64,000 nucleotides of DNA from assembly GCA_035999335.1 (NCBI GenBank), contig DASYGV010000086.1, forward strand, positions 66,991 through 130,990, given 5' to 3'. Each line of letters opens with the position of its first letter. Within the stretch, counting starts at the first letter, position 1. The notes beneath the pieces are model-generated. The model was given only the letters and a program-made list of their open reading frames with translations. It was not told where the DNA came from and did not search any database. Positions 1 to 64,000 of the stretch are shown here, piece by piece. The position numbers were made by a program, and so were the translations under genes. Source of the stretch: Thermoanaerobaculia bacterium (GTDB lineage: Bacteria > Acidobacteriota > Thermoanaerobaculia > Gp7-AA8).

Positions 1-623
1 ACGGCGCGGAAGTCATCGTCGAGTCGCCTCGTCACGAGGAGTCGTTCGCGACGATCGAGCACGCGGAGGATGTCGTGCGCATGTACGCCGATCGCTACCG
101 CGCGCATGCCGATGCGGTGTACGTGTCGATTTTCAAGAACGAAGGGACGCGAGCGGGCGCGTCGATCCCGCACGTCCACTCGCAGGTCGTGCCGCTGCCA
201 TTTGTGCCGCCGCGGATCGAGCGGGAGCTGGAGGGGTTCGCGAGAGGGTGTCCATTGTGTGAGTCGCCCCATTCCCTCATTCGCGAGACCGACTCCTTCC
301 TCTGGCTCGCGCCCTTCGCCTCCGCGTTCGCGTATCAGCAGTGGATCGTGCCGAAGCGGCACGTGCATGAGATCAGCGCACTCGATGAGCACGAGTTGCG
401 CGAGCTCGCATTGCTCCTGCGCGCGGCGTCGGCATCCACGCAAAAAATCACGAGCGCCTTCAACTGGATGTTGATGAACTTTCCGCGCGCGACTGCCGCG
501 CATTTTTACGTCGATCTCATCCCTCGCATGGCCGCGATTGCAGGATTCGAGCTGAACACGGGCACGTTTGTCGAGATCATCGATCCCGCCGCTGCCGCGC
601 GGCGCTTGCGCGAGATGGAATGA
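1..623 (+). CDS. galactose-1-phosphate uridylyltransferase-like / HIT-superfamily protein, 5' partial (continues upstream of the window)
   Basis: The frame is open from base 3. It carries an HVHSQVV motif (H-x-H-x-Q) and a CPLCE Cys pair, typical of the GalT/HIT nucleotidyl transferase fold. Confidence 0.5.
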   Translation, partial: GAEVIVESPRHEESFATIEHAEDVVRMYADRYRAHADAVYVSIFKNEGTRAGASIPHVHSQVVPLPFVPPRIERELEGFARGCPLCESPHSLIRETDSFLWLAPFASAFAYQQWIVPKRHVHEISALDEHELRELALLLRAASASTQKITSAFNWMLMNFPRATAAHFYVDLIPRMAAIAGFELNTGTFVEIIDPAAAARRLREME

Positions 624-629
624 TCGTGA

Positions 630-2120
630 TCACCGCCAGTGCTTGACCTTCGGCCACAGCTCCGGCAGCGGCGTCTTCAATCCGCGTCCGTGGAAGATCG
701 GCGAGTTCTCCCACGGCATTGCGTACGGGTGATCCCGCTCGTCCACCTTCACCAGCGAAGTCCATAACTCCTCGTCGGGATCGGGATCGTCGTCGAGCAG
801 GATTACGGACTCGCCGGTGTAGCCGCGCGGTCCCCAGAAGAAGTAGTTCTGATGACCGCTGATCGCCGGCGGCAGACCATACTTCGGTCCGTAGAAATCG
901 ATCGCCCCCGCCTCGCCGTAATTGCCGCAGAAGATCGCAGTCTTCGCGCGCTCTGCCGGCGGAAGCGAGTGGTAGTGGCGAGCGACCTTCGCGACCGTCT
1001 CTTCCCATCCGAACTGGTCCGCGAACAGTTGCGGCAACTCCGAGGTGTGCGAGACCTCGGTCGCCTGCGGCTTGATGCCGAGCGCGCGTTGATACGCGCG
1101 GTAGCGCGGCGGCGGGAGTATCGGCGTCGCGAGCGGGAGCGAGATCAATCCGCCGGCGACGACGAGCACGAAGACGCCGGCGTACACAACGCGGCGTAGC
1201 GACGCGAACCACACCGCGCCGGCAGCAAGCAGCACCGGATAGATCGGCGCGACGTAGTAATCCTTCCCCTCGAGGCGGATGAAGAGCGCGAGCACGACGA
1301 CGTACGTCCAGGCGAGCACGCGATACTCGCGTTTGCGGAACAGCCAGACCAGCCCCGCGATCCAGAGCGGCGCGAGGAACGGGTTGAGCATCATCGTTTG
1401 CTGGACCATGAACGCACCCGGTGCGAGGACGACGTTCTTCCCGGTTTCTTTCACGTTGCGCAGCAGCTCGAGCGTCGGGAAGTCGCGCTGGATCTGCCAG
1501 ATCAGATTCGGCAGGAAGATCAGGAGCGCGATTGCGCCGCCGATCCAGATCCACGGCCGCGCGAGCGAGCGGCGCATCGGCGTGAAGAGCATCGCGATCG
1601 CGAGCGCCGCGCCGAGGAAGACCATCGAGTGCTTGTTCTGCAATCCGAGGCCGGCGAACACGCCGAACGCGATCCACCATTTCTCGCTCGCGCCGTTCGC
1701 GATCTCGATCACGACGAGCAGACACGCGAGCCAGAAGAGATGCTCGAACGTATTCATGCTCAGGATCGAGTCGAGGCCGAGGTAAATCGGCGCAAGCAAA
1801 ACCGCCGTGCAAGCGAGAGCCTGCGCCGCGCGGCCGCCGCCAAGCCGCGCCGTGATGACGCCGGTGAGAATGACGCGCAGCGTGCCCGAAAGCGTCGCGA
1901 GAAAACGGAACCCGCGCAACGAGCCGCCGAGCTGCTCGCCTATCCACGCGTAGATCGCTACGAGCGGCGGATGATCGACGTATCCCCAGTCGAGATGCCG
2001 TCCACAGGCGATGAAGTACAGCTCATCGCGGAAGTAGTGGTAGAAGCCGGAAGCGTAGAGAGTGAACGCAAACTTGAGAGCGGCGATCGTGAGAATGACG
2101 AGCCACGCGGGTCTGCGCAT
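630..2120 (-). CDS. GT39-family membrane glycosyltransferase (ArnT/PMT-like)
   Basis: 496 aa with multiple TM helices. The N-terminal DE..YF/HPPL pattern and overall architecture match dolichyl-phosphate-mannose-type/ArnT-like glycosyltransferases. Confidence 0.65.
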   Translation of the reverse strand: MRRPAWLVILTIAALKFAFTLYASGFYHYFRDELYFIACGRHLDWGYVDHPPLVAIYAWIGEQLGGSLRGFRFLATLSGTLRVILTGVITARLGGGRAAQALACTAVLLAPIYLGLDSILSMNTFEHLFWLACLLVVIEIANGASEKWWIAFGVFAGLGLQNKHSMVFLGAALAIAMLFTPMRRSLARPWIWIGGAIALLIFLPNLIWQIQRDFPTLELLRNVKETGKNVVLAPGAFMVQQTMMLNPFLAPLWIAGLVWLFRKREYRVLAWTYVVVLALFIRLEGKDYYVAPIYPVLLAAGAVWFASLRRVVYAGVFVLVVAGGLISLPLATPILPPPRYRAYQRALGIKPQATEVSHTSELPQLFADQFGWEETVAKVARHYHSLPPAERAKTAIFCGNYGEAGAIDFYGPKYGLPPAISGHQNYFFWGPRGYTGESVILLDDDPDPDEELWTSLVKVDERDHPYAMPWENSPIFHGRGLKTPLPELWPKVKHWR

Positions 2121-2186
2121 GTCGGCTTCTACTGGGGCGCGGGCATCTTGCCCGCGCGCGGGCGGGCAGGATGCCCGCCCCCCTTA

Positions 2187-2948
2187 CTACTTGAGTCCCT
2201 GCTCCAGATGCTCGTACGCCTGCTGCAGGTTGTCGCTGCGCGACTTCACCTCGGCGAACGCATCGCGCCAGATCAGACCGACGCGCTGGATATTGCGCTC
2301 GCGGAGTCCGAACAGCACTTCGCGGAGCGCGTCGGCTTCGGCGCCCGAGAGGTCGGGACGCGCGACCTCGCGCTCGAGCAGCGACTGCGCGAGGCGGAGA
2401 TGCTCCTCATCACTCGGCGCTTGCGCGGTTGGCGCGGTCATGGCCGGGATCTTCATCGTCGTCGGACGGTCGGCCGTGATCTCACGCTGCAGGCCCGGCT
2501 GCGTGCCGCCCATGTCCACCGCGCCCGGGAGCTCCTTGAGCTGCGGACTGAACTTGCCCATCATGAAGAACAGCTCTTTCTCGTTGGCGAAGTTGCCGAC
2601 GAGACGCGCGCTCTTCGCGAGCTCGAGGTGCTCTGACTCCTGGAGCATGATGAACGCGCGGGCGCGGTCCTCGAGAGCGATGCGCTTGGCGTGGACCTTC
2701 CACGCGGTGAGCGTGCCCTGGATGAAGCACGCTTGGCCGGCGCGGATGCTCACCGCTTCGACCGTGACGTTCTCCTCGATGCGGATCGAGCCGTTGGTCG
2801 ACTCGATCTCGGAGTAAATCCCCGAGTTCTGGATGACGAGATTTCCTGGGGTTTTGATGGAGAGTTGTCCGTGCGCGTTGACCCGAATCTCGGTCCCGCG
2901 CGGGATGATCATCGTCGGGAAATTTGCCTGATCTGCGGCTGCACTCAT
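2187..2948 (-). CDS. bactofilin-like polymer-forming cytoskeletal protein with extended C-terminus
   Basis: The real start is MSAAADQ; the upstream Arg-rich part of the 619-aa ORF is discarded. Repetitive beta-helix-like segments (GTEIRVNAHGQLSIKT, GIYSEIESTNGSIRIEENVTVEA) are typical of the bactofilin DUF583 core. Its ATG overlaps the stop of the upstream M23 peptidase (ATGA). Confidence 0.5.
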   Translation of the reverse strand: MSAAADQANFPTMIIPRGTEIRVNAHGQLSIKTPGNLVIQNSGIYSEIESTNGSIRIEENVTVEAVSIRAGQACFIQGTLTAWKVHAKRIALEDRARAFIMLQESEHLELAKSARLVGNFANEKELFFMMGKFSPQLKELPGAVDMGGTQPGLQREITADRPTTMKIPAMTAPTAQAPSDEEHLRLAQSLLEREVARPDLSGAEADALREVLFGLRERNIQRVGLIWRDAFAEVKSRSDNLQQAYEHLEQGLK

Positions 2949-4000
2949 CACGACCTCCTCTTCCCACCCATAACACTCCCACCACTCGCAGCGCCCACGA
3001 AGGCCGACGGCAGCGGTTCGAAGTTCCTGTAGTCCTTGCTCGTGCGCGCGCGCATGAGCAGCAGGGCTTCGTTGCTCCACTGATAATTGAGGATGTAGAT
3101 GCGCGGATCGATCGGGACGTACGTCCCGGGCTGTTCGAGATCGCTGCGGATCTCGTAGTGCAGGTGAGCGTTCGTGCTCCAGCCGGTGTTGCCCACCGTG
3201 GCGATCACCTCGCCCTGCTGCACTCTCTGGCCAGCTCTGACTCGAACCGTGTCGCAGTGCGCGTAGATCGTGACGAAGCGGTCCGCGTGCTTGATCGTGA
3301 CGACGTTGCCGAAGCGCCACCAGGCGACGCTCTGCCGGATCGGATAGCGTCCCGCGAACGTGACCACGCCGTCGGCCGTCGCGTAGACCGCGGTGCCGGT
3401 CGGCGCGGAGAGGTCGAGTCCCTTGTGAAAGTCGGTCGCGCGCGTGAACGGCGAGACCCGATTGCCGAACGGCGAGGTCAGGACGAAGCGATCGTCGGGA
3501 ACCGGCAGGATCGACGGCGTGTGCCGGACGAGCTCGCGGTTCGCGGCCTCGTAGGCGGCCAGGACGTCGAGCTGCTGCTGCAGCCGGCGCATCGCGTTCT
3601 TCAGCGAGATTTCGCGGCGGCGGGCATCGTCGAGCGGCACGTCGGCGATGCGGTTGGGCGTGGAGAAACCGCCCTGGCCGAGGGTGCGGTCGAGACCGTA
3701 GACGGTGATGAGCTTCTCGACGCGGATGCGATGCTCTTCCAGGCTGCGCTCGAGGGAAGTCATCTGGACGACGTTCTCGCGCAATCGCTCGCGCTGGATG
3801 CCGCGCTCCTGGCGCTGCTGGTAGAGGTAGTTCGTCTTGTAAACGCGGCGGATGACCGTCGGCGCGGCGGCCATCGATCCGATCAAACCCGCGAGCACGA
3901 ACGACAGGACGATCAGTCCCACAACCACCCGGCGGCGGTCCAGAAAAAAGTACCGCACACGCCGGCGGATGTCGCTCGGATGGATCTGAATTTCGATCAT
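2948..4000 (-). CDS. M23-family metallopeptidase (LytM/peptidoglycan endopeptidase-like) with N-terminal TM and coiled-coil region
   Basis: HKGLDL...TIYAHCD...GNTGWSTNAHLHYEI are the canonical M23 Zn-binding motifs (HxxxD, HxH). An N-terminal TM helix is followed by a coiled coil. Confidence 0.85.
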   Translation of the reverse strand: MIEIQIHPSDIRRRVRYFFLDRRRVVVGLIVLSFVLAGLIGSMAAAPTVIRRVYKTNYLYQQRQERGIQRERLRENVVQMTSLERSLEEHRIRVEKLITVYGLDRTLGQGGFSTPNRIADVPLDDARRREISLKNAMRRLQQQLDVLAAYEAANRELVRHTPSILPVPDDRFVLTSPFGNRVSPFTRATDFHKGLDLSAPTGTAVYATADGVVTFAGRYPIRQSVAWWRFGNVVTIKHADRFVTIYAHCDTVRVRAGQRVQQGEVIATVGNTGWSTNAHLHYEIRSDLEQPGTYVPIDPRIYILNYQWSNEALLLMRARTSKDYRNFEPLPSAFVGAASGGSVMGGKRRS

Positions 4001-4074
4001 GGCACGAACCCGCGCGGGCCAACGCGCGGGTCAGGCAGTTTAGCACAGGGAAATGTGCACAGGAATCGGTGCAG

Positions 4075-4165
4075 CGGAGCGCCGGGCTTCCAGCCGGCCG
4101 CTACGCCGCCTTCCAGGCGGCCGGCAGGGATGCCGGCGGAGCGGCCGGCTGGAAGCCGGCGCGCC
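4075..4165. repeat. about 90-bp palindromic intergenic element (REP/MITE-like), copy 1
   Basis: Arms ggcttccagccggccgct ... agcggccggctggaagcc are reverse complements. A near-identical copy lies at 18680-18790. Confidence 0.7.
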
Positions 4166-4173
4166 TTTGTGCC

Positions 4174-4255
4174 TACTCGACAGGCACGGTGCGCTTGGTG
4201 AATCGCTTGACCACCAGCGGCAGCAGCGTGATCGCGAGCATCAGCGCGTTCATCG
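4174..4255 (-). pseudogene. orphan duplicate of a dedA-family gene 3' end (27 codons, MNALMLAITLLPLVVKRFTKRTVPVE*)
   Basis: About 85% nucleotide identity to 5445-5500, the true dedA 3' end (…CALMLAITLLPLAVKRFTKREAPVVE*). Its ATG overlaps the stop of the TIR gene (ATGA). Confidence 0.5.
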
Positions 4256-4912
4256 ATAGACCCTGGCCCTCTGTTCTTCGATCAACTGCAATTTGATGGC
4301 GGCGGCGTCGATTTCTGACGCAATCAGAGCGGCGATTGCCGGCTCAATGCCGGGTTCAACTACGCGTCGCCAGTATTTCTCGAGCCAGACTGGCGGCTCC
4401 ACCGGTTCCTCCAAGAGGACATACACCGACGCGTGCTGTGGATCGCCGTAATTGTGAATGACGGATGCGATGAACGCCTCTGCCTGGCAGATTGCGCTCC
4501 GCAGGCTATTCGATGAGATCAAGAACAGCACTGCTGAACATCGACGAATAGTGGCCTCGATTCGCTCACTGGCTCCTGGAAAATCGCGCTGGAAGCCTCG
4601 GATTTGATCGATGACGTCGGTGTCTCTGTTGTACGTGTGCTCCTCGGACTCGTCGTTGGGGGTGTAACGCCACGGTTCGAGGCCAGCCGCGCGAAACGCT
4701 TCTTCGAAGGCGCTCGCTCTCTCGAACGACTCACGAGGAAATGAGAGAAACACCCGTCGACCGAACTTCGGTCCCTCTAGGTAGTCGGCGCGTGCGGGGT
4801 CATCGGCTTTGTACAGGAATCCGTTGATCTTTCCGTCTGAATCTTTCCGTGTCGATGACCACACGAATCGGATTGCCTCGATCCAGCCCATAAGCCATCG
4901 TATTGGGTTCAC
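4252..4912 (-). CDS. TIR-domain protein
   Basis: RRVFLSFPRES (box1-like VFLSY), AVLFLISSNSLRSAICQAE and ASVYVLLEEP(V)E match the TIR / TIR-like flavodoxin-fold pattern. The gene lies in a lower-GC (about 55%) segment. Confidence 0.55.
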
Positions 4913-5016
4913 AACGGCAGCTTACGCGGGCCGCGTAGTTCCAAGCCACGTTCCTCCGCCTCGACGAAGCCAAACCCGGCGCCACGGAACCGAAATTGGC
5001 TGCAACCGAGCCAGAT

Positions 5017-5400
5017 TTAGCTCCGCAGATGCGATCGGCCGGGTCGAGAAAGCGATTGATCTCTTCGACCAAGAGAGCTTTCTCTTCGACCAAGAAAGCT
5101 TTCTCTTCGATCAAAGAGATCCTTCCCTTCGATCAAGAGATCTTTCTCTTCGACCAAGAGAGCCTTCCCTTCGACCAAGAGATCTTTCCCTTCGACCAAG
5201 AGATCTTTCCCTTCGATCAAGAGATCTTTCCCTTCGATCAAGAGATCTTTCTCTTCGGGCAAGAGATCTTTATCTTCGTCAAAGAGATCTTTCTCTTCGT
5301 CAAAGGGATCGATCTTTTCATCGAAGAGATCGATGGCTTCGTCTCGGACCCCGTTTTCTTCCTGAAAGAGGTAGGAAAGTTGATCTTTCTCTTCGGGCAC
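5017..5400 (-). CDS. acidic heptad-repeat protein (…LLIEGKD LLVEGKD… x about 10), hypothetical
   Basis: The minus-strand frame through the 21-bp array gives a clean (EGKDLLV)n heptad repeat. It is co-oriented with, and immediately upstream of, the TIR gene, and starts 22 bp after the dedA stop. The plus-strand frames (FDQEIFP / RDLSLRS repeats) are less protein-like. Coding status is uncertain. Confidence 0.3.
   Translation of the reverse strand: MPEEKDQLSYLFQEENGVRDEAIDLFDEKIDPFDEEKDLFDEDKDLLPEEKDLLIEGKDLLIEGKDLLVEGKDLLVEGKALLVEEKDLLIEGKDLFDRRESFLGRRESSLGRRDQSLSRPGRSHLRS
5067..5340. repeat. 21-bp tandem repeat array, about 13 copies (consensus ttcgaccaagagatctttccc)
   Basis: Directly visible head-to-tail units with point variants. 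The period is 21 bp, which equals 7 codons and about two helical turns. Confidence 0.9.
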
Positions 5401-5421
5401 GAGATCGACGAGGGTGGCCGC

Positions 5422-6111
5422 TTATTCGACGACGGGCGCTTCGCGTTTCGTGAATCGCTTGACGGCCAGCGGGAGAAGCGTAATCGCGAGCATGAGCGCG
5501 CACACGATCAGCAGCCGCTTCGCGGCGTCCCCCTCGGTCATCGAGCCATTGAACAGCGCGTCCGCGGAGTAAGCGAAGACGAAGATCGACGGGATCACGC
5601 CGACGAACGTCGACAAGAAGAAGTCGCGCACGCGCACGCCCGCGACACCCGCGCCGTAGTTGAGGACCGCGAACGGAATGCCGGGGATGAAGCGGAGCGC
5701 GAGGAGCGAGCCGAAGCTCGCGTGATCGACCTGCTTCGCGACCGCGCGGCCGACGCGGCCGAATTTCTCGAGCATCCCCTCCCCCACGAAACGCCCGAGG
5801 TAGAACGACGCGAGCGCGCCGAGGATGCCGCCGACGATCGAGTAGACGCTGCCGAGGAGCCATCCCCAGATGAAGCCCGCCGCCAGGATGAACAGCGACG
5901 CCGGCAAGGCGAACACGCACGCGAGCACGAACGCGCCGATGAAGATCGCCGGGCCGTACCAGACGCCGCGCAAATGCTCGACGAACAGGCGCACGTTTTC
6001 GCGCGTGATGTGCTCGCGCGCAGGCGAGAAATAGATCGCCACGACGGCTGCCGCGAGCAGCACGAAGATCGCGATCTTGACGAGCGTGCGGCGCGACAAC
6101 GTTCGCAACAT
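5422..6111 (-). CDS. DedA / SNARE-associated (TVP38/TMEM64) family membrane protein
   Basis: Start MLRTLS (upstream Arg-rich extension trimmed). It is multi-TM, with a GxxxG-rich G(I/V)PxxxxNYxAG DedA signature in ALRFIPGIPFAVLNYGAGVAGV. Confidence 0.8.
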   Translation of the reverse strand: MLRTLSRRTLVKIAIFVLLAAAVVAIYFSPAREHITRENVRLFVEHLRGVWYGPAIFIGAFVLACVFALPASLFILAAGFIWGWLLGSVYSIVGGILGALASFYLGRFVGEGMLEKFGRVGRAVAKQVDHASFGSLLALRFIPGIPFAVLNYGAGVAGVRVRDFFLSTFVGVIPSIFVFAYSADALFNGSMTEGDAAKRLLIVCALMLAITLLPLAVKRFTKREAPVVE

Positions 6112-6355
6112 CAGGGCAGCACCTGGACCTGCGTGCCGAGACCGTACGTCCGCAACACCACGCGGAAGGCGGTCTCGCACGGCACTTCGCGGAAGTAGAA
6201 CGTCGCCGCGGTTTTGGACTTGTCCACGTCCGGATCGAGGATCAGGTTTTTGATCCCGCACTGCTTCTGCATCTCCCGAAGCACGACGCGAGGCTCGGCG
6301 TCCTTGAGGTCGAGCGTCACCGTGCGCGCGGAGACCACGGCGGCGAGAATCAGCG
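6111..6355 (-). CDS. small exported protein with secretin-N0/STN-like motif
   Basis: GTG start 6 bp after the thiolase stop, with a hydrophobic N-terminus (ILSLILAAVVSA). LDLKDAEPRVVLREMQKQCGIKNLILDPDVDKSKTAATFYFREVPCETAFRVVLRTYGLG resembles the PilQ N0 / STN consensus (F.DADLRDVLR.LAE.SGLNIV..P.V.GKVTL.L.NVPWDQAL). Confidence 0.35.
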
Positions 6356-6361
6356 AAAGGA

Positions 6362-7540
<1,179 letters not shown>

Positions 7541-7595
7541 GTTTGTAGTGCTCCTTTTGCCGCGTCTCCAAACGCGGCGCGGGGGGATGATATTC

Positions 7596-7690
7596 GGGCT
7601 GAAGAGTCGCAAAGTCGCAAAGTCTCAAAGTCGCAAAGAGGGCGGGTCCGACGGCCTTTGCGACTTTGCGACTTTGAGACTTTGCGACTC
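7596..7690. repeat. 35-bp-stem palindrome built from tandem 8-mers (gtcgcaaa x4 / tttgcgac x4)
   Basis: gagtcgcaaagtcgcaaagtctcaaagtcgcaaag - loop - ctttgcgactttgcgactttgagactttgcgactc. It overlaps the last codons of the CPBP protease gene (…ESQSLKVAKSQRP…). Confidence 0.85.
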
Positions 7691-8452
7691 CGCCGGCTCC
7701 CAACGCCGCAGCCACAGGATGCCGGCGACCTCGGCCACCGTCATCCAGATGCTCCCTTCGATGCCGAACTCCCCTCCGGTCAACCACCACGGGCCTTGGC
7801 CGCGCTCGACGAAGACCGTGGCCATCGCGTCGTAGCCGCTGACCTCGTGTCCGAGGATCGGACCGGACATCACGTTCCACGCGAGATGCAGCCCGATCGG
7901 GAGCCACAGACGCCCGTACTTCTCGTACGCGAGCCCAAGCAGAACGCCGCCGAGGAACACGTTCGTGAGGCCGATCCACGACACGGCCGCGTTGCCCGCG
8001 TGAAGCGCCGCGAAGACGAGGGCGACGAACAACAGTGCGAAGCCGCGGTGCCAGCGATGGAGTTTCTGGAATGCATAGCCGCGGAACAACAACTCCTCGT
8101 GGACCGCCGCCGGGAGAAAGACCATGAAGATCTCGAGCCACGGGAATCCAGCGCCGCGCTCGTGCGAAAGGTCCGTCGAGAGGATGACTAGGGCCGCGCA
8201 CATGCTGATCAGGACGACTCCGAACGCGGTGCCGTAGAGAAACTCCGGCACGGCGAGACGTGGCGAGACGAAGAGGCCGAGCGGCCAACGTCCGCGATCC
8301 CAGATCGCGACGGTTGCCGCGGTGGCGACGCCGACGGAGAGGAGTGCCATCCAATGGACGAACGGAAAACGAAGCCACGACAAAACGATGAGTGTGGCAA
8401 CATAGAAACAAACGAACAATGCAAGCGGTGCCACAACGCGGTCGAGCGCGGC
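7625..8452 (-). CDS. CPBP-family intramembrane glutamic endopeptidase (CAAX protease-like)
   Basis: EELLFRG, FxxxH and HxxxN motifs in a multi-TM protein. The start is uncertain; a GTG near 8452 is proposed after trimming an Arg-rich extension. Confidence 0.7.
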   Translation of the reverse strand, partial: AALDRVVAPLALFVCFYVATLIVLSWLRFPFVHWMALLSVGVATAATVAIWDRGRWPLGLFVSPRLAVPEFLYGTAFGVVLISMCAALVILSTDLSHERGAGFPWLEIFMVFLPAAVHEELLFRGYAFQKLHRWHRGFALLFVALVFAALHAGNAAVSWIGLTNVFLGGVLLGLAYEKYGRLWLPIGLHLAWNVMSGPILGHEVSGYDAMATVFVERGQGPWWLTGGEFGIEGSIWMTVAEVAGILWLRRWEPAESQSLKVAKSQRPSDPPSLRL

Positions 8453-8476
8453 CACGCGCTGCTTGAAGGAGGCCGC

Positions 8477-8953
8477 ATGAACAGGATCGCCGCCGACGTC
8501 GCCGCGCTGCTGTTGCGCGTCGTCGCGGGATTGATCTTCCTTCCCCACGGCTGGTCGAAGATCGCCGGCGAGGGAGGCTCCACCGCGTTCGCCGCCGGAT
8601 TGGCCGAGGGCTACGGCATTCCGCTGTTCCTCGGACACCTCGCGGCGTACGTCGAGGTCATCGGCTCCGTCCTGCTCCTCCTCGGATTGCTCACCCGTCT
8701 CGATGCGCTCCTCCTGGCCGGCACGATGTTCGTGGCGGCCTTCGTGGTCCAGCTTCCCGATGCGTTGTTCGAGGTCCCGCCGAATGCTATCAAGGCTTTC
8801 GCGGTCATTCGCGGGATCGAGACCCCGCTCGCGATGTTCGCGATCTGCTGCGCGCTCGTGCTCACCGGCGGCGGGCGCTTCTCGCTCGATTCCGTGCTGC
8901 GGAATCGGTTCGGCAAAAAGAAAACGGCGGCCGAAGCCGCCGCTGTCACGTAG
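8477..8953 (+). CDS. DoxX-family membrane protein
   Basis: Start MNRIAADVAALLLRVVAGLIFLPHGWSKI. This is the typical DoxX pattern (LR..LG..F...G..K; E..G..LLLLGL.TR). Confidence 0.75.
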   Translation: MNRIAADVAALLLRVVAGLIFLPHGWSKIAGEGGSTAFAAGLAEGYGIPLFLGHLAAYVEVIGSVLLLLGLLTRLDALLLAGTMFVAAFVVQLPDALFEVPPNAIKAFAVIRGIETPLAMFAICCALVLTGGGRFSLDSVLRNRFGKKKTAAEAAAVT

Positions 8954-8975
8954 GACGGGCTTCAGCCCGTCTCCG

Positions 8976-9413
8976 TTACTGCCCGATCGCCGCGGCCGCG
9001 CCGCCCGCCATCGGGTCTTCGACGATGATGCCGATGTTCTTCGCGCCGCTGGCGCGGGCGAGATCGAGGAACTTCATCGTCGCCTCGTAGTCGACATCGC
9101 GTCCGCCCGAGAAGAACACCATCTTGGAAGAGTTCCCGCGAAGGATCTCGCGGATCCGGTTGGGGAACTGCTCCATCGTCATCTCTTCCTTGTTGATCAG
9201 CACACGCGGACCCGCGATGAGACGCAGGACGATCTGGTCCTGCACCGCGGACGGCGGGATGCCGGGCGGCGCTTTGGGCGGAACCTTCACGAGATAGCCC
9301 ATCTGAATGACCGGCGTGAGGACCATGAAGATGATCAGGAGCACGAGAACAACGTCCACCAACGGTGTGACGTTGATCTCCGACCGCATCGAACCACTGC
9401 CACCTACTTGCAT
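8976..9413 (-). CDS. exbD: biopolymer transport protein ExbD/TolR
   Basis: Diagnostic ExbD N-terminus (INVTPLVDVVLVLLIIFMV); about 145 aa. Confidence 0.85.
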   Translation of the reverse strand: MQVGGSGSMRSEINVTPLVDVVLVLLIIFMVLTPVIQMGYLVKVPPKAPPGIPPSAVQDQIVLRLIAGPRVLINKEEMTMEQFPNRIREILRGNSSKMVFFSGGRDVDYEATMKFLDLARASGAKNIGIIVEDPMAGGAAAAIGQ

Positions 9414-9417
9414 GGGA

Positions 9418-9873
9418 CTATGCTCCCTCTCCCGGGGATTTCTTCGGCTGCGAGATCAGCCCGACATCGTTGAAGCCAACTTCGCGGCAGGCCTTGAGCA
9501 CGTCGAGCACGTCGCCGTATTTCACTTGGCGGTCGCCCTTGACCGCGATCTCACGATCCGGCGTACGCTCGAAGATCTCCTTGAGCGACGATTCGACCTG
9601 GTCCTTGCGGACGACGTTCGGTCCAAGATAGACCGAGCCGTCCGCCTTCACCGAGATCTGAAGCTGCTTCTCGGTGTCCGGCGTCTTCTCCGGATCTTCC
9701 GTGACCGGAAGGTTCACGGGCACGCCCTTCTGCAGCATTGGCGTGACGACCATGAAGATGATCAGAAGCACCAGGCAGACGTCGACCAGCGGCGTGACGT
9801 TGATATCCGAAGTCAGCGCCGCGTGGCTCAGTTTCTGGAGCGAGCTACCCGGCAGCTTTTTCATCGCCGACAC
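9418..9873 (-). CDS. exbD: biopolymer transport protein ExbD/TolR (second copy)
   Basis: Diagnostic INVTPLVDVCLVLLIIFMV motif; about 151 aa. Confidence 0.85.
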   Translation of the reverse strand: MSAMKKLPGSSLQKLSHAALTSDINVTPLVDVCLVLLIIFMVVTPMLQKGVPVNLPVTEDPEKTPDTEKQLQISVKADGSVYLGPNVVRKDQVESSLKEIFERTPDREIAVKGDRQVKYGDVLDVLKACREVGFNDVGLISQPKKSPGEGA

Positions 9874-10531
9874 CCACTTCCTTCATGAAGTAGATCGCCA
9901 TCTCCGAACCGGAATTGGACATCTCGACGGTGAAGCGGTCGACGCGGTTCTGGAAATAGTTGTAAGCCCATACCGCGGGGATGGCCACGAGGAGGCCGCC
10001 GGCAGTCGTGAACAGCGCTTCGGCGATACCGGCGGAGACCGAGGCGATACCGCCGCCGCCCTTGGCCATGCCGGTGAAGGCGTTGATGATGCCGATGACC
10101 GTTCCGAACAGTCCGACGAATGGCGCGGTTGCACCGATGGTCGCGAGAACGCCGAGGTTTTCCTTCAACTCCGCTACCGTGATCATGGCCGTGCGGTCCA
10201 TGCCCTGGCGCGCGGCCTCGACGGCGAGCTCCATGTCCGTGATGCGCTTGTCGCGGCGCGAGGCCTCGAACTCGAGCAGACCGGCGGCGATGACCTTCGC
10301 CAGGTGGCTCTGCTTGTACTTCTTGGTGACTTCGATGGCCTGGGCATAGTCGCCCTTGGTCAGCAGGTTCGAGAGCGCGCCGAGCAGTTTCAGCGACTGG
10401 TTCTTCGCCTTCGAAAAGGTGAGGTACCGCTCGACCATGACCCACAGCGAGTAGATCGACATTACCGCCATGATGCCGATGACGATAAAGCCGGCGACCG
10501 TCATCTCTTTAAACATGTGTGCCAAATCCAT
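9845..10531 (-). CDS. exbB: MotA/TolQ/ExbB proton channel
   Basis: Three TM helices and the conserved GLLGTVIGIINAF/ASGIAEALFTTAGGL-type motifs. The 3' end overlaps the exbD start. Confidence 0.9.
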   Translation of the reverse strand: MDLAHMFKEMTVAGFIVIGIMAVMSIYSLWVMVERYLTFSKAKNQSLKLLGALSNLLTKGDYAQAIEVTKKYKQSHLAKVIAAGLLEFEASRRDKRITDMELAVEAARQGMDRTAMITVAELKENLGVLATIGATAPFVGLFGTVIGIINAFTGMAKGGGGIASVSAGIAEALFTTAGGLLVAIPAVWAYNYFQNRVDRFTVEMSNSGSEMAIYFMKEVGVGDEKAAG

Positions 10532-10578
10532 GACTCATCCTCCTCGTGCGACGCCGGCCAACCGGCACCGCCTATCTT

Positions 10579-11322
10579 TTAGTTCAATTTGAAGTTGACG
10601 GTAAGGTTGAAGATGACGTCCACCGGCTGCCCGTTGAGCGTACCCGGACGGAACTTCCACTTCTGAACCGCATCTGCAGCGGCCTGATCGAGGCCGAACG
10701 GAAGCGGCTTGAGGACGCGGACGTCGCGGACGTTGCCGTTCTTGTCGATGATGCACTCGACGATGACGATGCCGGCCACGCGGGCCTTGCGCGCCACCTC
10801 GGGATAGTGCGGCTCGACGCGGCTGATGACCACAGGCGCCTTGACGTCGCCACCGACTCGCAGCGGCGCCGTTTGTGCCGGCGGAGGCGCTTCGGTGACG
10901 ATGCCGCCGACGACTCCGCCAACCACACCGCCGAGGACACCGCCCTCGACACCGCCTTCGACGCCACCCTCGACTCCGACGTCCGTGGACGCCGATTCAA
11001 CCGGCTTCACAGTGTCGGGAACGACGGTGGGCGCCATGTTCTGGATGTCCTGCGGAACCTCGACCGGCCTCACTTCGACCGGCTTCACCGTCGCGGCTCT
11101 GGGCGGCGGCGGCGGGGGGGGTGGGGGTGGCGGCGGAGCGGCGGCCACCGAGTACTGCGCGACCTGGGCCGGCGAGTTCTCGGGGAAGTCGACGTTCCAC
11201 AGCGAGCCGAAGAGCGCGCCGACGCCGACCACCACGTGCAGCCCCAGCGACACCGGGAGCGTCAGGTACTTCTGGATCCCGACTTTCTGCTTTCTTGATT
11301 CGACGACTGTGGTTTCGAACAT
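10579..11322 (-). CDS. tonB: energy transducer TonB
   Basis: N-terminal TM helix, a P12 proline tract, a Gly/Val repeat spacer, and a C-terminal TonB domain (VIVECIIDKNGNVRDVRVLK…GQPV). Confidence 0.8.
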   Translation of the reverse strand: MFETTVVESRKQKVGIQKYLTLPVSLGLHVVVGVGALFGSLWNVDFPENSPAQVAQYSVAAAPPPPPPPPPPPPRAATVKPVEVRPVEVPQDIQNMAPTVVPDTVKPVESASTDVGVEGGVEGGVEGGVLGGVVGGVVGGIVTEAPPPAQTAPLRVGGDVKAPVVISRVEPHYPEVARKARVAGIVIVECIIDKNGNVRDVRVLKPLPFGLDQAAADAVQKWKFRPGTLNGQPVDVIFNLTVNFKLN

Positions 11323-11339
11323 GATGTGTGTCCCGTGTG

Positions 11340-12176
11340 TTAGCTCTTCTTGCCGGCGGCCGCGGCAGCGGCTTCGGCCTTCTTCTTCTTCACGATCGCA
11401 ATCGCTTCGTTGCGGATGCGATCTGCCTCGGCGACGAGCTGCTGTTGTTTGACAGGATCGCTCTCGAGCGGCGCCTGCTGACGGTAGAGGAGGCTGAGGT
11501 AAACCATCGCCTCGAAGTAATCGGCGCGCATGCGCGTCGCGCGCAGCAGCGCAGCCTTGCCCCTCTCGATGATCGCGAGGCGCTCGGGGATTTCCTGCGG
11601 CGGGTTCTTGGCGATCTTCTCGTAGCAGACCACGCCGAACGTGTAGAACGCCTCGGGATTCTTGGAGTCGAGGAGGGTGATCTTCTCGTACCAGTTCAGC
11701 GACTCGTTGAAGTCGCCCTGCTTCGCGTAGAGCGTGGCGATGGACCGGACGGCTTCGATGTCGGCCGGATGGTCCTTGAGCCAGTCTCGGAAGTAGTTGA
11801 TCGCCTCGGTGATGCGATCGGCGTTGAGGTAGAGATTGATGAGCGCCTCGCGGGCGATGCGATCGTCGGGGCGCTTCCGCAGATAACTGCGCAGCTCCAC
11901 GATCGCGGCGTCGGCGTTCTTCACGTTCGCCGGCGACTTGTCTTCCGGTACGTACAGACCGATTAGCGAGTACCCGATCATCCGGTCGAGGTCAGGAAAG
12001 CTCTCCGAGTCGATCTCGCGCGCTTTCTTGTAGTGCTGGAGGGCCGTCGCATAGTCTTCCTTCGCGTACGCGTCGTTCGCGTTGCGAATCTCTATGCGAG
12101 CCTGCACCTTCTGACAACCGACGAGAGACAATAGGGAAAGAGAAAGTGCCGCGATTAGGCACAGCTTCTTTTTCAT
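11340..12176 (-). CDS. TPR-repeat lipoprotein (lipobox LVGC)
   Basis: Signal peptide with Cys lipobox. Repeated A..Y....G.....A...Y TPR motifs. It is the first gene of the TonB-ExbBD operon. Confidence 0.7.
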   Translation of the reverse strand: MKKKLCLIAALSLSLLSLVGCQKVQARIEIRNANDAYAKEDYATALQHYKKAREIDSESFPDLDRMIGYSLIGLYVPEDKSPANVKNADAAIVELRSYLRKRPDDRIAREALINLYLNADRITEAINYFRDWLKDHPADIEAVRSIATLYAKQGDFNESLNWYEKITLLDSKNPEAFYTFGVVCYEKIAKNPPQEIPERLAIIERGKAALLRATRMRADYFEAMVYLSLLYRQQAPLESDPVKQQQLVAEADRIRNEAIAIVKKKKAEAAAAAAGKKS

Positions 12177-12345
12177 GTGATTCCGAACTCCCAGATGAGT
12201 GATCGCAGAACTGTGCAGGGGGCGCTGTCAGGCTGCATCCCGGCCCGCGTCAGGCAATGGCCAGCGAATATACAGATGGGTCGCATTACCGTCAACCTTC
12301 TAGTTAGTACCTGAAACCGAAAGTTTTAGCCGAAAACATCCATCT

Positions 12346-12381
12346 GAAAAAAACGCTTCTCCGGCCCTGCCGATGCCGGTT
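12346..12381 (-). terminator. rho-independent terminator after the TDO gene
   Basis: Read on the minus strand: ccggcatcggcagggccgg hairpin followed by agaagcgttttttt. Confidence 0.6.
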
Positions 12382-12461
12382 CGCGATCCTCTCGTCTGAT
12401 GCCATTCGACACCTTTTCCACGCCGAAAGAAACCATCGCGTGTGAAATCTTTCTCGTCGGG

Positions 12462-13163
12462 TCAATAAGTCGGCTTCCATTCCGCGGTCAGATCGCTGAT
12501 CGCGGACCACAACTCCGGAAACAACGGCTCGCGTGTTCCGGCCTCGAGCTGGGCTGCCGGCACCCCCTTCAGCGAATGAACACGGTCGCCGATGATCCGA
12601 AATGCAAGACGCATGTGCGTGAATCGCCACTTCATGAATGCCTCGTCGTAGTCCATCATCGCCTGCAGGAGCCGGAAGAGCGGGTAGTGCTCCTTCGGAT
12701 TGCGTTCCAGCTCGAGCACGGTGACCGATCGTTTTCGGAGCAGCGCCTCGAAATGCGGCCAGACGCGCTTGCCAACATCGAGCAGTCGGCGAAAGCCCGG
12801 CGACTCCTGGCCGCTGCCGCGTCCCAGAGACGTGGTGCGCAAGACGTGGTAGTCGACCGGAGCCATGGTCTCCAGGATGATGATCTGCTCGCGCAGAAGG
12901 TCGATGATCAGCCGCGAGCGGTGGAGGAGGTCGGCAGCGAGCTCGGGCTCGTCGCTCTCGAGATGCACGACGGTGCGGTCGATCTCGTAGTCGATGTGAT
13001 GCAGCCAAAGCTCGGCGGTCTGGTGCATGACCTGGAACAGCCGTTCTTCAGGATTGGAGAGCAGCTCGACCGGTTTCTGCAACTCGAGCAACTCGGGGAC
13101 GCGCACGTAGCGCTCGTAGTCGGTGTTGCCTCTTCCTTCGAGGATGGGACCGGTATGCGGCAT
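12462..13163 (-). CDS. kynA: tryptophan 2,3-dioxygenase family protein
   Basis: TDYERYVRVPELLELQKP and downstream helical motifs fit the bacterial TDO family; 233 aa. Confidence 0.55.
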   Translation of the reverse strand: MPHTGPILEGRGNTDYERYVRVPELLELQKPVELLSNPEERLFQVMHQTAELWLHHIDYEIDRTVVHLESDEPELAADLLHRSRLIIDLLREQIIILETMAPVDYHVLRTTSLGRGSGQESPGFRRLLDVGKRVWPHFEALLRKRSVTVLELERNPKEHYPLFRLLQAMMDYDEAFMKWRFTHMRLAFRIIGDRVHSLKGVPAAQLEAGTREPLFPELWSAISDLTAEWKPTY

Positions 13164-13180
13164 GGGCGCGGATCATACAG

Positions 13181-13235
13181 TTGCGAGTTGCGGGTTGCGA
13201 GTGCCCTCGCAACTCGGAACTCGAAACTCAGACCA
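13181..13235. repeat. heptamer-built palindrome (gttgcga units)
   Basis: gagttgcgggttgcgag tgccc tcgcaactcggaactc. Intergenic between two minus-strand genes. Confidence 0.8.
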
Positions 13236-14430
13236 GCTCGAGGATGTGCCCCAGCTTCGTCTTCTTCGCCTCGAGATACTTCCGCGTCGTCTGCGACGGC
13301 GCGATCTCGAGCGGGACGCGCTCGACGATCTGGAGGCCGAAGCCTTCGATCGCCACGAACTTGGCCGGGTTGTTGGTCATCAGGCGGATCTTGCGGACGC
13401 CGAGGTCGCGGAGGATCTGCGAGCCGGTGCCGTAGTCGCGAATGTCGGGGGCGAAGCCGAGCTTCGCGTTCGCCTCGATCGTGTCCGCGCCGGCGTCCTG
13501 CAGCTCGTACGCGCGCAGCTTGTTGATCAAACCGATGCCGCGGCCTTCCTGCAGAAGATAGAGGATGATCCCCTTCCCTTCCTGTTCGATCAGCGCGAAC
13601 GCGCGCTCGAGCTGATCGCCGCAGTCACAGCGGCTGGAATGGAAGACGTCGCCGGTGAGACACGACGAGTGCACGCGCACGAGCACTTCATCGTCCTCGG
13701 AGATCTCGCCCTTCACCAGCGCGACGTGCTCTTCACCGGTGATGTCGCTCTGGTAGGCGTGCACGCGGAACTCGCCGTGCTCGGTCGGAAGCACGGGCGC
13801 CGCGAGGCAGTGCACGTGCTTCTCGTTGTGCATCCTGTATTTGATGATGTCGGCGACGGAGATGATCTTCAGGCCGTGACGGACGGCGAACTCGCGCAAG
13901 TCCGGCAGGCGCGCCATCGTGCCGTCCTCGTTCATGATCTCGCAGATGACCGCCGCGGGCGTCATGCCCGCGATGAGCGCGAGATCGACCGAGGCCTCGG
14001 TCTGCCCCGCGCGCTTGAGCACTCCGCCCTTCTTCGCGCGCAACGGGAACACATGCCCCGGACGCGCGAGGTCGTGCGGCCGCGTCTTCGGATCGATCGC
14101 GACGCGCACGGTCTCGGAGCGATCGAACGCGGAGATGCCGGTGGTCACTCGGCCTCGCGCCTCGATCGACACCGTGAATGCCGTGCCGAAGTTCGTGGTG
14201 TTGTTCTCGACCATCAGCGGGAGGTCGAGCTCTTTGCACCGCTCCTCGGTGAGCGCGAGACAGATCAGTCCCCGCCCGAACTTCGCCATGAAGTTGATCG
14301 TCTCGGGCGTGACCCGCTCCGCCGCGATGCAGAGATCTCCCTCGTTCTCGCGGTCTTCGTCATCGACGATGATGACCAGCTCCCCGCGGCGATAGAGCTC
14401 GGCGGCTTCCTGAATGTTGGCGAACGGCAT
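13228..14430 (-). CDS. ribBA: bifunctional 3,4-dihydroxy-2-butanone-4-phosphate synthase / GTP cyclohydrolase II
   Basis: N-terminal DHBP synthase motifs ([11 protein letters not shown]) and the C-terminal GCH-II Zn site (CxxGxxxxSxRCDCG); 400 aa. Confidence 0.9.
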
Positions 14431-14449
14431 ATCGAACCGAGACTAAAGC

Positions 14450-16003
14450 TTACTCGACAACCTTGAATTTTTCGGAAAGCGTGTACGACGTCTTCTTGAT
14501 CGTGTCGATCACCTTCACGGTGAAGGTGTAGTCGCCCGGCTTGAACGACTCCAGCGGAATGGCATTGCCGACGCCGTAGTGGCCGGGAACGCCCTTCATC
14601 TCGATCGCGTCCGTTTCGCGCGGCGGCGCCGCCATCTTCACGGCCTTGCCGGTGTTGTCCGTGCCGGCGACGTCGAGCTTCACCTGCAGCTTCGGCAAGC
14701 GCGGTACGTCGGCGGTGTTCACCGCCACCGTTCCCTCGGGAAGCGCCGGCTCGGCGAGCCCGGGGTTGCGCAGCTCGAAGAAGTACCAGAGCTCATCCGA
14801 TGCACGGAAGGCGCGGTCCGCCTTCGGCACGACCCGCACACCGCCGAAGGCGAACGGATCGTCGGGCAACTGCGACTCGGTCAGCGGAAAGATGTTGTTC
14901 GAGAGGATGAGCTGTGAGATCGCGGTGGCGTCCTTGTCGAGCGCGCCCGCGAGCTCCATGTCCGCCGCCGTGAGCGCGACGACCGCGCCGTTCTTCGCGA
15001 GACCGAAGACCCCGCGATGCTTGCCCGCGGGAAGCGTGAGCGATTTGTCGATGTAAAAGTCGTCCTTCGACGCAGCCAGCGTGACCGGCTGCTCGAACGC
15101 GAGGACGTTCTTGCCCGTCGCATCTTCGACGACGCCGAAGAAGGTCACGTCGCCGCTGATGCCCGAGGCTTTCGGGACGTAGAGGCCGACGGGAACGAAG
15201 GTCTGTCCAAAGGAGGTCACGTACTCGCCCCAGGCGACGTAAGCCTTCTTGTCGTACGGATTCTTCGCGTTCTTCTGGTCCGCGACCGCGGTCTTGAATG
15301 TCGCGGTGGTCAGCTCCGTCTGGACGACGGGCGGCGCCTCGGCGACGGGCGGCGGCGTTGGAGCCGCGGCGGCCGTGAACGTCGGCGCGACCTTCAGGTC
15401 CGGCTGGGTGATCGACTTCGCGATCGCGCGCGCCTGCGACTCTTTGAGATCGACCGCGTTGCGGCCGAGCTTGTACGTGGACTGACCTACCGGCACGAAT
15501 TGAATCTGCGCACGCGCCACATGGAAAAGCTCCTTGGCGACGGCGGCATCGTAGACCCACGTGAGCGCCAGCCGGTCGGGCATCGGCTGGCCCATGCTTC
15601 CGGGCTCATCCGGGTTCATGCTCGGGACGTCGGCAGTGCGAGGCTGCACGATGCGCTGCGGTGGGCCGTACACGAGCAGGATCTTGCCGCGATCCGTCAT
15701 CGAGCCTTTCATCTTGCCTTCGGCGAATGTTTTATCGGCGGCCTGGATCCGTTCTTCGATCTGCGAGCGGTACTCGTTCGCGGGTGTCCCCGGCGTCGGA
15801 TCGCGGCGGGCCCAGAAGAGGTCGACGAATGCCTTCGCGTCCGCGTCGGACTTGAGCGTCTTCCAGCTCGCTGCTTCTTCTTTGGTCATCAGGAACTGGT
15901 ACGGTCCCTGTCCCCACTCGATGAACGCGGGGGAGAGATCGGCGATGGCGATCGCCGCGAGGCAGACCAAGGCGGCTGCCGTCACAAACATGCGCAATTT
16001 CAT
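14450..16003 (-). CDS. GWxTD-domain secreted protein
   Basis: Signal peptide. FWARRDPTPGTPANEYRSQIEERIQAADKTF…GSMTDRGKILLVYGPP matches the GWxTD domain consensus (R.DP.P.T..NE...R...A...F…GW.TDRG..Y..YGPP). Confidence 0.6.
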   Translation of the reverse strand: MKLRMFVTAAALVCLAAIAIADLSPAFIEWGQGPYQFLMTKEEAASWKTLKSDADAKAFVDLFWARRDPTPGTPANEYRSQIEERIQAADKTFAEGKMKGSMTDRGKILLVYGPPQRIVQPRTADVPSMNPDEPGSMGQPMPDRLALTWVYDAAVAKELFHVARAQIQFVPVGQSTYKLGRNAVDLKESQARAIAKSITQPDLKVAPTFTAAAAPTPPPVAEAPPVVQTELTTATFKTAVADQKNAKNPYDKKAYVAWGEYVTSFGQTFVPVGLYVPKASGISGDVTFFGVVEDATGKNVLAFEQPVTLAASKDDFYIDKSLTLPAGKHRGVFGLAKNGAVVALTAADMELAGALDKDATAISQLILSNNIFPLTESQLPDDPFAFGGVRVVPKADRAFRASDELWYFFELRNPGLAEPALPEGTVAVNTADVPRLPKLQVKLDVAGTDNTGKAVKMAAPPRETDAIEMKGVPGHYGVGNAIPLESFKPGDYTFTVKVIDTIKKTSYTLSEKFKVVE

Positions 16004-16046
16004 GGGCTCTCCAACTCGTGAAATGACTTGCCCGGTCGAAACAGGC

Positions 16047-16244
16047 CTATTGCTGCTCGAAATTCTCCATCTGGTCGTAGAGACGGTCCATCTCCGAATC
16101 GATCTCTTCCTGGGTCAACACTCCCTTGCGAACCAGCAGCGCCGCCAGGCTGTGCAGCAGGATGCCGTTCTCGATGATCATCTGCTCGATCTGCTCGTCG
16201 TCCTCGTCGTAGTCGGCCTCATTGCCGCGATCGATGTCGTCCAT
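16047..16244 (-). CDS. small acidic hypothetical protein (65 aa)
   Basis: ORF with coding-like composition (MDDIDRGNEADYDEDDEQIEQ…). No recognisable family. Confidence 0.3.
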   Translation of the reverse strand: MDDIDRGNEADYDEDDEQIEQMIIENGILLHSLAALLVRKGVLTQEEIDSEMDRLYDQMENFEQQ

Positions 16245-16261
16245 TTGTCGCTCCCTCCTTC

Positions 16262-16340
16262 AGGGCGCAGGGCGCAGGGCGCAGGGCGCAGAAGCTGACG
16301 GCTCTTCTGCGCCCTGCGCCCTGTCCCCTGTGCCCTGCTC
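16262..16340. repeat. heptamer-built palindrome (gggcgca units)
   Basis: cagggcgcagggcgcagggcgcagggcgcagaag - loop - cttctgcgccctgcgccctgtcccctgtgccctg. A related copy lies at 39985-40040. Confidence 0.85.
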
Positions 16341-16389
16341 CGTGTACCACTGGCCACCGCCAACTGGCAACCCGTAAAATCCGCGCACG

Positions 16390-17382
16390 ATGAAACGGGC
16401 TCTTCTTGCGATCACTCTGTTCGCCTTCACCTTCTGCCAGCAACGCGAGGCGCCGCCGCCCACGACGAACACTGCTCCCGCCGCGAAGCCGCTGCGCGTG
16501 GGACTGCTCACTCCCGGCTCGATCCACGACGGCGGATGGAACGCCATCGCCTACGAGGGTCTGCAGCGCGCCAAGTCGGAGCTCGGCGCAGAGGTCTCGA
16601 ATCAGGAGACGAAGTCGCCCGCGGAGAATCTCGAGGGCTTCCGCGCGTATGGCGCGAAGGGCTTCGACGTCGCGTTCGGCCACGGCTTCGAATATCAGGA
16701 TCCCGCGAAGGCCGCGGGCGCGGAGTATCCGAAGACGATCTTCATCACCACCTCGGGCACGACCATCGCGCCAAACGTAGCGCCGATGCGCTTCGAGCTC
16801 GAGGAAGCGACCTACCTCCTCGGCGTGATCGCCGCGCGCGAGTCGAAGACCGGCAAGGCCGGCCTCGTGGGCGGCATCAACTTCCCGTCGATCGCTTCGA
16901 CGTTTCTCGCGTTCAAGGCCGGCGCACAGTCGGTGAATCCGAACTTCGACGTACGCGAGATCTACACCGGCAACTTCGACGACCTCGCCGCGGCGAGGCT
17001 GGCCACGCTTTCACTCATCAACGCCGGCGCGGACTTCATCCTCCATCAGGCAAATGAAGCGGGACGCGGCGTGTTCCAGGCGTGCAGCGAGCGAAAGGTG
17101 CGCTGCTTCGGGTCGAACAAGAATCAAACCGACCTCGCGCCGGATGTGATCGTCGCGAACGCTGTGCTCGACGTCCCTGGCGCAATCCTGAAGATGGTGC
17201 GCACCGTTCGCGACGGCCAGTTCAAACCGGAGATCCAGTACTTCGGCATGAACGAAGGCGTGGTGACGCTGGAGTGGAACGAAGCGCTGAAGTCACAGAT
17301 CTCGCCGGAAACGGTCGCGGAAGTCGCGCGGCTCGAGCAGGAGATCAAGGCCGGCCGTCTGAAAGTACCGACCGGATTCTGA
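16390..17382 (+). CDS. BMP-family ABC transporter substrate-binding lipoprotein (nucleoside-binding PnrA-like)
   Basis: Signal peptide and lipobox (FTFC). LRVGLLTPGSIHDGGWN, GAKGFDVAFGHGF and FGSNKNQ are typical of the Bmp/PnrA family. Confidence 0.85.
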   Translation: MKRALLAITLFAFTFCQQREAPPPTTNTAPAAKPLRVGLLTPGSIHDGGWNAIAYEGLQRAKSELGAEVSNQETKSPAENLEGFRAYGAKGFDVAFGHGFEYQDPAKAAGAEYPKTIFITTSGTTIAPNVAPMRFELEEATYLLGVIAARESKTGKAGLVGGINFPSIASTFLAFKAGAQSVNPNFDVREIYTGNFDDLAAARLATLSLINAGADFILHQANEAGRGVFQACSERKVRCFGSNKNQTDLAPDVIVANAVLDVPGAILKMVRTVRDGQFKPEIQYFGMNEGVVTLEWNEALKSQISPETVAEVARLEQEIKAGRLKVPTGF

Positions 17383-17383
17383 C

Positions 17384-18670
17384 GTGCGCCTCTCGCGCAT
17401 CACGAAGTCTTTCGGGACGCACTCTAACGTTAGTCGCGCGGTCGACGACGTCTCGCTGACCATCGAGCGCGGCGAGATCCTCGCCGTCATCGGCGAGAAC
17501 GGCGCCGGCAAGACGACGCTGATGCGCATCGCCGCGGGGGAACTTTCTCCGGATGCGGGGGAGGTCCTTCGCTCCGCTCAGGATGACATCGGCTTCGTGC
17601 ACCAGCACTTCCTGCTCGTTCCCGAGCTGACGATCGCCGAGAACCTCGCGCTGATCGAACGGCGTTTCCGCTTCGCAACGCGAAAGACGCTCGAACGCGA
17701 AGCGGTGCGGATGATCGAGTCGAGCGGCATCGAGCTGCACGAGGTCTCCCGCCGCGTCGCGGATCTCTCCGTCGGCGAAAAGTCGAAGCTGGAGCTGATC
17801 AAAGCGATCGCGACGAAACCGTCGACGCTGATCCTCGATGAGCCGACGTCCGTCCTCACGCCGCACGAATCGGAGGAGTTGTTCCGCGTGATGCGCACCC
17901 TCGCAGCGAGCGGCACCGCGATCGTGTTCATCAGCCACAAGCTGCCCGAGGTGCTCGCGATTGCCGAACGCATCGTCGTGATGCGCACGGGAAAGGTCGT
18001 GATGGAAACGCGAGAGGCGACGGCGGAATCGCTCGCGCGCGCGATGACCCCCCAGCCGCCTCTCCCCGCGCACGGGGAGAGGGTCAGGGTGAGGGGCACT
18101 CTCGCGCTGAGTCACGGCAACGTCCAGATTCACCACCACGAGATCCTCGCGATCGTCGGCGTCGCCGGCAACGGCCAGTCCGAGCTCGCGGAGGAATTGC
18201 GCGCGCGCTTCCCGCACGCCGGACAAATCCCCGAGGACCGCACGCGGGACGGCGTGATCGCGCAGATGACGATCGCGGAGAACCTCGCCCTCCGCGGCGT
18301 GCGCGACGCCGAACGGATGATCGAGCTCTACTCGATCCGCGCGCTCGGTCCGCGGCAGCTCGCGGGCGATCTCTCCGGCGGCAATCAGCAGAAAGTCGTC
18401 CTCGCGCGCGAGCTCGATCGCCGTCCGCAAATCATCATCGCCGCCGAGCCGACGCGCGGCCTCGACATCGAGGCCACGAGCTTCGTTCACGAGCGCCTGC
18501 GCGTCGCCGCTGCCGCGGGCGCGGCGATCCTCCTGATCACCTCCGATCTCGACGAAGCGTTCGAGCTCGCGGACGCGATGCAGGTGATCTACCGCGGAAA
18601 ACTCTCGGCGCGTATGACGCCCGAGGAGGCGTCGTCGCGCGTGGCCAACCTGATGGCAGGTGTGGCGTGA
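17384..18670 (+). CDS. ABC transporter ATP-binding protein (duplicated ATPase domains, CUT2-like)
   Basis: GTG start directly after the BMP stop. Walker A GENGAGKTT, signature LSVGEKSKLE, and a second domain LSGGNQQKVVLAREL. Confidence 0.85.
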   Translation: MRLSRITKSFGTHSNVSRAVDDVSLTIERGEILAVIGENGAGKTTLMRIAAGELSPDAGEVLRSAQDDIGFVHQHFLLVPELTIAENLALIERRFRFATRKTLEREAVRMIESSGIELHEVSRRVADLSVGEKSKLELIKAIATKPSTLILDEPTSVLTPHESEELFRVMRTLAASGTAIVFISHKLPEVLAIAERIVVMRTGKVVMETREATAESLARAMTPQPPLPAHGERVRVRGTLALSHGNVQIHHHEILAIVGVAGNGQSELAEELRARFPHAGQIPEDRTRDGVIAQMTIAENLALRGVRDAERMIELYSIRALGPRQLAGDLSGGNQQKVVLARELDRRPQIIIAAEPTRGLDIEATSFVHERLRVAAAAGAAILLITSDLDEAFELADAMQVIYRGKLSARMTPEEASSRVANLMAGVA

Positions 18671-19746
18671 AGGCCCCGCGGAGCGCCGGCTTCCAGCCGG
18701 CCGCTCCGCCGCCTTCCAGGCGGCCCGGTTCTCGCGACAACCGCCGGCAAGATGCCGGCGTAGCGGCCGGCTGGAAGCCGGCGCTCCGCGGGGCTGCCGC
18801 GGTCCTGTTCACCATCCTTCTCCTCGCCCTCTCCGGCGCCGCGTTCGGCCACTCCCCTCGCGAGCTCCTCAGCATCCTCATCACCGGCTCGGTCGGAAGC
18901 ACGTTCGCGCTGCAGGGCACGCTCCTCAAGTCCGTGCCGCTGCTCCTCACGGGACTGAGCGTCGTCATCGCCTTCCGCGCTGGCGTGTGGAACATCGGCG
19001 GCGAGGGACAGTTCATCGTCGGCGCGCTCGCCGCGCTGCTCGCGTCGCGTTTCGGACTCGTCCCATCGCTTCTCGCGGCGATGCTCGCCGGCGCCGCGTG
19101 GGCGTCGATCGCATCGCTGATGCGTCTCTGGCGCAATGCGCCCGAGGTACTGACGACGATCCTTCTCAACTTCATTGCCATCCATCTCCTCGGGTGGTGC
19201 GTGAATGGCCCATTGCGCGAACGCACCGCGATGTATCCGCAAACCGATGTCGCGCTTGCGACGCTGCCGCGACTCGGCGGCCTGTTCAGCGGACTGCATA
19301 TGGGCATCCTTCTCGCCGTTCTTGCGAGTGTCGGCGCGTGGTGGCTGCTGTATCGAACGAACGAAGGACTGCGTCTCCGCGCGACCGGCTTCAACTCTTC
19401 CGCGGCGAAGTGGGCGGGTGTGAACGTGCGGGCGCAGCTCGTGCGGGCGATGGCAATTTCCGGCGCCGCCGCCGGACTCGCAGGGGGCATCGAGCTCCTC
19501 GGCGTCACGAATCGACTGTTCGAGCGCTTCGCCGCCGGCTACGGCTACTCCGGCATCGCAGTGGCACTGCTGGCGCAACTCCATCCGCTCGCAACGATCG
19601 GCTCGGCGTTCTTTTTCGGCGCGCTCGTCACCGGCGCGGGCGAGCTGCAACGCACCGCGAACATCTCCGCGGCGGTTGCGACGTTGGGCCAGGCTGTCGT
19701 GATTCTCGTGCTCATTGGGTTCGAATATGCTCGATCTCGTCGTTAG
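18667..19746 (+). CDS. ABC transporter permease (BMP-system)
   Basis: GTG at 18667 overlaps the ATPase stop (GTGA). The multi-TM permease region runs from about 18800. The first about 40 codons are encoded by the REP-like element, so the true start could be an internal non-ATG codon. Confidence 0.7.
   Translation: MKAPRSAGFQPAAPPPSRRPGSRDNRRQDAGVAAGWKPALRGAAAVLFTILLLALSGAAFGHSPRELLSILITGSVGSTFALQGTLLKSVPLLLTGLSVVIAFRAGVWNIGGEGQFIVGALAALLASRFGLVPSLLAAMLAGAAWASIASLMRLWRNAPEVLTTILLNFIAIHLLGWCVNGPLRERTAMYPQTDVALATLPRLGGLFSGLHMGILLAVLASVGAWWLLYRTNEGLRLRATGFNSSAAKWAGVNVRAQLVRAMAISGAAAGLAGGIELLGVTNRLFERFAAGYGYSGIAVALLAQLHPLATIGSAFFFGALVTGAGELQRTANISAAVATLGQAVVILVLIGFEYARSRR
18680..18790. repeat. 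about 90-110-bp palindromic element (REP/MITE-like), copy 2, lying inside the 5' coding region of the permease gene
   Basis: Same arms as 4075-4165 (cttccagccggccgc…gcggccggctggaag), with a 26-bp extra insert in the loop. Confidence 0.7.
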
Positions 19747-20581
19747 ATTGATAGGGGATTCGATCCCGCTGGCGATCCTCGCCGCGACGCCGCTGCTCCT
19801 CGCGGTGCAGGGCGAGCTCGTCGTGCAACGCAGCGGCATGATCAACCTCGGCATCGAAGGGATGATGCTCGTCGCCGCGATGACCGCCGTCCTCGCCGCG
19901 CAACTCACGAACAGCGTCGCCCTCGGCTTCCTCGGCGGCATCGCGGGCGCGTTGATCGTCGCGATCGTCTTCGGCTTCTTCGTCATCACGCTGAAGGCGG
20001 ACCAGATCGTCACCGGCACCGCGATCAACCTCCTCGCCGTCGGCGCGACGAGCTTCGTCTACCGCGAGCTGCAGCGTAGCGAGATCTTCGTGCAGTCGGT
20101 CCCGCGCATCGGCACCGACGTCGTGGTGCCGCTCGCGTGGATCGTTTTCCCGATCGTGCTCGCGATCGTCCTCTGGAACACGTCGTTCGGGTTGCGCCTC
20201 CGAGCCTGCGGCGAGAATCCCGACGTCATCGCGCCGCACGTCGCACGCCATCGCGCCGCCGCACTGGCGATCGAGGCTCTGCTCGCCGGCACCGCGGGCG
20301 CGTACCTCACGCTCGCCTTGTCGAGCGGCTTCGCGGAGAACATGACCGCGGGCCGCGGCTTCATCGCGCTGTCGATCGTGATCTTCGGTCGCTGGAAGCT
20401 GAAAGGCGCGATCCTCGGTACAGCGATCTTTGGTCTCGCCGCAGCGCTGCAGTACGCTGTGCAGGCGTCGGCGCGCGGCGTGCCGTATCATCTGCTTCTC
20501 GCGGTCCCATACATCGTTACGCTGCTGATCCTGTGCGGCATCGCCGGCAAGGTGCGTGCACCGGAATCACTGGGGAGGTAG
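19715..20581 (+). CDS. ABC transporter permease (second permease of the BMP system)
   Basis: Multi-TM protein with the typical branched-chain/ribose-type permease loop (GMINLGIEGMML). Confidence 0.8.
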   Translation: MGSNMLDLVVRLIGDSIPLAILAATPLLLAVQGELVVQRSGMINLGIEGMMLVAAMTAVLAAQLTNSVALGFLGGIAGALIVAIVFGFFVITLKADQIVTGTAINLLAVGATSFVYRELQRSEIFVQSVPRIGTDVVVPLAWIVFPIVLAIVLWNTSFGLRLRACGENPDVIAPHVARHRAAALAIEALLAGTAGAYLTLALSSGFAENMTAGRGFIALSIVIFGRWKLKGAILGTAIFGLAAALQYAVQASARGVPYHLLLAVPYIVTLLILCGIAGKVRAPESLGR

Positions 20582-20584
20582 ACA

Positions 20585-21201
20585 TGATCGACGCGGTCAT
20601 CGACGTCAGCCACTTCGACGGATCCCCCGACTGGGCAAAGGTCCGCGCCGCGGGCATCCTGGGCGTGATCCACAAAGCGACGCAGGGAAAGTCGTACGTC
20701 GATCCGACGTTCGCCACTGCAAAGAAAGACGTGCCCGCGGCCGGCTTCCTGTGGGGCGCGTATCACTTCGGCACGGGCGACGAGTCCGGCAAGGATCAGG
20801 CGCAGTTCTTCCTCGACACCGTCAAGCCCGACAAGCAAACCCTCTGCGCCATCGACTTCGAGACCAACCCCAGCGGCACGCAGATGACGCTCGCGGAGAT
20901 GCTCGACTGGATCGCCGCGGTCGAGCAAGCCACCGGGCGTCCGCCTGTGGTGTACGGCGGAAAATCGCTCCTGTTCCCCGACATCGCATCCACGCCAGAG
21001 CCCGCGCTCGCGAAATGCCCGCTGTGGCTCGCGCAGTACACCAGCGCGCCTGCCCCGTCGCCGATCCCGCAGCAGGTGTGGAAGACGTGGACGCTCTGGC
21101 AATACACGGAGACCGGCACGGTCGACGGCATCACGGTCAACGTAGATCGCGAGCGGTTCAACGGAACCGCCGACGAGTTGACGGCTTGGTGGAAGGGATG
21201 A
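20585..21201 (+). CDS. GH25-family muramidase (lysozyme)
   Basis: IDVSHFDGSPDWAKVRAAGILGVIHKATQG…YVDP…YHF matches the GH25 N-terminal catalytic motif (GIDVSHWQG.IDW…G..FV.IKATEG). GGAGG lies 6 nt upstream of the ATG. Confidence 0.65.
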
Positions 21202-21207
21202 GGTCTC

Positions 21208-21311
21208 TGTCATCCTGAGCCGGCGAAGCGCGGCGAAGGACCCCCTCATTCATTGCGCGAGTGTCGCCAACCGCAGGGGGTCCTTCGCCGTCTACGCGGC
21301 TCAGGATGACA
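21208..21311. repeat. compound palindromic element (gtcatcctgagcc…ggctcaggatgac with inner ggcgaaggaccccct/agggggtccttcgcc)
   Basis: Nested inverted repeats visible in the sequence. It lies between the convergent GH25 and DUF4388 genes. Confidence 0.8.
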
Positions 21312-21315
21312 ACCT

Positions 21316-23724
21316 TTACCCCGCCGGTTGCAGCGCGCCTTCTTCGAGCCAGCGCGCGACGAGGCGGCGGATGCGATAGCCGTCGGCCGCAACTTGCGTC
21401 TCCCAATCCGCGAGCGGCGCTCCGGATGATGCTTTCACCCAGATCTCGCGGATGATCGACGGGTCGTGCTCCTCCGGGTCCGGCGTCGGCTTCGTCGTCG
21501 TCGCGCGGAGCGTGAGGTCGTCGGGGACGAACAGCATCAACTGGCGATATTCGTCGTGGCGGCGGATGCCTTCGAAGAGGATTCCCATCACCTCGTGCAC
21601 GTCGCCCTTCGGTTTCACTGTGGGATTCGGCACGAACGCGAAGACGCCCGTCACGGGCCGCTCGAGGAGTTGATACAGCGCTTCCACACCGCGCAGGTGC
21701 GATACCTGCGCATCGGCGAACTTGCCGTTGATGAACAAGAGCTTCCCCGTGGTCTGTCCGGAGTGCCGGCCCGTCAGCGTGACGATGCCCGTCGCCTGCT
21801 GATCCGCGAGCGACTGCAGCAGCGACGGCAGCCCGAAGAAATCGAGATCGCCGGTGAGCGTCGCGGCCGTCGGTGTCTGACGCGCCGCCGCGGCCGCTGC
21901 ACCGGTGAGGTTGTACAGCGCCGCCTTGGCCGCGCGTCCGACGTCGTAGTCCGCGAACTTCTCCGCAATGTCGGTGAAGAGGGTTTCGACCTTCTCCGAC
22001 CGCGTGCTCGACAGCGCCTCGATCAGCCGCAGCGGCGGCGGATTGCGCGACGGCATCACGCGTCCGAGGATCTTCGTCGGCAGGTCTTCACGGATCGCAT
22101 TCACGAGGATGTCGACGGTCTGCTCGTCGAACGAAAGATCGTGCTGCGACAACGCAAGGAGCCGCGCGCGCGTGTCGCCCAGCAGTGGATTCGGCTTCAT
22201 CCCGTGCCGCGCGATCGTCAGCAGCGCCGCGGGTGTCGCGATGCGTCCCAGCGCGCTGGTGATGCGGTCGATCACTTTCTGCATCTCGTCCATCGGGTAG
22301 AGCGAGATGTCCTTCCGGACGAGCATCGCCTCGACTTCGGCCAGACGCATGGTCAGCAGCTTCGCCGGGGCCTCGGACTTCATGTGCCCGACCGGGATGA
22401 TCGCTTCCTTGATGACGTAGATGTTCTGCCCGCGCGCGGTGGCGCGCGTCAGCAGCTCCAGCTCCTTCTCCGACTCTTCGTCCGCCTCGCGCGGGATGCG
22501 ATGCAACAGATAGATGACGTTGCGGAGGTAATACGTGTCGATCTCGGCCTGCGGCCGGTTCAGCTCCGCCTCGAGCTCCGCGACCGCGGCGGCGCGCGCC
22601 TCGCGTCCGTACGCTTCGAGGAGGCCGAGGAGCGAACGGCGGCGCTCGGGACGCTCCTCGCCGCGCAGTTGCTCGAACAGGCTGGCCTTCGTGAGCGTCG
22701 GAAAATGATTGAGCGCACTGCGGAGCAACGCGTGCTTGGTCTTGTTCTCCGAATACTTCCTCAGCCGCTCGGAGCTGATCGACTCGACCGCGGCGGTGCG
22801 AATGCGCTCGACGGCGATCGGATCGAGCTTCTTCTCCACGACCACGCGCGCCGCGAGTGCGAGCATCGACACCGCCGGCCCGAGCGCGCCGCTGTTGAAC
22901 TGCTCGACGGCCTCGGTCATCAGTTCGCGGAAACGCTGCGAGCTTTCGAGGCTGCTCGAGGTGAGCGTGATGATCTTGTGCATCGCCTCGATCGCGGCGG
23001 GCTGCTTCGCGTCCGGAGGCATCGCCACTTCCCACTGCGGTACGTCCGAGGCGAGGACGCGGAAGAGCTTCGCGGGATCGCTCTCGCCGCCGGTGTAAGC
23101 CTTCAGCTCGCGCACGTACTCGTGCAGCTCGGCCTCGGACGTTGCACTCGCCGCGGCCATGCTGACGAGTTGCGCCGTCGCCGCGGGCTGCCGTTGCGCT
23201 TGCGGCTCGGGCGACGCGGCGCCGAACGGAAGATGCTTCGCAAGCCGCTCGATGACGAGCGATAGCCGCCGGGCACTGCGCGTGACGACGTCGGACACGG
23301 CGCTCGTCTTCGGAGCCGTTTCCGCCGCGCCGCCGCCGTCGCGCGAAATCTGCACGACCGGCGACGTGCTCGCGCCGAGGATCATCGCCTCGCGCATGCT
23401 GGCAACACTCGTGCGAAGCGCGTCCCGCTCGTCCGCGGGACAGACCTGCAGCGCGAGTGGAACTACGCGATCGAGATAGGCCTCGAGCACGCTGCCGTCG
23501 ATGAGCTTCAGAACGCTGAAGAGATGGACCTTCTTCAGCGCATGGAACAGAAAGTCCGACTGCGCCGCGGATTGATGCCGCGACTGCTCGATCGTCCAGG
23601 CGTGGATCTGCCGGATCAGCAACTCCGGCGGCTGCGCCATCAACGTCTCGACGGCGTCGCTTGCGGTCAGCGGCGGAATCTGGTCCAGCAGGTAACGCTG
23701 GAAATCAAAGAGTGCCGTTTGCAG
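21316..23724 (-). CDS. large hypothetical protein with C-terminal DUF4388 (PilZ-like) domain
   Basis: The C-terminal GDLDFFGLPSLLQSLADQQATGIVTLTG…GKLLFINGKFADAQV matches DUF4388. The long helical N-terminal region has no recognised domain. Start trimmed to a GTG near 23724, with a gagga upstream. Confidence 0.5.
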   Translation of the reverse strand: MQTALFDFQRYLLDQIPPLTASDAVETLMAQPPELLIRQIHAWTIEQSRHQSAAQSDFLFHALKKVHLFSVLKLIDGSVLEAYLDRVVPLALQVCPADERDALRTSVASMREAMILGASTSPVVQISRDGGGAAETAPKTSAVSDVVTRSARRLSLVIERLAKHLPFGAASPEPQAQRQPAATAQLVSMAAASATSEAELHEYVRELKAYTGGESDPAKLFRVLASDVPQWEVAMPPDAKQPAAIEAMHKIITLTSSSLESSQRFRELMTEAVEQFNSGALGPAVSMLALAARVVVEKKLDPIAVERIRTAAVESISSERLRKYSENKTKHALLRSALNHFPTLTKASLFEQLRGEERPERRRSLLGLLEAYGREARAAAVAELEAELNRPQAEIDTYYLRNVIYLLHRIPREADEESEKELELLTRATARGQNIYVIKEAIIPVGHMKSEAPAKLLTMRLAEVEAMLVRKDISLYPMDEMQKVIDRITSALGRIATPAALLTIARHGMKPNPLLGDTRARLLALSQHDLSFDEQTVDILVNAIREDLPTKILGRVMPSRNPPPLRLIEALSSTRSEKVETLFTDIAEKFADYDVGRAAKAALYNLTGAAAAAARQTPTAATLTGDLDFFGLPSLLQSLADQQATGIVTLTGRHSGQTTGKLLFINGKFADAQVSHLRGVEALYQLLERPVTGVFAFVPNPTVKPKGDVHEVMGILFEGIRRHDEYRQLMLFVPDDLTLRATTTKPTPDPEEHDPSIIREIWVKASSGAPLADWETQVAADGYRIRRLVARWLEEGALQPAG

Positions 23725-23777
23725 CTCGGCGTCCACGTGTCCTCGAGAGAGGGTTACATTGTAAGGCGCACACAGCC

Positions 23778-25460
23778 ATGTCCAGCCGTCGATTCCCGCA
23801 GAGCCGCGCGGAGCGGCTCGTCGCGATCGGTCGATTTGTCCTCGCCGTCGCGTCGTTCGGCGCGATCTACTTCGATCCGCACGAGCCGGGGCGGTTGCCC
23901 GCACTCACCTATTCGCTGCTGGCCGCGTACAGCGCCTACGCGCTCATCGCCCTCGTGCACAGCGTGACCGCTTCCAGTTCCACGCGGCGCGGCCAGATCC
24001 TCAGCCACGTGGTCGACCTCGCGTTCTTCGGGACGCTCAACGCGCTGACCTATGGGCCAACCAGCCCGTTCTTCACGTTCTTTGTCTTCAGCATCCTCTG
24101 CGCGATGCTGCGTTTCGGCCGCCGCGGGACGATCCTCACCGCGGCGATCGCGGTGGTGGTCTTCATCGCTTCCGGCGCCACGGCCGCCTTCACCGCGGAG
24201 CTCGAGCTGAATCGCTTCGTCATCCGGGTCACATATCTGTTGGTCCTCGCGTCGATGCTGATTTACCTCGCGAGCTATCAGGAGCGCATCCAGCACGACT
24301 TGCAGCGGATCGCCGGATGGCCGCGATCGTCCCGCAGGGACTACGAGTCGCTGCTCTCGCAGCTCCTGTCCGAGGCCGCGTCGATCTTCGGCGCGCGGCG
24401 CGTGCTCATCGCCTATCAATATCTCTCCGAGCGCGTGGCGTATCTCTACACCGGCGGCGACCGCGAGCTCCTCGAACCGCAACCGCGCGAAATCGCAGAC
24501 CTCCTGCTCGAGCGCGACGGCGGCACGTACTTCAGCAGCGCCGCCTACCCCGCCGCGCGACTCGATTCCGAGGACTCCGTTGCGCGTCCGCACTCCGGCA
24601 AAGAGAACCGGCATGGTCTCGGTGCGGAAATCGTCGCGCGGTACGGAATCGACGCGGTCATCACCACGTCGCTGAAAGGCGATTTCGTGCGCGGGAGCAT
24701 GCTCCTTCTCGACGGACCGTCGCCGCTGCTCGAGGAAGTGAACCTCGCGCGCATCGCCGGCGCGGTGGTCGCGGGCCGTCTCGATCACTTTCACGCGGCG
24801 CAACAGCTCCAGCGGGGAGCTGTAGCGGAGGAGCGCGTGCGCGTCGCGCGCGACCTGCACGATTCCGTGCTGCAATCGCTCACCGGCGTTGCATTGCAAC
24901 TCCGCACGCTGCCACGGCTCATGCTGCGGAATCCCGACGAGGCGGAGGGACGTCTCGGTCAGATCGAGCAGGTCATCGCGTCGGCGCAAAAGGAGCTGCG
25001 CTGGTTCATCGAGGAGCTCCGTCCCGAGCGCGCCAGACGCGACGACGACATCCTCGGCGAGCGCCTCACCACTCTCGCCAAACGGTTTCGCGAGCAGTGG
25101 GGACTGGAGGTCGAGAACGAGGTCGCACCGGTGGTGCACTTGCTGCCGATCGGTACGCGTTACGAGATCTACGCGATCGTGAACGAGGCGGTCGCAAACG
25201 CGGCGAAGCACGCGGCCGCAAAACGCGTCGCGGTGGCGGTGGACGTCACCGACACAACCGTGCAGATCGACATCGCCGACGACGGCAAGGGATTCCCCTT
25301 CCACGGCCGCTACGATCTCTCCTCGCTCATGGCCTCGAACATCGGTCCGGCCACGCTGAAGGAGCGCGTAAACTCGCTCGGGGGATCGATGATCATCGAT
25401 TCGTCCGACGGCGGCACGACGCTGGAGATCCGGATGCCGCTGCGCGAAGCAGGAGTGTGA
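23778..25460 (+). CDS. sensor histidine kinase, HisKA_3 (NarL-partner type) with N-terminal membrane domain
   Basis: Six predicted TM helices, then a GAF-like region, ARDLHDSVLQSLTGVALQL (HisKA_3 H-box) and HATPase_c motifs (NEAVANAAKH, DDGKGF, GGSM). Confidence 0.8.
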   Translation: MSSRRFPQSRAERLVAIGRFVLAVASFGAIYFDPHEPGRLPALTYSLLAAYSAYALIALVHSVTASSSTRRGQILSHVVDLAFFGTLNALTYGPTSPFFTFFVFSILCAMLRFGRRGTILTAAIAVVVFIASGATAAFTAELELNRFVIRVTYLLVLASMLIYLASYQERIQHDLQRIAGWPRSSRRDYESLLSQLLSEAASIFGARRVLIAYQYLSERVAYLYTGGDRELLEPQPREIADLLLERDGGTYFSSAAYPAARLDSEDSVARPHSGKENRHGLGAEIVARYGIDAVITTSLKGDFVRGSMLLLDGPSPLLEEVNLARIAGAVVAGRLDHFHAAQQLQRGAVAEERVRVARDLHDSVLQSLTGVALQLRTLPRLMLRNPDEAEGRLGQIEQVIASAQKELRWFIEELRPERARRDDDILGERLTTLAKRFREQWGLEVENEVAPVVHLLPIGTRYEIYAIVNEAVANAAKHAAAKRVAVAVDVTDTTVQIDIADDGKGFPFHGRYDLSSLMASNIGPATLKERVNSLGGSMIIDSSDGGTTLEIRMPLREAGV

Positions 25461-25463
25461 GCA

Positions 25464-26101
25464 TGCCGATCCGGATCATCATCGCGGACGATCATCCCGT
25501 CGTACGGCGCGGGTTGATGCAGTTCATCGCCGACGAGGACGAGCTCGAGGTCGTCGCCGAATGCGCGGACGGCGAGAGTGCGCTGGACGCGGTGACGCGA
25601 CACGCGCCGGACGTGCTGATCGTCGATTTGCAGATGCCGCGGCTCAACGGGATGGAGGTGCTGCGGCGGCTGAGCGAGATGCCCGCATCACCGGCGACCG
25701 TGCTTCTGGCCGGCAACATCAGCGACGACGAGGTCATGGAAGCGATGCGCATGGGCGCGAAGGGCGTGGTGCTGAAGGAGATGGCGCCGTCGCTGCTCGT
25801 GGCCTGCATCCGGAAAGTGGCCACGGGCGCAACGTGGCTGGAGAAGGAAGCGATCGGACGGGCGCTGGAGAAGATGCTCCGTCACGAGCAATCGCGGCAG
25901 AAGGTGCGCGAGGTCCTGACGCCGCGTGAGATCGACATCGTCCGCATGGTCGCCTCGGGGCTCGGCAACCGCGAGATCGGCGAGAAGCTCTTCATCAGCG
26001 AGGGAACGGTGAAGACGCACCTGCACAGCGTTTACGAGAAGCTCGGGCTGAAGGGACGCGTGCAGCTCGCGAACTACGCGCAGGAAAAAGGACTGACGTA
26101 G
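25464..26101 (+). CDS. NarL/LuxR-family response regulator
   Basis: Receiver domain (IIIADDHPVVRRG…DVLIVDLQMP) plus a C-terminal LuxR-type HTH (LTPREIDIVRMVASGLGNREIGEKLFISEGTVKTHLHSVYEKLG). Confidence 0.9.
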
Positions 26102-26125
26102 GGCGAGCCGGGAACTCGCCCTACG
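26099..26125 (+). terminator. hairpin directly after the response-regulator stop
   Basis: tagggcgagccgggaactcgccctacg: a 10-bp stem beginning with the stop codon. Confidence 0.45.
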
Positions 26126-26348
26126 TGCCGCCACCTCTACTCCGCTCTCTCTCGGCGCGGTGCATCTCGGTGAGCTCCGCGGAAAGGAGGGCCTCTCATT
26201 CCCGCGATCTGCACACCGTGGTCGCGATTCAAGATAGCGCCGCGCCGCGGCGGTGAACATCGGCGCAAGGGTGGATTTTCTTCTCTATCGAAAGGTAGAG
26301 GAACGCACTTTAGGCGAGAACAATCCCTCATCCGCCTTCGGCATTTCG

Positions 26349-27815
26349 CTATCGTCCCCAATTGCCGAGGGCGTTCCACACGGAGGCGCCCTCGCGAGAG
26401 CGTTTGCGCGGCGCCGCGGCGATGGCGGCTGCGATTTGCGATGCGACCTCCGATTTGCGCGGTGCGAGATCCTCTGTGTGATCGGCGATGAAACGCGTGC
26501 TCACGCGGCCGTCGCGAAACGCGGGATGAACGATGACGCGGCGCAGCCACGAGAGGTTCGTCTTCGTGCCGAGGATCACGTAATCGCGCAGCGCGCGCTG
26601 CACGCGCTCGATCGCGGCGTCGCGATCTTCCGAGAAGCAGATCAGCTTCGCGAGCATCGGATCGAACTTCACGCCGATCTCGCTGCCGCGCATCACGCCC
26701 GCATCGACCCGCACGCCCGGACCGCCGGGCTCGCGATACGCTGCGATCGTGCCGCTCTGCGGGAGAAAGCGATCATCGGGATCTTCGGCATAAACGCGCA
26801 CCTGAATCGCGTGGCCGCGCTGGCGCAACTGATCCTGCGTCCACGGCATCGCTTTTCCCGACGCGACGTCGATCTGCGCCCGCACGAGATCGACGCCGGT
26901 GACCAGCTCCGTCACCGGATGCTCGACCTGCAAACGCGTGTTCATCTCGAGGAAGTAGAACTCGCCTTCCGGCGTGACGATGAACTCGACGGTGCCGGCA
27001 TTGCGATAGTCGACGCCGCGAGCCGCCGCGATCGCCGCCGCCGCCATCCGCTGCCGTAACTCCTCGGAGTACCGCGGCGCGGGAGTTTCTTCGATCACTT
27101 TCTGATGGCGCCGCTGGATCGAGCAGTCGCGCTCGAATAGATGGACGATGTTCCCCCGGCCGTCGCCGAAGATCTGAAACTCGACGTGGCGCGGCTCTTC
27201 GATGTAGCGCTCGAGCAGCAGGCGGTCGTCGCCAAAGGCCTTCGTCGCCTCGCGCGCCGCGGACTCGATCGCAGGCTGAAGTTCGTCGCGTGTGCGGACG
27301 ATCTTCATCCCCTTCCCGCCCCCGCCCGCGGACGCCTTCACGATCAACGGGAAGCCGATGCGTTCGGCCTCGGCTGCCAGCGTCTCGCGCGACTGATCCT
27401 CGCCGTCGTAACCCGGAACGACCGGGACGCCGAGGGACTGCATGAGCCGGCGAGCCTGCGCCTTCGAGCCCATCGCCGCGATCGACGACGCCTTCGGTCC
27501 GACGAACGCGATCCCCGCGTCCTCGCACGCCGCTGAGAGCTCCGCTCGCTCGGACAGAAATCCGTAGCCGGGATGCAACGCATCCGCGCCGGACGCGCGC
27601 GCGGCGTCGATCACCTTCCCGACGTTCAGGTACGTGTCGCGCGCGTCGCCGGGTCCGAGGCAAATGGTCTTGTCGAAGAATCGGCGGGTGAAGCGGATGT
27701 CGTCGTCTTGCGCGTGTGCGAGCACGGAGACGATGTTCATCTCGCGGCATGTGCGGGCGATGCGCACCGCGATCTCGCCGCGGTTGGGGACTATTAGTTT
27801 TTCGATGTGACCCAC
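26349..27815 (-). CDS. biotin carboxylase (acyl-CoA carboxylase alpha-subunit catalytic domain; no BCCP domain present)
   Basis: GTG start VGHIEKLIVPNRGEIAVRIARTCREM. ATP-grasp motifs (GYGFLSE, KASAGGGGKGM, EMNTRLQVEHPVTE). Ends …NALGNWGR with no biotinyl-lysine (AMKM) domain. Confidence 0.8.
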   Translation of the reverse strand: MGHIEKLIVPNRGEIAVRIARTCREMNIVSVLAHAQDDDIRFTRRFFDKTICLGPGDARDTYLNVGKVIDAARASGADALHPGYGFLSERAELSAACEDAGIAFVGPKASSIAAMGSKAQARRLMQSLGVPVVPGYDGEDQSRETLAAEAERIGFPLIVKASAGGGGKGMKIVRTRDELQPAIESAAREATKAFGDDRLLLERYIEEPRHVEFQIFGDGRGNIVHLFERDCSIQRRHQKVIEETPAPRYSEELRQRMAAAAIAAARGVDYRNAGTVEFIVTPEGEFYFLEMNTRLQVEHPVTELVTGVDLVRAQIDVASGKAMPWTQDQLRQRGHAIQVRVYAEDPDDRFLPQSGTIAAYREPGGPGVRVDAGVMRGSEIGVKFDPMLAKLICFSEDRDAAIERVQRALRDYVILGTKTNLSWLRRVIVHPAFRDGRVSTRFIADHTEDLAPRKSEVASQIAAAIAAAPRKRSREGASVWNALGNWGR

Positions 27816-28585
27816 GTCGCCAGCCCTTTGTTCAAAAACGCCTTCATCCCTTCCTGCCCCTCCTCCGACACGCGCCGCGTGACGATGGCGTCGATGGTGT
27901 ATGGGATGGCGTCGGCGAGATCGTGCGACGCGACGTGCGCGATCAACTTTTTGCACTCGCGCACGGCTTCCGGTCCCGAGGTTTTGAGCTGCGTGACGGT
28001 CTCGTAGATCGCGGCGTCGAGCTCGGCCTCGCTCTCGACGGCGCGATGCACGAGTCCGATGCGCAGCGCGCGGTCGGCGTCGAAGCGCTCGCCGGTGAGG
28101 AAGAGCGCACGCGCGTGCGTCTCGCCGATCTTCGAGATCACGTACGGCGAGATGACCGCCGGCAGAATGCCGAGCTTCACTTCCGACAAACCGAACTGCG
28201 AATTCGTCAGCGCGATCGCGACGTCGCAGACGGCGACGAGTCCCACGCCTCCGCCGATGGCCGCGCCGTGGATGCGCCCGACGACCGGCAGCGGACATTC
28301 ATTGATGAGCGCGTACATCTTCGCGAGGAGCGCGGAGTCGCGTACGTTCTCCTCGCGCGTGTACGAGACCATCCGCGACATCCAGTTGAGGTCCGCGCCC
28401 GCGCAGAAGTTCTTGCCCGTGCCTTGGAGCACGACGACGCGCACGACGTCAGGATCGATGTTCGAGAAAAGGTCGATGGCCTCGGCGATCAGCTCGTCGT
28501 TGAACGCGTTGTGGACTTCGGGACGGTTGAGGCTGACGGTGAGAACGTCGTCGGAGTGCTCGACGTTGAGGGTGTTGTAGGCCAT
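27794..28585 (-). CDS. enoyl-CoA hydratase/isomerase family protein (methylglutaconyl-CoA hydratase-like)
   Basis: Start MAYNTLNVEH. Crotonase motifs VVVLQGTGKNFCAGADL and GGGVGLVAVCDVAIA. Confidence 0.85.
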   Translation of the reverse strand: MAYNTLNVEHSDDVLTVSLNRPEVHNAFNDELIAEAIDLFSNIDPDVVRVVVLQGTGKNFCAGADLNWMSRMVSYTREENVRDSALLAKMYALINECPLPVVGRIHGAAIGGGVGLVAVCDVAIALTNSQFGLSEVKLGILPAVISPYVISKIGETHARALFLTGERFDADRALRIGLVHRAVESEAELDAAIYETVTQLKTSGPEAVRECKKLIAHVASHDLADAIPYTIDAIVTRRVSEEGQEGMKAFLNKGLATWVTSKN

Positions 28586-28597
28586 AGGGGCGAGATT

Positions 28598-28712
28598 GTA
28601 TCTGTGGAGTGCGGCGGCAGGGCCGCCGCTTTCGAACAACGCGGCAAGAGCGCTGCCGTTCCGTTCCTGCCACGCATTCGAAAGCGGCGGCCTTGGCCGC
28701 CGCACTCCATAT
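28598..28712. repeat. palindromic element with about 30-bp arms (…ggccgccgctttcgaa … ttcgaaagcggcggcc…)
   Basis: Inverted repeat visible in the sequence. Intergenic between the crotonase start and the S8 peptidase stop. Confidence 0.75.
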
Positions 28713-31078
28713 CACCGCGCGGATCGCCGCTTCGGCTTGTGCGTCTCCGGGAACGTGGGCGTGAACGAATACTGTGGCTCGACGCCGAGCGCGCCCGCGG
28801 CCTCGATCTTCAGCGTCATCGGCCCCGGCTCGACATTTGCGGTCAACGTCGCCGACGAAAACGCGGGGATGGCCTGCGTCCCAAGGAGCGTCGCGCGCAG
28901 TGGCGTGTCGCCGGTCGTGATCGTGACGGTCACCGTGCCGCTGGCCGTCACGTCGAACTTGTAGAGATCGACGTCGCCTGGCGCGCAGAGACCGGCGGCG
29001 ACGAGTTGTCCGGACACGAGATTGCCGTACGCGCCATCCCTTTCCTGCACATCGGTGCACGGCCGCGCGTAACGCACGTTCGTCACGAGCACCGCAGTCT
29101 GCGGACCTTCCATCACGTTCGTGCCAGTGGCGATCACGCGATACACGCCCGGCGTGGCGTTCGCGATCTCCACCATCTCGGTGACATCGACCCCATTCAC
29201 GCCGCGCGTCGCGTTCGCGCTCACTTGGTCCTTGTTCAGCGTCCACGGGAGAATCGTGTTGCCCGCGGGGTCGATGATCTTCAGATCGAGATCGTTGATC
29301 AGCGACTTCGCCGCGACGTCGTCGCCGCCGAGGAACGGGATCGCGGGATCGGGCCAGTTCAGGACGACGCGCACGTTCTGCGGTTGATCGACGACGACAA
29401 GACTCTCGTGTGTCGCTCCCTGCGCGAGCGACAGCGTCCGGATGCGATCGTTCAGGATCAGATCGACCGACGCCTTGGCGTTCACGAGGCCGAAGCCGTA
29501 CGTGTAGTCGGGACCGGGATTGCCGAGATCGTCGGTACCGGCGATGAGCAACGCCTTCAACTGCGCGGGAGTGGGATTCGTGCCGGGATGTGAGCGGTGC
29601 CATTGCTCGGCGAGCAGAGCGGCGATGCCCGTCACGGCGGGCGCGGACATAGACGTGCCGCTCGACGTCCCATAACCGTTGCTCGGGATGCTCGACAGAA
29701 CGCCGACGCCGCGCGCGACGACTTCCGGCTTCACGCGCCCGTCCTTCGCGGGACCACGCGAGCTGAACGACGCGGGATTGAAGCTCGAGTCGATCGCGCC
29801 GACGGAGATCACGTTCTTCGCCGACGCGGTGGCGCCGATCGTGTCGAACGGCGTCTGCGGATGATGCGGAGTCACTTCGCACCCGGCGTTGCAGAACGAC
29901 ACGCAATCGCTGCCGCTGCCGTTGCGCGACACGCAGAACCTTTGTCCTGGGATCTCATCGCCGTTGTCGTCGACGTGGTAATGCATCTGCCACGGATCGA
30001 GGCGCAGCGACGGCGGCAGCGAGCCGTCGTTTCCGGCGGAGTGGACGAAGAGGATGCCGCGCTCGTTCGAGATCTCGTCGAGCGGCGCGGAGTAGAGCAG
30101 GTCGTACGCGCCCCAGTACGCGTCGCCCGCGTTCCACACCGGCTGCGCGCCGTCCTGCCAGCCGAGGATCCAGCCCCAGGAGTTGTTGTCGACGATGACG
30201 CCGAGAGGCGCGAGCCGCTCGTCTTTGAGTGTGAGCCAGTTCCCTTCGCACGCGTTGCTCGGATGATCGCGCACGCAGAACTGATGAATCGTCACTCCGG
30301 GTGCCATCCCTCGGGCGTCCGCGCGTACGCCCGACGCGCCGATCGTTCCGGCGACGTGCGTCGCATGTCTGCGGTCGCCGAGCGTGCCGCCGATCGTCGT
30401 TGGCGCGAGCTGCAGGCGTCCGCCGAACTCGACGTGCGAGGTCTGCGCCTCCGCGAGCTCGAAGAGCGAGACCGCGACTCCGGCTCCGGTGAGTCGGTGC
30501 GCGGCGTGGACGTCCTTCACGTGCGACAGCGTCGCGGTGGTGGCGTTTTCGGTGGCGATCCTGAAGCGGCGCGGACCGGCGACGGCGAGCACGCGCTCAT
30601 CGGATGCGAGCGCCTCGAGCGCGGTCGGCGGGACTCTCGCCTCGATGCGTCGCGAGGGGATAAAGCGCGAAGCGAAGATGTCCATCGAGCCGCCCGCGGC
30701 GAGAATCGCCGCGCGCGCCTCGTCGAAGGGGACGTCGCGATGGAAGATCACGTTGAGCTCCGCCAGTCCTCGGGCGTTGGCGGCTTCTCTCCAGGCTGAA
30801 GGGTGGATCTTCTTTTCGGCGGTGAGAGGCTCGATCTGTGCGTCGGTGGCGAATCCGCGTGCGAGGTAACGGCCTCCCGGGAGCGCGTGGCGGATCGTGA
30901 GTCCGCGAGCGGCGAGCTCCGCGCGATCGGCGTCGGTCAGCGCGCGCGGAACGTGGAGGATGACGTCAGCGTGGGCGATGCTCGTGAAGAGAAAGAGGGC
31001 AAGCACTCCCGCCGCCCACCCCGGGGGTGGCGGCGCGGGACGCCGCCACGACAGCCGGCGAGGACGCCAGCGCTCCAT
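28712..31078 (-). CDS. S8-family subtilisin-like serine peptidase with C-terminal PPC-like domain
   Basis: Catalytic triad motifs: D in LTGAGVAVSLFE, HATHVAGTIG, GTSMSAPAVTGIAALL. Signal peptide present. Confidence 0.8.
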   Translation of the reverse strand: MERWRPRRLSWRRPAPPPPGWAAGVLALFLFTSIAHADVILHVPRALTDADRAELAARGLTIRHALPGGRYLARGFATDAQIEPLTAEKKIHPSAWREAANARGLAELNVIFHRDVPFDEARAAILAAGGSMDIFASRFIPSRRIEARVPPTALEALASDERVLAVAGPRRFRIATENATTATLSHVKDVHAAHRLTGAGVAVSLFELAEAQTSHVEFGGRLQLAPTTIGGTLGDRRHATHVAGTIGASGVRADARGMAPGVTIHQFCVRDHPSNACEGNWLTLKDERLAPLGVIVDNNSWGWILGWQDGAQPVWNAGDAYWGAYDLLYSAPLDEISNERGILFVHSAGNDGSLPPSLRLDPWQMHYHVDDNGDEIPGQRFCVSRNGSGSDCVSFCNAGCEVTPHHPQTPFDTIGATASAKNVISVGAIDSSFNPASFSSRGPAKDGRVKPEVVARGVGVLSSIPSNGYGTSSGTSMSAPAVTGIAALLAEQWHRSHPGTNPTPAQLKALLIAGTDDLGNPGPDYTYGFGLVNAKASVDLILNDRIRTLSLAQGATHESLVVVDQPQNVRVVLNWPDPAIPFLGGDDVAAKSLINDLDLKIIDPAGNTILPWTLNKDQVSANATRGVNGVDVTEMVEIANATPGVYRVIATGTNVMEGPQTAVLVTNVRYARPCTDVQERDGAYGNLVSGQLVAAGLCAPGDVDLYKFDVTASGTVTVTITTGDTPLRATLLGTQAIPAFSSATLTANVEPGPMTLKIEAAGALGVEPQYSFTPTFPETHKPKRRSAR

Positions 31079-31079
31079 G

Positions 31080-33533
31080 TTACGGACGGACCGTGCGGCG
31101 TCTGGGCTGGTGAGTCTCGGAGAATGCCGGCACGAATGTGTACTGCGGCTCGACCCCGATCGCTCCCTCGCCCTCGATCTTCAGCGTCACTGCATTCGGG
31201 ACGGTGTTCGCGTCCGCGTTCAGCGTCGCCGTCGAGTTGGCGGCGATGACTTGCGTGCGCGAGATGCCGGTGCCGGTGAGTGTCGCGCGGAGCGCCGTGT
31301 CGCCGGTCGTGATCGTGACGCTGACCGGGCCGGTCTTGGTCACGTTGAACTTGTAGAAGTCGATGTCGCTCGCCGAGCAGAGGCCCGCGGCGACGAGCTG
31401 CCCCGCGACAAGGTTGCCGTACGCGGTCGCGGCGGTGTTGTTGCCGCTCACTTCCTGCACGTCCAGGCACGGACGCGCCGTGCGCGCGTTTGCGACGAAC
31501 ACCGCGTTCTGCGGTCCCTGCAGGACGCTCGTGCCGGTCGCGATGACGCGATAGACGCCCGGCGCCGCATTCGCGATCTCTACCATCTCTACGTTGTCGA
31601 CGTTGTTCACGCCTTTCGTGGCGTTCGCCTGGAAGTCTGCCTTGTCCAACTTCCACGGGAGCACCGTGGCGCCGGAAGGATCGATCACACGCAGGTCGAG
31701 GTTGTTGATCAGCGCCTCATCGGCAACATCGTCGCCGCCGAGGTACGGGATCGCGGGGTCGGACCAATTGAGGACGACGCGGAGGTTCTGCGTCGCGCTG
31801 ACGACGACGGCCATCTCGTGCTGCTGCCCCTGGCCCGCGGCGAAGGTCAGAGTCCGGATGCGCTCCTTCTTCCCCTGGTCCGCGAGAATGAGATCGACCG
31901 AATTCTTCACGTTGACGAGACCGAAGCCGTACGTGTAGTCGGGACCCGGATTGCCGAGATCCTCGGTGCCGGCGACGATCAGCGCCTTCACCGTCGACGC
32001 GGAAGGCTTCGTTAAGTTGGTGCGCTTCCACTGCTCGGTGATGAGCGCCGCCATGCCGGTGACGGCCGGCGCGGCCATCGACGTACCGCTGCTGTTGCCG
32101 TACGAGTCCGTCGGAACGGACGAGAACACACCTGCGCCACGCGCAACGACGTCCGGCTTCACGCGTCCGTCCTTCGCGGGGCCGCGCGAGCTGAAGCCGA
32201 CGATCTCACGGCTCGAATTGACCGCACCAACGGCGATGACGTTCTTCGCCGCGGCGGTCGTGCCGAGGGTGTCGAACGGCGTGATCGAGTGATGGAGCGT
32301 CAGCTCGCAACGATTGGTCGTCGCCGTGCAATGAGCCGGGCAATCCGTGCCGCTGCCATTCTGGGAAACGCAGTGCGCCTGCCCCTTGATCTCCTCGAAA
32401 TCGTTGTCGACGTGATGGTGGGCCTTCCATGGATCGCTGGAGATCGCGGACGGAGGCGTACCGTCGTTGCCGGCGGAGTGGACGAAAAGAATGTCCTTCT
32501 CGTTCGCGATCTTGTCGATCGGCGACGCGAGAATCAGATCGTACGCGCCCCAGTAAATGTCGGTCTGGCTCCAGACGGGAAGATCGCCGTCCCACCAGCC
32601 CCACACGTAGCCCCACGAGTTGTTGTCGATGGAGACGCCGAGGGGCGCGAGGTTGTCCTGCTTCAGATCCAGCCACTCACCGGTGCAGCTGTTGCTGTCG
32701 TACTGCACGCAGAACTGCTGAATTTTGACCTTCGGCGCCATCCCCTTCGCCCCCGGGTTGACGCCCGCGGCGCCGATGGTGCCGGCAACGTGTGTCGCGT
32801 GGCGGCGGTCGCCCCCGGTGCCGCCGGCGGTGCTCGCCGGAACGAGCATGCGTCCGCCGAACTCCACGTGACTCGCTTGCGCGGCGCCGAGCTCGAACAG
32901 CGAGACCGTGACGCCGTCGCCGGTGAGGCCGTACGGTGCGGCCTGAACTACATCGGCTTTCGAAAGGGCCGCGGAGGCGGCGTTGTCGGACGCGATCTTG
33001 TACTTGCGCGGTCCAACGATCGCCAGGACCGCGTCATCCGCCGCGAGCGCGGCCAGAGAGAACGACGGAACTTTCGCCTCGATCCGCTGCGCCGGGAGAA
33101 AGTCGAGGGCGAACACGTCCATCGCACCGCCGGCCGCGAGGATCGCTGCGCGTGCCTGCTCGAAATCGACGTCGCGGTGGAAGATGACGTTGACGGTCAC
33201 GAACGGCTTTCCGGAGGCGGCGGCGCGGAGCGCGGTCGGATGGAGCTTCTTCTCGGCCGTCAGCGGCTCGATCGAACGGATGCGCGCGTCGGTGGTGACG
33301 TCCGCGTTCGCGGCCAGGCGAGCGAGGTACCGTCCGCCGGTCAGGGCGTGCTGGACGACGAGTCCCGCCTGTGCGAGCTGCGCGCGGTCGAAATCGGTCA
33401 AGTCCTTCACAGGACTGACGATGACGGCGCGTCCGCGCGGCCCGATCCGCTCGATCTCGCGCGGCGCGGATTCCGAGGCTGCAAATGCGGACAACGACAC
33501 GACGAGAGACAGGACGGCAGAGAGACGGCGCAT
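31080..33533 (-). CDS. S8-family subtilisin-like serine peptidase (tandem paralog of the preceding gene)
   Basis: Start MRRLSAVLSLVVSLSAFA. HATHVAGTIG and GTSMAAPAVTGMAALI motifs. About 55% identical to its neighbour across the catalytic domain. Confidence 0.8.
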   Translation of the reverse strand: MRRLSAVLSLVVSLSAFAASESAPREIERIGPRGRAVIVSPVKDLTDFDRAQLAQAGLVVQHALTGGRYLARLAANADVTTDARIRSIEPLTAEKKLHPTALRAAASGKPFVTVNVIFHRDVDFEQARAAILAAGGAMDVFALDFLPAQRIEAKVPSFSLAALAADDAVLAIVGPRKYKIASDNAASAALSKADVVQAAPYGLTGDGVTVSLFELGAAQASHVEFGGRMLVPASTAGGTGGDRRHATHVAGTIGAAGVNPGAKGMAPKVKIQQFCVQYDSNSCTGEWLDLKQDNLAPLGVSIDNNSWGYVWGWWDGDLPVWSQTDIYWGAYDLILASPIDKIANEKDILFVHSAGNDGTPPSAISSDPWKAHHHVDNDFEEIKGQAHCVSQNGSGTDCPAHCTATTNRCELTLHHSITPFDTLGTTAAAKNVIAVGAVNSSREIVGFSSRGPAKDGRVKPDVVARGAGVFSSVPTDSYGNSSGTSMAAPAVTGMAALITEQWKRTNLTKPSASTVKALIVAGTEDLGNPGPDYTYGFGLVNVKNSVDLILADQGKKERIRTLTFAAGQGQQHEMAVVVSATQNLRVVLNWSDPAIPYLGGDDVADEALINNLDLRVIDPSGATVLPWKLDKADFQANATKGVNNVDNVEMVEIANAAPGVYRVIATGTSVLQGPQNAVFVANARTARPCLDVQEVSGNNTAATAYGNLVAGQLVAAGLCSASDIDFYKFNVTKTGPVSVTITTGDTALRATLTGTGISRTQVIAANSTATLNADANTVPNAVTLKIEGEGAIGVEPQYTFVPAFSETHQPRRRTVRP

Positions 33534-33578
33534 GATGGTTATTTTACGTTCCAGCGATGGAATGTGGATGTCACGATG

Positions 33579-33665
33579 TGGTGCCCGAGGTCGGACTCGA
33601 ACCGACATGAGGGTTTACCTCGGCAGATTTTGAGTCTGCTGCGTCTGCCATTTCGCCACTCGGGC
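33579..33665 (-). tRNA. tRNA-Leu (anticodon CAA), type II with long variable arm
   Basis: Reverse complement: GCCCGAG-U-GGCGAAAUGGCAGACGC-AGCAGA CUCAAAA UCUGC-…-TCGGTTCGAGTCCGACC-TCGGGC-ACCA. The CAA anticodon sits in a 7-nt loop, with T-arm GTTCGAGTC and encoded CCA. Confidence 0.8.
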
Positions 33666-33672
33666 CCAAGGA

Positions 33673-34941
33673 TCAGTTCTGAGTGCTGAGTGCTGAGTGC
33701 TGAGTTGTCTCCTGCCACTTTTGTACGCAATTGTGCAGTTCTTCGTCCGTCAAAACCCGAGTCGCCGACTTCGCGAGCTGAAAGATCTCCGTCGCCAGCG
33801 ACTCTTCCTGCGGGTATCCGTGTGCGTCGAGCCAGTAGATCACATTGGACAGGCCGCACATCGGGCCGACTTCGATGATCTGCTGGAGACCGAACATTCC
33901 CGCGGGAACTCCGGAGTAAACGCGGTCGGCGAGCCAGTCGCTTCCCTTCTTCCTCGCTTTGATGATCGCGGCGGCGTGAACGCCCGTGCCGGTGCGGAAC
34001 GCGTCGCGTCCGAACACGGGATACCGGTCGTCGAGCGGGACGTTCGTCACGCGCGACACGTGCTTCACGTAATCCGGCAACGCGGTGAGGTCGTTGTCGA
34101 TCCATCCCATGAGCTTGAGGTTGACCATGAGGATGTCCATCGGCGTGTTGCCGACGCGCTCGCCGATGCCCGCGGCTGACCCATGTACGCGGTCCGCGCC
34201 CGCCTCGATCGCGGCGATGCAGTTGATCACGCCCATGCCGCGGTCTTCGTGGCCATGCCAGTCGACCTTGACTTCGGGGTTGATGCGGTCGACGAGCGCG
34301 CGCACGAAGCGGACGACGTTGCGCGCGCCCCATGGCGTCGCGTGGCCGACGGTGTCGGCGATGCAGATCCGCGCGGCGCCAGCGTCGATGGCCGCGGTGT
34401 AGAGCTTCTCGATGTCTTCCGGCTTCGCGCGCGTCGTGTCCTCGGTGACGTACATGACCGGGATGCCGTTGCTCACGGCGAAGCGGACGGCCTTCGCCGA
34501 CTGCTCGATGATCCAGTCGAGGTCCCACTCTTCGGCGAATTGGCGGATGGGCGACGAGCCGATGAAGAGATCGGCCTCGATGGCGATGCCGACGCGCTGG
34601 GAGATGTCGATGATCGGCCGGATGTCGTTCTCGTGCGTGCGCCCGGCGGCGCTGGGATAGACGGAGAGTTTCTGCTCGACGATCTCGCGCGCGAGGCGCT
34701 CCACCGTCTTCTGCACGTGCGGCCCTGCGCCGGGCAGGCCGATGTCGGCGTTGTCGATGCCGATGGCGTGCATGTAGTGAAGGATGCGCAGCTTGTCCTC
34801 GATGGACGGATCGGTGACGGAGGGCGACTGGAGTCCGTCGCGCAGGGTCTCGTCGTCGAACTCGATCCGCCGCGACGGCCGGTTGGCCTGTTCGCCGTCG
34901 ACGTTCCAGTCGTGGATCAGGTGCTCGAGGTTGTCAGGCAT
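33673..34941 (-). CDS. 2-isopropylmalate synthase / homocitrate synthase family protein (short form without LeuA regulatory domain)
   Basis: HMGL-like TIM-barrel motifs (LRDGLQSP, HGHEDRGMG, ICIADTVGHATP). 422 aa with no C-terminal LeuA dimerisation domain. Confidence 0.75.
   Translation of the reverse strand: MPDNLEHLIHDWNVDGEQANRPSRRIEFDDETLRDGLQSPSVTDPSIEDKLRILHYMHAIGIDNADIGLPGAGPHVQKTVERLAREIVEQKLSVYPSAAGRTHENDIRPIIDISQRVGIAIEADLFIGSSPIRQFAEEWDLDWIIEQSAKAVRFAVSNGIPVMYVTEDTTRAKPEDIEKLYTAAIDAGAARICIADTVGHATPWGARNVVRFVRALVDRINPEVKVDWHGHEDRGMGVINCIAAIEAGADRVHGSAAGIGERVGNTPMDILMVNLKLMGWIDNDLTALPDYVKHVSRVTNVPLDDRYPVFGRDAFRTGTGVHAAAIIKARKKGSDWLADRVYSGVPAGMFGLQQIIEVGPMCGLSNVIYWLDAHGYPQEESLATEIFQLAKSATRVLTDEELHNCVQKWQETTQHSALSTQN
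33684..33712. repeat. tandem heptamer (gagtgct x4) forming the last codons of the leuA-like gene
   Basis: ctgagtgctgagtgctgagtgctgag encodes …STQHSALSTQN* on the minus strand. Confidence 0.7.
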
Positions 34942-35013
34942 CGGGAGCGCGCAGTTTAGCCGTGCAACAGGGCTGCGCGCCATGGTCATCCCGCGGACGC
35001 GTATCCTGAACGC

Positions 35014-35514
35014 ATGCAACGCCTCGCTCCCTTCGCGTTTCTGCTCGTTCTCTTTGCCTCTTCCGCCGGGGCTGAAGATCCGCCAGCGCCGACGCGCCTC
35101 CTGACGGACAACGTGGGAATCCTGAAATCGTCGGAGGTGAAGGAGCTGGAGCGCATGCTTTCAGCCATCGAGAAATACGAGCTGGCGAAGGCAATCGTCT
35201 ACATCGATCGCGCGGTTCCGCCGTCGGAGACCCTCGAGGCGTACACGCTCCGTCTCGCGAGCGCGTGGAAGGTGGGCGACGCCAACCGCGATGATGGCAT
35301 CGTGATCTTCGTCTTCGTCGACGACCGGCGCATGCGAATCGAAGTCGGCCTCGGGCTGGAGGAGGTCCTCACGAATGATGAAGCGAGGAACATCATCGAC
35401 AACAAGCTGAAGCCGGCCTTCCGTGATGGACGATTCGCGCAGGGCCTGGCGAGTGCGCTCCAATCGATGGCGCAGGTGCTCGATGTGGGGCGGGCTCGCG
35501 CCCGCCGCCCGTAA
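35014..35514 (+). CDS. TPM-domain (TLP18.3/Psb32-like) secreted protein
   Basis: Signal peptide. RDDGIVIFVFVDDRRMRIEVGLGLE matches the TPM-domain core (…DNGVLLLV.V.DR.VRIEVG.GLE). Confidence 0.7.
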   Translation: MQRLAPFAFLLVLFASSAGAEDPPAPTRLLTDNVGILKSSEVKELERMLSAIEKYELAKAIVYIDRAVPPSETLEAYTLRLASAWKVGDANRDDGIVIFVFVDDRRMRIEVGLGLEEVLTNDEARNIIDNKLKPAFRDGRFAQGLASALQSMAQVLDVGRARARRP

Positions 35515-35549
35515 CGCCTACTTCCCCTGAACGCGGCGATCATCGCTGT

Positions 35550-36155
35550 TCAGCGGACACTATGCCGTCGGTGATGTTGGAGTCGTGCCCATTGACGCAT
35601 CAGGCGCGGTGACCGCTCGGGGAGCTCGATTCTCAGCCTGAGATCGAGCGTGTTTCCGGCAATCGCCAGCACGACGGGAATGACCTCGAACCGTCCGCCG
35701 GTCCGTTGGCGCCGTTGATCCAGCTGCCGCTTGCTCTCCAGGATGGCCTTGAACGAAGAGATCGCACGGATAATCTTTCCGATCGCTTCGTTCGTCGTGA
35801 GGCGGCGCCGGTCGAAGGTGAGTGACGTCGCGAAGTTACGGAACATCCCGTCTGTGCGGACACCTGCCTCCACCAGCGGAAGAAGCGGGGCGTGCATGGC
35901 AAACGCCATTGCCATCTCTTCGCGCACCGACGCCGGCATCGCAAACTCTGTTTCCGACAGACGATCGCGGCATGTGGCAATGGCTATCACTCCATCGCTG
36001 TGACGCATGAGCTGTCGCGCCTCGGCGGGTGGGGCTGCGGCTGCCGCCGTATCGACCGTCACGCACTGCAAACCCAACCCCTGGCAGACGGTCCTGATCA
36101 ACTCGACGACGTCCGCGTCTTCCGACGAAAGCGAACAGGAGAGAAATACCTGCAT
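35550..36155 (-). CDS. TIR-like (flavodoxin-fold) domain protein, hypothetical
   Basis: MQVFLSCSLSSEDADVVELIRTVCQGLGLQCVTVD…SDGVIAIATCRD follows the box1/alphaA/betaB spacing of TIR and TIR-like (DUF1863-type) domains. Lower GC (about 60%) than its flanks. Confidence 0.4.
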   Translation of the reverse strand: MQVFLSCSLSSEDADVVELIRTVCQGLGLQCVTVDTAAAAAPPAEARQLMRHSDGVIAIATCRDRLSETEFAMPASVREEMAMAFAMHAPLLPLVEAGVRTDGMFRNFATSLTFDRRRLTTNEAIGKIIRAISSFKAILESKRQLDQRRQRTGGRFEVIPVVLAIAGNTLDLRLRIELPERSPRLMRQWARLQHHRRHSVR

Positions 36156-36181
36156 GGTTCCAGCGATCGTTTTTACAACAT

Positions 36182-36961
36182 TTACCTGCCGCTGAAGTTT
36201 GCCACACGCTTCTCCAGGAACGCGGCCATCCCTTCCTTCATGTCCTCCGTCGACGCGAGAAGGGCGAACAGCGTCGCCTCGAGGAACTGCCCTTCTTCCA
36301 TCGGCATCTCGCTGCCGCTCATCACCGCTTCGATCGCAGCGCGTACCGCGAGCGGGCCACGTTTCGCGATGGTCCGGCCCATCGCTTCGGCCGTGTTCAT
36401 GAGCTGATCGGCGGGAACGACTTTATTCACCAGGCCGATGCGCTCCGCTTCCACGGCGTCGACGCGGTCGCCGGTGAGGATCAGCTCGAGCGCTTTTCCT
36501 TTCCCGAGCAGACGCGCCATCCGCTGCGTCCCGCCGTAGCCGGGAATGATCCCCAGCGTGACCTCGGGGAGTCCGAGCTGTGCTCTCTCCGAGGCGATGC
36601 GGATGTGACACGCGAGCGCGAGCTCGCAGCCGCCGCCAAGGGCGAAGCCGTTGATCGCCGCGATCACGGGCTTCGGGAAGCGCTCGATCGAGCGGAACAC
36701 GCGCTGCCCTTTCTCCGCTACCGCCTTGCCGGTGATCGGCGTCATCTGCGCGAGCTCGTTTATGTCCGCGCCCGCGACGAACGCCTTCTCGCCGCTGCCG
36801 GTGAGGATGACGCAACGCACCGATTCGTCGTCGCGCGCAGCCGCAAATGCCTGCCCGATCTCCTCGACCGTCTGCGCATTGAGCGCGTTGAGGACCTTGG
36901 GGCGGTCGATGGTGATGATGAGGAGGTTGTCTTTGTTTTCTGTGCGAACGTTGTCCATCAT
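36182..36961 (-). CDS. enoyl-CoA hydratase (crotonase)
   Basis: LLIITIDRPKVLNALN…CVILTGSGEKAFVAGADI…GGGCELALACHIRIA. Confidence 0.85.
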   Translation of the reverse strand: MMDNVRTENKDNLLIITIDRPKVLNALNAQTVEEIGQAFAAARDDESVRCVILTGSGEKAFVAGADINELAQMTPITGKAVAEKGQRVFRSIERFPKPVIAAINGFALGGGCELALACHIRIASERAQLGLPEVTLGIIPGYGGTQRMARLLGKGKALELILTGDRVDAVEAERIGLVNKVVPADQLMNTAEAMGRTIAKRGPLAVRAAIEAVMSGSEMPMEEGQFLEATLFALLASTEDMKEGMAAFLEKRVANFSGR

Positions 36962-37845
36962 TTCACCCGATCGAACGGCACGGGCTTCTCGCCCGAATAG
37001 TCATAGAACCCCGTGCCGGTCTTGTTGCGGCCGAGGCGTCCCGCGAGGACCATCTTGCGGAGGAGCGGCGGGGCGGCGAAGCGTTTCTCCTGATACTCCT
37101 CGTACATCACGTGAGTGATGTAGTACGTCGTGTCGAGACCGACGAAGTCGAGGAGCTGGAACGGTCCCATCGGATAGCCGCAGCCGAGCATCATCGCCTT
37201 GTCGATGTCCTCGATCGAGCCGACGCCTTCCTCGTATGCGCGGATCGCGTCGAGGATGTACGGCACGAGCAGGCGGTTCACGATGAAGCCGGAGTTGTCG
37301 CGGCACGACACCGCTTCCTTGCCCAGCGATTTTGCGAACGCGAACGCGGTATCGAACGTTTCGTCCGTCGTGAGGATCGTACGCACGACCTCGACGAGCT
37401 TCATCAGCGGAACGGGGTTGAAGAAGTGCATGCCGACGAACTGCTTCGGCCGCGCGGTCGCCATCGACAGCTCGGTGATCGTCAGCGACGACGTGTTCGA
37501 AGCGAAGATCGCCGACGGCTTCACGAGCTTGTCGAGCTCCGCGTAGGTGTCCTTCTTGAGCTGCGCGTTCTCGATGATCGCCTCGATCACGATGTCGCAA
37601 TCGGCGAAGTCGTCGAGACTCGTCGTCCCTTTCAGGCGCCCCATGCAGGCGTCCATGTCCGCCTGCTGCATCTTTCCCTTCTCCACGAACTTCGACAGCG
37701 ACTTCCGGATCCCGGCCAGGCCCTTGTCGAGGAACTTCTGCTCGACCTCGCGGACGACGACGTCGTATCCCGCCTGGGCGGCCACCTGAGCGATGCCCGA
37801 GCCCATGAGGCCGCAGCCGAGCACGCCCACCTTCTTGATCTCCAT
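36958..37845 (-). CDS. 3-hydroxyacyl-CoA (3-hydroxybutyryl-CoA) dehydrogenase
   Basis: Start MEIKKVGVLGCGLMGSGIAQV (Rossmann GxGxxG), with an SD gaagga upstream. The C-terminal 3HCDH_C domain is present. Confidence 0.9.
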   Translation of the reverse strand: MEIKKVGVLGCGLMGSGIAQVAAQAGYDVVVREVEQKFLDKGLAGIRKSLSKFVEKGKMQQADMDACMGRLKGTTSLDDFADCDIVIEAIIENAQLKKDTYAELDKLVKPSAIFASNTSSLTITELSMATARPKQFVGMHFFNPVPLMKLVEVVRTILTTDETFDTAFAFAKSLGKEAVSCRDNSGFIVNRLLVPYILDAIRAYEEGVGSIEDIDKAMMLGCGYPMGPFQLLDFVGLDTTYYITHVMYEEYQEKRFAAPPLLRKMVLAGRLGRNKTGTGFYDYSGEKPVPFDRVK

Positions 37846-37912
37846 GTTGACTCCTTCAGTTTTTGGCGGGCGCATTCTATATGTCGGAGTCCGCCGCTTA
37901 GAATGCGCCTCC

Positions 37913-39073
37913 GTGAAGTTGAAACCGCAAGTCATCCTCCTCGGCGTCGCGGCGTTGCTGAACGACGCGGCGAGCGAGTTGATCTACCCGCTCCTCCCCG
38001 TTTTCCTCACCACGACCCTCGGCGCGACGCCGATGGTCATCGGGCTCATCGAAGGCGTCGCGGACTCCTTCGCGTCGATCCTCAAATACTTCTCCGGCGC
38101 GTGGTCCGACCGCGCGAAGCGGCGCAAGCCGATGATCCTCTCCGGCTATGCGCTGGCCGCGGGCGCGCGCGCTCTCATCGCCGCGGCGACGATGTGGCCG
38201 CTCGTCCTCACCGCGCGACTGGTCGACCGCGCCGGCAAAGGCATCCGCTCCGCGCCGCGCGACGCGATGATCTCCGACGTTACTCCGGCGGGCCAACGCG
38301 GACGCGCGTACGGCTTTCATCGCGCGCTCGATCACACCGGTGCGATCGTCGGACCTTTGCTTGCCGTACTTCTTTTGCAGGGACTCGGATTCTCACTCCG
38401 CGCGACGTTCTACTTCGCTGTCATCCCCGGCGCGATCGCTGTCGTGATGCTCGCGTTCCTCCTCAAAGAGGAAAAACCGCTCGAGCCCACGGAAGGCTCA
38501 CAATCCGCAACCCGCAACTCGCAACTCCCCACGACCTTCCGAAGCGCGATCTTCGCGATCGCGCTGTTCTCCCTCGCCAACTCCAGCGACGCGTTTCTTC
38601 TCCTGCAGGCGCACGCCGCCGGCGTTTCCACGGCGATGCTTCCCCTGCTCTGGGCCGCGCATCACGTGATCCGGTCGCTCTTCTCCACGCTCGCCGGTGC
38701 GTACTCCGATCGCGTCGATCGCCGCCGGCTCCTCGTCGCGGGCTGGTCCGTCTACGCGCTGATCTACATCCTCTTCCCGTTCGCGGGCTCACTCATCGCG
38801 TTCGTGGTCCTGTTCGTCCTCTACGCGATCCCGTTCACGCTCACCGAGGGCGCGGAGCGCGCGTGGATCGCGGACCTCGTCCCCGCCGAATCGCGCGGAC
38901 GCAGTTTCGGGATCTACTACCTCGCGAACGGAGTGTGCGTGCTCGCGGGAACCGCACTGTTCGGGGTGATCTACCAGGAGGTCTCGGCGCGAGCGGCGTT
39001 CTTCACGGGAGCGGGGTTGGCGATGCTGGCGGTTGTGGCGGTCAGTCAAGTGGGACGGCGACGGTCCAGGTAG
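37913..39073 (+). CDS. MFS transporter
   Basis: 12-TM architecture and the MFS loop motif DRAGKGIRSAPRDAMISD. GTG start. The central cytoplasmic loop contains a half-copy of the gttgcga-type palindrome (encodes SQSATRNSQLP). Confidence 0.75.
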   Translation: MKLKPQVILLGVAALLNDAASELIYPLLPVFLTTTLGATPMVIGLIEGVADSFASILKYFSGAWSDRAKRRKPMILSGYALAAGARALIAAATMWPLVLTARLVDRAGKGIRSAPRDAMISDVTPAGQRGRAYGFHRALDHTGAIVGPLLAVLLLQGLGFSLRATFYFAVIPGAIAVVMLAFLLKEEKPLEPTEGSQSATRNSQLPTTFRSAIFAIALFSLANSSDAFLLLQAHAAGVSTAMLPLLWAAHHVIRSLFSTLAGAYSDRVDRRRLLVAGWSVYALIYILFPFAGSLIAFVVLFVLYAIPFTLTEGAERAWIADLVPAESRGRSFGIYYLANGVCVLAGTALFGVIYQEVSARAAFFTGAGLAMLAVVAVSQVGRRRSR

Positions 39074-39963
39074 TCCAAAAACAGCGGCACGACGGAGCGC
39101 ACCACCACGCCACGCACATCGAGCCCTCTCGCATTGCGATGGCTGTTCGTGACGCCGATCGCCTCGAACAATCCGGACGCCTTGATCCGCTCGAGAGCCC
39201 CCTCGGGGAACACGCCATGCGTCGCGATCGCGAACATCTTCCCCGCGCCGGCGTCGCGATACGCGCGAGCGGCGTTGATGAGCGAGCTGCCGGTGCGGAT
39301 CATGTCGTCGTAGATCACGACCGTCTCGCCCGACAGCGCCGTGCTCACCGCCGTCACCTCGGTCGTCTCCGCGCTGAGGCGACGCTTGTACGCGAACGCC
39401 GCGGGAACGCCGAGGTCGTTCGCGAGGGAGACCACCCACTTCGCGCGGCCCGCGTCCGTCGAGCCGAGAATGAAACGCTCGCCCGCGAGGTCGCGCGCGA
39501 GCTGCTGGATCACCGGCTTCGCGTACACGTGAAACGGACGGATCGTTCCTTCGAAATAGTGCGCGATGCCTTCGCTGTGCAGATCGAGCAGCAGGATCTG
39601 ATTGCCGAGTTTCGCGCGCGGAATCGACGAGAGCAGGCGCGCGCGGTTCTTCGCCATCACCGACTCGCCTTGCATCACCGCGCGCTCCATCGTCGAGTAG
39701 CCGAAGTACGGCACGACCAGCGTCAGCGTCGACACGCCGGACTCCACGAGCGCGCAGGCGAGGTCGTAGAGCTCGAGCGTTCCCTCGTGATCGCACGTCC
39801 CGCCGACCAGCACCGCATCGTGGTCGTTCACCTCGTCTTCGACGCGCAGGTAATGTTCGCCGTCGGGAAAGAGGTCCCGCGCGATCGTCCCCATCGGTGC
39901 GCCCGCGAGCCGTGCGAGCTCGGACGCGAACGCTTCGTAGTCGACGATCGAGTAGACGATCAT
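39046..39963 (-). CDS. prs: ribose-phosphate pyrophosphokinase (PRPP synthetase)
   Basis: PRPP-binding loop VIYDDMIRTGSSL and N-terminal Prs motifs; 305 aa. Confidence 0.85.
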   Translation of the reverse strand: MIVYSIVDYEAFASELARLAGAPMGTIARDLFPDGEHYLRVEDEVNDHDAVLVGGTCDHEGTLELYDLACALVESGVSTLTLVVPYFGYSTMERAVMQGESVMAKNRARLLSSIPRAKLGNQILLLDLHSEGIAHYFEGTIRPFHVYAKPVIQQLARDLAGERFILGSTDAGRAKWVVSLANDLGVPAAFAYKRRLSAETTEVTAVSTALSGETVVIYDDMIRTGSSLINAARAYRDAGAGKMFAIATHGVFPEGALERIKASGLFEAIGVTNSHRNARGLDVRGVVVRSVVPLFLDYLDRRRPT

Positions 39964-39984
39964 GATCAGAGCGCGGAGGGCAAG

Positions 39985-40040
39985 GCGCAGGGCGCAGGAG
40001 AAAACGCTTCTGCGCCCTGTCCCCTGCGCCCTGCGCCCAG
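39985..40040. repeat. heptamer-built palindrome (ggcgcag units), relative of 16262-16340
   Basis: ggcaaggcgcagggcgcaggagaaaacgcttctgcgccctgtcccctgcgccctgcgccc. Confidence 0.8.
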
Positions 40041-40042
40041 CA

Positions 40043-40789
<747 letters not shown>

Positions 40790-40841
40790 GGGAACTCCTC
40801 ATGGTTTTGAATATCGTGACGAGAGTTGTATAGGTTAATGC

Positions 40842-41054
40842 ATGGCGCCCGAATTCCCCATCCGCATCATCTCGGACGACGGCGGCTGCGAGGTCGTCGA
40901 GTCCCCCGAGGAGTTGATGACGCGCGTCGACTCCCTCGACTCGACCGATCCCGCCGCGCGGATCTGGGTGCGGGACGCGTACGACCGGACGGTCAGGATC
41001 CGCGTGCGGGGCGGGGTGGTGGAGGAGTTGGAAGTCCTGAGTGCTGAATCCTGA
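40842..41054 (+). CDS. small hypothetical protein (70 aa)
   Basis: ORF with balanced composition. The C-terminal codons run into a heptamer hairpin (tcctgagtgctgaatcctga). Confidence 0.3.
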   Translation: MAPEFPIRIISDDGGCEVVESPEELMTRVDSLDSTDPAARIWVRDAYDRTVRIRVRGGVVEELEVLSAES

Positions 41055-41099
41055 GTCATGAGGGGTGCCAGGATTCACGACGTGAAGTGAGGTTTTCTC

Positions 41100-41215
41100 C
41101 GCGAAGCCTCTGTGTCCTCTGTGTCCCGGTGGTGAATCGGTCTCTTCATCCCGCGAGGGACATAGGAACTCACCACAGAGCCACCGAGCACACAGAGGCT
41201 TCGCGGAGAAAAGCT
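41100..41215. repeat. long imperfect palindrome (gcgaagcctctgtgtcctctgtgtcccggtggtga … tcaccacagagccaccgagcacacagaggcttcgc)
   Basis: About 35-bp arms with ctctgtgt units. It marks the left edge of the accessory segment. Confidence 0.8.
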
Positions 41216-41299
41216 CTTTCGCGTCCGGGGTAACCGCTGCGTTAGCCGGCCGGATCGCGAAGCGTAGCAATGTTGCGCCGACCGCCTGACAACCGCGGG

Positions 41300-41695
41300 C
41301 TACGCTCCGCGGGGTTCCCGCGAAAAATCGTAGAAAACGCGAAACAGGTTGCCATCCAGATCTGCGACCGTGAACTCATGCAACTTCCACGGCTTGGACT
41401 CGGGACGAGAAACGATTCGCGCCTGGGAGTTACTCCACGCCTCGTACAAGTCGTCTACTTCTTGCTTGCTATCGAGGTTGAGCCAGATCAATACGGGCGC
41501 TGCATTCCCGTAAGGTGCTCGAAAAACGCGGTTTGTCAGGAACATTCTGCAGCTTCCCTTCGAGATTCCTGCGATCCCACCGTCCTCACCACCCCAATCG
41601 ATGCTGAAGCCCAGTTGGTTCTTGTAATACGCCGCAGCCAGATCGACGTCATTGACAGGGATTTCAGGAACGGCACCTGGGAATTCGTTTTCCAT
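41300..41695 (-). CDS. VOC (glyoxalase/bleomycin-resistance) family protein
   Basis: Start MENEF. Two beta-alpha-beta-beta-beta modules (EIPVNDVDLAAAYYKNQLGF; KLHEFTVADLDGNLFRVFYD). Confidence 0.6.
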   Translation of the reverse strand: MENEFPGAVPEIPVNDVDLAAAYYKNQLGFSIDWGGEDGGIAGISKGSCRMFLTNRVFRAPYGNAAPVLIWLNLDSKQEVDDLYEAWSNSQARIVSRPESKPWKLHEFTVADLDGNLFRVFYDFSREPRGA

Positions 41696-41716
41696 TCTGG
41701 CCCCCAAACGACCATC

Positions 41717-42166
41717 TCACTTCGGCGTCAGCTTGCGTTCTACGTTGGCGGGCTCCAACTGCCACATCGCGCCACTCATGGCGTCGACGCCGAACCCGAC
41801 TCCACCGATCAGTGCACCGAGAAGGAAATCGATGAACGCCTGATCCGAGTGCCGGGTCGCACCACTCACTCCGCCGACGATCGGGGCGCCGAAGTTTCCC
41901 CAAAACCAGGCGCTCGGACTCGAATCGAACACCACAGTCTCGGACTGATAGCCGGGCCGCGTCAGAATGAGCGAACACGTCTCGACGCGGCGCGGTAGAC
42001 GAACCGTCGTCGGCGTCACCGCCGCCGGCTGCACCTTCCCGCAGCGAACGTCCACGGTGGCGCCGGCGGGATCGGTGACGACGCTGATCTCCTGATGACG
42101 CCCGTTGTGCACAGTCGCACAACCCTGCGTGAGAATGACTACCGCCACGAGGATCTTGAGGTTCAT
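41717..42166 (-). CDS. lipoprotein, hypothetical (C-terminal Gly-zipper segment)
   Basis: MNLKILVAVVILTQGC lipobox. C-terminal GNFGAPIVGGVSGA…GALIGGVGFG. Confidence 0.45.
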   Translation of the reverse strand: MNLKILVAVVILTQGCATVHNGRHQEISVVTDPAGATVDVRCGKVQPAAVTPTTVRLPRRVETCSLILTRPGYQSETVVFDSSPSAWFWGNFGAPIVGGVSGATRHSDQAFIDFLLGALIGGVGFGVDAMSGAMWQLEPANVERKLTPK

Positions 42167-42180
42167 GTGACTGGCTCCTT

Positions 42181-42555
42181 TCACTCGAGCTCACGAACTC
42201 GTAGCGATCCCTTCTCCAGCACTTCTTCGATGGCAGAACCACCGAAGCGATCGTGAACCTCGAGCGCGGTCAATTCCTCGACCGGCACACCGTTGCTGTG
42301 CGAACCTCGGAGATAGCCGTCGCGAAAGAGGCGAAATGTCATTGCGGACTTGGCAGCAACAGCACGAGACAGTTCGGTGGGGACTGGGGAATCCAGAACG
42401 TCGCGCCGCTGCTCGGAGACAAGACGCGCTCCTTCCTGTAGCCACTTTGCGTATGGGTCAGACCACCGCGGGTGCGAGAGCACGCTTTCAAGATTGCGAC
42501 CTTCTGAGCGGAAGGCCGAGAGCAGTTCCCAGAACTTCATCGCTGGAGGCGTCAT
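42181..42555 (-). CDS. hypothetical protein
   Basis: ORF with protein-like composition and lower GC (about 58%). Confidence 0.35.
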   Translation of the reverse strand: MTPPAMKFWELLSAFRSEGRNLESVLSHPRWSDPYAKWLQEGARLVSEQRRDVLDSPVPTELSRAVAAKSAMTFRLFRDGYLRGSHSNGVPVEELTALEVHDRFGGSAIEEVLEKGSLRVRELE

Positions 42556-42627
42556 CTTGCTCGTCGCCCAACGGCCTGGCGCTCAGCCGCGCCAACCGCA
42601 CGCGAAAGAGTAGCGCACTTGGAGGAG

Positions 42628-43698
42628 CTATCTCCGATCGCTGACCGAGTCTTCGTCTTCCGACGCGGCAAGCACCTGTGCCGCAAAATGCCGCACGGCG
42701 TCGTTGTCGTCGCGTTCCGTGACCGAGCGGAGCACGGGCAGGGCGGGCGCACAGTAGTCTCTGAGGCCGTGCTTGCTCCAGAGCGAGAAGGCGAAGGCGG
42801 CGCTGCGGCGGACGGTGGGCTCGGCGTCGGTGAGCAACTCGATCATCCGCGGGACCAGGGAGGTGGCATCGACGCCTTTCCGCGGCAGGGTCGCCACGGC
42901 GATCGCCGCAATCTTGCGCACCTCGGCCTCGGCGTCCTGAAGGAGCGTCCCCAGCGAGCTCGTGAGCGAGGCCTCGGCGCGCTCGACGCTGATGAGGGCT
43001 TCGCAGGCGGCTGCGCGTACACGCATGTCTCCGGAGGCAAGCAGAGTCTGGACGCCCGGCCAATCACCGGTGCGGCCGTGCTGGTAAGTGAGGGCTCCGC
43101 TCGCGAGCGCGCGGACGTCGGGGTCGCTCTCGGAGAGTAGAGCGGCAAGCGCTGTAGCCGCCGAGGCCAGATCGATCCCTCGCTTTCCCGCTTCGGCCAT
43201 GCCTCTGACGGCGTTCTTGCGCACCGCCTCATCGCTCGACGACAGGAGGGGAATAGCCTCCGGCAGGTCCTGTCTCAGCCGCTGCGTGACGAAGAACTCC
43301 TGTGCCTGTTTCCAGGCGGCAACTCCTTCCTCGGTGACCATGCCGCGTTCCGCGTTCTCCGCGAAGATGTTGACCTTGGTCTGGAGCACCGAGAGCAGGT
43401 CGTCCGTCACCCGAGCCCCGCGATCGACGAGGAATTGCGCGAGGTCGAAATGGCCGTGGCTGGCCGCGTTCGCGAGCGGCGTGAGCCCGCCGCCGCTGCC
43501 TTTGTTCTCGATGTCGGCACCCGCCTCGAGCAGACGCTTCACGACCTCCAAGTGGCCGAACAGCGCCGCCCCGTTCAAGGACGTATTGTTGTATTCGTCC
43601 TTGACGTCCACGTTCGCTCCCGCCTCGAGAGCCCGCGAAACGGCGTCCAGGTTGCCCTCGGAGGCGGCCTTCAGCAGATCAGCATCGGCGGTTGTCAT
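42628..43698 (-). CDS. ankyrin-repeat + HEAT/PBS-lyase-repeat protein
   Basis: Three ANK repeats (GNLDAVSRALEAGANVDVKD…G.TPL..A…GH…V..LL..GA) are followed by HEAT-like repeats (VRRSAAFAF, VRAAACEAL, VRKNAVRGM). Confidence 0.75.
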   Translation of the reverse strand: MTTADADLLKAASEGNLDAVSRALEAGANVDVKDEYNNTSLNGAALFGHLEVVKRLLEAGADIENKGSGGGLTPLANAASHGHFDLAQFLVDRGARVTDDLLSVLQTKVNIFAENAERGMVTEEGVAAWKQAQEFFVTQRLRQDLPEAIPLLSSSDEAVRKNAVRGMAEAGKRGIDLASAATALAALLSESDPDVRALASGALTYQHGRTGDWPGVQTLLASGDMRVRAAACEALISVERAEASLTSSLGTLLQDAEAEVRKIAAIAVATLPRKGVDATSLVPRMIELLTDAEPTVRRSAAFAFSLWSKHGLRDYCAPALPVLRSVTERDDNDAVRHFAAQVLAASEDEDSVSDRR

Positions 43699-43706
43699 CG
43701 TTCACC

Positions 43707-44108
43707 TCATGAGCTCACGGTTGGTCCAGTGTCACGATGCGTCAAGGTCAAGATGAGTGCTACGAGGAAGACTAGTCCGCCGAAGACCTTGATCGCAAAG
43801 ACCCACGTTGTGGGAATTGGAGCAGGGTCCGACTGGCCAGTACGCATGGCGTACCAATGGTACGAAATGCTGCTATACGCCATGCCGCAGGCGAAACCCC
43901 ATGCCGCGGCGAGCACGGACCGAGGGCCGCTGCTGGAGGTCTTTCGCGTCACCCATGCGCCAGCGACCAAGAACCCTCCTATGAGGAAGTCGTCGAGGAA
44001 CGCGGGAGGATTGACCCACCAGGTGCCCCAACGACGAACGATCTCGGCGAGCGGCGTGAGCACGCCGAAGAGATAGGCCAGTCTGCGGCTAATGGCGAGC
44101 TGATACAT
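43707..44108 (-). CDS. hypothetical 4-TM membrane protein
   Basis: Four hydrophobic helices, Trp-rich; no recognised family. Confidence 0.4.
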   Translation of the reverse strand: MYQLAISRRLAYLFGVLTPLAEIVRRWGTWWVNPPAFLDDFLIGGFLVAGAWVTRKTSSSGPRSVLAAAWGFACGMAYSSISYHWYAMRTGQSDPAPIPTTWVFAIKVFGGLVFLVALILTLTHRDTGPTVSS

Positions 44109-44127
44109 TCTTTAGATCCTAAACGAC

Positions 44128-44484
44128 TCATTGCCGGAGAATCTTCTCGATCGCTTTTCCTTTTGCGAGCTCATCGATCAACTTGTCTAAATAGCGTAGT
44201 TTTTGCATCAGCGGATCTTCGATTTTTTCCACGCGAATACCACACACTACGCCTTTGATCAGAGAACTATTTGGATGAATGGCTGGTGCTTGCGCAAAAA
44301 AGGTCTCGAGATCGTTTTCCTGTTCGATTTGCTGCTGTAATCCCGCTCGGTCATAGCCAGTCAACCAGCAAATGATTCGGTCGACTTCTTCTTTCGTACG
44401 ATTCTTGTTTTCCGCTTTCTGAACATAGAGCGGATAGACCCTTGCAAACTTCATCGCGAAAATGTGATGTCTAGGCATCGTCAT
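44128..44484 (-). CDS. DUF2200-family protein
   Basis: [43 protein letters not shown] matches the conserved DUF2200 N-terminus. GC about 48%, far below the background. Confidence 0.6.
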
Positions 44485-44518
44485 TCCTCCGGTGGGTCGA
44501 GGTCCGACACGCATGGAC

Positions 44519-44911
44519 TCAATCAGCCCAATGATCGAACGGCCGATCCGTGAGCGGATCTGAACCGAAACGCAAGATGTGCCCGTCCGGATCTTCAACG
44601 TGGATTTCCAGCGCCCACGGATAATTGCGCGGCGGCTGCCGGACGCGGGCGCCCGACTGCAGATACTCCCGATAAAGGTCGTCTACGTCCTCGACTCCGA
44701 TCCACGCCCACGTCCCCGGCTGTCCCTGAGCACCTCGGCAGAGATAAATGGAGGCGCCGTCGCGTGACACCGAAGTGAAGTCGTCTGAGCCCCATTCCGC
44801 GTTCACGAACCCAAGGACTCGAGTGTAGTAGAGAACGCTGGCACCCATATCGGACACGCGCAGAATGGGCTCAGCGTGTTCAAATCTCGTTCGTCCGTGA
44901 TCGGTTGCCAT
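44519..44911 (-). CDS. VOC (glyoxalase/bleomycin-resistance) family protein
   Basis: Start [26 protein letters not shown] and [16 protein letters not shown] modules. Confidence 0.6.
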
Positions 44912-44949
44912 GCCAAACCTCCAACAAAAGGTGTTGAGCCGTCGCGACT

Positions 44950-45060
44950 GTGGCCTAACGTCCCGCGGTTCACCGGCGCGAACCGCGCGCCGAGACCGTG
45001 GCTCTTGGAACACAGTAAAGCAGCGGTTCGCGTCCGGTGCAACCGCTTAGTTGAGCGCGC
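44950..45060. repeat. about 100-bp two-hairpin element, copy A (cgcggttcaccggcgcgaaccgcg … gcagcggttcgcgtccggtgcaaccgct)
   Basis: A near-identical copy B lies at 45480-45590. The two bracket the LRR gene as direct repeats. Confidence 0.75.
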
Positions 45061-45065
45061 ACTCG

Positions 45066-45473
45066 CTAGACGATCACCACCACACCAGGAATCGCCTTGC
45101 TTAGCGCGTGAACACCAGACTCGGTGACAGCTGTATACGCGAGTGACACAAATCGCAGACTCACAGCACCAGCAAGGGCTCGCAGGCCAGCGTCCGTGAC
45201 GGCGGTGTCTTCCAGCCACAGCTCCTCGAGCGCGGGCAGAGCCGCAACCTTCAGGAGGGAACGATCTGTGATCGACGTGCTATCCAGGTCGAGGCATCGC
45301 AGCACCATCAGCTGCGGAAGCGCGGCGAGTTCGTCATCCCCAACGTTAGAGCCTTCGAGACTCAACGCCTGGGTATCAGGAGGAATCGCGGAGAGGCTGT
45401 CCGACGACACGCTCTCATGGCGGACGAAGTACGGAGTGTCTTTCAGCGTGAAGATGAGACGACTGTCGTGCAT
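45066..45473 (-). CDS. leucine-rich-repeat (LRR) protein
   Basis: Repeated L..L.L..T.ITD..L units (LRCLDLDSTSITDRSLLKVAALPALEELWLEDTAVTDAGLRAL). Confidence 0.55.
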   Translation of the reverse strand: MHDSRLIFTLKDTPYFVRHESVSSDSLSAIPPDTQALSLEGSNVGDDELAALPQLMVLRCLDLDSTSITDRSLLKVAALPALEELWLEDTAVTDAGLRALAGAVSLRFVSLAYTAVTESGVHALSKAIPGVVVIV

Positions 45474-45479
45474 GCGCGC

Positions 45480-45590
45480 CCAACGTTCCTGCGGTTCATC
45501 CGCGCGAACCGCGCGGAAGAAGTGTAAACCTTGCGACGCATGAAGGCAGCGGTTCGCGTCGGGTGCAACCGCTCAGTTAGACGGCGACGG
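45480..45590. repeat. about 100-bp two-hairpin element, copy B
   Basis: gcggttcatccgcgcgaaccgcgcgg … gcagcggttcgcgtcgggtgcaaccgct; a direct repeat of copy A. Confidence 0.75.
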
Positions 45591-45921
45591 CCGGAAGCCA
45601 CCCCATGCCGCCGCACTCGCACTGCACGTTCGCGGGCGCGGGCTTACCAGCGATCAATGGGCGACCCGTTCCATCACACGTTGAACAAGTCGCACAGTCC
45701 GACGTTCGAACTGGAGCAAGCCAGTGCAGTTGGGGATATCGCCGATGACCGGCGGCGAACGCGAGATGGCGGATTCCTGCCCTCCAGCGGCCGGCTTCCG
45801 CGTGGTGAACATTCCGTGGAATATCACCTGGGCGTATGCCTGCACGATCAAAGATCCCGCCCGGGACGACGTTCACGATGAAGAGCAACTTGCTGCCCGG
45901 AAACGCTGGATGCGCGCCCAC
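45577..45921 (-). CDS. hypothetical Cys-rich protein (PDZ-like N-terminus; CxxCxxC…CxC zinc-ribbon-like C-terminus)
   Basis: VVPGGIFDRAGIRPGDI followed by CATCSTCDGTG…CECGG. Overlapping alternative ORFs exist, so this is a weak call. Confidence 0.25.
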   Translation of the reverse strand: MGAHPAFPGSKLLFIVNVVPGGIFDRAGIRPGDIPRNVHHAEAGRWRAGIRHLAFAAGHRRYPQLHWLAPVRTSDCATCSTCDGTGRPLIAGKPAPANVQCECGGMGWLPAVAV

Positions 45922-46119
45922 TTCTGCATGGAGCCGAGATCCCGTTCAAGTGCCGGCGCGATTGTCTTGACGAATGCCAATCCATGACCGTCGGCATGAA
46001 GGTCAATAGGAGTACGAGTGGAAAGATCACTCCGAAGAAGCTTCCGACGATCACCCACTGCGCTCGTGAAAGACGTATGAGGCCGTTCATTCCGCCGTCC
46101 AATGGCCACGTGGACGGCG

Positions 46120-46725
46120 CTACAACCCGGCTTCGCAAACCGTTACAGCCTCTTCGTCGGTCATTTGCCGAGGATCCCTACCGTCACAGATATTGGCGCG
46201 AGTCTTCGGAGGCAAGGAGCGTAGTGTGCTGATTGTCCGTGCCGAATCCTCTTCAAGCAACCAGTCGAACGCCGGCCACGCCACCTCTCCAAGTTCGCCG
46301 TCGGTGAGCAGACACAGTTCGATGAATTCACGGTGGTAGCGTCCATGACGTTGAACGAGACGGGCAGCGGTGTCAAACATGTCATATATGGTTTCGGAGA
46401 CCGCGCGATGCTCGCAGACATCACGCGCATACGTGAGTTCGTAGATACGTTGCAACTCGATTCGTGTACGAGGAAGCGACCGAAGGTATCTCAACTCTTC
46501 GCGCCATGTCGGATTCAAGGACAAGCGTTGGTGTCGATAAAGCGCAACGATCCCGGGATTCATCGCCCAAATCCGGTTGAACGCGGCATCAAGCGCAGCG
46601 ACCGTCGATGCGTCACCGAGCGCCAAGATGGCTTCGTGAGGGATCGACGAGCCTGGACAGTCCGCCGCGATTGGCGAGGCAATGACAAGAGTAACGAAGA
46701 GCGAACAGGCCAGTCGATGTGTCAT
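46120..46725 (-). CDS. secreted hypothetical protein
   Basis: Start MTHRLACSLFVTLVIASPIAA (signal peptide). Lower GC (about 55%). Confidence 0.45.
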   Translation of the reverse strand: MTHRLACSLFVTLVIASPIAADCPGSSIPHEAILALGDASTVAALDAAFNRIWAMNPGIVALYRHQRLSLNPTWREELRYLRSLPRTRIELQRIYELTYARDVCEHRAVSETIYDMFDTAARLVQRHGRYHREFIELCLLTDGELGEVAWPAFDWLLEEDSARTISTLRSLPPKTRANICDGRDPRQMTDEEAVTVCEAGL

Positions 46726-46878
46726 GGAATCCTTGATTGCGCCTGCGCCGCCCAACTCCGTCATGAGCCGATTAGACGTACCGCTTGAAATCGCTAAACA
46801 CGGAACGCGATTGCTGCGCTTCGTACGTGCTCAACTGACGGCACACGCTCATCTTACCTCCGGTGATGGCTCTCCGCG

Positions 46879-48426
46879 TCACCCCCGGCTGAAGCCGAGG
46901 CTGAAGCCGGGGGCTAGGAGAACTTCTTCCGCGGCGCGCACGCCGTGGTGGAGCGCTTCCTCGAACAGCGCGACTCCGCTGAGGTCCGTGTTTGCGAAGT
47001 GAATTGCGCCGTGCGGTTCGGACGCGCGGCGGCGCGCGTCGCTCCAGATGAAGCCAGGGCGCGGGCGGATCATCGCGTGGCCCCAGCGCATGACGTCGAC
47101 GCGTTCGGTGAGCGCGCGGATGTCGGGATGCGCGCGCGACAGGTCCGCGAGCGCGACCTCCGCCCATGCGTCGCGGCCCGCGGCGAGGAGCCGCTCGCGC
47201 TCGCGGCGCACGTCGCTGCCGCAGAGCGCGTAGTAATACGTCAGCACCGTCGGTCCGCGGTCGATGCCGCGCTGGTGCGTCGAGACGACGTAGCCGAGGG
47301 AGGGGCTGTCGTAGAGGACGTTGTCCCACGCGAGCGGAAATCCGTGCGACACCGGACGATCGCGCAACGCGAGATTCGCCACCATCCACGAGCCGTAGGT
47401 GAAGTCATTCGACGTCTCGCGTGTCGGAATCGCGTGCCGCGCAACGAACTGCGGTCCCGCGAAGATCACCTGTCTGGCGTGCACACCCACTGCCTCGTCG
47501 CCATGCACCGCGATCACGTCGCCGTTCGGAGCGATGTTCGTGACGAGCCAACCCGTGCGCGATTGTGCGAATTGGGCGAGATGCGCGACCACGCGCCCGT
47601 TCCCTTCTGGCCAGGTGATGAAAGCACGCTGCTCGCGTGAGGCGAAGTAGAAGACCGCCGCCCAGGCGCTCGTGTCGCCGAGGAGCGCGCCGTAGTCGTC
47701 GCGCGTCGCGTATTCGACGAGCCAGCGCAATCGCGGTGAGGTGAAGCCGCGCGCGTCCATCCATTCGTTCATGGAGATGCGATCGAGCGCCGTCACCTCC
47801 GCGTCGTCCGAACAGAGCGCGACCGGGATGTCGAACGCGCGGCGTCCGCGCGCATCGCGCCACGCCGACCATCGCGCGATCTCGGCCTCGAACGCACGCA
47901 GCTGGCGCAGGTCTTCGTGCGACGCGCCCGCGTTCAGGTAGAGACCCTCGTACCAGCGCCCGCGATAGAACACGCGCTCCTGAGGATCGCGGCAGAGGAA
48001 CTGCTCGGCGATCTCGCCGTTCTCGAGCACGCCCATTTCATCGAGCAACCGGATCAGCACGCGATTCTCGGGCGATGGCGCGACGATGTAGTGAGCGCCC
48101 CACGGGTACGACGTACCGCTGCGCGAAGTGCCTCCCAGTGCGGGCTCGAGCTCGAAGAGCACGACGTCGCGAACGCCCGCGTGGTGGAGATGCCACGCAG
48201 CGGCGAGTCCGGCGATGCCGCCACCGGCGATGACGACGTCGTGCGTCTCCCACCGCGACGGTTGCGGAATCACGCCGCCGCGCAGGCGATGTCCGATGCG
48301 ATCCGAAGCGCCGACCAACTCGCCCGGCGGCAGCGCGATCTCGCGCTCGCGACATGCCAGCGCCGCGAACGGCGCGCCGAGGAACGCCGTCAGCACGTCG
48401 CGGCGGCTCAGCTCCACTTGCGCCAC
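46879..48426 (-). CDS. FAD-dependent oxidoreductase (amine-oxidase/protoporphyrinogen-oxidase-like) with Tat-type signal
   Basis: [18 protein letters not shown] twin-Arg signal. [18 protein letters not shown]-binding GxGxxG. Confidence 0.75.
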
Positions 48427-49904
48427 TCGTCTTCGTAATACCGCACGAGCATCTGGTTATCGAGGCGGTTGATCTCGACGGGCACCGGCAACATGTCGCG
48501 CGGAAAGACGAACATCGCCGCGAGCGTCGACTCGTCGAGAAAACGCGACGGCACGGTGACGCGCGACGGCGCGTCGAACGGCCGCGGCGCCGCGAGCGCG
48601 AAGCCCCACACGCCGAACGACGGCACGGTCGTGTGATACGGACGCACGTGCCATCCCGCGGCTTCCATCGTCCGCACGATGCACCAGTACGAGCGCCGCG
48701 CGTACAACGGCGACGTCGACTGCACGGACACCGCGCCGTCCGGCGCGAGACGCGCGCGCAACAGGCGATAAAAGCGCGTCGAGTAGAGCTTGCCGAGGGA
48801 GAACGAGCTCGGGTCGGGGAAATCGACGATCGCGACGTCAAACGTGTCCCGCACGCCCTCGATCCAGATCATCGCGTCCTGGTTCACGACGCGCACGCGC
48901 GGATCGCGGAACGCGTGACCGTTCAGCGCGCCGAGCGGCAGGAAGCGTTCCGACAGCGCGGTCATCTTCGGATCGAGATCGACCAGCGTCACGTGCTCGA
49001 CGGCGCGATACTTCAGCACCTCTCGCAACGCGAGCCCGTCTCCGCCGCCAAGGACCAGCACGCGCCGCGGCGATCGCGCTGCCGACATCGCCGGATGCAC
49101 GAGCGCCTCGTGATAGCGGTATTCGTCCGCGGAGCTGAACTGCAGGTTCCCGTTCAGGAAGAGCTGGAACCCCGCGGCGTTGTTCGTGACGAGGATGCGC
49201 TGATACGGAGAGCTCGTCGAATACACGATGTCGTCGGCGTACAGCTCGTCTTCGGCGAGAGAGGTGAGCTTGTCGGATTGGACGAATGCGACCAATAGGA
49301 CGGATAGGACCAATAGGGCGCGTATACGCAGAACCATCACGCCGCGCAGCAATGGACGCAGGAGCCACGTGCCGTACAGCCCTACCACGGCGTTGAGCAG
49401 TCCGAAGACGATCGACGTCCGCACCAGTCCGAGGCGCGGCATGAAGAACATCGGGAAGAGCACCGCCGCGAAGAGCGAGCCGATGTAGTCGAAGCTCAGC
49501 ACGCGCGACACGAGCTCCTTGAAGTCGAGATGCTCTTTGAGGATGCGCATCAGGATCGGGAGCTCGAGCCCGACCAGCACGCCGATCGCGAAGACGACGA
49601 GGAAGAGAAAAAGCCGGAACCACTCCAGCCGCGAGAAGCCGAGGAAGAGCATCGGCGCGGAGAGCCCGCCGATCAGCGCGACCGCGAGCTCGACGTCGAC
49701 GAACCGCGCCGCGAGATCGCGCTCGAGAAATCGCGACAGCCAAGCGCCCACGCCCAACGCCGACAGATACAACCCGATGATGAGCGAGAACTGCGTGACC
49801 GAATCGCCGAGGACATAACTCGCCACCGTCCCCGCAAGCAACTCGTAGATCAGGCCGCAGGCGGCGATCACGAGGACGTTGAGGAAGAGGATGGGAGTGC
49901 GGTT
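48408..49904 (-). CDS. speE: membrane-anchored polyamine aminopropyltransferase (SpeE-like, N-terminal about 7-TM domain)
   Basis: C-terminal spermidine-synthase fold ([18 protein letters not shown]…[10 protein letters not shown]…[11 protein letters not shown]) after a about 200-aa polytopic N-terminal domain. A GTG start at 49904 is preferred over the ATG at 49958, which would read through the palindrome. Confidence 0.8.
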
Positions 49905-49980
49905 CACAGTGATGAGTGATGAGTGATGAGTGATGAGTGGCAGAGCGCCGTTCAGCACTCATCACTCATCACTCATCACT
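49905..49980. repeat. heptamer-built palindrome (gtgatga x4 / tcatcac x4)
   Basis: cagtgatgagtgatgagtgatgagtgatgagtgg - loop - cactcatcactcatcactcatcac. Confidence 0.85.
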
Positions 49981-49988
49981 ACTTCACG

Positions 49989-50207
49989 TTACCCGTGCAG
50001 CGCCGCCGCGATGATGATCGCCAGGCCGAGGATCACCGAGGCCATCAGGATCGCGAGCGCCGTGTTGTGGTCGGCCTCGATCTCCTTGGTGATCGAGAAC
50101 GGCGAGATCTTCACCATCGCCCAATACGCCACGGCGAAGACGATCACGCCGAAAACCGTGTAGCCCACCGTGCTGAGAAACGTCCGCAGAGCTGGAACGA
50201 GATCCAT
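49989..50207 (-). CDS. DUF350-family small membrane protein
   Basis: 72 aa with two TM helices. ITKEIEADHNTALAILMASVILGLAIIIAAAL matches the DUF350 core (N.A.AI…G..LG.AI). Confidence 0.6.
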   Translation of the reverse strand: MDLVPALRTFLSTVGYTVFGVIVFAVAYWAMVKISPFSITKEIEADHNTALAILMASVILGLAIIIAAALHG

Positions 50208-50380
50208 CACTTGCCTCCTCGATATCCGCCGTACCAGAACACACCCGTGTGCGCGCCGCGCACGCCCCCGGGCGCGATTCGCGTCTTCGCCCGCGACATC
50301 TCCAGGCCGCGCACGCCCGCGTACGCGTACCCGCCGATGATCAGCAGCCCGACCAGAACGTAGAGCGCTCTCGCCATTTG

Positions 50381-52311
50381 CTACTCCTCTTCCTCGTCTT
50401 CGTCTTCCGAGTGCGCGGCGCCGGCCGGCGAGAACGAGCTCTCCGCCCAACGACGCGATTCGAACACCGCCTGCCGGATCACCGCAAAGAACGGAATGAT
50501 GCTGATCGCGATCAGCGCCAGCACGAAATGCAGTCCGCGGAACACGCCTTCGCGCACACGGATGTGCACCTGCGAGGGCGGACTCTTTCCGCCTTCCCAG
50601 TGCGCTTCGACGCGCAGCACGTGCGGTCCCTTCTTCGGAGCGGAGAGGAACATCCTCCGCGTGTGCTTTCCTTCACTCCAGCTCTCGCCGCCATCCACTC
50701 CGCTGTAGTACTCCAGCGGGATCTCGAACGACTTCAACCGCCCGTCGCTCTCATCGACGAGGTCGACGCCGAGATGGAGCCAGTTGTTTTGGAGAGGCGA
50801 GCTCGCGCGCACTTCGACGTTGTGTCTGCCCGTGAGCTCGAACGGTTGCGTGAAAAACACGCGCGCGGCCTCGACGTTCCAGTCGGGCGCGGCGACAGCG
50901 CCGAGATCGAACATCTGATCGACGAGCAGGCGCTGGGGCCGCGTCATCGAAATGAAAACCGCCGCCACGAACAGCAGCGCCAGCATCGCCAGCCACGCGA
51001 GGCCGAGTCGCGCGCCCGAATACGGCTGGATCGGTCCGACTCCCGAGGGGCGGACGAGCTTCTCGATGCCGAACGCCTGCTCGACCTCGCGAGGCTCCAT
51101 GTAACGCGCGTGCGAGTAGCTGATCTCCTGCGCGCCTTCGCGCGTCAGCTCCTTCGAGATCCCGAACGGCGGGGCAACGTAGTCGACCGTGTCGACCTGC
51201 TCCCCCACCGCCACCTTCCAGTAGAACTCTCCGAGGACGTGCGTCACGCGCGCGAGCGCGGTCTGGAAGACTTTGTACGTGCGGCCGTCGTACTTCACCG
51301 TCTTCGCCGCGCCGCGCGGACTCACGTCGTCGACGTCGCCCGGACGCAGCGGCGTCACGAAGCTCCAGTGATCGTCGCTGTGCACGAGCCAGCGATAACT
51401 CTTCTCGCGGTTGTAGAGGAGATATTCGGTCCAGAAGTAATCGCGGTCGAAGCGCACCGCGCGCTCCATGAAACCCGCGACGACGTATGCGTCGCCGTCG
51501 ATGGTGCCAGTGGAACCGAGAGGGATCACCGGTTGCGTCTTCGACGGCTTCAGCTTCTGGAAGAACTGCAGCTTCCCGTCCGCGATGTCGTGACCCGCGC
51601 CGCAGTACGGACACCAGATGCGCTCCGCCCGATCGGGCGCGCGCAGCTCGAGCGCGCCGCCGCACTGCGAGCAGTTGAGGGTGGTCAGCTTCGCGCGCGC
51701 TTCACGCCGCGCCTCGCCGCCCTCGATCTGCAGCGCGTCGAGCGGGACTTCCTCTCCCTTGAAAACGACCGCGGGCTCTTCGCTGTAGTCGATGGTCGCG
51801 AACTTCCGTTCGGCCCCGCTGAGGTCCGCGTACTCGTAGCGCGCGCCGGCGTTCGGCGTCCAGGGCAGTTCGCCTTCGGCGGAGATCAGCGCGGCTTCGC
51901 CGATCTCGGCGACGACGAGGCTGTCGAGCACGCGGTCGCCGACGCGCAACGCGTCGAACGGAGGCGCCTCCTGCGCAACCTTGAACGTGACGTAGAACCT
52001 CCCCTGCGCCTCGGCCAGCCACGCCCAACGTCCGTCATCGAGCGCCGCGTACCACTCGTCCCACACGCCGCCGGCCTGATGGCGGAGCTGCGTTCTTCCG
52101 GTGATCCGGAAGGACTGGCGGCGGTACTTCCCGCTTGCGCCGACGCGCAGCGGCGAGCCGGTGTCGATGAGCGCCGCGACCTTGCCGTGGTCTTCGATAC
52201 CGCGATCGGTGCGCGCCACGATCGAGCGGCAGGACGAGCACACCACGACCTCGGACGATCCGATCGCAAACTCGATCTGCGCACCGCAGGACGGGCAGTT
52301 CGCCGTCGTCA
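50381..52311 (-). CDS. DUF4178-domain protein (two tandem zinc-ribbon + DUF4178 modules, a TM helix, and an acidic C-terminal tail)
   Basis: CPSCGAQIEF…CSSC…GRTQLRHQAGGVWDEWY…DGRWAWL, repeated as CSQCGGALE…CPYCGA…W.EY.L…YRWL. Start trimmed to a GTG near 52311. Confidence 0.6.
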
Positions 52312-52653
52312 CCGTCCGCGCTCCACCTTGCGCACGCGCACGTCCCGCGCGCCGAGGAGCGCGGCCAGACGCTCCTCCCACGGCCAGTCGGGACGCGGGC
52401 GACAGCAATAGAGATTGATGGTGGCGATCCCGTGCTCGGGATAGGTGTGACACGCGAGGTGCGACTCCGTGAGCATCACGAAGCCGGTGACGCCGGCGTG
52501 CCCCGGAAAGACGTGCCACGCGGGCGCGTGCAGCGGCTGCAGGTTCAGCTCGCCGATGACGCTGGCGAAGAGGCCGCCGAGGACTTCGACGTCCCGCAAC
52601 GAGTCCGCATCACACCCGCCAGCCTCGACCAGCCACTCTGCACCGATTTCCAT
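52309..52653 (-). CDS. speH: S-adenosylmethionine decarboxylase proenzyme (small, SpeH-type)
   Basis: AGVTGFVMLTESHLACHTYPEHGIATINLYCC contains the ES (serine) autoprocessing site and the PE..G/TCG-like motifs of class-1 AdoMetDC. Confidence 0.8.
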   Translation of the reverse strand: MEIGAEWLVEAGGCDADSLRDVEVLGGLFASVIGELNLQPLHAPAWHVFPGHAGVTGFVMLTESHLACHTYPEHGIATINLYCCRPRPDWPWEERLAALLGARDVRVRKVERGR

Positions 52654-52686
52654 GGGCGGGGGAAAGGATACAAGATTCATTCAGTT

Positions 52687-52793
52687 TATCCCGCGCGTAG
52701 ACGCGGGATCTCCGGTCATCCCGGCAGAGACTGCTGCCATGGCACGGATCGTCGCGAGGGCACCGGAGATCCCGCGTCTACGCGCGGGATAAA
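52687..52793. repeat. 31-bp perfect inverted repeat pair with 44-bp spacer in divergent promoter region
   Basis: ttatcccgcgcgtagacgcgggatctccggt … accggagatcccgcgtctacgcgcgggataa. Confidence 0.85.
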
Positions 52794-52847
52794 CTACAGG
52801 TCGATTTCCACGTACTATTGCTCGTCACACGGAGGTCACATACAGCC

Positions 52848-53972
52848 ATGGGACTTTGGGACGCAATCAAGAACGAGTTCATCCAGATCATCGAGTGGCT
52901 CGATGACAGCAACAACACCCTGGTCTACCGGTTCCCGGTGCACGAGCAGGAGATCAAGATGGGCGCGCAGCTCACCGTGCGCGAGAACCAGGTCGCCATC
53001 TTCATCAACGAAGGGCAGGTGGCGGACCTCTTCAAGCCCGGCCGCTACGAGCTCTCCACGCAGAACATGCCCATCATGACGACGCTGCGGAGCTGGAAGT
53101 ACGGCTTCGACTCGCCGTTCAAGGCCGAGGTCTACTTCTTCAACACGCGGCTGTTCACGGATCTGAAGTGGGGCACGTCGAACCCGGTGATGATGCGCGA
53201 CGCCGAGTTCGGGATGATCCGCATGCGGGCGTTCGGAACATACGCGATCCGCATCGCCGACGCGAAGGAGTTCTTCAAAACCGTCGTCGGCACGCAGGGT
53301 CTCACGACCACCGAAGACATCCTCGTGCAGCTCCGCTCGACGATCATCAGCCATCTGTCCGACATCATCGCGGAGTCGAAGATCGCGGCGCTGGATCTCG
53401 CGTCCAGCTACCGCGAGCTGTCGACTCTCGCGCAAAAGGAGCTCGCGCCGTCGTTCACCACATTCGGGCTCGAGCTCGCGCGCTTCAACATCGACAACGT
53501 CTCGCTCCCCGAGGAAGTGGAAGCCGCGATCGACCAGCGCACGAAGCTCGGCGTCCTCGGCGACCGCATGAGTCAGTACACGCAGATGCAGGCCGCGGAC
53601 TCGATCAAGATCGCGGCGGCGAACGAAGGCGGTATCGCCGGCGCGGGCGTCGGCCTCGGCGCGGGCGTGGCGATGGGTCAAGCGATGAGTGGAGCGTTCA
53701 ACGCGCCTCCGCCGCCGCAGGGCGCGTCCGCGCCTCCGCCTCCTCCGGGTGGTGCGGCGAACGCGCCACGCTGGTCGATCGCGATCGACGGCAAGACGTA
53801 CGGCCCCTACACGGATGACGCGCTGAAGACGATGGTCCAAAGCGGACAGGTCGCCGCTTCGACACAGGCCTGGCGCCCTGGCGCCAGCGGCTGGGCGTCG
53901 CTCGACACGTATTCGGAGCTGGGCCTCGGCGGCGGAAGCGCGATGCCGCCACCACCGCCACCACCGAAGTAG
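52848..53972 (+). CDS. SPFH/Band-7 family protein (Band_7_1, YdjI-like) with C-terminal DUF4339 (GYF-like) domain and poly-Pro linker
   Basis: The N-terminal 260 aa match the virion-core-like SPFH family. The C-terminus WSIAIDGKTYGPYTDDALKTMVQSGQVAASTQAWRPGASGWASL is DUF4339-like. Confidence 0.75.
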   Translation: MGLWDAIKNEFIQIIEWLDDSNNTLVYRFPVHEQEIKMGAQLTVRENQVAIFINEGQVADLFKPGRYELSTQNMPIMTTLRSWKYGFDSPFKAEVYFFNTRLFTDLKWGTSNPVMMRDAEFGMIRMRAFGTYAIRIADAKEFFKTVVGTQGLTTTEDILVQLRSTIISHLSDIIAESKIAALDLASSYRELSTLAQKELAPSFTTFGLELARFNIDNVSLPEEVEAAIDQRTKLGVLGDRMSQYTQMQAADSIKIAAANEGGIAGAGVGLGAGVAMGQAMSGAFNAPPPPQGASAPPPPPGGAANAPRWSIAIDGKTYGPYTDDALKTMVQSGQVAASTQAWRPGASGWASLDTYSELGLGGGSAMPPPPPPPK

Positions 53973-53974
53973 TT

Positions 53975-54050
53975 CGACGTTGCGAGTTGCGAGTTGCGAG
54001 CGCCTCTTGGCGTTTCGCGCTCGCAACTCGTAACCCGCAACTCGCAAGAT
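53975..54050. repeat. heptamer-built palindrome (gttgcga units)
   Basis: gttgcgagttgcgagttgcgagcgcctcttggcgtttcgcgctcgcaactcgtaacccgcaactcgcaa. Confidence 0.85.
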
Positions 54051-55128
54051 GTCTGCAGAAGCCATCCAGTCCAAGGTCCGCAAGTTCCCCTGCGAAGGCT
54101 GCGGTGCGGACCTCGCGTGGGAGCCAGGCATCACCGCGCTCAAGTGCCCGTGGTGCGGCATGTCGAAAGACGTCGCACCGGCCGGCGGTACCGTCGACGA
54201 GAAATCCGTCGATGCCGGTCTCCGCGCGCCGCGCAACCTCGGATGGGGCGCGGAGCGCAAGGTCATCGCCTGCAAGCGCTGCGGCGCGCACACGACACTC
54301 GATCCTCACGTGGCCGCGAGCGCGTGCGCGTTCTGCGGCACGAACGCGGTCGTCGAAGCGCCGCCGGACAAGACCATCGCGCGTCCCGAGGGACTCCTGC
54401 CGTTCCGCATCACTCGCGAGTCGGCGCTGCAATCGTTCCGCGCCTGGCTGCACAAGCTGTGGCTCCGTCCCAATGACCTCAAACGCTCCGCGCGGATGAA
54501 CGTCATCCAGGGCGCGTACATCCCCTTCTGGACCTTCGATGCCGCAACGCATTCGAGTTGGACCGCCGAAGCGGGTTACTACTACTACGTCGACGTGAAT
54601 TCCGGAGGACAACGGCGGCGCGAACGCCGCATCCGATGGGAGCCCGCCTCCGGATCGCTGGAGCATTTCTTCGACGACGTGCCCATCCCAGCATCGCGCG
54701 GCATCGACTCGTCGCTCACCCGCGGGATCGAGCCGTTTCCCACCGCCGAGCTCACGCCTTACCAGCCGTCGTACCTTTCGGGATTCCTCGCCGAAGAGAA
54801 CGCGGTCGACTTGCCGGAGGCGCTCGAGAGCGCGAAGGACCGGATGCGCGACGAGCTTCGCTACATGTGCTCGCGGCGCGTCCCCGGCGACACGCAGCGC
54901 AACCTCGTCGTGCACACCGTCTTCTCCGCCCTCGCGTACAAAAACTGCCTCCTCCCGATCTGGGTCGCCGCCTACGACTACCACGGCAAGCCCTACCGCT
55001 TCCTCGTGAACGGCGTCACCGGCAAATGCCACGGCACCGCGCCCTGGTCGTGGGTGAAGATCACGCTGCTGGTGATGACGATCCTGACGATCGCGATGGT
55101 CGTGCTGTGGGCGATGGGACAGGCGTGA
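54049..55128 (+). CDS. zinc-ribbon membrane-anchored protein (YdjG-like partner of the SPFH protein)
   Basis: CEGCGA…CPWCG and CKRCGA…CAFCG double zinc ribbons; a C-terminal TM helix (ITLLVMTILTIAMVVLWAM). Confidence 0.5.
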   Translation: MSAEAIQSKVRKFPCEGCGADLAWEPGITALKCPWCGMSKDVAPAGGTVDEKSVDAGLRAPRNLGWGAERKVIACKRCGAHTTLDPHVAASACAFCGTNAVVEAPPDKTIARPEGLLPFRITRESALQSFRAWLHKLWLRPNDLKRSARMNVIQGAYIPFWTFDAATHSSWTAEAGYYYYVDVNSGGQRRRERRIRWEPASGSLEHFFDDVPIPASRGIDSSLTRGIEPFPTAELTPYQPSYLSGFLAEENAVDLPEALESAKDRMRDELRYMCSRRVPGDTQRNLVVHTVFSALAYKNCLLPIWVAAYDYHGKPYRFLVNGVTGKCHGTAPWSWVKITLLVMTILTIAMVVLWAMGQA

Positions 55129-55835
55129 AGAAGTTGCAACTCGCATCCGTCCGCAAAGACCTCCGTACCGCCGCCAACCCCGAACACGCCAAAGTCGCAC
55201 AATCCTTCTTCAAAACCGCCCCCGGCCAATATGGCGAAGGCGATCGCTTTCTCGGCATTCGCGTTCCTGTATTACGAACGTTCGTGCGAAAACACGAAAC
55301 GCTTTCATTGCAAGACATTGAGACCCTTCTCGACTCTCCATGGCACGAGGAGCGGATCGTCGCGTTGCTGATTCTCGTCCGACGCTATGAGCGCGGCGAC
55401 GATACCGATCGCGCTGCCATTTACGACCTCTATCTGCGCAAGACGGAACGCATCAATAACTGGGATCTGGTCGACTGCTCCGCGCCGCAGATCGTCGGCG
55501 CGCATCTGCGCGATCGCGACCGCGCCCCTCTGTACGCTCTCGCCAAATCGAGCTCATTGTGGGAACGGCGGATTGCGATGATCGCGACGCAGCACTTCAT
55601 CCGCCGAGGCGATTTCCGCGACGCGCTGGCCATCGCCGCGCTCCTGCTCGACGACCGCCACGACCTCATTCACAAAGCGGCCGGCTGGATGCTCCGCGAG
55701 GTCGGGAATCGGGATCGAGAAGCCGAGGAGAGGTTCCTGCGGAAACACGCCGCGCGCATGCCGCGCACCATGCTCCGTTACGCAATCGAGAAATTTCCCG
55801 CCACATTGCGCAGGACGTATCTCGAAATACGTTGA
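55127..55835 (+). CDS. DNA alkylation repair enzyme (AlkD/AlkC-like HEAT-repeat glycosylase family)
   Basis: GTG start overlapping the previous stop (GTGA). …WHEERIVALLIL…NNWDLVD…LWERRIAMIATQHFIRRG matches the AlkD-family HEAT-like repeats. Confidence 0.65.
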
Positions 55836-55911
55836 CGCCGCTTCGGGGCCGCGCTACCTTCACTCCGTCCCGACTACTCGAGTCCACTGTTGTTCTGAGG
55901 AGGAAGCTTCC

Positions 55912-58332
55912 ATGGCGTCACGCCAGACCGTCCGTTCCCTGTTCCTCGGAGTCCTCATCTCTCTATTCGCGGTGAACCTTTTCGCCGCGGATGGCCACAT
56001 CGCCGGCCGGATCAGCCGCACCAACGGCGCCGGCATCGGCGGCGTCATCGTCCAGGTCGTCGAGACCGGAGAAGTCCAGCTTTCCGACGCCAACGGCGAC
56101 TTCCGTTTCGCGCTCCCGGCGGGCACCTATTCGCTGCAGTTTGTTGCCGGCGAAAACGTGACCACCGAGAGCAACGTCGTCGTCACCGGCGGCGCGACGA
56201 CGCGCGTCGACAAGCAGGTCGACTGGAACCTGAGCGTCGCCGAGACGATCACCGTCTATTCGGCGTCGCGGCGCGTGGAGCGCGTCGTGGAAGCGCCGTC
56301 CGCGGTCACGGTCATCGCGCCCGAGGAAATCGCGGCGGTGGCTCCATCCGGACAGGCGCCGCGCCTCGTCGAGTCGGCGCCCGGCGTCGACTACACGGCC
56401 AGCGGTCTTTATGACACGAACTTCAACGCCCGCGGCTTCAACAGCTCTCTCAACCGCCGCATCCTGACGCTCGTCGACGGCCGCGATCCCGCGGTCGCGT
56501 TCCTCGGCTCGCAGGAATGGGCCGCGCTGTCCTACCCGCTCGACGAGCTGGCCAGCGTGGAGCTCGTCCGCGGTCCCGGATCCGCTCTTTACGGCGCGAA
56601 CGCGTTCAGCGGCGTCCTGAACATGACCACTAAGCAGCCGAAGCTCAGCCCGGGCGGACGGCTCCTTCTCTCCGGCGGCGATCTCGATACCCGCCGCGGC
56701 GACATCCGTCATGCAGGCGGCCTCGGGACCAGCGAGTTCTATTACCGCCTCGTCGGCGGCTATCAGCAGAGCGGCGATTTCGCGCGCTCGCGCAACGCGA
56801 CGGTCGAATACACGACGCCGTGCGCATCAGCGGCGGCAACCAATTGCCTCCGCCGCGAGGCGGTCCCGCTGCAGATGGATGAAGTGAACATCCGCTTCGG
56901 CGGCTTGCGCCTCGACAAGCACTTCGCGAATACGAACGTGCTCACCGCGGAAGGCGGATACTCGACGATCGAGGGCCCGGTGTTCCAGACCGGCATCGGC
57001 CGCGTGCAGGTCACCGACGTGGAGCGCCCGTGGTTCCGCCTGAACTACAACATGGCCCGCTGGAACATCGGCGGATACTACGACGCCCGCAAAGCGGAGA
57101 ACCAGGTCGCCCTCGCTTCGAATGCGCGTCTGTTCGAGGACTCGCACAACATCCACGGCGAAGTGATGACCAACTGGGACTTCATGGGCGGCAAGACGCG
57201 CGTGATCGGCGGCGTCTCCTGGAACAAGCAGGAAGTCGACACCGCCAACGCCGCCGGCGTTCAGACGCTGATGTCCGAAGCGAAAGAAGAGACCCAGCAG
57301 TCAGCGTTCGGGCAGCTCGAAATCGACGTCACTGGCAACCTGAAAATCGTCGGCGCGGCGCGTTGGGACGACTCGACGCTGCACGAGTCGCAGTTCTCGC
57401 CGAAGGCCGCGATCGTCTTCTCGCCGAGCACGAACCACACGCTGCGCTATAGCTACAACGAAGCCTTCCAGCGACCGAATTACTCAGAGCTCTTCCTCTC
57501 CGCGCCTGCGGGCGCTCCCGTCAACCTCGCGGCGGCGGCGGCGGCGAATCCGGCATCCGCGCCGCTCGCGCCGCTGCTGACGCAACTCGGCTTCAACTCG
57601 CTCCCGCTCCTCGCCCGCGGCAACAACGGGCTCGTCGTGGAGCAGGTCAAGAGCCACGAGATCGGCTATGCCGGCATTTACGCCGGGAAGCTGTTCGTCA
57701 CCGTCGATGTGTATCAGAGCAATCTCAGTGACTTCGTCACGGACCTGCTGCCGGGCGTGAATCCGGCATTTGCGGCTTATCAGATTCCAGCGACTGTGCC
57801 CGCTCCGTTCGTGCCGGGTCTCACGGGATTCCTCGCTGCCGCGCTGGCCACGAATCGCGTCGGCCTGACGACCGTCAACGGCGCGCCCGCCCTGGTGTTC
57901 TCGTACACGAACGCCGGCGAGGTGGACACGAAGGGCGGCGAGATCGCGCTCAATTACTACGTGACGAACAACTGGCTGATCGATTTCAATTACTCGCGCT
58001 TCGACTTCGACGTGAAGAGCTCTCAGGTCGGCGACCGGCTTCTGCCCAATGCCCCTGAGAACAAGTTTAATCTCGGCGTCGGCTGGCGCAGCGACCGGTT
58101 CGACGCGAAGGCCACGTACCGCTGGGTCGAGGAATTCGACTGGGCCGCGGGCGTCTTCGTCGGCCACATTCCGGACTACGAGGTCGTGAACGTCAGCGCG
58201 AACTTCAAGATCAACGACTTCCTCGGCATCGGTGCCGACATCAGCAACGCGATCGACAACGAGCATTTTGAATCGTTCGGCGGCGACCTGATGTCCCGCC
58301 GCGCCCTCGGCTTCGTGTCCGTGAACTGGTAG
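55912..58332 (+). CDS. TonB-dependent receptor (CarboxypepD_reg-like N-domain + plug + beta-barrel)
   Basis: Signal peptide; GRISRTNGAGIGGVIVQVVETGEVQLSDANGDFRF (carboxypeptidase-regulatory-like); plug ITVYSASRR…VEAPSAVTVI; the C-terminal barrel ends …RALGFVSVNW with a terminal aromatic. Confidence 0.8.
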   Translation: MASRQTVRSLFLGVLISLFAVNLFAADGHIAGRISRTNGAGIGGVIVQVVETGEVQLSDANGDFRFALPAGTYSLQFVAGENVTTESNVVVTGGATTRVDKQVDWNLSVAETITVYSASRRVERVVEAPSAVTVIAPEEIAAVAPSGQAPRLVESAPGVDYTASGLYDTNFNARGFNSSLNRRILTLVDGRDPAVAFLGSQEWAALSYPLDELASVELVRGPGSALYGANAFSGVLNMTTKQPKLSPGGRLLLSGGDLDTRRGDIRHAGGLGTSEFYYRLVGGYQQSGDFARSRNATVEYTTPCASAAATNCLRREAVPLQMDEVNIRFGGLRLDKHFANTNVLTAEGGYSTIEGPVFQTGIGRVQVTDVERPWFRLNYNMARWNIGGYYDARKAENQVALASNARLFEDSHNIHGEVMTNWDFMGGKTRVIGGVSWNKQEVDTANAAGVQTLMSEAKEETQQSAFGQLEIDVTGNLKIVGAARWDDSTLHESQFSPKAAIVFSPSTNHTLRYSYNEAFQRPNYSELFLSAPAGAPVNLAAAAAANPASAPLAPLLTQLGFNSLPLLARGNNGLVVEQVKSHEIGYAGIYAGKLFVTVDVYQSNLSDFVTDLLPGVNPAFAAYQIPATVPAPFVPGLTGFLAAALATNRVGLTTVNGAPALVFSYTNAGEVDTKGGEIALNYYVTNNWLIDFNYSRFDFDVKSSQVGDRLLPNAPENKFNLGVGWRSDRFDAKATYRWVEEFDWAAGVFVGHIPDYEVVNVSANFKINDFLGIGADISNAIDNEHFESFGGDLMSRRALGFVSVNW

Positions 58333-58342
58333 CTCTCCATCG

Positions 58343-58376
58343 CATGGGTCACTCTCCCCGGAGAGTGACCCATCGT
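58343..58376 (+). terminator. perfect 14-bp-stem hairpin after the TonB-dependent receptor gene
   Basis: atgggtcactctcc ccg gagagtgacccat. Confidence 0.55.
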
Positions 58377-58390
58377 TCCCCGAGGACACA

Positions 58391-58675
58391 ATGAGCGAAA
58401 TCACCGTCATCGCCCGCGCGAAAGCCAAACCCGGCAATGAAGAGGAAATGGAGCGCGCGCTCCGAGAGAACGCCGAGGCGACGCGCAGCGAGGCCGGCTG
58501 CATCTCCTACTCCATCCTCCGCGGCGACGACGGCGTGTTCATGGCGGTCGAGCGCTGGAGCTCCCGCTCCGATCTCGACGCCCACATGACCACCCCGCAC
58601 GTACAGACGCTCATGCAGACGATCACACCCCTGCTCGCCGCCCCGCCGGAGATCAGCGTGATGCGCGAGGTGTAG
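58391..58675 (+). CDS. antibiotic-biosynthesis-monooxygenase (ABM) family protein
   Basis: 94-aa ferredoxin-like ABM fold pattern (ITVIARAKAKPGNEEEMERAL…GCISYSILRGDDGVFMAVERWSSRSDLDAHM). Confidence 0.7.
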   Translation: MSEITVIARAKAKPGNEEEMERALRENAEATRSEAGCISYSILRGDDGVFMAVERWSSRSDLDAHMTTPHVQTLMQTITPLLAAPPEISVMREV

Positions 58676-58701
58676 GCGCGGCGAACGTCGCGTGCCGCGC
58701 A

Positions 58702-59130
58702 ATGCCTCGTCTGCTGACGGCGTATCTCATGAAGGTGATCGTGGCGGGGTGCGTCGCGGTCACGGTGTTTGACGTCGGCGGTGCTCTCATCTCGAAGGCT
58801 ACTGGATTTGCATACGAATTCTTCGGCATCGGTTGCTTGTCGACCTTTTGCGCGATTGGCGTCTTTGCGGCGCGTCGAGGCACTCTTGCGTCCGCGGCGG
58901 CGGCCGGACTGATCGTCGCCTTGTACGATGCAACGGTTTGTTGGTGGATTGCGTGGCAAATCGGACCCGGTCGAATCGACGTCTCCGAGGGAACGACTGC
59001 AGCGGTCGCCGTGCCGCTCACTGCAATGTTCGCTGTTTCCGTCAACACCGCGATGTCGATCGGCGCCGCGGCAGTCTGGCAGAAACTCCGCGAACGTCGT
59101 CAAGCGGGCAGCGGGCAAGGTAGCGATTGA
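58702..59130 (+). CDS. hypothetical 4-TM membrane protein
   Basis: Hydrophobic helices only; no recognised family. Confidence 0.4.
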   Translation: MPRLLTAYLMKVIVAGCVAVTVFDVGGALISKATGFAYEFFGIGCLSTFCAIGVFAARRGTLASAAAAGLIVALYDATVCWWIAWQIGPGRIDVSEGTTAAVAVPLTAMFAVSVNTAMSIGAAAVWQKLRERRQAGSGQGSD

Positions 59131-59133
59131 CCC

Positions 59134-60063
59134 ATGAACGTTCTCGACGCAATCGGCAACACTTCGATGGTCCGCCTGCGCAAGGTCGTACCGACCAACT
59201 GCGCGGACATCTTCGTAAAGCTCGAGTGGGAGAACCCGACCGGCAGCGTCAAAGACCGGATGGCCCATGCCGTGATCTCGCGTGCGGAGGAGGACGGGCG
59301 GCTGAAGCCCGGTGACACCGTCGTCGAGTACACGGGCGGGAGCACGGGTGCATCGCTGGCTTTGGTATGCGCCGCAAAAGGGTATCGGATCAAGATCGTC
59401 AGCTCGGATGCGTTCAGTCCGGAAAAGCTCAATCAAATGGCGGCGCTCGGCGCGGAACTCACACTCGTCCCGAGCGAAGGCGGTCTGACCACGAAGAAGT
59501 TGATCCTCGACATGATCGAGGCCGCACGTGAGTTGAGCCGCGAACCGAACACGTACTGGACGGATCAGCTCAACAACCACGACAGCATCGCCGGCTACTA
59601 TCCGCTGGCCGAGGAGATCTGGAGCCAGACCAACGGACAGGTCGACGCCTTCGTTCATTGCGTCGGTACCGCGGCTTCTTCGCGCGGAGTCGCGACCGTA
59701 CTGAAGCGATACAAGCCGAGTGTGAGGATAGTCGTCGTCGAGCCGGGGGAATCGTCGGTGTTACTCGGCGGTCAGGCGGGGCCTCACAAGATCGAGGGCG
59801 TGGGCATCGGCTACACGCCCCCGCTTTGGGATCCGACGCTCGTGGACGAGATCGTTTCCGTCAAGACAGAAGACGCGAAAGAGATGGCGAGGCGCCTTGC
59901 GCGCGAGGAGGGTCTATTCGCCGGGACGTCTTCCGGTGCGAACGTCGTCGCCGCGATTCAGGTCGCGGAGCGGTTGGGACCACAAGCAAAAGTCGTCACG
60001 CTGATGGCCGACTCCGGACTGAAATATCTGAACACCGATGTGTACAGGAAGGTCAACACGTGA
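59134..60063 (+). CDS. cysteine synthase family PLP enzyme (CysK/CysM-like)
   Basis: PTGSVKDRMA (PLP-lysine) and the GTSSGAN glycine loop; 309 aa. Confidence 0.85.
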   Translation: MNVLDAIGNTSMVRLRKVVPTNCADIFVKLEWENPTGSVKDRMAHAVISRAEEDGRLKPGDTVVEYTGGSTGASLALVCAAKGYRIKIVSSDAFSPEKLNQMAALGAELTLVPSEGGLTTKKLILDMIEAARELSREPNTYWTDQLNNHDSIAGYYPLAEEIWSQTNGQVDAFVHCVGTAASSRGVATVLKRYKPSVRIVVVEPGESSVLLGGQAGPHKIEGVGIGYTPPLWDPTLVDEIVSVKTEDAKEMARRLAREEGLFAGTSSGANVVAAIQVAERLGPQAKVVTLMADSGLKYLNTDVYRKVNT

Positions 60064-60113
60064 GCTGAGGAACCTCCGTCGACGCTGCGCGTCTCATGTG
60101 CAGACAACCAATC

Positions 60114-60737
60114 ATGAGACGAATCCTTTTTCTCACTGCTCTTCTCCTTTGCTGCAGTTCGGTGTGGGCCGACGACGTCTTAGACGACCGCTGGCGCATC
60201 AGCATTCTTGCTGCCGGGATTTCAACCGAAGCGAACGAGTTCGCCGGTCAGCGAGTGCAAGACGCCCACGCCGGCATCGCCGTCGGAGTCGCTTATGCAC
60301 CGGCACCACAATGGGACGTCGAAATGACCGTCGCTTCGCAGACCCACCGGTCGCCGTACACTCGCTATTTCTATCTTCCAGGGCCCGACGGCACGCCGGG
60401 ACAAGTCTTTCCGGGGACGGAATTTCGCGAGTATCGCGTGATGCCCGTCGATCTATCGGTCACGCGCCACTTCCTGGTCGATCGGCCGATTGCACCGTAT
60501 GTGCGTGCCGGCGTGCGGTACGTCAATGCGCCCGACGATCCGTCTCCGACGCTGTGCTGCGTGCATGAAGGATTCGGCGTCGACGACCGCACGAGCGCAC
60601 AAGCCGGCGCGGGCGTTCGCGTGCGACTGACACCGCGCACCGCGCTGCGGGCCGAAGCGACCCGCTTGCTCCGCTCGGAAGGGATCGATTTCGATCCGCT
60701 CACGCGTTACGCAATCGGCGTGAGCTGGCTGTTCTGA
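60114..60737 (+). CDS. outer-membrane beta-barrel protein (OmpW/OmpA-barrel-like)
   Basis: Signal peptide MRRILFLTALLLCCSSVWA. Alternating hydrophobic beta-strands; the C-terminal …YAIGVSWLF ends with an aromatic. Confidence 0.55.
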   Translation: MRRILFLTALLLCCSSVWADDVLDDRWRISILAAGISTEANEFAGQRVQDAHAGIAVGVAYAPAPQWDVEMTVASQTHRSPYTRYFYLPGPDGTPGQVFPGTEFREYRVMPVDLSVTRHFLVDRPIAPYVRAGVRYVNAPDDPSPTLCCVHEGFGVDDRTSAQAGAGVRVRLTPRTALRAEATRLLRSEGIDFDPLTRYAIGVSWLF

Positions 60738-60776
60738 GATGGAAGAGGACCGGCGCACGCGTGCGCCGGTCCCGGA

Positions 60777-61100
60777 TCACTCCGACTTTTTCTCAGCCGT
60801 GATCGATTCGACCGTGATGGTCTCTTCCTCGAGAGTTCCGACCACTTTCACCTTCTCGCCGAGGTGCGCCTTGGCGGCGGCCTGGTCGCTCAGCTTGTAG
60901 ACCTTCTCGTCCGCCGGGTTGTAGAACACGAGCGCGGCGCCATCCTCGGCGCACTTGAGCGCGCAGCTCTTGTGGCCCGACGACGCTCCCTTGGCGCCGC
61001 AGTGCTCGTCGGTGATCCAACCGGTCCACTCAGCCGCCTGCAGCGGCAACCCGACGACGATGACGACGGCGATCAGCGTGATGGTGAATTTACGAAGCAT
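60777..61100 (-). CDS. small secreted Cys/His-containing protein, hypothetical (possible metal-binding)
   Basis: Start MLRKFTITLIAVVIVVGLPLQA (signal peptide). HCGAKG…HKSCALKCAEDG. Confidence 0.45.
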   Translation of the reverse strand: MLRKFTITLIAVVIVVGLPLQAAEWTGWITDEHCGAKGASSGHKSCALKCAEDGAALVFYNPADEKVYKLSDQAAAKAHLGEKVKVVGTLEEETITVESITAEKKSE

Positions 61101-61174
61101 TGTCTTCCTCCGTGCTCGCGGTTCGTGCGGTTTTGGAAGACGGTAGTATACGCTTCGCCTCAGGAGCAATCGTC

Positions 61175-61726
61175 ATGAGCGAGATCCTTCTTCCCGAGCA
61201 ACAGCGTGCGATGGACTACCTCGCAAAGAAAGGGACGAACGCGCCCGCGGACAAATTGCGTCAGCAATTGGCAGACGCGTTCGCCGCCGTCGAACGCGCA
61301 TTCGATGACGTGCCGGACGAAAGGAGGAAGTCGGCTCCGACCGCTGGCAAGTGGTCCCCGCACGAGATCCTCGATCATCTCGTGTTGAGTCATGGTCCCG
61401 CCATCGAGCAGTTCGCGAGTCTTCTCGAGGGTGTCAGCCCGGGCGGGGTCGCCATCCCTGCCGACTTGCACAGGGACGAGCGTCCCGAGTGGAGCGAACT
61501 ACGCACGCAACTCGGCGACATCCATCGCCAGTTCCTGCGATTGATGGAATCCGCTTCCGACGATGTGCCGCTGGAAGCGAAAGCGGTCATCGAGATCGTC
61601 GTGAAGGTGGATTCGAAGCCGACGCACTGGTTCGAACGCATCGACTGGAAGGCGTTCATTCAAGGGATTCGCGTGCACACGGTCGAGCATCAGAAGCAGC
61701 TCGAGCGAACGATCGAGGCACTGTAA
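61175..61726 (+). CDS. DinB_2/YfiT-like superfamily protein
   Basis: WSPHEILDHLVLSH… and the C-terminal HTVEHQKQL histidines fit the DinB/YfiT four-helix-bundle metal-binding pattern. Confidence 0.55.
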   Translation: MSEILLPEQQRAMDYLAKKGTNAPADKLRQQLADAFAAVERAFDDVPDERRKSAPTAGKWSPHEILDHLVLSHGPAIEQFASLLEGVSPGGVAIPADLHRDERPEWSELRTQLGDIHRQFLRLMESASDDVPLEAKAVIEIVVKVDSKPTHWFERIDWKAFIQGIRVHTVEHQKQLERTIEAL

Positions 61727-63070
61727 TCAAGGCGGGCCGGCCGGTCCGTAGCAGGTCTGCTTGACACCGTTGCTACACGCACCCGTGGGACCGCTGAACT
61801 CGACGAGACTGCCGGCGAGGCTCACGTCGAAGAAGTCGCAGCGCCCCAGCGCCTGTCCCTGCCAGTTGTTTGGCGCGACCCATTCGAGGATCCACCGTTC
61901 GGACTTGGGTCCGATCTGCTTCGAATACCACAGTCGATAGTAGTGCGTTGCCGCTTTGTCGACGACGGTATAGAGCAGGTGCCCCTGCGGATTCTGACCG
62001 CGATACGTCCAGGTCCCGAAGTTGTCGACTTCCGGCCCGCCGTCCCGAGTGAACTTGCATTGATACTGATACGGTGCTCCGTTTTCCTCCGGCGTGACGG
62101 GCCGGGACTGGCGGCTGAACTCTTCCTGGTCGAGTTTTCCTTCCAGGCTACCCGTGCAGGATGAGCACGGAATGCCGGGCAGGCATCGCCAGCCGCAGAA
62201 ATCGCGCCTCGGCATCCAATACTCGCGAACGGTGTTCCGGAGGGTGTACACCTCCGAGCCGGAGACGGTCAGGTGCGGAGTTCCGGTCCGCCATCGTTCC
62301 GGTCCACGCTGACGTCCAAGGCTCGGCCCGCCGATGTTGTGGAGAATGGCCGGCCGGGAGGACCTCGAATATCGAGCCTGGTCCTTGTCGAAACAATCGC
62401 GAATATCGGATCCGGAGAAAGAGCATGCGGATGAATATGCGGAAAAACCCTCCCACGAACCATGACCGTTCTGGTCCGACGCGACGATGGGCGGGACGTT
62501 GACCGCCTGACCGACGACGCCCTTGATGTCTGTGGCGATGTTGTTGATGTGGATTCCAGTGACGTCCTTGTTCCCAGAGTGCCGCCAATAGATCCCGTGG
62601 TCGAGCGTCCAGGTCTTCAGGTCCAGACTGGAGAGGAAAAAGCGGACGTGTTCGCTGTCGCCATTATGACCGGCGAAGCCGACGTAGCTCTGACAGTCCT
62701 CCTCATACAAATAGAAATACGTGACGTTCACTCGCTTAACGCGTCCGTCGACGCGCCAGACATCGACGCCGTGTCCCACCGGCCGGACCTGCGCGTATAC
62801 GTACATGCGCGAGCAGCTTTCGTCTTCGTCGAGGAAATAGCTGGGATTCACTTTCTGAATGAGCTCATTCTCGACGGCGTCGTCCAGACAATCGCCGTCC
62901 GCGTCGCCGGAACAGACGCCGTTGAACGACGTGTGCGGAGCTACGGGGCCGTGGTTCTTCGCGAGCTCACTGCTCAGCAGAAACTGCAGATAGCCGGCGG
63001 ATGCTGAGCGAACGGTGAGCAGAAACAACACCACAGCGATGGTCCGAAGGACGCGCTTGCACGTCATGGC
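61727..63070 (-). CDS. secreted hypothetical protein (about 447 aa), lower GC
   Basis: Signal peptide MTCKRVLRTIAVVLFLLTVRSASA. GDADGDCLDDAVENE acidic Cys motif; many Trp/Tyr/Cys; GC about 58-60% against about 70% flanks. Confidence 0.5.
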   Translation of the reverse strand, partial: AMTCKRVLRTIAVVLFLLTVRSASAGYLQFLLSSELAKNHGPVAPHTSFNGVCSGDADGDCLDDAVENELIQKVNPSYFLDEDESCSRMYVYAQVRPVGHGVDVWRVDGRVKRVNVTYFYLYEEDCQSYVGFAGHNGDSEHVRFFLSSLDLKTWTLDHGIYWRHSGNKDVTGIHINNIATDIKGVVGQAVNVPPIVASDQNGHGSWEGFSAYSSACSFSGSDIRDCFDKDQARYSRSSRPAILHNIGGPSLGRQRGPERWRTGTPHLTVSGSEVYTLRNTVREYWMPRRDFCGWRCLPGIPCSSCTGSLEGKLDQEEFSRQSRPVTPEENGAPYQYQCKFTRDGGPEVDNFGTWTYRGQNPQGHLLYTVVDKAATHYYRLWYSKQIGPKSERWILEWVAPNNWQGQALGRCDFFDVSLAGSLVEFSGPTGACSNGVKQTCYGPAGPP

Positions 63071-63137
63071 GATCTCCTGTTGTACGGATGTCAGGAAGGA
63101 TACGCGGAATGACGGACGCAATCCAAATGCGGAACGC

Positions 63138-64000
63138 TCAGAGCCGCTTCACCACCGCTTCGCCCGCCGCCCGCGTCCCGAGGCTTCCTCCCAGATCGTG
63201 CGTCGTTTCGCCGGCCTGGATCGTCTCCGTCACCGCGCGCTCGATCAGCGCGGCTTCCGGCGCGAGCCCGAGGTACTCCAGCATCATCGCGGCGGTGAGG
63301 ATCGCGCCGAGAGGGTTCGCGACGTCCTTCCCCGCGTACTTCGGCGCGCTTCCGTGGATCGGCTCGAACAGCGACACGCGTCCCGGATGGATGTTGCCCG
63401 ACGCGGCGACGCCGAGGCCTCCCTGCAGCGCCGCACCGAGGTCGGTGACGATGTCGCCGAACATGTTGTTCGTCACGATCACGTCGAACATCTCCGGTGC
63501 GCGCACCATCTGCATCGTCAGCGCGTCGACGAACATGTGGAAGTGCTCGATCTCGGGATACCCCTTCCCCACGTCCTCGAACGCCCGCACCCACAGATCG
63601 CCGCCGAAACGCATGACGTTGTTCTTGTCCGACATGCACACCGACTTGCGCCCGTTCTTCTTCGCGAACTCGAACGCGTAGCGGATGATCCGCTCGACGC
63701 CGCGGCGCGTGGAGACGTCCTCCTGCACCGCGATCTCGTCCTGCGTCCCCTTCTTGAAGTTGCCGCCCATGCCGACGTACGCGCCTTCCGTGTTCTCGCG
63801 GAAGATCACGAAGTCGATCTCTTTCGTCCCCTTGCTCTTCAGCGGCGAGAGGCTGTCGTCGAGCAGCTTCACCGGGCGGTAGTTGACGAAGAGGTCGAGC
63901 TGGAAGCGCATGCCGAGGAGGATGTCGGCCGCGTGCTTCATGTCCGGCACGCGCGGATCGCCGAACGCGCCGAGGTAGACGGCGTCGTAGTTCACGCGGA
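63138..64000 (-). CDS. leuB: 3-isopropylmalate dehydrogenase, 5' partial (the N-terminus lies beyond the window end)
   Basis: C-terminal IMDH/IDH family motifs (NLFGDILSD-like MFGDIVTDLGAAL, GSAPKYAGKDVANPLGAILTAAMML). The ORF is still open at base 64000. Confidence 0.85.
   Translation of the reverse strand, partial: RVNYDAVYLGAFGDPRVPDMKHAADILLGMRFQLDLFVNYRPVKLLDDSLSPLKSKGTKEIDFVIFRENTEGAYVGMGGNFKKGTQDEIAVQEDVSTRRGVERIIRYAFEFAKKNGRKSVCMSDKNNVMRFGGDLWVRAFEDVGKGYPEIEHFHMFVDALTMQMVRAPEMFDVIVTNNMFGDIVTDLGAALQGGLGVAASGNIHPGRVSLFEPIHGSAPKYAGKDVANPLGAILTAAMMLEYLGLAPEAALIERAVTETIQAGETTHDLGGSLGTRAAGEAVVKRL

Follow-up and report, generated by a model that had tools for sequence, protein, structure and literature searches.

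A conserved operon in a Thermoanaerobaculia bacterium pairs dcAdoMet supply with a membrane-embedded SpeE-like enzyme and may act in envelope-facing aminopropylation

The window analysed here, a 64,000-nucleotide stretch of a Thermoanaerobaculia contig, carries on its minus strand a gene cluster that pairs dcAdoMet supply with a membrane-embedded SpeE-like enzyme (Table 1). We confirm this cluster as a genuine operon that is kept across many bacterial phyla. Its genes are tightly packed, and all five Pfam assignments exceed the curated cut-offs in the Pfam-A search. The first-pass annotation had described five co-directional genes; all five ORFs are present, but a sixth, encoding a small Lys-terminated protein, had been missed. 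Its domain calls (AdoMetDC, DUF4178, DUF350, spermidine synthase and amine oxidase) are borne out by Pfam and NCBIfam profile searches, in which PF03994, PF13785, Spermine_synth and AdoMet_dc were all matched above cut-off. The DUF4178 and transferase genes, previously placed at 52311-50381 and 49904-48408, do exist, but start at GTG 52312 and GTG 49907, respectively.

Table 1. Features of the operon and its flanks (positions in the window; strand given as. for DNA elements)
Feature	Coordinates	Strand	Basis
FAD amine-oxidase-superfamily enzyme, 515 aa; twin-arginine signal SRRDVL, Cys25 after h-region	46879..48426	-	PF01593
Membrane SpeE-like enzyme, 499 aa	48408..49907	-	PF01564, NF002956 / PRK03612
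Hairpin of tandem AGTGATG repeats and reverse complement, abutting the SpeE GTG	49908..49980	.	inverted repeat
Two-TM DUF350 (YjfL-family) membrane protein, 72 aa	49989..50207	-	PF03994
Single-TM protein, 56 aa, MARALYVLVGLLIIGGYAYAG..., Gly/Arg/aromatic tail ending ...GYRGGK	50207..50377	-	sequence reading, family HMM
Two Zn-ribbon + DUF4178 protein, 643 aa	50381..52312	-	PF13785, TM prediction
Class 1b (SpeH/SpeD-type) S-adenosylmethionine decarboxylase proenzyme, 114 aa	52309..52653	-	PF02675, motifs
Perfect 34-nt inverted repeat (arms 52683-52716 and 52762-52795), AdoMetDC / Band-7 divergent intergenic region	52683..52795	.	repeat search
Band_7_1 (SPFH) + GYF_2 protein	52848..53972	+	PF13421 309.7 bits, GYF_2 48.5 bits
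359-aa protein, two Zn ribbons, C-terminal TM 333-359, downstream of Band-7	54049..55128	+	weak Zn-ribbon Pfam matches only

The AdoMetDC matches AdoMet_dc with 81 bits (cut-off 25), and its alignment to the T. maritima enzyme (1TLU/1VR7) retains the Glu-Ser cleavage site, the His and the Cys (Tm S63, H68 and C83; ...TESHLACH...YCC...). The start adopted is also the one called in L082, a relative with 88% identity; an alternative ATG at 52680 would give 123 aa. The protein has no signal peptide and is thus cytoplasmic. Its stop is overlapped by the start of the DUF4178 gene (GTGA), the product of which matches PF13785 in two stretches (107 bits) and contains two Zn ribbons. Both zinc-ribbon/DUF4178 modules and the acidic tail had been recognised in the first-pass annotation, but the transmembrane helices number two instead of one. 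The cytoplasmic modules are followed by TM 431-459, a beta domain, TM 588-618, the motif FExxRWxESxF and the tail; the domain between the helices is a conserved beta-sandwich of about 130 aa with the motif YYxGVDxGESWSEG. The DUF350 protein scores 46.8 bits (cut-off 26), and E. coli YjfL matches the DUF350 orthologues of the loci in phmmer searches. The earlier connection of DUF350 with E. coli yjfL and with a homologue of glutathionylspermidine synthetase is correct.

The stop of the small gene overlaps the DUF350 start, and no Pfam or NCBIfam model matches its product in the profile search. The family HMM detects such a gene between those for DUF4178 and DUF350 at 48 of 59 loci, to which inspection by eye adds 7; the gene calls of L081 and L082 include it (56-59 aa, without a Pfam match). 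A C-terminal Lys is present in all 54 sequences scored, against 5.5% in a control set of 620 coupled ORF pairs taken from these loci. ORFs ending in GGK number 53 among 12,533, and 46 of these 53 lie directly upstream of SpeE. In Ralstonia, AdoMetDC instead of DUF350 comes next, and the end is still ...GGHK. A GGAGG Shine-Dalgarno sequence for the next gene is embedded at the end of the small gene (codon -3 is GGA in 41/49). This confounds the "GG" that precedes the terminal Lys, as it does in E. coli yjfM and, to a smaller extent owing to a weaker GGTGG, in ygiB; the GG shared with YjfM and YgiB is therefore no evidence. In seven Burkholderiales loci the tail is fused to the Zn-ribbon/DUF4178 protein behind its single TM helix, which places it in the periplasm; flank charges of the free protein are ambiguous (C-out favoured in 34/54).

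The transferase start at GTG 49907 yields the length of a 100% identical NCBI protein. The enzyme matches Spermine_synth with 135.6 bits and falls into the full-length membrane-fused aminopropyltransferase family NF002956 / PRK03612 (674 bits, cut-off 472), but stays under the cut-offs of the canonical SpeE models (TIGR00417: 151.5 against 249.55). It consists of one MFS half (TM1-6), TM7, a linker helix and a complete aminopropyltransferase domain (GGGDG, DExxYHE, DFPDP). Loop charges favour an N-in orientation in 85/85 homologues, which together with the MFS half and the seventh helix strongly predicts a periplasmic catalytic domain, although DSSP on the structure model assigns a single helix (129-182) to TM5 and TM6, which counts against this topology. 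Polar positions, including the acidic E22, E115 and D140, are conserved in the TM helices, which argues for more than a simple anchor. D362 and D365 (the second Asp of DxxDP) are conserved; in canonical SpeE structures, the equivalent of D365 binds the distal amine of the diamine. Judged by this motif, a free diamine would be a better fit than a Lys, the distal group of which is a carboxylate. The DExxYHE and DxxDP motifs are kept, and D290 is at least 90% conserved; this is the acidic position in GxG(D/E)G by which users of dcAdoMet are told from users of SAM (PMC10349129).

The oxidase gene shares its first 19 nt with the end of the SpeE gene, and its product matches Amino_oxidase over the full length (72.8 bits). 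The twin-arginine signal proposed earlier holds up: 46 of the 49 homologues carry an RR motif, behind which most have a lipobox-like Cys (LAAC/LSAC/LAGC-type). These signals suggest that the oxidase is probably a Tat-exported lipoprotein. Likeness to the solved MAO-B, putrescine oxidase and Fms1 is limited to the FAD-binding N-terminus, and the superfamily also holds enzymes with lipophilic substrates (HpnE, CrtI, PPOX).

The Band-7 gene is divergent here and, in other lineages, part of the operon itself. Of the 53 loci with sufficient DNA upstream, 12 have a homologue co-directionally upstream of SpeE; in L081 a homologue directly precedes AdoMetDC, and in Ralstonia one adjoins DUF350 and DUF4178. 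The Band-7 protein is likely a module partner. The 359-aa protein is kept beside Band-7 in L082, with homologues also in L004 and L009, and is a possible partner of weak membership. The hairpin (an inverted repeat matching at 91% over 34 nt or at 100% over 25 nt) fills the 81-nt gap between DUF350 and SpeE, which are 1 nt apart in L082, where it is absent. It is a lineage-specific insertion outside the conserved system. Similar hairpins occur elsewhere in the window. The perfect inverted repeat occurs only once in the window, and Rfam returned just a sub-threshold miRNA-like match.

The gene order recurs in Acidobacteriota, Myxococcota, Planctomycetota, Burkholderiales, Bacteroidota, Bdellovibrionota and Melainabacteria, as the earlier proposal of a conserved module implied. 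Among 48 loci of other species with sufficient DNA on both sides, 32 carry DUF4178, DUF350, SpeE and the oxidase on a single strand, 27 of these with AdoMetDC nearby, an arrangement that exceeds chance. The cluster of AdoMetDC, membrane-SpeE, DUF350, DUF4178, Band-7 and oxidase is already in print (Li et al. 2019; Ravi et al. 2024, who cite the former for "aminopropylation of other substrates"), and thus is no new discovery. What we add is the small Lys-terminated gene, the MFS-half topology, the conservation of the oxidase's Tat/lipobox signal and the placement of Band-7. The first-pass annotation had not noted the Band-7 partner, the periplasmic domain in the DUF4178 protein or the predicted periplasmic face of the aminopropyltransferase domain. 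Gene content, conservation, folds, motif integrity, the Tat motif and the conservation of the Lys are established here by computation.

Several acceptors for the transferase can be weighed. An outward-facing enzyme could use a free periplasmic diamine or polyamine (putrescine, cadaverine, agmatine or 1,3-diaminopropane), giving an envelope-localised free polyamine turned over by the oxidase, with the small protein, DUF4178, DUF350 and Band-7 as regulators or sensors. We regard this as unlikely, even with the full canonical acceptor-side motif, D362 and D365 included, conserved, and with SpeE, spermidine and thermospermine synthases as closest solved relatives (Thermus 1UIR, Synechococcus 6QMM and 6BQ2). 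It is further favoured by the genes next upstream of the enzyme in Ralstonia, which encode an ABC importer and a periplasmic binding protein, and by surface-localised spermidine in P. aeruginosa, as given in a reference cited in PMC11107197. SpeE + oxidase pairs without the small protein (L062, L070, L072) point the same way; in these and in other such or lone TM-SpeE loci (L034, L045, L047, L053, L065) the small protein, DUF4178 and DUF350 are absent nearby, so that the small protein is not a universal acceptor, unless encoded elsewhere. This reading, however, would not account for the conservation of the terminal Lys or for its fusion to DUF4178. In Li et al. 2019, species of this kind reportedly lack spermidine, and the membrane fusion reportedly fails to complement E. 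coli speE, which also counts against a free diamine.

Still less probable is the amine of an outer-leaflet lipid head group (phosphatidylethanolamine or an amino-lipid), by which the module would remodel membrane surface charge. Such an acceptor would account for the association with PspA and Band-7 stress systems, with one or the other of which the cluster occurs (Ravi et al. 2024), and suits a membrane-embedded enzyme with polar TM residues and a probably anchored oxidase from a superfamily with lipophilic substrates. The TM-domain neighbours include the lipid-handling LtaA, SPNS2 and Spns1, but all MFS proteins score alike and the similarity is generic; D365 suggests a cationic distal group instead of a phosphate, and the Lys-terminated protein is again unexplained. 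An ordinary cytoplasmic operon for spermidine or a long-chain polyamine, with SpeE merely membrane-anchored, is disfavoured and very improbable. AdoMetDC does adjoin a SpeE-fold enzyme with all catalytic motifs, for which the NCBIfam equivalog name is "polyamine aminopropyltransferase". Against this stand the score below the canonical SpeE cut-offs, the predicted outside position of the SpeE domain, the conserved polar TM positions, and the lack of ADC, ODC or agmatinase among called genes within 8 kb of the L082 orthologue; in addition, the bacterial fusions are stated to have been shown by experiment to take no part in Spd or Spm synthesis (PMC12803844, Michael lab, 2025).

We consider an aminopropylation system at the outer surface of the cytoplasmic membrane to have a little less than an even chance of being correct. 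In such an extracytoplasmic system, dcAdoMet would be made by the cytoplasmic AdoMetDC, and the MFS half (six TM, both ends inside) with its seventh helix would put the intact transferase domain in the periplasm. As SpeE enzymes dimerise, two halves may form a full MFS-like conduit, through which dicationic dcAdoMet could pass outward using E22, E115 and D140. Aminopropylation would take place outside on an acceptor other than putrescine. The best candidate encoded within the operon, though a tentative and rather doubtful one, is the epsilon-amine of the terminal Lys on the putatively periplasmic tail of the 56-aa protein, which would gain a membrane-tethered polyamine-like end. A precedent for a membrane SpeE-like enzyme is the fungal NHMT, an ER-resident 7TM + SpdSyn-fold enzyme that modifies secreted LPMOs and requires its TM domain. 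In the E. coli sister DUF350 clusters, the peptide--spermidine ligases YjfC and YgiC stand beside DUF1190 proteins with similar low-complexity tails.

The earlier guess of a membrane-associated polyamine-like product with a periplasmic oxidase acting on it is compatible with these findings, and the statement that the function is not established agrees with the literature up to December 2025. The operon is a Thermoanaerobaculia representative of a cluster type that is known but unsolved. In the envelope-facing system proposed here, the oxidase, translationally coupled to the transferase, would oxidise the product for its removal or conversion, and the DUF4178, DUF350 and Band-7 proteins may serve as a scaffold or sensor that links the modification to the membrane-stress machinery.

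The minus-strand module is real and conserved, and it is not new, because the cluster has been described in Ravi et al. 2024 (mSystems; PMC11237479). What we contribute are testable predictions, namely an outward-facing catalytic domain, passage of the aminopropyl donor dcAdoMet across the membrane, and a Lys-terminated tail as acceptor. All five minus-strand ORFs claimed in the first-pass annotation are present in the window, and each of its domain assignments passes the curated Pfam-A cut-off in a domain search, including those of DUF350 and DUF4178, which had been made by pattern and are borne out by the profile scores in the table. Its gene list was incomplete, as a sixth ORF of 56 aa had been missed. 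For the DUF4178 protein the two zinc-ribbon + DUF4178 modules stand; instead of the single TM helix originally proposed we find two (residues 431-459 and 588-618), placed either side of a conserved beta domain of ~130 aa with the motif YYxGVDxGESWSEG, and past the second helix follow a conserved FExxRWxESxF and an acidic tail.

Coordinates of the module genes, their divergent neighbours and repeats in the window
Feature	Position	Strand	Profile match or remark
AdoMetDC	52309-52653	-	AdoMet_dc (PF02675), 81 bits, cut-off 25
DUF4178 protein	50381-52312	-	DUF4178, 107 bits, two stretches, Zn ribbon before each
Small protein	50207-50377	-	56-aa ORF between DUF4178 stop (50381) and DUF350 start (50207)
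DUF350 protein	49989-50207	-	DUF350, 46.8 bits (Pfam-A)
TM-SpeE	48408-49907	-	Spermine_synth, 135.6 bits (Pfam-A)
Oxidase	46879-48426	-	Amino_oxidase, 72.8 bits over full length (Pfam-A)
Band-7 protein	52848-53972	+	Band_7_1 + GYF_2
Two-Zn-ribbon TM protein	54049-55128	+	359 aa
Perfect 34-nt inverted repeat	52683-52716 / 52762-52795		45-nt spacer
Hairpin family	7604-7690, 13179-13228, 16261-16337, 39971-40036, 49908-49980, 53979-54041		in-operon copy, 49908-49980
Inverted repeat	41095-41210		arms not clearly tandem repeats
Tandem array	5060-5331		21-nt unit, 12.9 copies

Reading of the DNA places the start of the DUF4178 gene at a GTG (52312) overlapping the AdoMetDC stop (GTGA). The membrane-fused aminopropyltransferase (TM-SpeE) likewise begins with GTG, at 49907, which gives 499 aa, the same length as its identical counterpart at NCBI, a protein encoded in a Thermoanaerobaculia MAG; its end is overlapped by the oxidase start by 19 nt. 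The gap of 81 nt between the DUF350 and TM-SpeE genes consists of a hairpin of tandem AGTGATG repeats; an 88%-identical relative lacks it and has only 1 nt between these genes. Divergently transcribed beside the module are the Band-7 protein and the two-Zn-ribbon TM protein; with a DNA_alkylation repair protein they occupy 52848-55835, in the same order as in that relative. A riboswitch or leader RNA in the module region was rejected, as all that an Rfam E-value scan of 46000-55500 gave were miRNA-like matches below threshold, located at the hairpins. Sigma-70 promoter-like sites numbered zero, and intrinsic-terminator-like sites were as frequent as expected from shuffling.

Aligned with the T. 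maritima enzyme (1TLU/1VR7), the AdoMetDC shows ...TES-HLACH...YCC... at the positions equivalent to S63, H68 and C83, i.e., the self-processing Glu-Ser site and the catalytic His and Cys that mark class 1b AdoMetDCs (PMC10407285). Profile and residues thus place it, by sequence, in this class (PF02675; SpeH/SpeD). With a score of 65.8 it falls short of the cut-off (75.65) of TIGR03330, the B. subtilis-type equivalog, and SpeD homologues neofunctionalised to decarboxylate arginine or ornithine instead of AdoMet exist (PMC10407285). The protein has no signal peptide.

TM-SpeE consists of an N-terminal multi-pass TM domain followed by the SpeE fold, the architecture of membrane-fused aminopropyltransferases, and it matches NF002956/PRK03612 ("polyamine aminopropyltransferase"; cut-off 472) with 674.2 bits over model positions 20-521 of 522. 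The equivalogs of the canonical enzyme remain below their cut-offs (TIGR00417, 151.5 vs 249.55; NF002010, 183.4 vs 260), so that by score TM-SpeE is not a canonical spermidine synthase SpeE (TIGR00417, PRK00811). Its aminopropyltransferase motifs comprise Q256, D261/E262/Y265/H266/E267 (DExxYHE), GGGDG at 287-291, D310/D312, D344 and D362-x-P-D365, all of them invariant or at least 90% conserved in an alignment of 85 homologues (84 diverse members and the window protein). As marks of a dcAdoMet user we took the DExxYHE motif, the catalytic Asp in DxxDP and the acidic residue in GxG(D/E)G, which sets aminopropyltransferases apart from SAM methyltransferases of the same fold (PMC10349129). All three are present, and TM-SpeE is accordingly predicted to be a dcAdoMet-dependent aminopropyltransferase. 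The nearest solved relative of its catalytic domain is the SpeE of Thermus thermophilus (1UIR/3ANX), which, like other soluble aminopropyltransferases, is cytoplasmic and, unlike TM-SpeE, has no TM domain and no link to DUF350, DUF4178 or an oxidase.

The TM domain of TM-SpeE is MFS-like and keeps acidic residues inside its helices (E22, E115 and D140). In an MFS half, TM1, TM4 and TM5 line the central cavity, and it is on these three helices that the acidic residues would fall. Mean K+R counts per loop alternate across the 85 homologues (2.33, 0.18, 2.35, 0.18, 2.29, 0.78, 3.09), and the loop charges favour an N-in orientation in 85/85 sequences. MFS halves begin and finish in the cytoplasm; an N-in half followed by a seventh helix therefore puts the SpeE domain on the opposite side, and we predict the aminopropyltransferase domain to be periplasmic. 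A caveat for this topology is that DSSP on the TM-SpeE model merges TM5 and TM6 into one helix; a conserved P157/G160 turn, the charge pattern and the MFS superposition argue for two separate helices.

A periplasmic catalytic domain agrees with the twin-arginine signal that the first-pass annotation had noted on the FAD oxidase and that is kept in 46/49 oxidase homologues, as a rule ahead of a hydrophobic stretch and a Cys resembling that of a lipobox. With an S/T-R-R-x-F-L type motif, a hydrophobic h-region and then an AxA site or lipobox Cys taken as the mark of a Tat-exported (lipo)protein, the oxidase carries such a signal and is predicted to be exported. Residues ~30-60 of the oxidase and of its homologues at the other loci share a segment P-x-G-E-I/L-V-G-x-S...G-H-x-L-R-D/G-G, located between the Tat signal/Cys and the FAD-binding GxGxxG and, in a sequence search, outside the part that matches solved amine oxidases. 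It is possibly a family-specific element for binding of a substrate or partner.

Homologues of TM-SpeE form 1,467 clusters at E-values up to 1e-30 among 1.84 billion representative proteins, and full-length fusions are the majority among the best 150 of these. With the aligned members we retrieved 80 genome loci, which belong to Acidobacteriota, Myxococcota, Planctomycetota, Burkholderiales, Competibacteraceae, Bacteroidota, Bdellovibrionota, Melainabacteria and Leptospira. Across phyla the neighbourhood follows a recurring one-strand order, [Band-7]-AdoMetDC-DUF4178-small ORF-DUF350-TM-SpeE-oxidase, as expected of the conserved module that had been proposed: where enough DNA was available on both sides (48 loci), DUF4178, DUF350, SpeE and oxidase occur together in 32, of which 27 also have AdoMetDC nearby. 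Lone TM-SpeE genes and SpeE + oxidase pairs without accessory genes occur as well. In a Bryobacteraceae genome eight genes, including Band_7_1, make up one tight operon in which DUF4178 is split into two genes, and Band-7 thus belongs to the system. Homologues of PspA (phmmer with YjfJ), YjfI, YjfK and YjfC were absent from the 80 loci, PspA was likewise missing in the 88%-identical relative among genes called up to 8 kb from the orthologous gene, and neither CesT nor ATP-grasp partners were found. With no PspA/IM30 found in these searches, the locus does not class as a classical PSP system.

Megaplasmids of Ralstonia solanacearum (AP024104.1; L085 1-10169 and L086 2331-4380 in our two Ralstonia extracts) hold the whole set in rearranged form. 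One strand carries DUF350 in a 4-TM form, Band-7/SHOCT, DUF4178x2, a 61-aa protein of the BCM05311.1 type ending ...GGFSGGHK, and AdoMetDC; the other carries a five-gene ABC importer, TM-SpeE ("speE1") and the amine oxidase. Matches occur in 138 plasmid records, 120 of them from Ralstonia. This species is a genetically tractable plant pathogen with the full system.

Ravi et al. (PMC11237479) report operons with a "7TM transporter-like" SpeE fusion, YjfL/DUF350, DUF4178 and, directly upstream of DUF350, a "LipoSIG + Ctha_1186 + low-complexity" protein, as well as a variant in which Band-7 takes the place of a CesT/Tir-PspA dyad and AdoMetDC and a polyamine oxidase are added. The window matches this variant gene for gene and represents the Band-7 form of the cluster of Li 2019 and Ravi 2024: AdoMetDC, DUF4178, DUF350, TM-SpeE and oxidase are co-directional, Band-7 is adjacent and PspA is missing. 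It differs from the published operons in that PspA and CesT/Tir are absent from the module and from the 80 related loci, in that its Band-7 protein carries GYF_2 and not 2TM + SHOCT (the SHOCT form is found in Burkholderiales and Ralstonia), and in that DUF4178 is duplicated and comes with a periplasmic domain. Compared by description, the Band-7 and two-Zn-ribbon pair of the window resembles that of the B. subtilis ydj PspA operon, where a Band-7 + Zn-ribbon protein accompanies the double-Zn-ribbon TM protein YdjG (Ravi et al., PMC11237479).

The window also shares its enzyme pair and DUF350 neighbour with the Li 2019 clusters (AdoMetDC, membrane(MFS)-SpdSyn fusion and DUF350; Biochem J 476:2579). 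In this study, by Li, Kurihara, Kim, Liang and Michael and cited by Ravi et al., the AdoMetDCs are reported to be active, spermidine to be absent and the fusion not to complement E. coli speE. The periplasmic orientation, the half-MFS + TM7 build and the Lys-terminated small protein are, as far as citing papers show, not discussed in it. The bacterial fusions are reported not to be involved in Spd or Spm synthesis, their function is reported as unknown, and outside fungi they are said to be the sole homologues of a membrane-APT-like fusion of the fungus P. oryzae (PMC12803844). The A. nidulans protein NHMT (AN4663) is an ER-resident enzyme that methylates secreted LPMOs and requires its TM domain to do so (Batth et al. 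2023, PMC10349129). TM-SpeE resembles it in having seven TM helices followed by an SpdSyn-fold transferase; the P. oryzae fusion and AN4663 probably belong to one family, and the link of TM-SpeE to NHMT is drawn from this architecture and the literature statement, structure searches having covered the PDB. The decisive position of GxG(D/E)G is Ile in NHMT, in accordance with SAM methylation, versus Asp290 (GGGDG) in TM-SpeE, which by this residue is not an NHMT-type 7TM methyltransferase; the Asp and the dedicated AdoMetDC together mark it as an enzyme of aminopropyl transfer. NHMT sets a working precedent for an enzyme of 7TM + SpdSyn build that modifies proteins outside the cytoplasm.

A further comparison is offered by the E. 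coli yjfIJKLMC and ygiBC clusters, which combine the DUF350 protein YjfL, the DUF1190 proteins YjfM/YgiB and YjfC/YgiC, the latter two reportedly peptide--spermidine ligases according to Pederick et al. in 2023. As in the module, DUF350 has for neighbours a membrane-anchored protein whose low-complexity tail is of Gly/Arg/aromatic type and an enzyme for which polyamine-to-peptide attachment is reported (E. coli) or proposed (module), and the ligases beside DUF1190 tails are a biochemical precedent for such attachment in a DUF350 context. Both could yield analogous products, peptides that carry a polyamine-like end. The reactions are different, as E. coli uses ATP-grasp enzymes to ligate free spermidine and the module would transfer aminopropyl groups from dcAdoMet, and YjfM/YgiB end in Gly-Gly where the small protein ends in Lys. 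DUF1190 and the small protein are not homologous in sequence: eight diverse small proteins gave no match to PF06693-type models at E-values up to 5.

The small protein has a single TM helix, and its Gly/Arg/aromatic tail closes with ...GYRGGK. Its ORF is preceded by GAGGAAGAGGAG, its stop overlaps the DUF350 ATG, and it is called by gene callers; Pfam or NCBIfam models covering it were not found. An HMM built on the 18 first matches detected it in 48 of the 59 loci that have a DUF4178-DUF350 interval, and a further seven were recognised by eye. The terminal Lys is present in every small protein scored (54/54), 46 of them ending ...GGK. The 80 loci contain 12,533 ORFs that are 25 aa or longer; only 53 have a GGK end, and of these 46 lie directly upstream of the TM-SpeE gene. 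Seven Burkholderiales loci without a separate small gene have the tail fused to the DUF4178 protein, so that two Zn-ribbon/DUF4178 modules are followed by a single TM helix and this by a Gly/Ser/Tyr tail that contains Cys and ends ...GG(S/G)HK. We interpret this fusion as an indication that the two proteins are functionally linked and that the tail lies opposite the Zn-ribbon part, i.e., in the periplasm.

The Gly residues call for a different interpretation from the Lys. In 41/49 cases the two Gly codons read GGA-GGN and serve the overlapping next gene as its Shine-Dalgarno, as the Gly codons also do in Ralstonia and in E. coli yjfM; the "GG" is therefore not evidence for a protein-level motif, and a common recognition motif uniting the Gly-Gly ends of YjfM/YgiB with ...GGK was dropped. 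At the yjfM-yjfC junction (6014-6031 of our E. coli yjf extract, L083) the GGA GGC codons provide the GGAGG Shine-Dalgarno of the ligase gene downstream, and at ygiB-ygiC (2404-2424 of the ygi extract, L084) there is a weaker GGT GGC. Such junctions indicate that C-terminal "motifs" at translationally coupled genes can be nucleotide-level signals. That the terminal Lys is likewise a by-product of coupling was rejected on several observations: its codons are AAA (27) or AAG (22) and never AAY; it is kept where the Shine-Dalgarno lies past the stop (...FHK, ...YHK), in all seven fusions, and in Ralstonia, whose next gene is AdoMetDC; and as a background, Lys is the last residue in only 5.5% of 620 coupled ORF pairs taken from these loci.

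We propose that AdoMetDC would make dcAdoMet in the cytoplasm. As AdoMetDC has no signal peptide and the catalytic domain is predicted to be periplasmic, dcAdoMet would need to cross the membrane; the half-MFS domain, as a dimer, is the candidate conduit that may pass it outward. The periplasmic SpeE domain would then move the aminopropyl group onto a non-putrescine acceptor, and the product would be acted on by the Tat-exported flavin oxidase, with DUF4178, DUF350 and Band-7 in a putative scaffold or sensor role. Overall, the observation in the first-pass annotation is confirmed, and its interpretation that the module may make or modify a membrane-associated polyamine or polyamine conjugate for a periplasmic oxidase is supported. 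Among the operon-encoded acceptors, we tentatively regard the epsilon-amine of the small protein's terminal Lys as the likeliest. Lysine is the carbon skeleton of cadaverine with a carboxyl group, so that the product would be a membrane-tethered, aminopropylcadaverine-like tail. It is rather unlikely that the module as a whole installs a new protein modification, in which a periplasmic 7TM-SpeE would use exported dcAdoMet to aminopropylate the C-terminal Lys into a templated, membrane-tethered polyamine-like tail, removed or converted by the oxidase.

The loci with a lone SpeE or with SpeE + oxidase speak against a Lys acceptor, as the small protein is not always adjacent. The Lys could also serve in another role by analogy with Braun's lipoprotein, whose C-terminal Lys is covalently attached to peptidoglycan. 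In canonical SpeE the second Asp of DxxDP (here D365) binds the distal amine of the diamine, and this conserved residue suits a free diamine better than Lys. Together with the ABC importer and binding protein adjoining TM-SpeE in Ralstonia, which hint at a small-molecule product, it would fit periplasmic synthesis of a free, envelope-localised polyamine, a reading that we consider unlikely. It is quite improbable that a lipid head group is aminopropylated, and ordinary cytoplasmic polyamine synthesis is very improbable, being disfavoured both by the predicted topology of TM-SpeE and by the statement that the bacterial fusions are uninvolved in Spd/Spm synthesis (PMC12803844).

The in-operon hairpin belongs to a family with six members in the window, whose arms are tandem 7-8-nt repeats in 3 to 4.6 copies followed by reverse-complement repeats. 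The unit varies by site (AGTCGCAA, AGTTGCG, CAGGGCG, AGTGATG, GTTGCGA), and both copies checked are intergenic. The absence of the in-operon copy from the 88%-identical relative implies that these hairpins are gained and lost. A different element, the perfect 34-nt inverted repeat in the divergent AdoMetDC/Band-7 intergenic region, holds a small palindrome (CCCGCG...CGCGGG) in each arm; it has no other copy in the window and no Rfam family match. The strongest tandem repeat in the window is the array of a 21-nt unit (TCTCTTCGACCAAGAGATCTT; 86% matches, TRF score 332).

If only the ordinary reading holds, the window adds one further case of a cluster that has been catalogued and not characterised. 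Should the catalytic domain be periplasmic, dcAdoMet would have to pass through the membrane, a passage of which we know no description in bacteria, and the failed cytoplasmic complementation would be explained. The AdoMet cost of this pathway is borne by thousands of bacteria, Ralstonia solanacearum and Mycobacterium tuberculosis (Rv2597-Rv2601) among them. The question of its product was raised in 2019 and was still open in the literature of December 2025 (PMC12803844). If the Lys modification is true, it would be a new post-translational modification and the long-sought "polyamine-independent role" of AdoMetDC, a counterpart, working by aminopropyl transfer, of the peptide--spermidine ligase systems known from E. 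coli, and it would tie polyamine chemistry to envelope-stress systems (PspA, Band-7).

Follow-up and report, generated by a model that had tools for sequence, protein, structure and literature searches.

A YdjI/YdjG-like gene pair with no PspA nearby, and a neighboring REPIN-like repeat, at a Thermoanaerobaculia locus

Results and Discussion

Organization of the locus

The window, i.e. the whole 64-kb stretch of DNA that was analyzed, harbors on its forward strand a gene pair encoding a soluble SPFH protein of 374 amino acids, YdjI/SamI-like on the basis of Pfam and BLASTP (nt 52848-53972), and a tail-anchored protein of 359 amino acids assigned to the YdjG/SamG family by BLASTP, hhalign and AF2 (nt 54049-55128). 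On the opposite strand lies speH, which encodes an AdoMet decarboxylase (nt 52309-52653; Pfam AdoMet_dc, 9.8e-23) and is the first gene of a divergent polyamine operon comprising a membrane-domain spermine/spermidine synthase, DUF350, DUF4178, the AdoMet decarboxylase and an amine oxidase. A start of speH at position 52653 is indicated by a 114-aa gene call and by a conserved upstream block, GTATCCTyTCCC...ATG; with this conserved ATG the intergenic region spans 194 bp, and otherwise 167 bp, instead of the 160 bp initially reported. Within it, a 113-bp inverted repeat (nt 52683-52795, no strand assigned) has its left end 29 nt from the speH start codon, and no promoter could be located upstream of speH.

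Downstream of the pair, a DNA_alkylation gene (Pfam; nt 55125-55835) overlaps the stop of the YdjG-like gene by GTGA. The GTGA adjacency which the original prediction had placed between the two genes of the pair is in fact found at this junction, and the SPFH and YdjG-like genes are separated by a 76-nt spacer containing a hairpin (nt 53979-54047, forward strand; 92% complementarity, fold of -46.8 kcal/mol). This hairpin is built of GTTGCGA heptamers and their complement, without a T-tail, and received no intrinsic-terminator call in the terminator scan. The spacers at loci L083, L084, L090 and L091 each contain a strong hairpin, unrelated in sequence, and L080 has nearly no spacer. No conserved third gene exists between the SPFH and YdjG-like genes, the inserts being lineage-specific and mutually unrelated: DUF4019 in Casimicrobiaceae, a Cys-rich 148-aa protein in L081 and an IS200-like transposase in L144. 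Neither the intercistronic hairpin nor the inverted repeat matched an Rfam family above threshold, and sub-threshold look-alikes of miRNA precursors found for both were dismissed as artefacts of long stems.

The SPFH protein

The product of the first gene comprises a Band_7_1 domain (PF13421; aa 26-235, nt 52923-53552), detected in Pfam at 1.1e-92 with profile positions 1-210 of 211 covered, a Gly/Ala-rich and proline-rich linker, and a GYF_2 domain, formerly named DUF4339 (aa 309-358, nt 53772-53921; Pfam, 6.9e-13). Proline tracts are found on both sides of GYF_2, and the C-terminus reads PPPPPPPK. The SPFH/Band-7 protein with a proline tract and a DUF4339/GYF domain that had been described at this position is therefore recovered, and its proposed likeness to YdjI is supported by a BLASTP match to the B. 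subtilis protein (4e-35, aa 7-264). The sequence displays no long hydrophobic helix, with a Gly/Ala-rich linker instead, and consequently no intrinsic membrane anchor is seen. This architecture (Band_7_1, linker and GYF_2) recurs in orthologs, and a C-terminal zinc-finger tail of the YdjI/SamI type is absent according to Pfam, GYF_2 being found there. Throughout the survey the tails of the SPFH proteins are HTH_17 (41) or GYF_2 (7), in addition to zinc-ribbon and SHOCT forms. Searches in Pfam, NCBIfam and PADLOC revealed no link to a defense system for either gene of the pair.

The GYF region also gives a weak NCBIfam match to GltJ. In Myxococcus xanthus, GltJ is a ZnR-GYF switch whose GYF domain recognizes and binds a stretch rich in proline (Attia et al. 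2024, PMC11135422), and the window pair likewise combines GYF_2 with zinc ribbons at what would be the cytoplasmic face of the membrane. In contrast to GltJ, the GYF domain and the zinc ribbons are here split over two proteins, the proline-rich tracts are located in the GYF protein itself, and the gliding-motility context is absent.

The YdjG-like protein

The product of the second gene aligns with B. subtilis YdjG both by BLASTP (2e-39, 26% identity, aa 10-350 against aa 2-337) and by hhalign (100%, E 2.6e-53, 313 columns). The identity of the YdjG reference was checked by its operon context, PspA_IM30 - YdjG - TPM - Band_7_1, and by its termini as deduced from the primers given in PMC8581546. 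Judged from these alignments, nt 54049-55128 encode a full-length YdjG/SamG homolog, in agreement with the YdjG architecture originally ascribed to the gene.

Two zinc ribbons are delimited by C15/C18...C33/C36 and C75/C78...C93/C96; all eight cysteines are invariant in alignments of 71 and 75 sequences, and the ribbons give weak zinc-ribbon matches in Pfam and PDB. The AF2 model places after them an alpha+beta body (aa ~120-330) and, at the extreme C-terminus, a predicted membrane helix (aa ~335-358; aa 335-357 correspond to nt 55051-55119) which is hydrophobic, displays a pLDDT >90 and aligns with the C-terminal segment of YdjG. These four CxxC pairs and the predicted terminal helix match the two CxxC...CxxC ribbons and the C-terminal TM helix that had been read from the sequence. 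The model obtained from a diverse alignment has a pLDDT of 87.6, against 52 from a shallow alignment (72-87% identity), and shows the zinc ribbons on the predicted cytoplasmic side. A middle domain with an NTF2-like, YpeB-related fold has been described for YdjG (Ravi et al. 2024, PMC11237479). For the body of the protein encoded here no family was found in Pfam, NCBIfam or PADLOC, and the YdjG body domain represents a very large family without a Pfam model, with 7282 cluster representatives at E<=1e-3 (clusters at 50% identity).

Comparison with the pspA-ydjGHI operon of B. subtilis

To our knowledge, work on YdjG/SamG and YdjI/SamI has hitherto been confined to Bacillus, where they were examined as accessories of PspA. 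In the pspA-ydjGHI (pspA-samGHI) operon of B. subtilis, YdjG shares with the second protein of the window pair the double zinc ribbon, the body domain and a membrane segment at the C-terminus, and YdjI resembles the SPFH protein in displaying Band_7_1 followed by a low-complexity linker and in lacking a membrane segment; furthermore, the two genes adjoin in B. subtilis as they do here. Nevertheless, the order at this locus is SPFH followed by anchor, whereas that of the Bacillus operon is anchor, TPM and SPFH, and the tail of the SPFH protein is GYF_2 rather than the zinc ribbon of YdjI, although zinc-ribbon tails exist in other surveyed lineages. The host also differs, being a didermic Acidobacterium for which no sigma-W is known.

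Another difference is the lack of pspA and of the TPM-domain gene ydjH, both in the window and in 89 related loci. The best phmmer match for PspA in the 64-kb window had an E-value of 0.47, against 1e-19 in a control comparing B. subtilis with E. coli PspA, and hence the absence of PspA claimed for the window holds locally; no PspA was found near the pair in the 89 related loci by tblastn and phmmer or as PspA_IM30 in the Pfam-annotated neighborhoods. Likewise, no homolog of B. subtilis YdjH/SamH, the TPM partner, was detected at E<1 in the window and the 89 loci, and TPM_phosphatase is absent from the Pfam-annotated neighborhoods.

A Band_7_1 gene is found directly upstream of the YdjG-like gene and on the same strand in 58 of the 80 GTDB loci, belonging to at least five phyla, and this arrangement is also present in L080, L081, L083, L084, L086 and L088. 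Given this recurrent pairing and no PspA or YdjH/TPM nearby, the pair represents locally, as judged by gene content, a pared-down form of the pspA-ydjGHI system without PspA. Homologs without a nearby SPFH gene account for 11 of the 80 loci, and 9.3 kb separate the SPFH and YdjG-like genes in the GTDB representative that is closest, so tight linkage of the two genes is evidently not obligatory.

A promoter-like block upstream of the SPFH gene

Upstream of the SPFH gene, a promoter-like block on the forward strand (nt 52792-52818) contains a motif shared by close orthologs, which consists of AAC (52792-52794), 16 nt, and CGTACTAT (52811-52818); a GGAGG ribosome-binding site lies downstream (52831-52835). 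AAC-N16-CGT(A/T) occurs at a fixed position in 7/7 close orthologs while the surrounding sequence diverges, the background being 2.9% per 153-nt window. We infer that nt 52792-52818 are the putative promoter of the SPFH gene, with a motif common to related genomes only. A general role of the ECF-type AAC-N16-CGT motif for the pair was discarded, the motif being confined to close Thermoanaerobaculia relatives, with TAGAAT-type -10 boxes in other phyla; a scan for sigma-70 promoters and terminators yielded nothing useful. The AAC coincides with the last bases of the right arm of the inverted repeat, the right end of which may thus supply the upstream box.

The inverted repeat and its dispersed copies

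The repeat is composed of a left arm (52683-52716), a 45-nt spacer (52717-52761) and a right arm (52762-52795), the two arms being 34 nt long and perfectly complementary. The perfection pointed out in the original prediction is genuine, since its 31-mer, which lies within the arms at 52686-52716 and 52762-52792, had zero matches in shuffles, but the lengths it gave, 31 bp for the arms and 44 bp for the spacer, required correction. Each arm forms its own 8-bp hairpin, ATCCCGCG-N6-CGCGGGAT, with GTAG (CTAC/CGTC on the other arm) in the 6-nt inner-hairpin loop; the ends of the repeat are AGTTTAT.../...ATAAACT, and the entire element folds with -88 kcal/mol (z = -11.6) on either strand.

Such perfect symmetry at a divergent intergenic position, together with a palindrome in each arm that could suit a dimer, would be expected of an operator shared by the polyamine operon and the SPFH/YdjG pair and bound by a dimeric regulator controlling both. 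The arm core (24-mer), however, recurs without mismatch in 75 stretches of metagenome DNA whose flanks are unrelated, dispersed copies of the arms being what had been named beforehand as evidence against an operator. With the core held by at least 75 such stretches, with no repeat at the orthologous and homologous loci L080-L084 and L090-L092 when up to 7-8 mismatches were allowed, with the promoter-like block kept without it at all orthologous loci, and with a speH/SPFH adjacency that is itself not conserved, we regard a shared operator as extremely improbable. The comparison of loci rather indicates that this lineage alone acquired the repeat, as an insertion separating the pair from the speH operon.

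The family comprises 48 distinct doublets, with a median of 112 bp, and 30 lone arms, and the copies found elsewhere are tightly placed at gene starts and gene ends. A mobile element, the other possibility raised at the outset in the form of a MITE, comes closer. Terminal inverted repeats, a size of ~110 bp, many dispersed copies and sharp ends are features that a classical MITE, i.e. a deletion derivative of a DDE-transposase IS with TIRs and target-site duplications, would display. However, no target-site duplication of 2-9 bp is found at the true ends (1/48 for 2-mers, which is the chance level, and 0/48 for 3-9-mers), the 'TA' at inner offsets belonging to the conserved palindrome; moreover, lone arms are frequent (30 against 48 doublets), as are REP singlets, and the individual arms form hairpins of their own, like REP units. 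A classical MITE is accordingly unlikely, and the missing target-site duplication makes a REP/REPIN-like element the better fit, the 113-bp repeat being best described from its sequence as a member of a family of REPIN-like extragenic repeats that is dispersed in soil Acidobacteria.

As described for REP doublets and REPINs (Bertels & Rainey 2011, PMC3116915; Di Nocera et al. 2013, PMC3733652), the family consists of short palindromic units in inverted doublets, which can form a long single hairpin, are dispersed extragenically, occur also as singlets and lack target-site duplications; its spacers vary, mostly within the published REPIN range of 20-100 bp. It differs in that the GTAG/CGTC tetranucleotide, located at the unit end in REPs, is found in the loop of each unit, and in that no cognate RAYT was found in the sequence available, an IS200/RAYT-like query giving no tblastn match in the window and in ~0.6 Mb of loci L001-L084, mostly element-bearing. 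The host lineage, soil Acidobacteria, is also not among the characterized REPIN hosts. Taken together, we consider it probable that the gene pair and the repeat are two unrelated things side by side, a conserved membrane module and a REPIN-like insertion.

The repeat could also act here mainly at the RNA level, as a leader hairpin or as a transcript-end insulator that would determine how stable the speH-operon mRNA is or how well it is translated, or would prevent read-through from one divergent unit into the other. With the left end of the repeat so near to the start codon of speH (29 nt), an mRNA starting inside or beyond the repeat would carry part or all of the -88 kcal/mol hairpin, which forms on either strand; in addition, the copies elsewhere hug gene starts and ends, and REP dimers have been reported to affect mRNA stability (PMC3733652). 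On the other hand, arm mismatches in other copies give G-U pairs on differing strands depending on the position, so that no strand is favored, and an effect of this kind would be secondary, in keeping with a mobile element, and would not amount to a different origin. We regard a main role at the RNA level as less likely than not.

Relationship with the polyamine operon

The direct divergent adjacency of speH and the pair is confined to the population of the window. In relatives at 73-79% identity, Peptidase_S46 or YebC is found upstream of the pair, or the polyamine operon is located downstream and convergent; outside Thermoanaerobaculia the module is absent from the surveyed loci, with a single marginal DUF4178 match in L161. 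The co-regulation with the polyamine module that had been suggested from the facing genes is thus not sustained.

Nevertheless, we may ask if the pair replaces PspA in a membrane-stress system functionally coupled to polyamines. PspA-linked polyamine operons with the same gene set as the divergent operon of the window have been described, some of which harbor a Band-7 protein instead of the CesT/Tir-PspA dyad (Ravi et al. 2024, PMC11237479), and the operon lies 0-6 kb from the pair at four Thermoanaerobaculia loci (the window, L083, L081 and L091), in differing arrangements. The window differs from the PspA-linked operons in having no CesT/Tir-PspA dyad, and its Band-7 protein, of the Band_7_1+GYF_2 type, is encoded in a divergent unit of its own with no conserved adjacency, whereas the published variant displays Band-7 + 2TM + SHOCT. 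Furthermore, L080 has no polyamine genes within +/-10 kb, no surveyed locus outside the clade has the module apart from the marginal match mentioned above, position and orientation vary, and genes without relation to either unit (S46 peptidase, toxin-antitoxin/HEPN) intervene. A functional coupling therefore appears quite improbable.

A putative membrane module and its significance

The homology of the two proteins, their domain architecture and their pairing across phyla are established at the level of sequence comparison. Based on these features, we hypothesize that the tail-anchored double-zinc-ribbon protein would tether the Band_7_1 SPFH protein, otherwise soluble, to the inner membrane on its cytoplasmic side, where the SPFH protein would oligomerise and organise or restrain membrane clients. 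GYF_2 with its flanking polyproline tracts might constitute a swappable protein-protein adaptor, replaced in other lineages by HTH_17, zinc ribbons or SHOCT, and the intercistronic hairpin could set a higher SPFH-to-anchor ratio. In B. subtilis, YdjG and YdjH are membrane anchors for YdjI (PMC8581546; bioRxiv 10.64898/2026.02.06.704340), and the two-hybrid contacts of YdjI go through YdjH (PMC8581546), which is missing here; consequently, direct anchoring of the SPFH protein by the YdjG-like protein is an extrapolation from that system.

A broader proposal, which we put forward only tentatively and consider rather unlikely in its entirety, is that the pair constitutes an autonomous, PspA-independent membrane-surveillance module widespread in didermic phyla, with the SPFH tail (mostly HTH_17, but also GYF_2, zinc ribbons and SHOCT) as output device, HTH_17 forms in which the SPFH scaffold, kept at the membrane by the zinc-ribbon anchor, may release or sequester a DNA-binding domain, and a REPIN-like element co-opted at this locus for a promoter box. 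If true, the HTH_17 forms would couple the state of the membrane directly to transcription. Outside Firmicutes, the YdjG body domain is in most cases accompanied by a Band_7_1 SPFH gene, with neither PspA nor a TPM partner, and since the pair is widespread in this form, the SPFH-anchor pair may represent the basic unit, with PspA as a client restricted to particular lineages. Culturable carriers of the pair include Comamonas testosteroni, Akkermansia muciniphila and Tahibacter. As for the repeat, the locus illustrates how a conspicuous and perfect palindrome situated among divergent promoters may turn out to be a mobile repeat rather than a site of regulation, and the survey adds a REPIN-like family from soil Acidobacteria.

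Identity of the gene pair

The two plus-strand genes at 52848-53972 (gene 1) and 54049-55128 (gene 2) are a reduced variant, PspA-less and TPM-less, of the pspA-ydjGHI (pspA-samGHI) system of B. subtilis. Gene 1, which has a GGAGG ribosome-binding site, encodes a protein that matches the whole Band_7_1 profile (1.1e-92), aligns with B. subtilis YdjI (SamI) over the SPFH domain and linker (4e-35), and ends in a GYF_2 domain (6.9e-13) with polyproline tracts on both sides. The product of gene 2 carries four CxxC pairs and a C-terminal hydrophobic helix; its body gave no family match in Pfam, NCBIfam or PADLOC, and no similar solved structure was found. In order to obtain a reference for YdjG (SamG), the database was queried with a YdjG sequence, which returned real B. 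subtilis proteins at 99-100% identity. The reference, P0390, sits in an operon of the order PspA_IM30, P0390, TPM_phosphatase, Band_7_1 and its ends agree with the ydjG primers printed in PMC8581546, and consequently we take P0390 to be YdjG. Gene 2 aligns with it over its full length in BLASTP (2e-39, 26% identity, residues 10-350 against 2-337), and a profile-profile comparison of the two families gave a probability of 100% (E = 2.6e-53), in accordance with the YdjI-like and YdjG-like identities originally proposed. The description of the pair as PspA-less also proved correct locally, since searches of the window and of 89 loci of other genomes or contigs with relatives (L numbers below) gave no homolog of B. 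subtilis PspA or of the TPM-domain protein YdjH; a match of B. subtilis PspA to an unverified E. coli PspA sequence (1e-19) served as control for the PspA search.

The AF2 model of gene 2, built from a diverse alignment (pLDDT 87.6, pTM 0.81), displays two small zinc ribbons, two units of a helix plus a long beta-sheet, and a terminal helix (335-358). Based on the N-terminal position of the zinc ribbons and on the sole hydrophobic helix forming the very end of the chain, the simplest reading is a tail-anchored protein that lies mostly in the cytoplasm. The YdjI protein of B. subtilis is soluble, its membrane localisation requires both YdjG and YdjH, and SamI restrains SamGH signalling (PMC8581546; bioRxiv 10.64898/2026.02.06.704340). 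We hypothesize that here the tail-anchored zinc-ribbon protein would draw the SPFH protein onto the membrane's inner face, where the latter may oligomerise; the weak point of this model is that the two-hybrid contacts of Bacillus YdjI are with YdjH, absent here (PMC8581546). A bacterial GYF domain has been shown to bind a proline-rich sequence, and GYF domains often co-occur with zinc ribbons (PMC11135422), and the GYF_2 domain of gene 1 might engage proline-rich ligands, possibly the tracts of its own linker and C-terminus.

Distribution of the pair

At 50% identity, the YdjG-like family comprises 7282 cluster representatives at E<=1e-3 and 954 at <=1e-30, nearly all full length, with the eight cysteines and about ten further positions invariant. 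In neighbourhoods with precomputed Pfam annotation, the gene immediately before the YdjG-like one encodes a Band_7_1+GYF_2 protein in four Acidobacterial relatives, an unrelated genome (36% identity) and a Planctomycetes MAG; two further homologs, from Bernardetia and Hydrogenedentes, are solitary. Among 80 GTDB species representatives surveyed, a same-strand Band_7_1 gene lies upstream of the YdjG-like gene in 58 loci (gap under 300 nt in 45), a more distant, divergent SPFH gene was seen in 6, none in 11 for which 2 kb or more of sequence is available upstream, and the arrangement was undetermined in 5. The carriers include Acidobacteriota, Verrucomicrobiota (Akkermansia muciniphila), Bacteroidota, Planctomycetota, and Beta- and Gammaproteobacteria (Comamonas testosteroni, Tahibacter). 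Since it is very widespread and belongs to no curated family, the pair is of moderate interest.

The tail of the SPFH partner varies. Of 59 same-strand partners, counting the window's own gene, 41 end in HTH_17; 7 loci have GYF_2, and a few have zinc ribbons or SHOCT. In most lineages the excisionase-type, DNA-binding HTH_17 domain thus takes the place of GYF_2 (L095, L099, L103, L128, L137, L147 and 35 more), an unexpected tail for an SPFH scaffold. No conserved third gene was found between the pair. In the closest GTDB representative (L092, 727-10000; 83% identity) the two genes lie about 9.3 kb apart, with unrelated genes in between that encode a carboxylesterase, a cadherin-like protein, a MIP channel and a low-molecular-weight phosphatase. 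In Casimicrobiaceae (Betaproteobacteria) a secreted DUF4019 protein of about 144 aa is encoded between them (L094 653-1087; L098 9430-9864; L109 9501-9938), and in a Verrucomicrobiota MAG (L144 9313-9768) an IS200/RAYT-like Y1 transposase gene, assigned by eye from its HVHIL and WQNGYG motifs.

The inverted repeat

Between the start of the minus-strand polyamine operon, on the left, and the two plus-strand genes lies a 113-bp inverted repeat, as perfect as predicted, with arms of 34 nt (52683-52716 and 52762-52795; 100% complementary, 45 nt between) instead of 31. The 31-mer originally described occurs in the window at two sites only, the arms, and not at all in shuffles. Either strand folds into a single long hairpin of about -88 kcal/mol (z = -11.6), each arm contains a small internal hairpin, ATCCCGCG-N6-CGCGGGAT, and the repeat matched no Rfam family above threshold.

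The original prediction considered this repeat to be either a shared operator or a MITE. When a 24-nt arm core was scanned against JGI metagenome contigs, exact matches were found in 75 stretches, many from shared soil samples, but on different contigs. Extraction of the flanks revealed that most copies consist of AGTTTATCCCGCGCGTAGACGCGGGATCTCCGGT, a variable spacer and the reverse complement, with sharp ends and wholly unrelated surrounding genes; lone arms, truncated copies and one tandem array also occur. The 48 distinct doublets have a median length of 112 bp, against 113 bp in the window, and 30 arms are unpaired. The arms vary mainly at positions 16, which belongs to the inner hairpin's loop, and 31. 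Of the flanks, 32 face a gene start and 44 a gene end, often a few bases away. Even with 7-8 mismatches allowed, no copy is present at the orthologous loci of relatives that share 73-83% protein identity, nor in 1.44 Mb surrounding homologous gene pairs of other genomes. The many dispersed copies, the very outcome that the original prediction had named as refuting an operator, and this absence at orthologous loci leave the operator reading unsupported.

The inverted repeat is a dispersed REPIN-like element, of an ordinary kind in a new host lineage. REP doublets and REPINs likewise have palindromic units, inverted doublets with spacers of mostly 20-100 bp, singlets, and no duplication (PMC3116915, PMC3733652); at the true ends of our doublets target-site duplication was seen in 1 of 48 for 2-mers and in none for longer words. 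Unlike in REPINs, the GTAG/CGTC tag sits in the loop and not at the end, and no RAYT gene was found in the window plus about 0.6 Mb of mostly element-bearing loci, a search that calls for a whole genome. For these two reasons the element is named REPIN-like and not a proven REPIN. Two other long hairpins of the window (4085-4157 and 18673-18794; -78 and -120 kcal/mol), which share the motif GGCTTCCAGCCGGCCGC, seem to form a second REP-like family of this genome, unrelated to the first, and another inverted repeat is found at 41089-41216 (47 nt, 87% complementary, 34-nt spacer, -87 kcal/mol).

Promoter-like signal and polyamine operon

In seven close orthologs the otherwise diverged spacer before the SPFH start retains ATTCCACGT without change, together with an AAC whose distance to the CGT is exactly 16 nt, a pattern (AAC-N16-CGT) expected by chance at 2.9% per 153-nt window. 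The consensus of sigma-W, on which pspA-ydjGHI depends, is TGAAAC-N16-CGTA. The pattern thus fits an ECF-type promoter, and it also leaves room for a -10 box of the TAnnAT kind. The window's AAC (52792-52794) consists of the last bases of the right arm, so that the insertion would have preserved or replaced the upstream box. In other phyla the pair does not come with this motif, and TAGAAT-like boxes are frequent there.

The operon on the other side of the repeat encodes AdoMet decarboxylase (speH), a zinc-ribbon/DUF4178 protein, DUF350, a membrane-domain spermine synthase and an amine oxidase. The start of speH is most likely the ATG at 52653, 29 nt from the repeat, since it is the one chosen by gene callers and is immediately preceded by a stretch that a relative conserves. 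The DUF4178 protein (50381-52519, minus strand) has an unusual length of 643-712 aa, according to which start is taken. It contains two DUF4178 stretches, zinc-ribbon-like matches around residues 73-103 and 274-314, and a C-terminal end that is acidic; the corresponding part of L083 is divided between two genes.

Co-regulation of the two modules had been proposed. Their direct divergent adjacency is limited to the window's own population and does not support it: a Peptidase_S46 gene separates speH from the SPFH gene in L083 and lies upstream of the SPFH gene in L084 and L090, YebC is upstream in L080, with no polyamine genes within 10 kb, and in L081 and L091 the operon is downstream of the pair and convergent. 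At the surveyed loci outside Thermoanaerobaculia no polyamine module was found, with a single marginal DUF4178 match in L161. The varied arrangements and this absence point to regional synteny in one clade and not to conserved functional coupling. Nevertheless, a loose link between pair and operon is conceivable, given the polyamine operons with a Band-7 protein in place of PspA described by Ravi et al. (PMC11237479). In Thermoanaerobaculia the SPFH gene usually has Peptidase_S46 upstream as its divergent neighbour (L083 6703-8742; L081 6183-8234; L084 223-2286; L090 121-2178; L091 6621-8639); in the window it is missing and the repeat element is found there instead.

Intergenic hairpins and the downstream gene

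Genes 1 and 2, originally described as GTGA-adjacent, do not overlap and are 76 nt apart. Their spacer holds a hairpin of GTTGCGA heptamers (53979-54047; -47 kcal/mol) without a T-tail. Strong hairpins of unrelated sequence occupy the same spacer in L083, L084, L090 and L091, and L080 is almost without spacer. This recurrence suggests that the hairpin, where present, may be a selected structure that would uncouple the abundance of the two products. In Bacillus a terminator is located between pspA and ydjG (PMC8581546). A GTGA overlap does join the stop codon of gene 2 to the DNA_alkylation repair gene (55125-55835); it recurs in L083 and L092 and not in L080, L081 and L084, indicating that this gene is a lineage-specific passenger. 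Similarly built intergenic hairpins occur in the window at 7604-7690, 16261-16344, 39971-40036 and 49908-49980: together with that at 53979-54047, they consist of three or four tandem 7-8-nt units followed by their reverse complement, the unit varying by site (AGTCGCAA, CAGGGCG, AGTGATG, GTTGCGA), and range from -47 to -75 kcal/mol, likewise without a T-tail.
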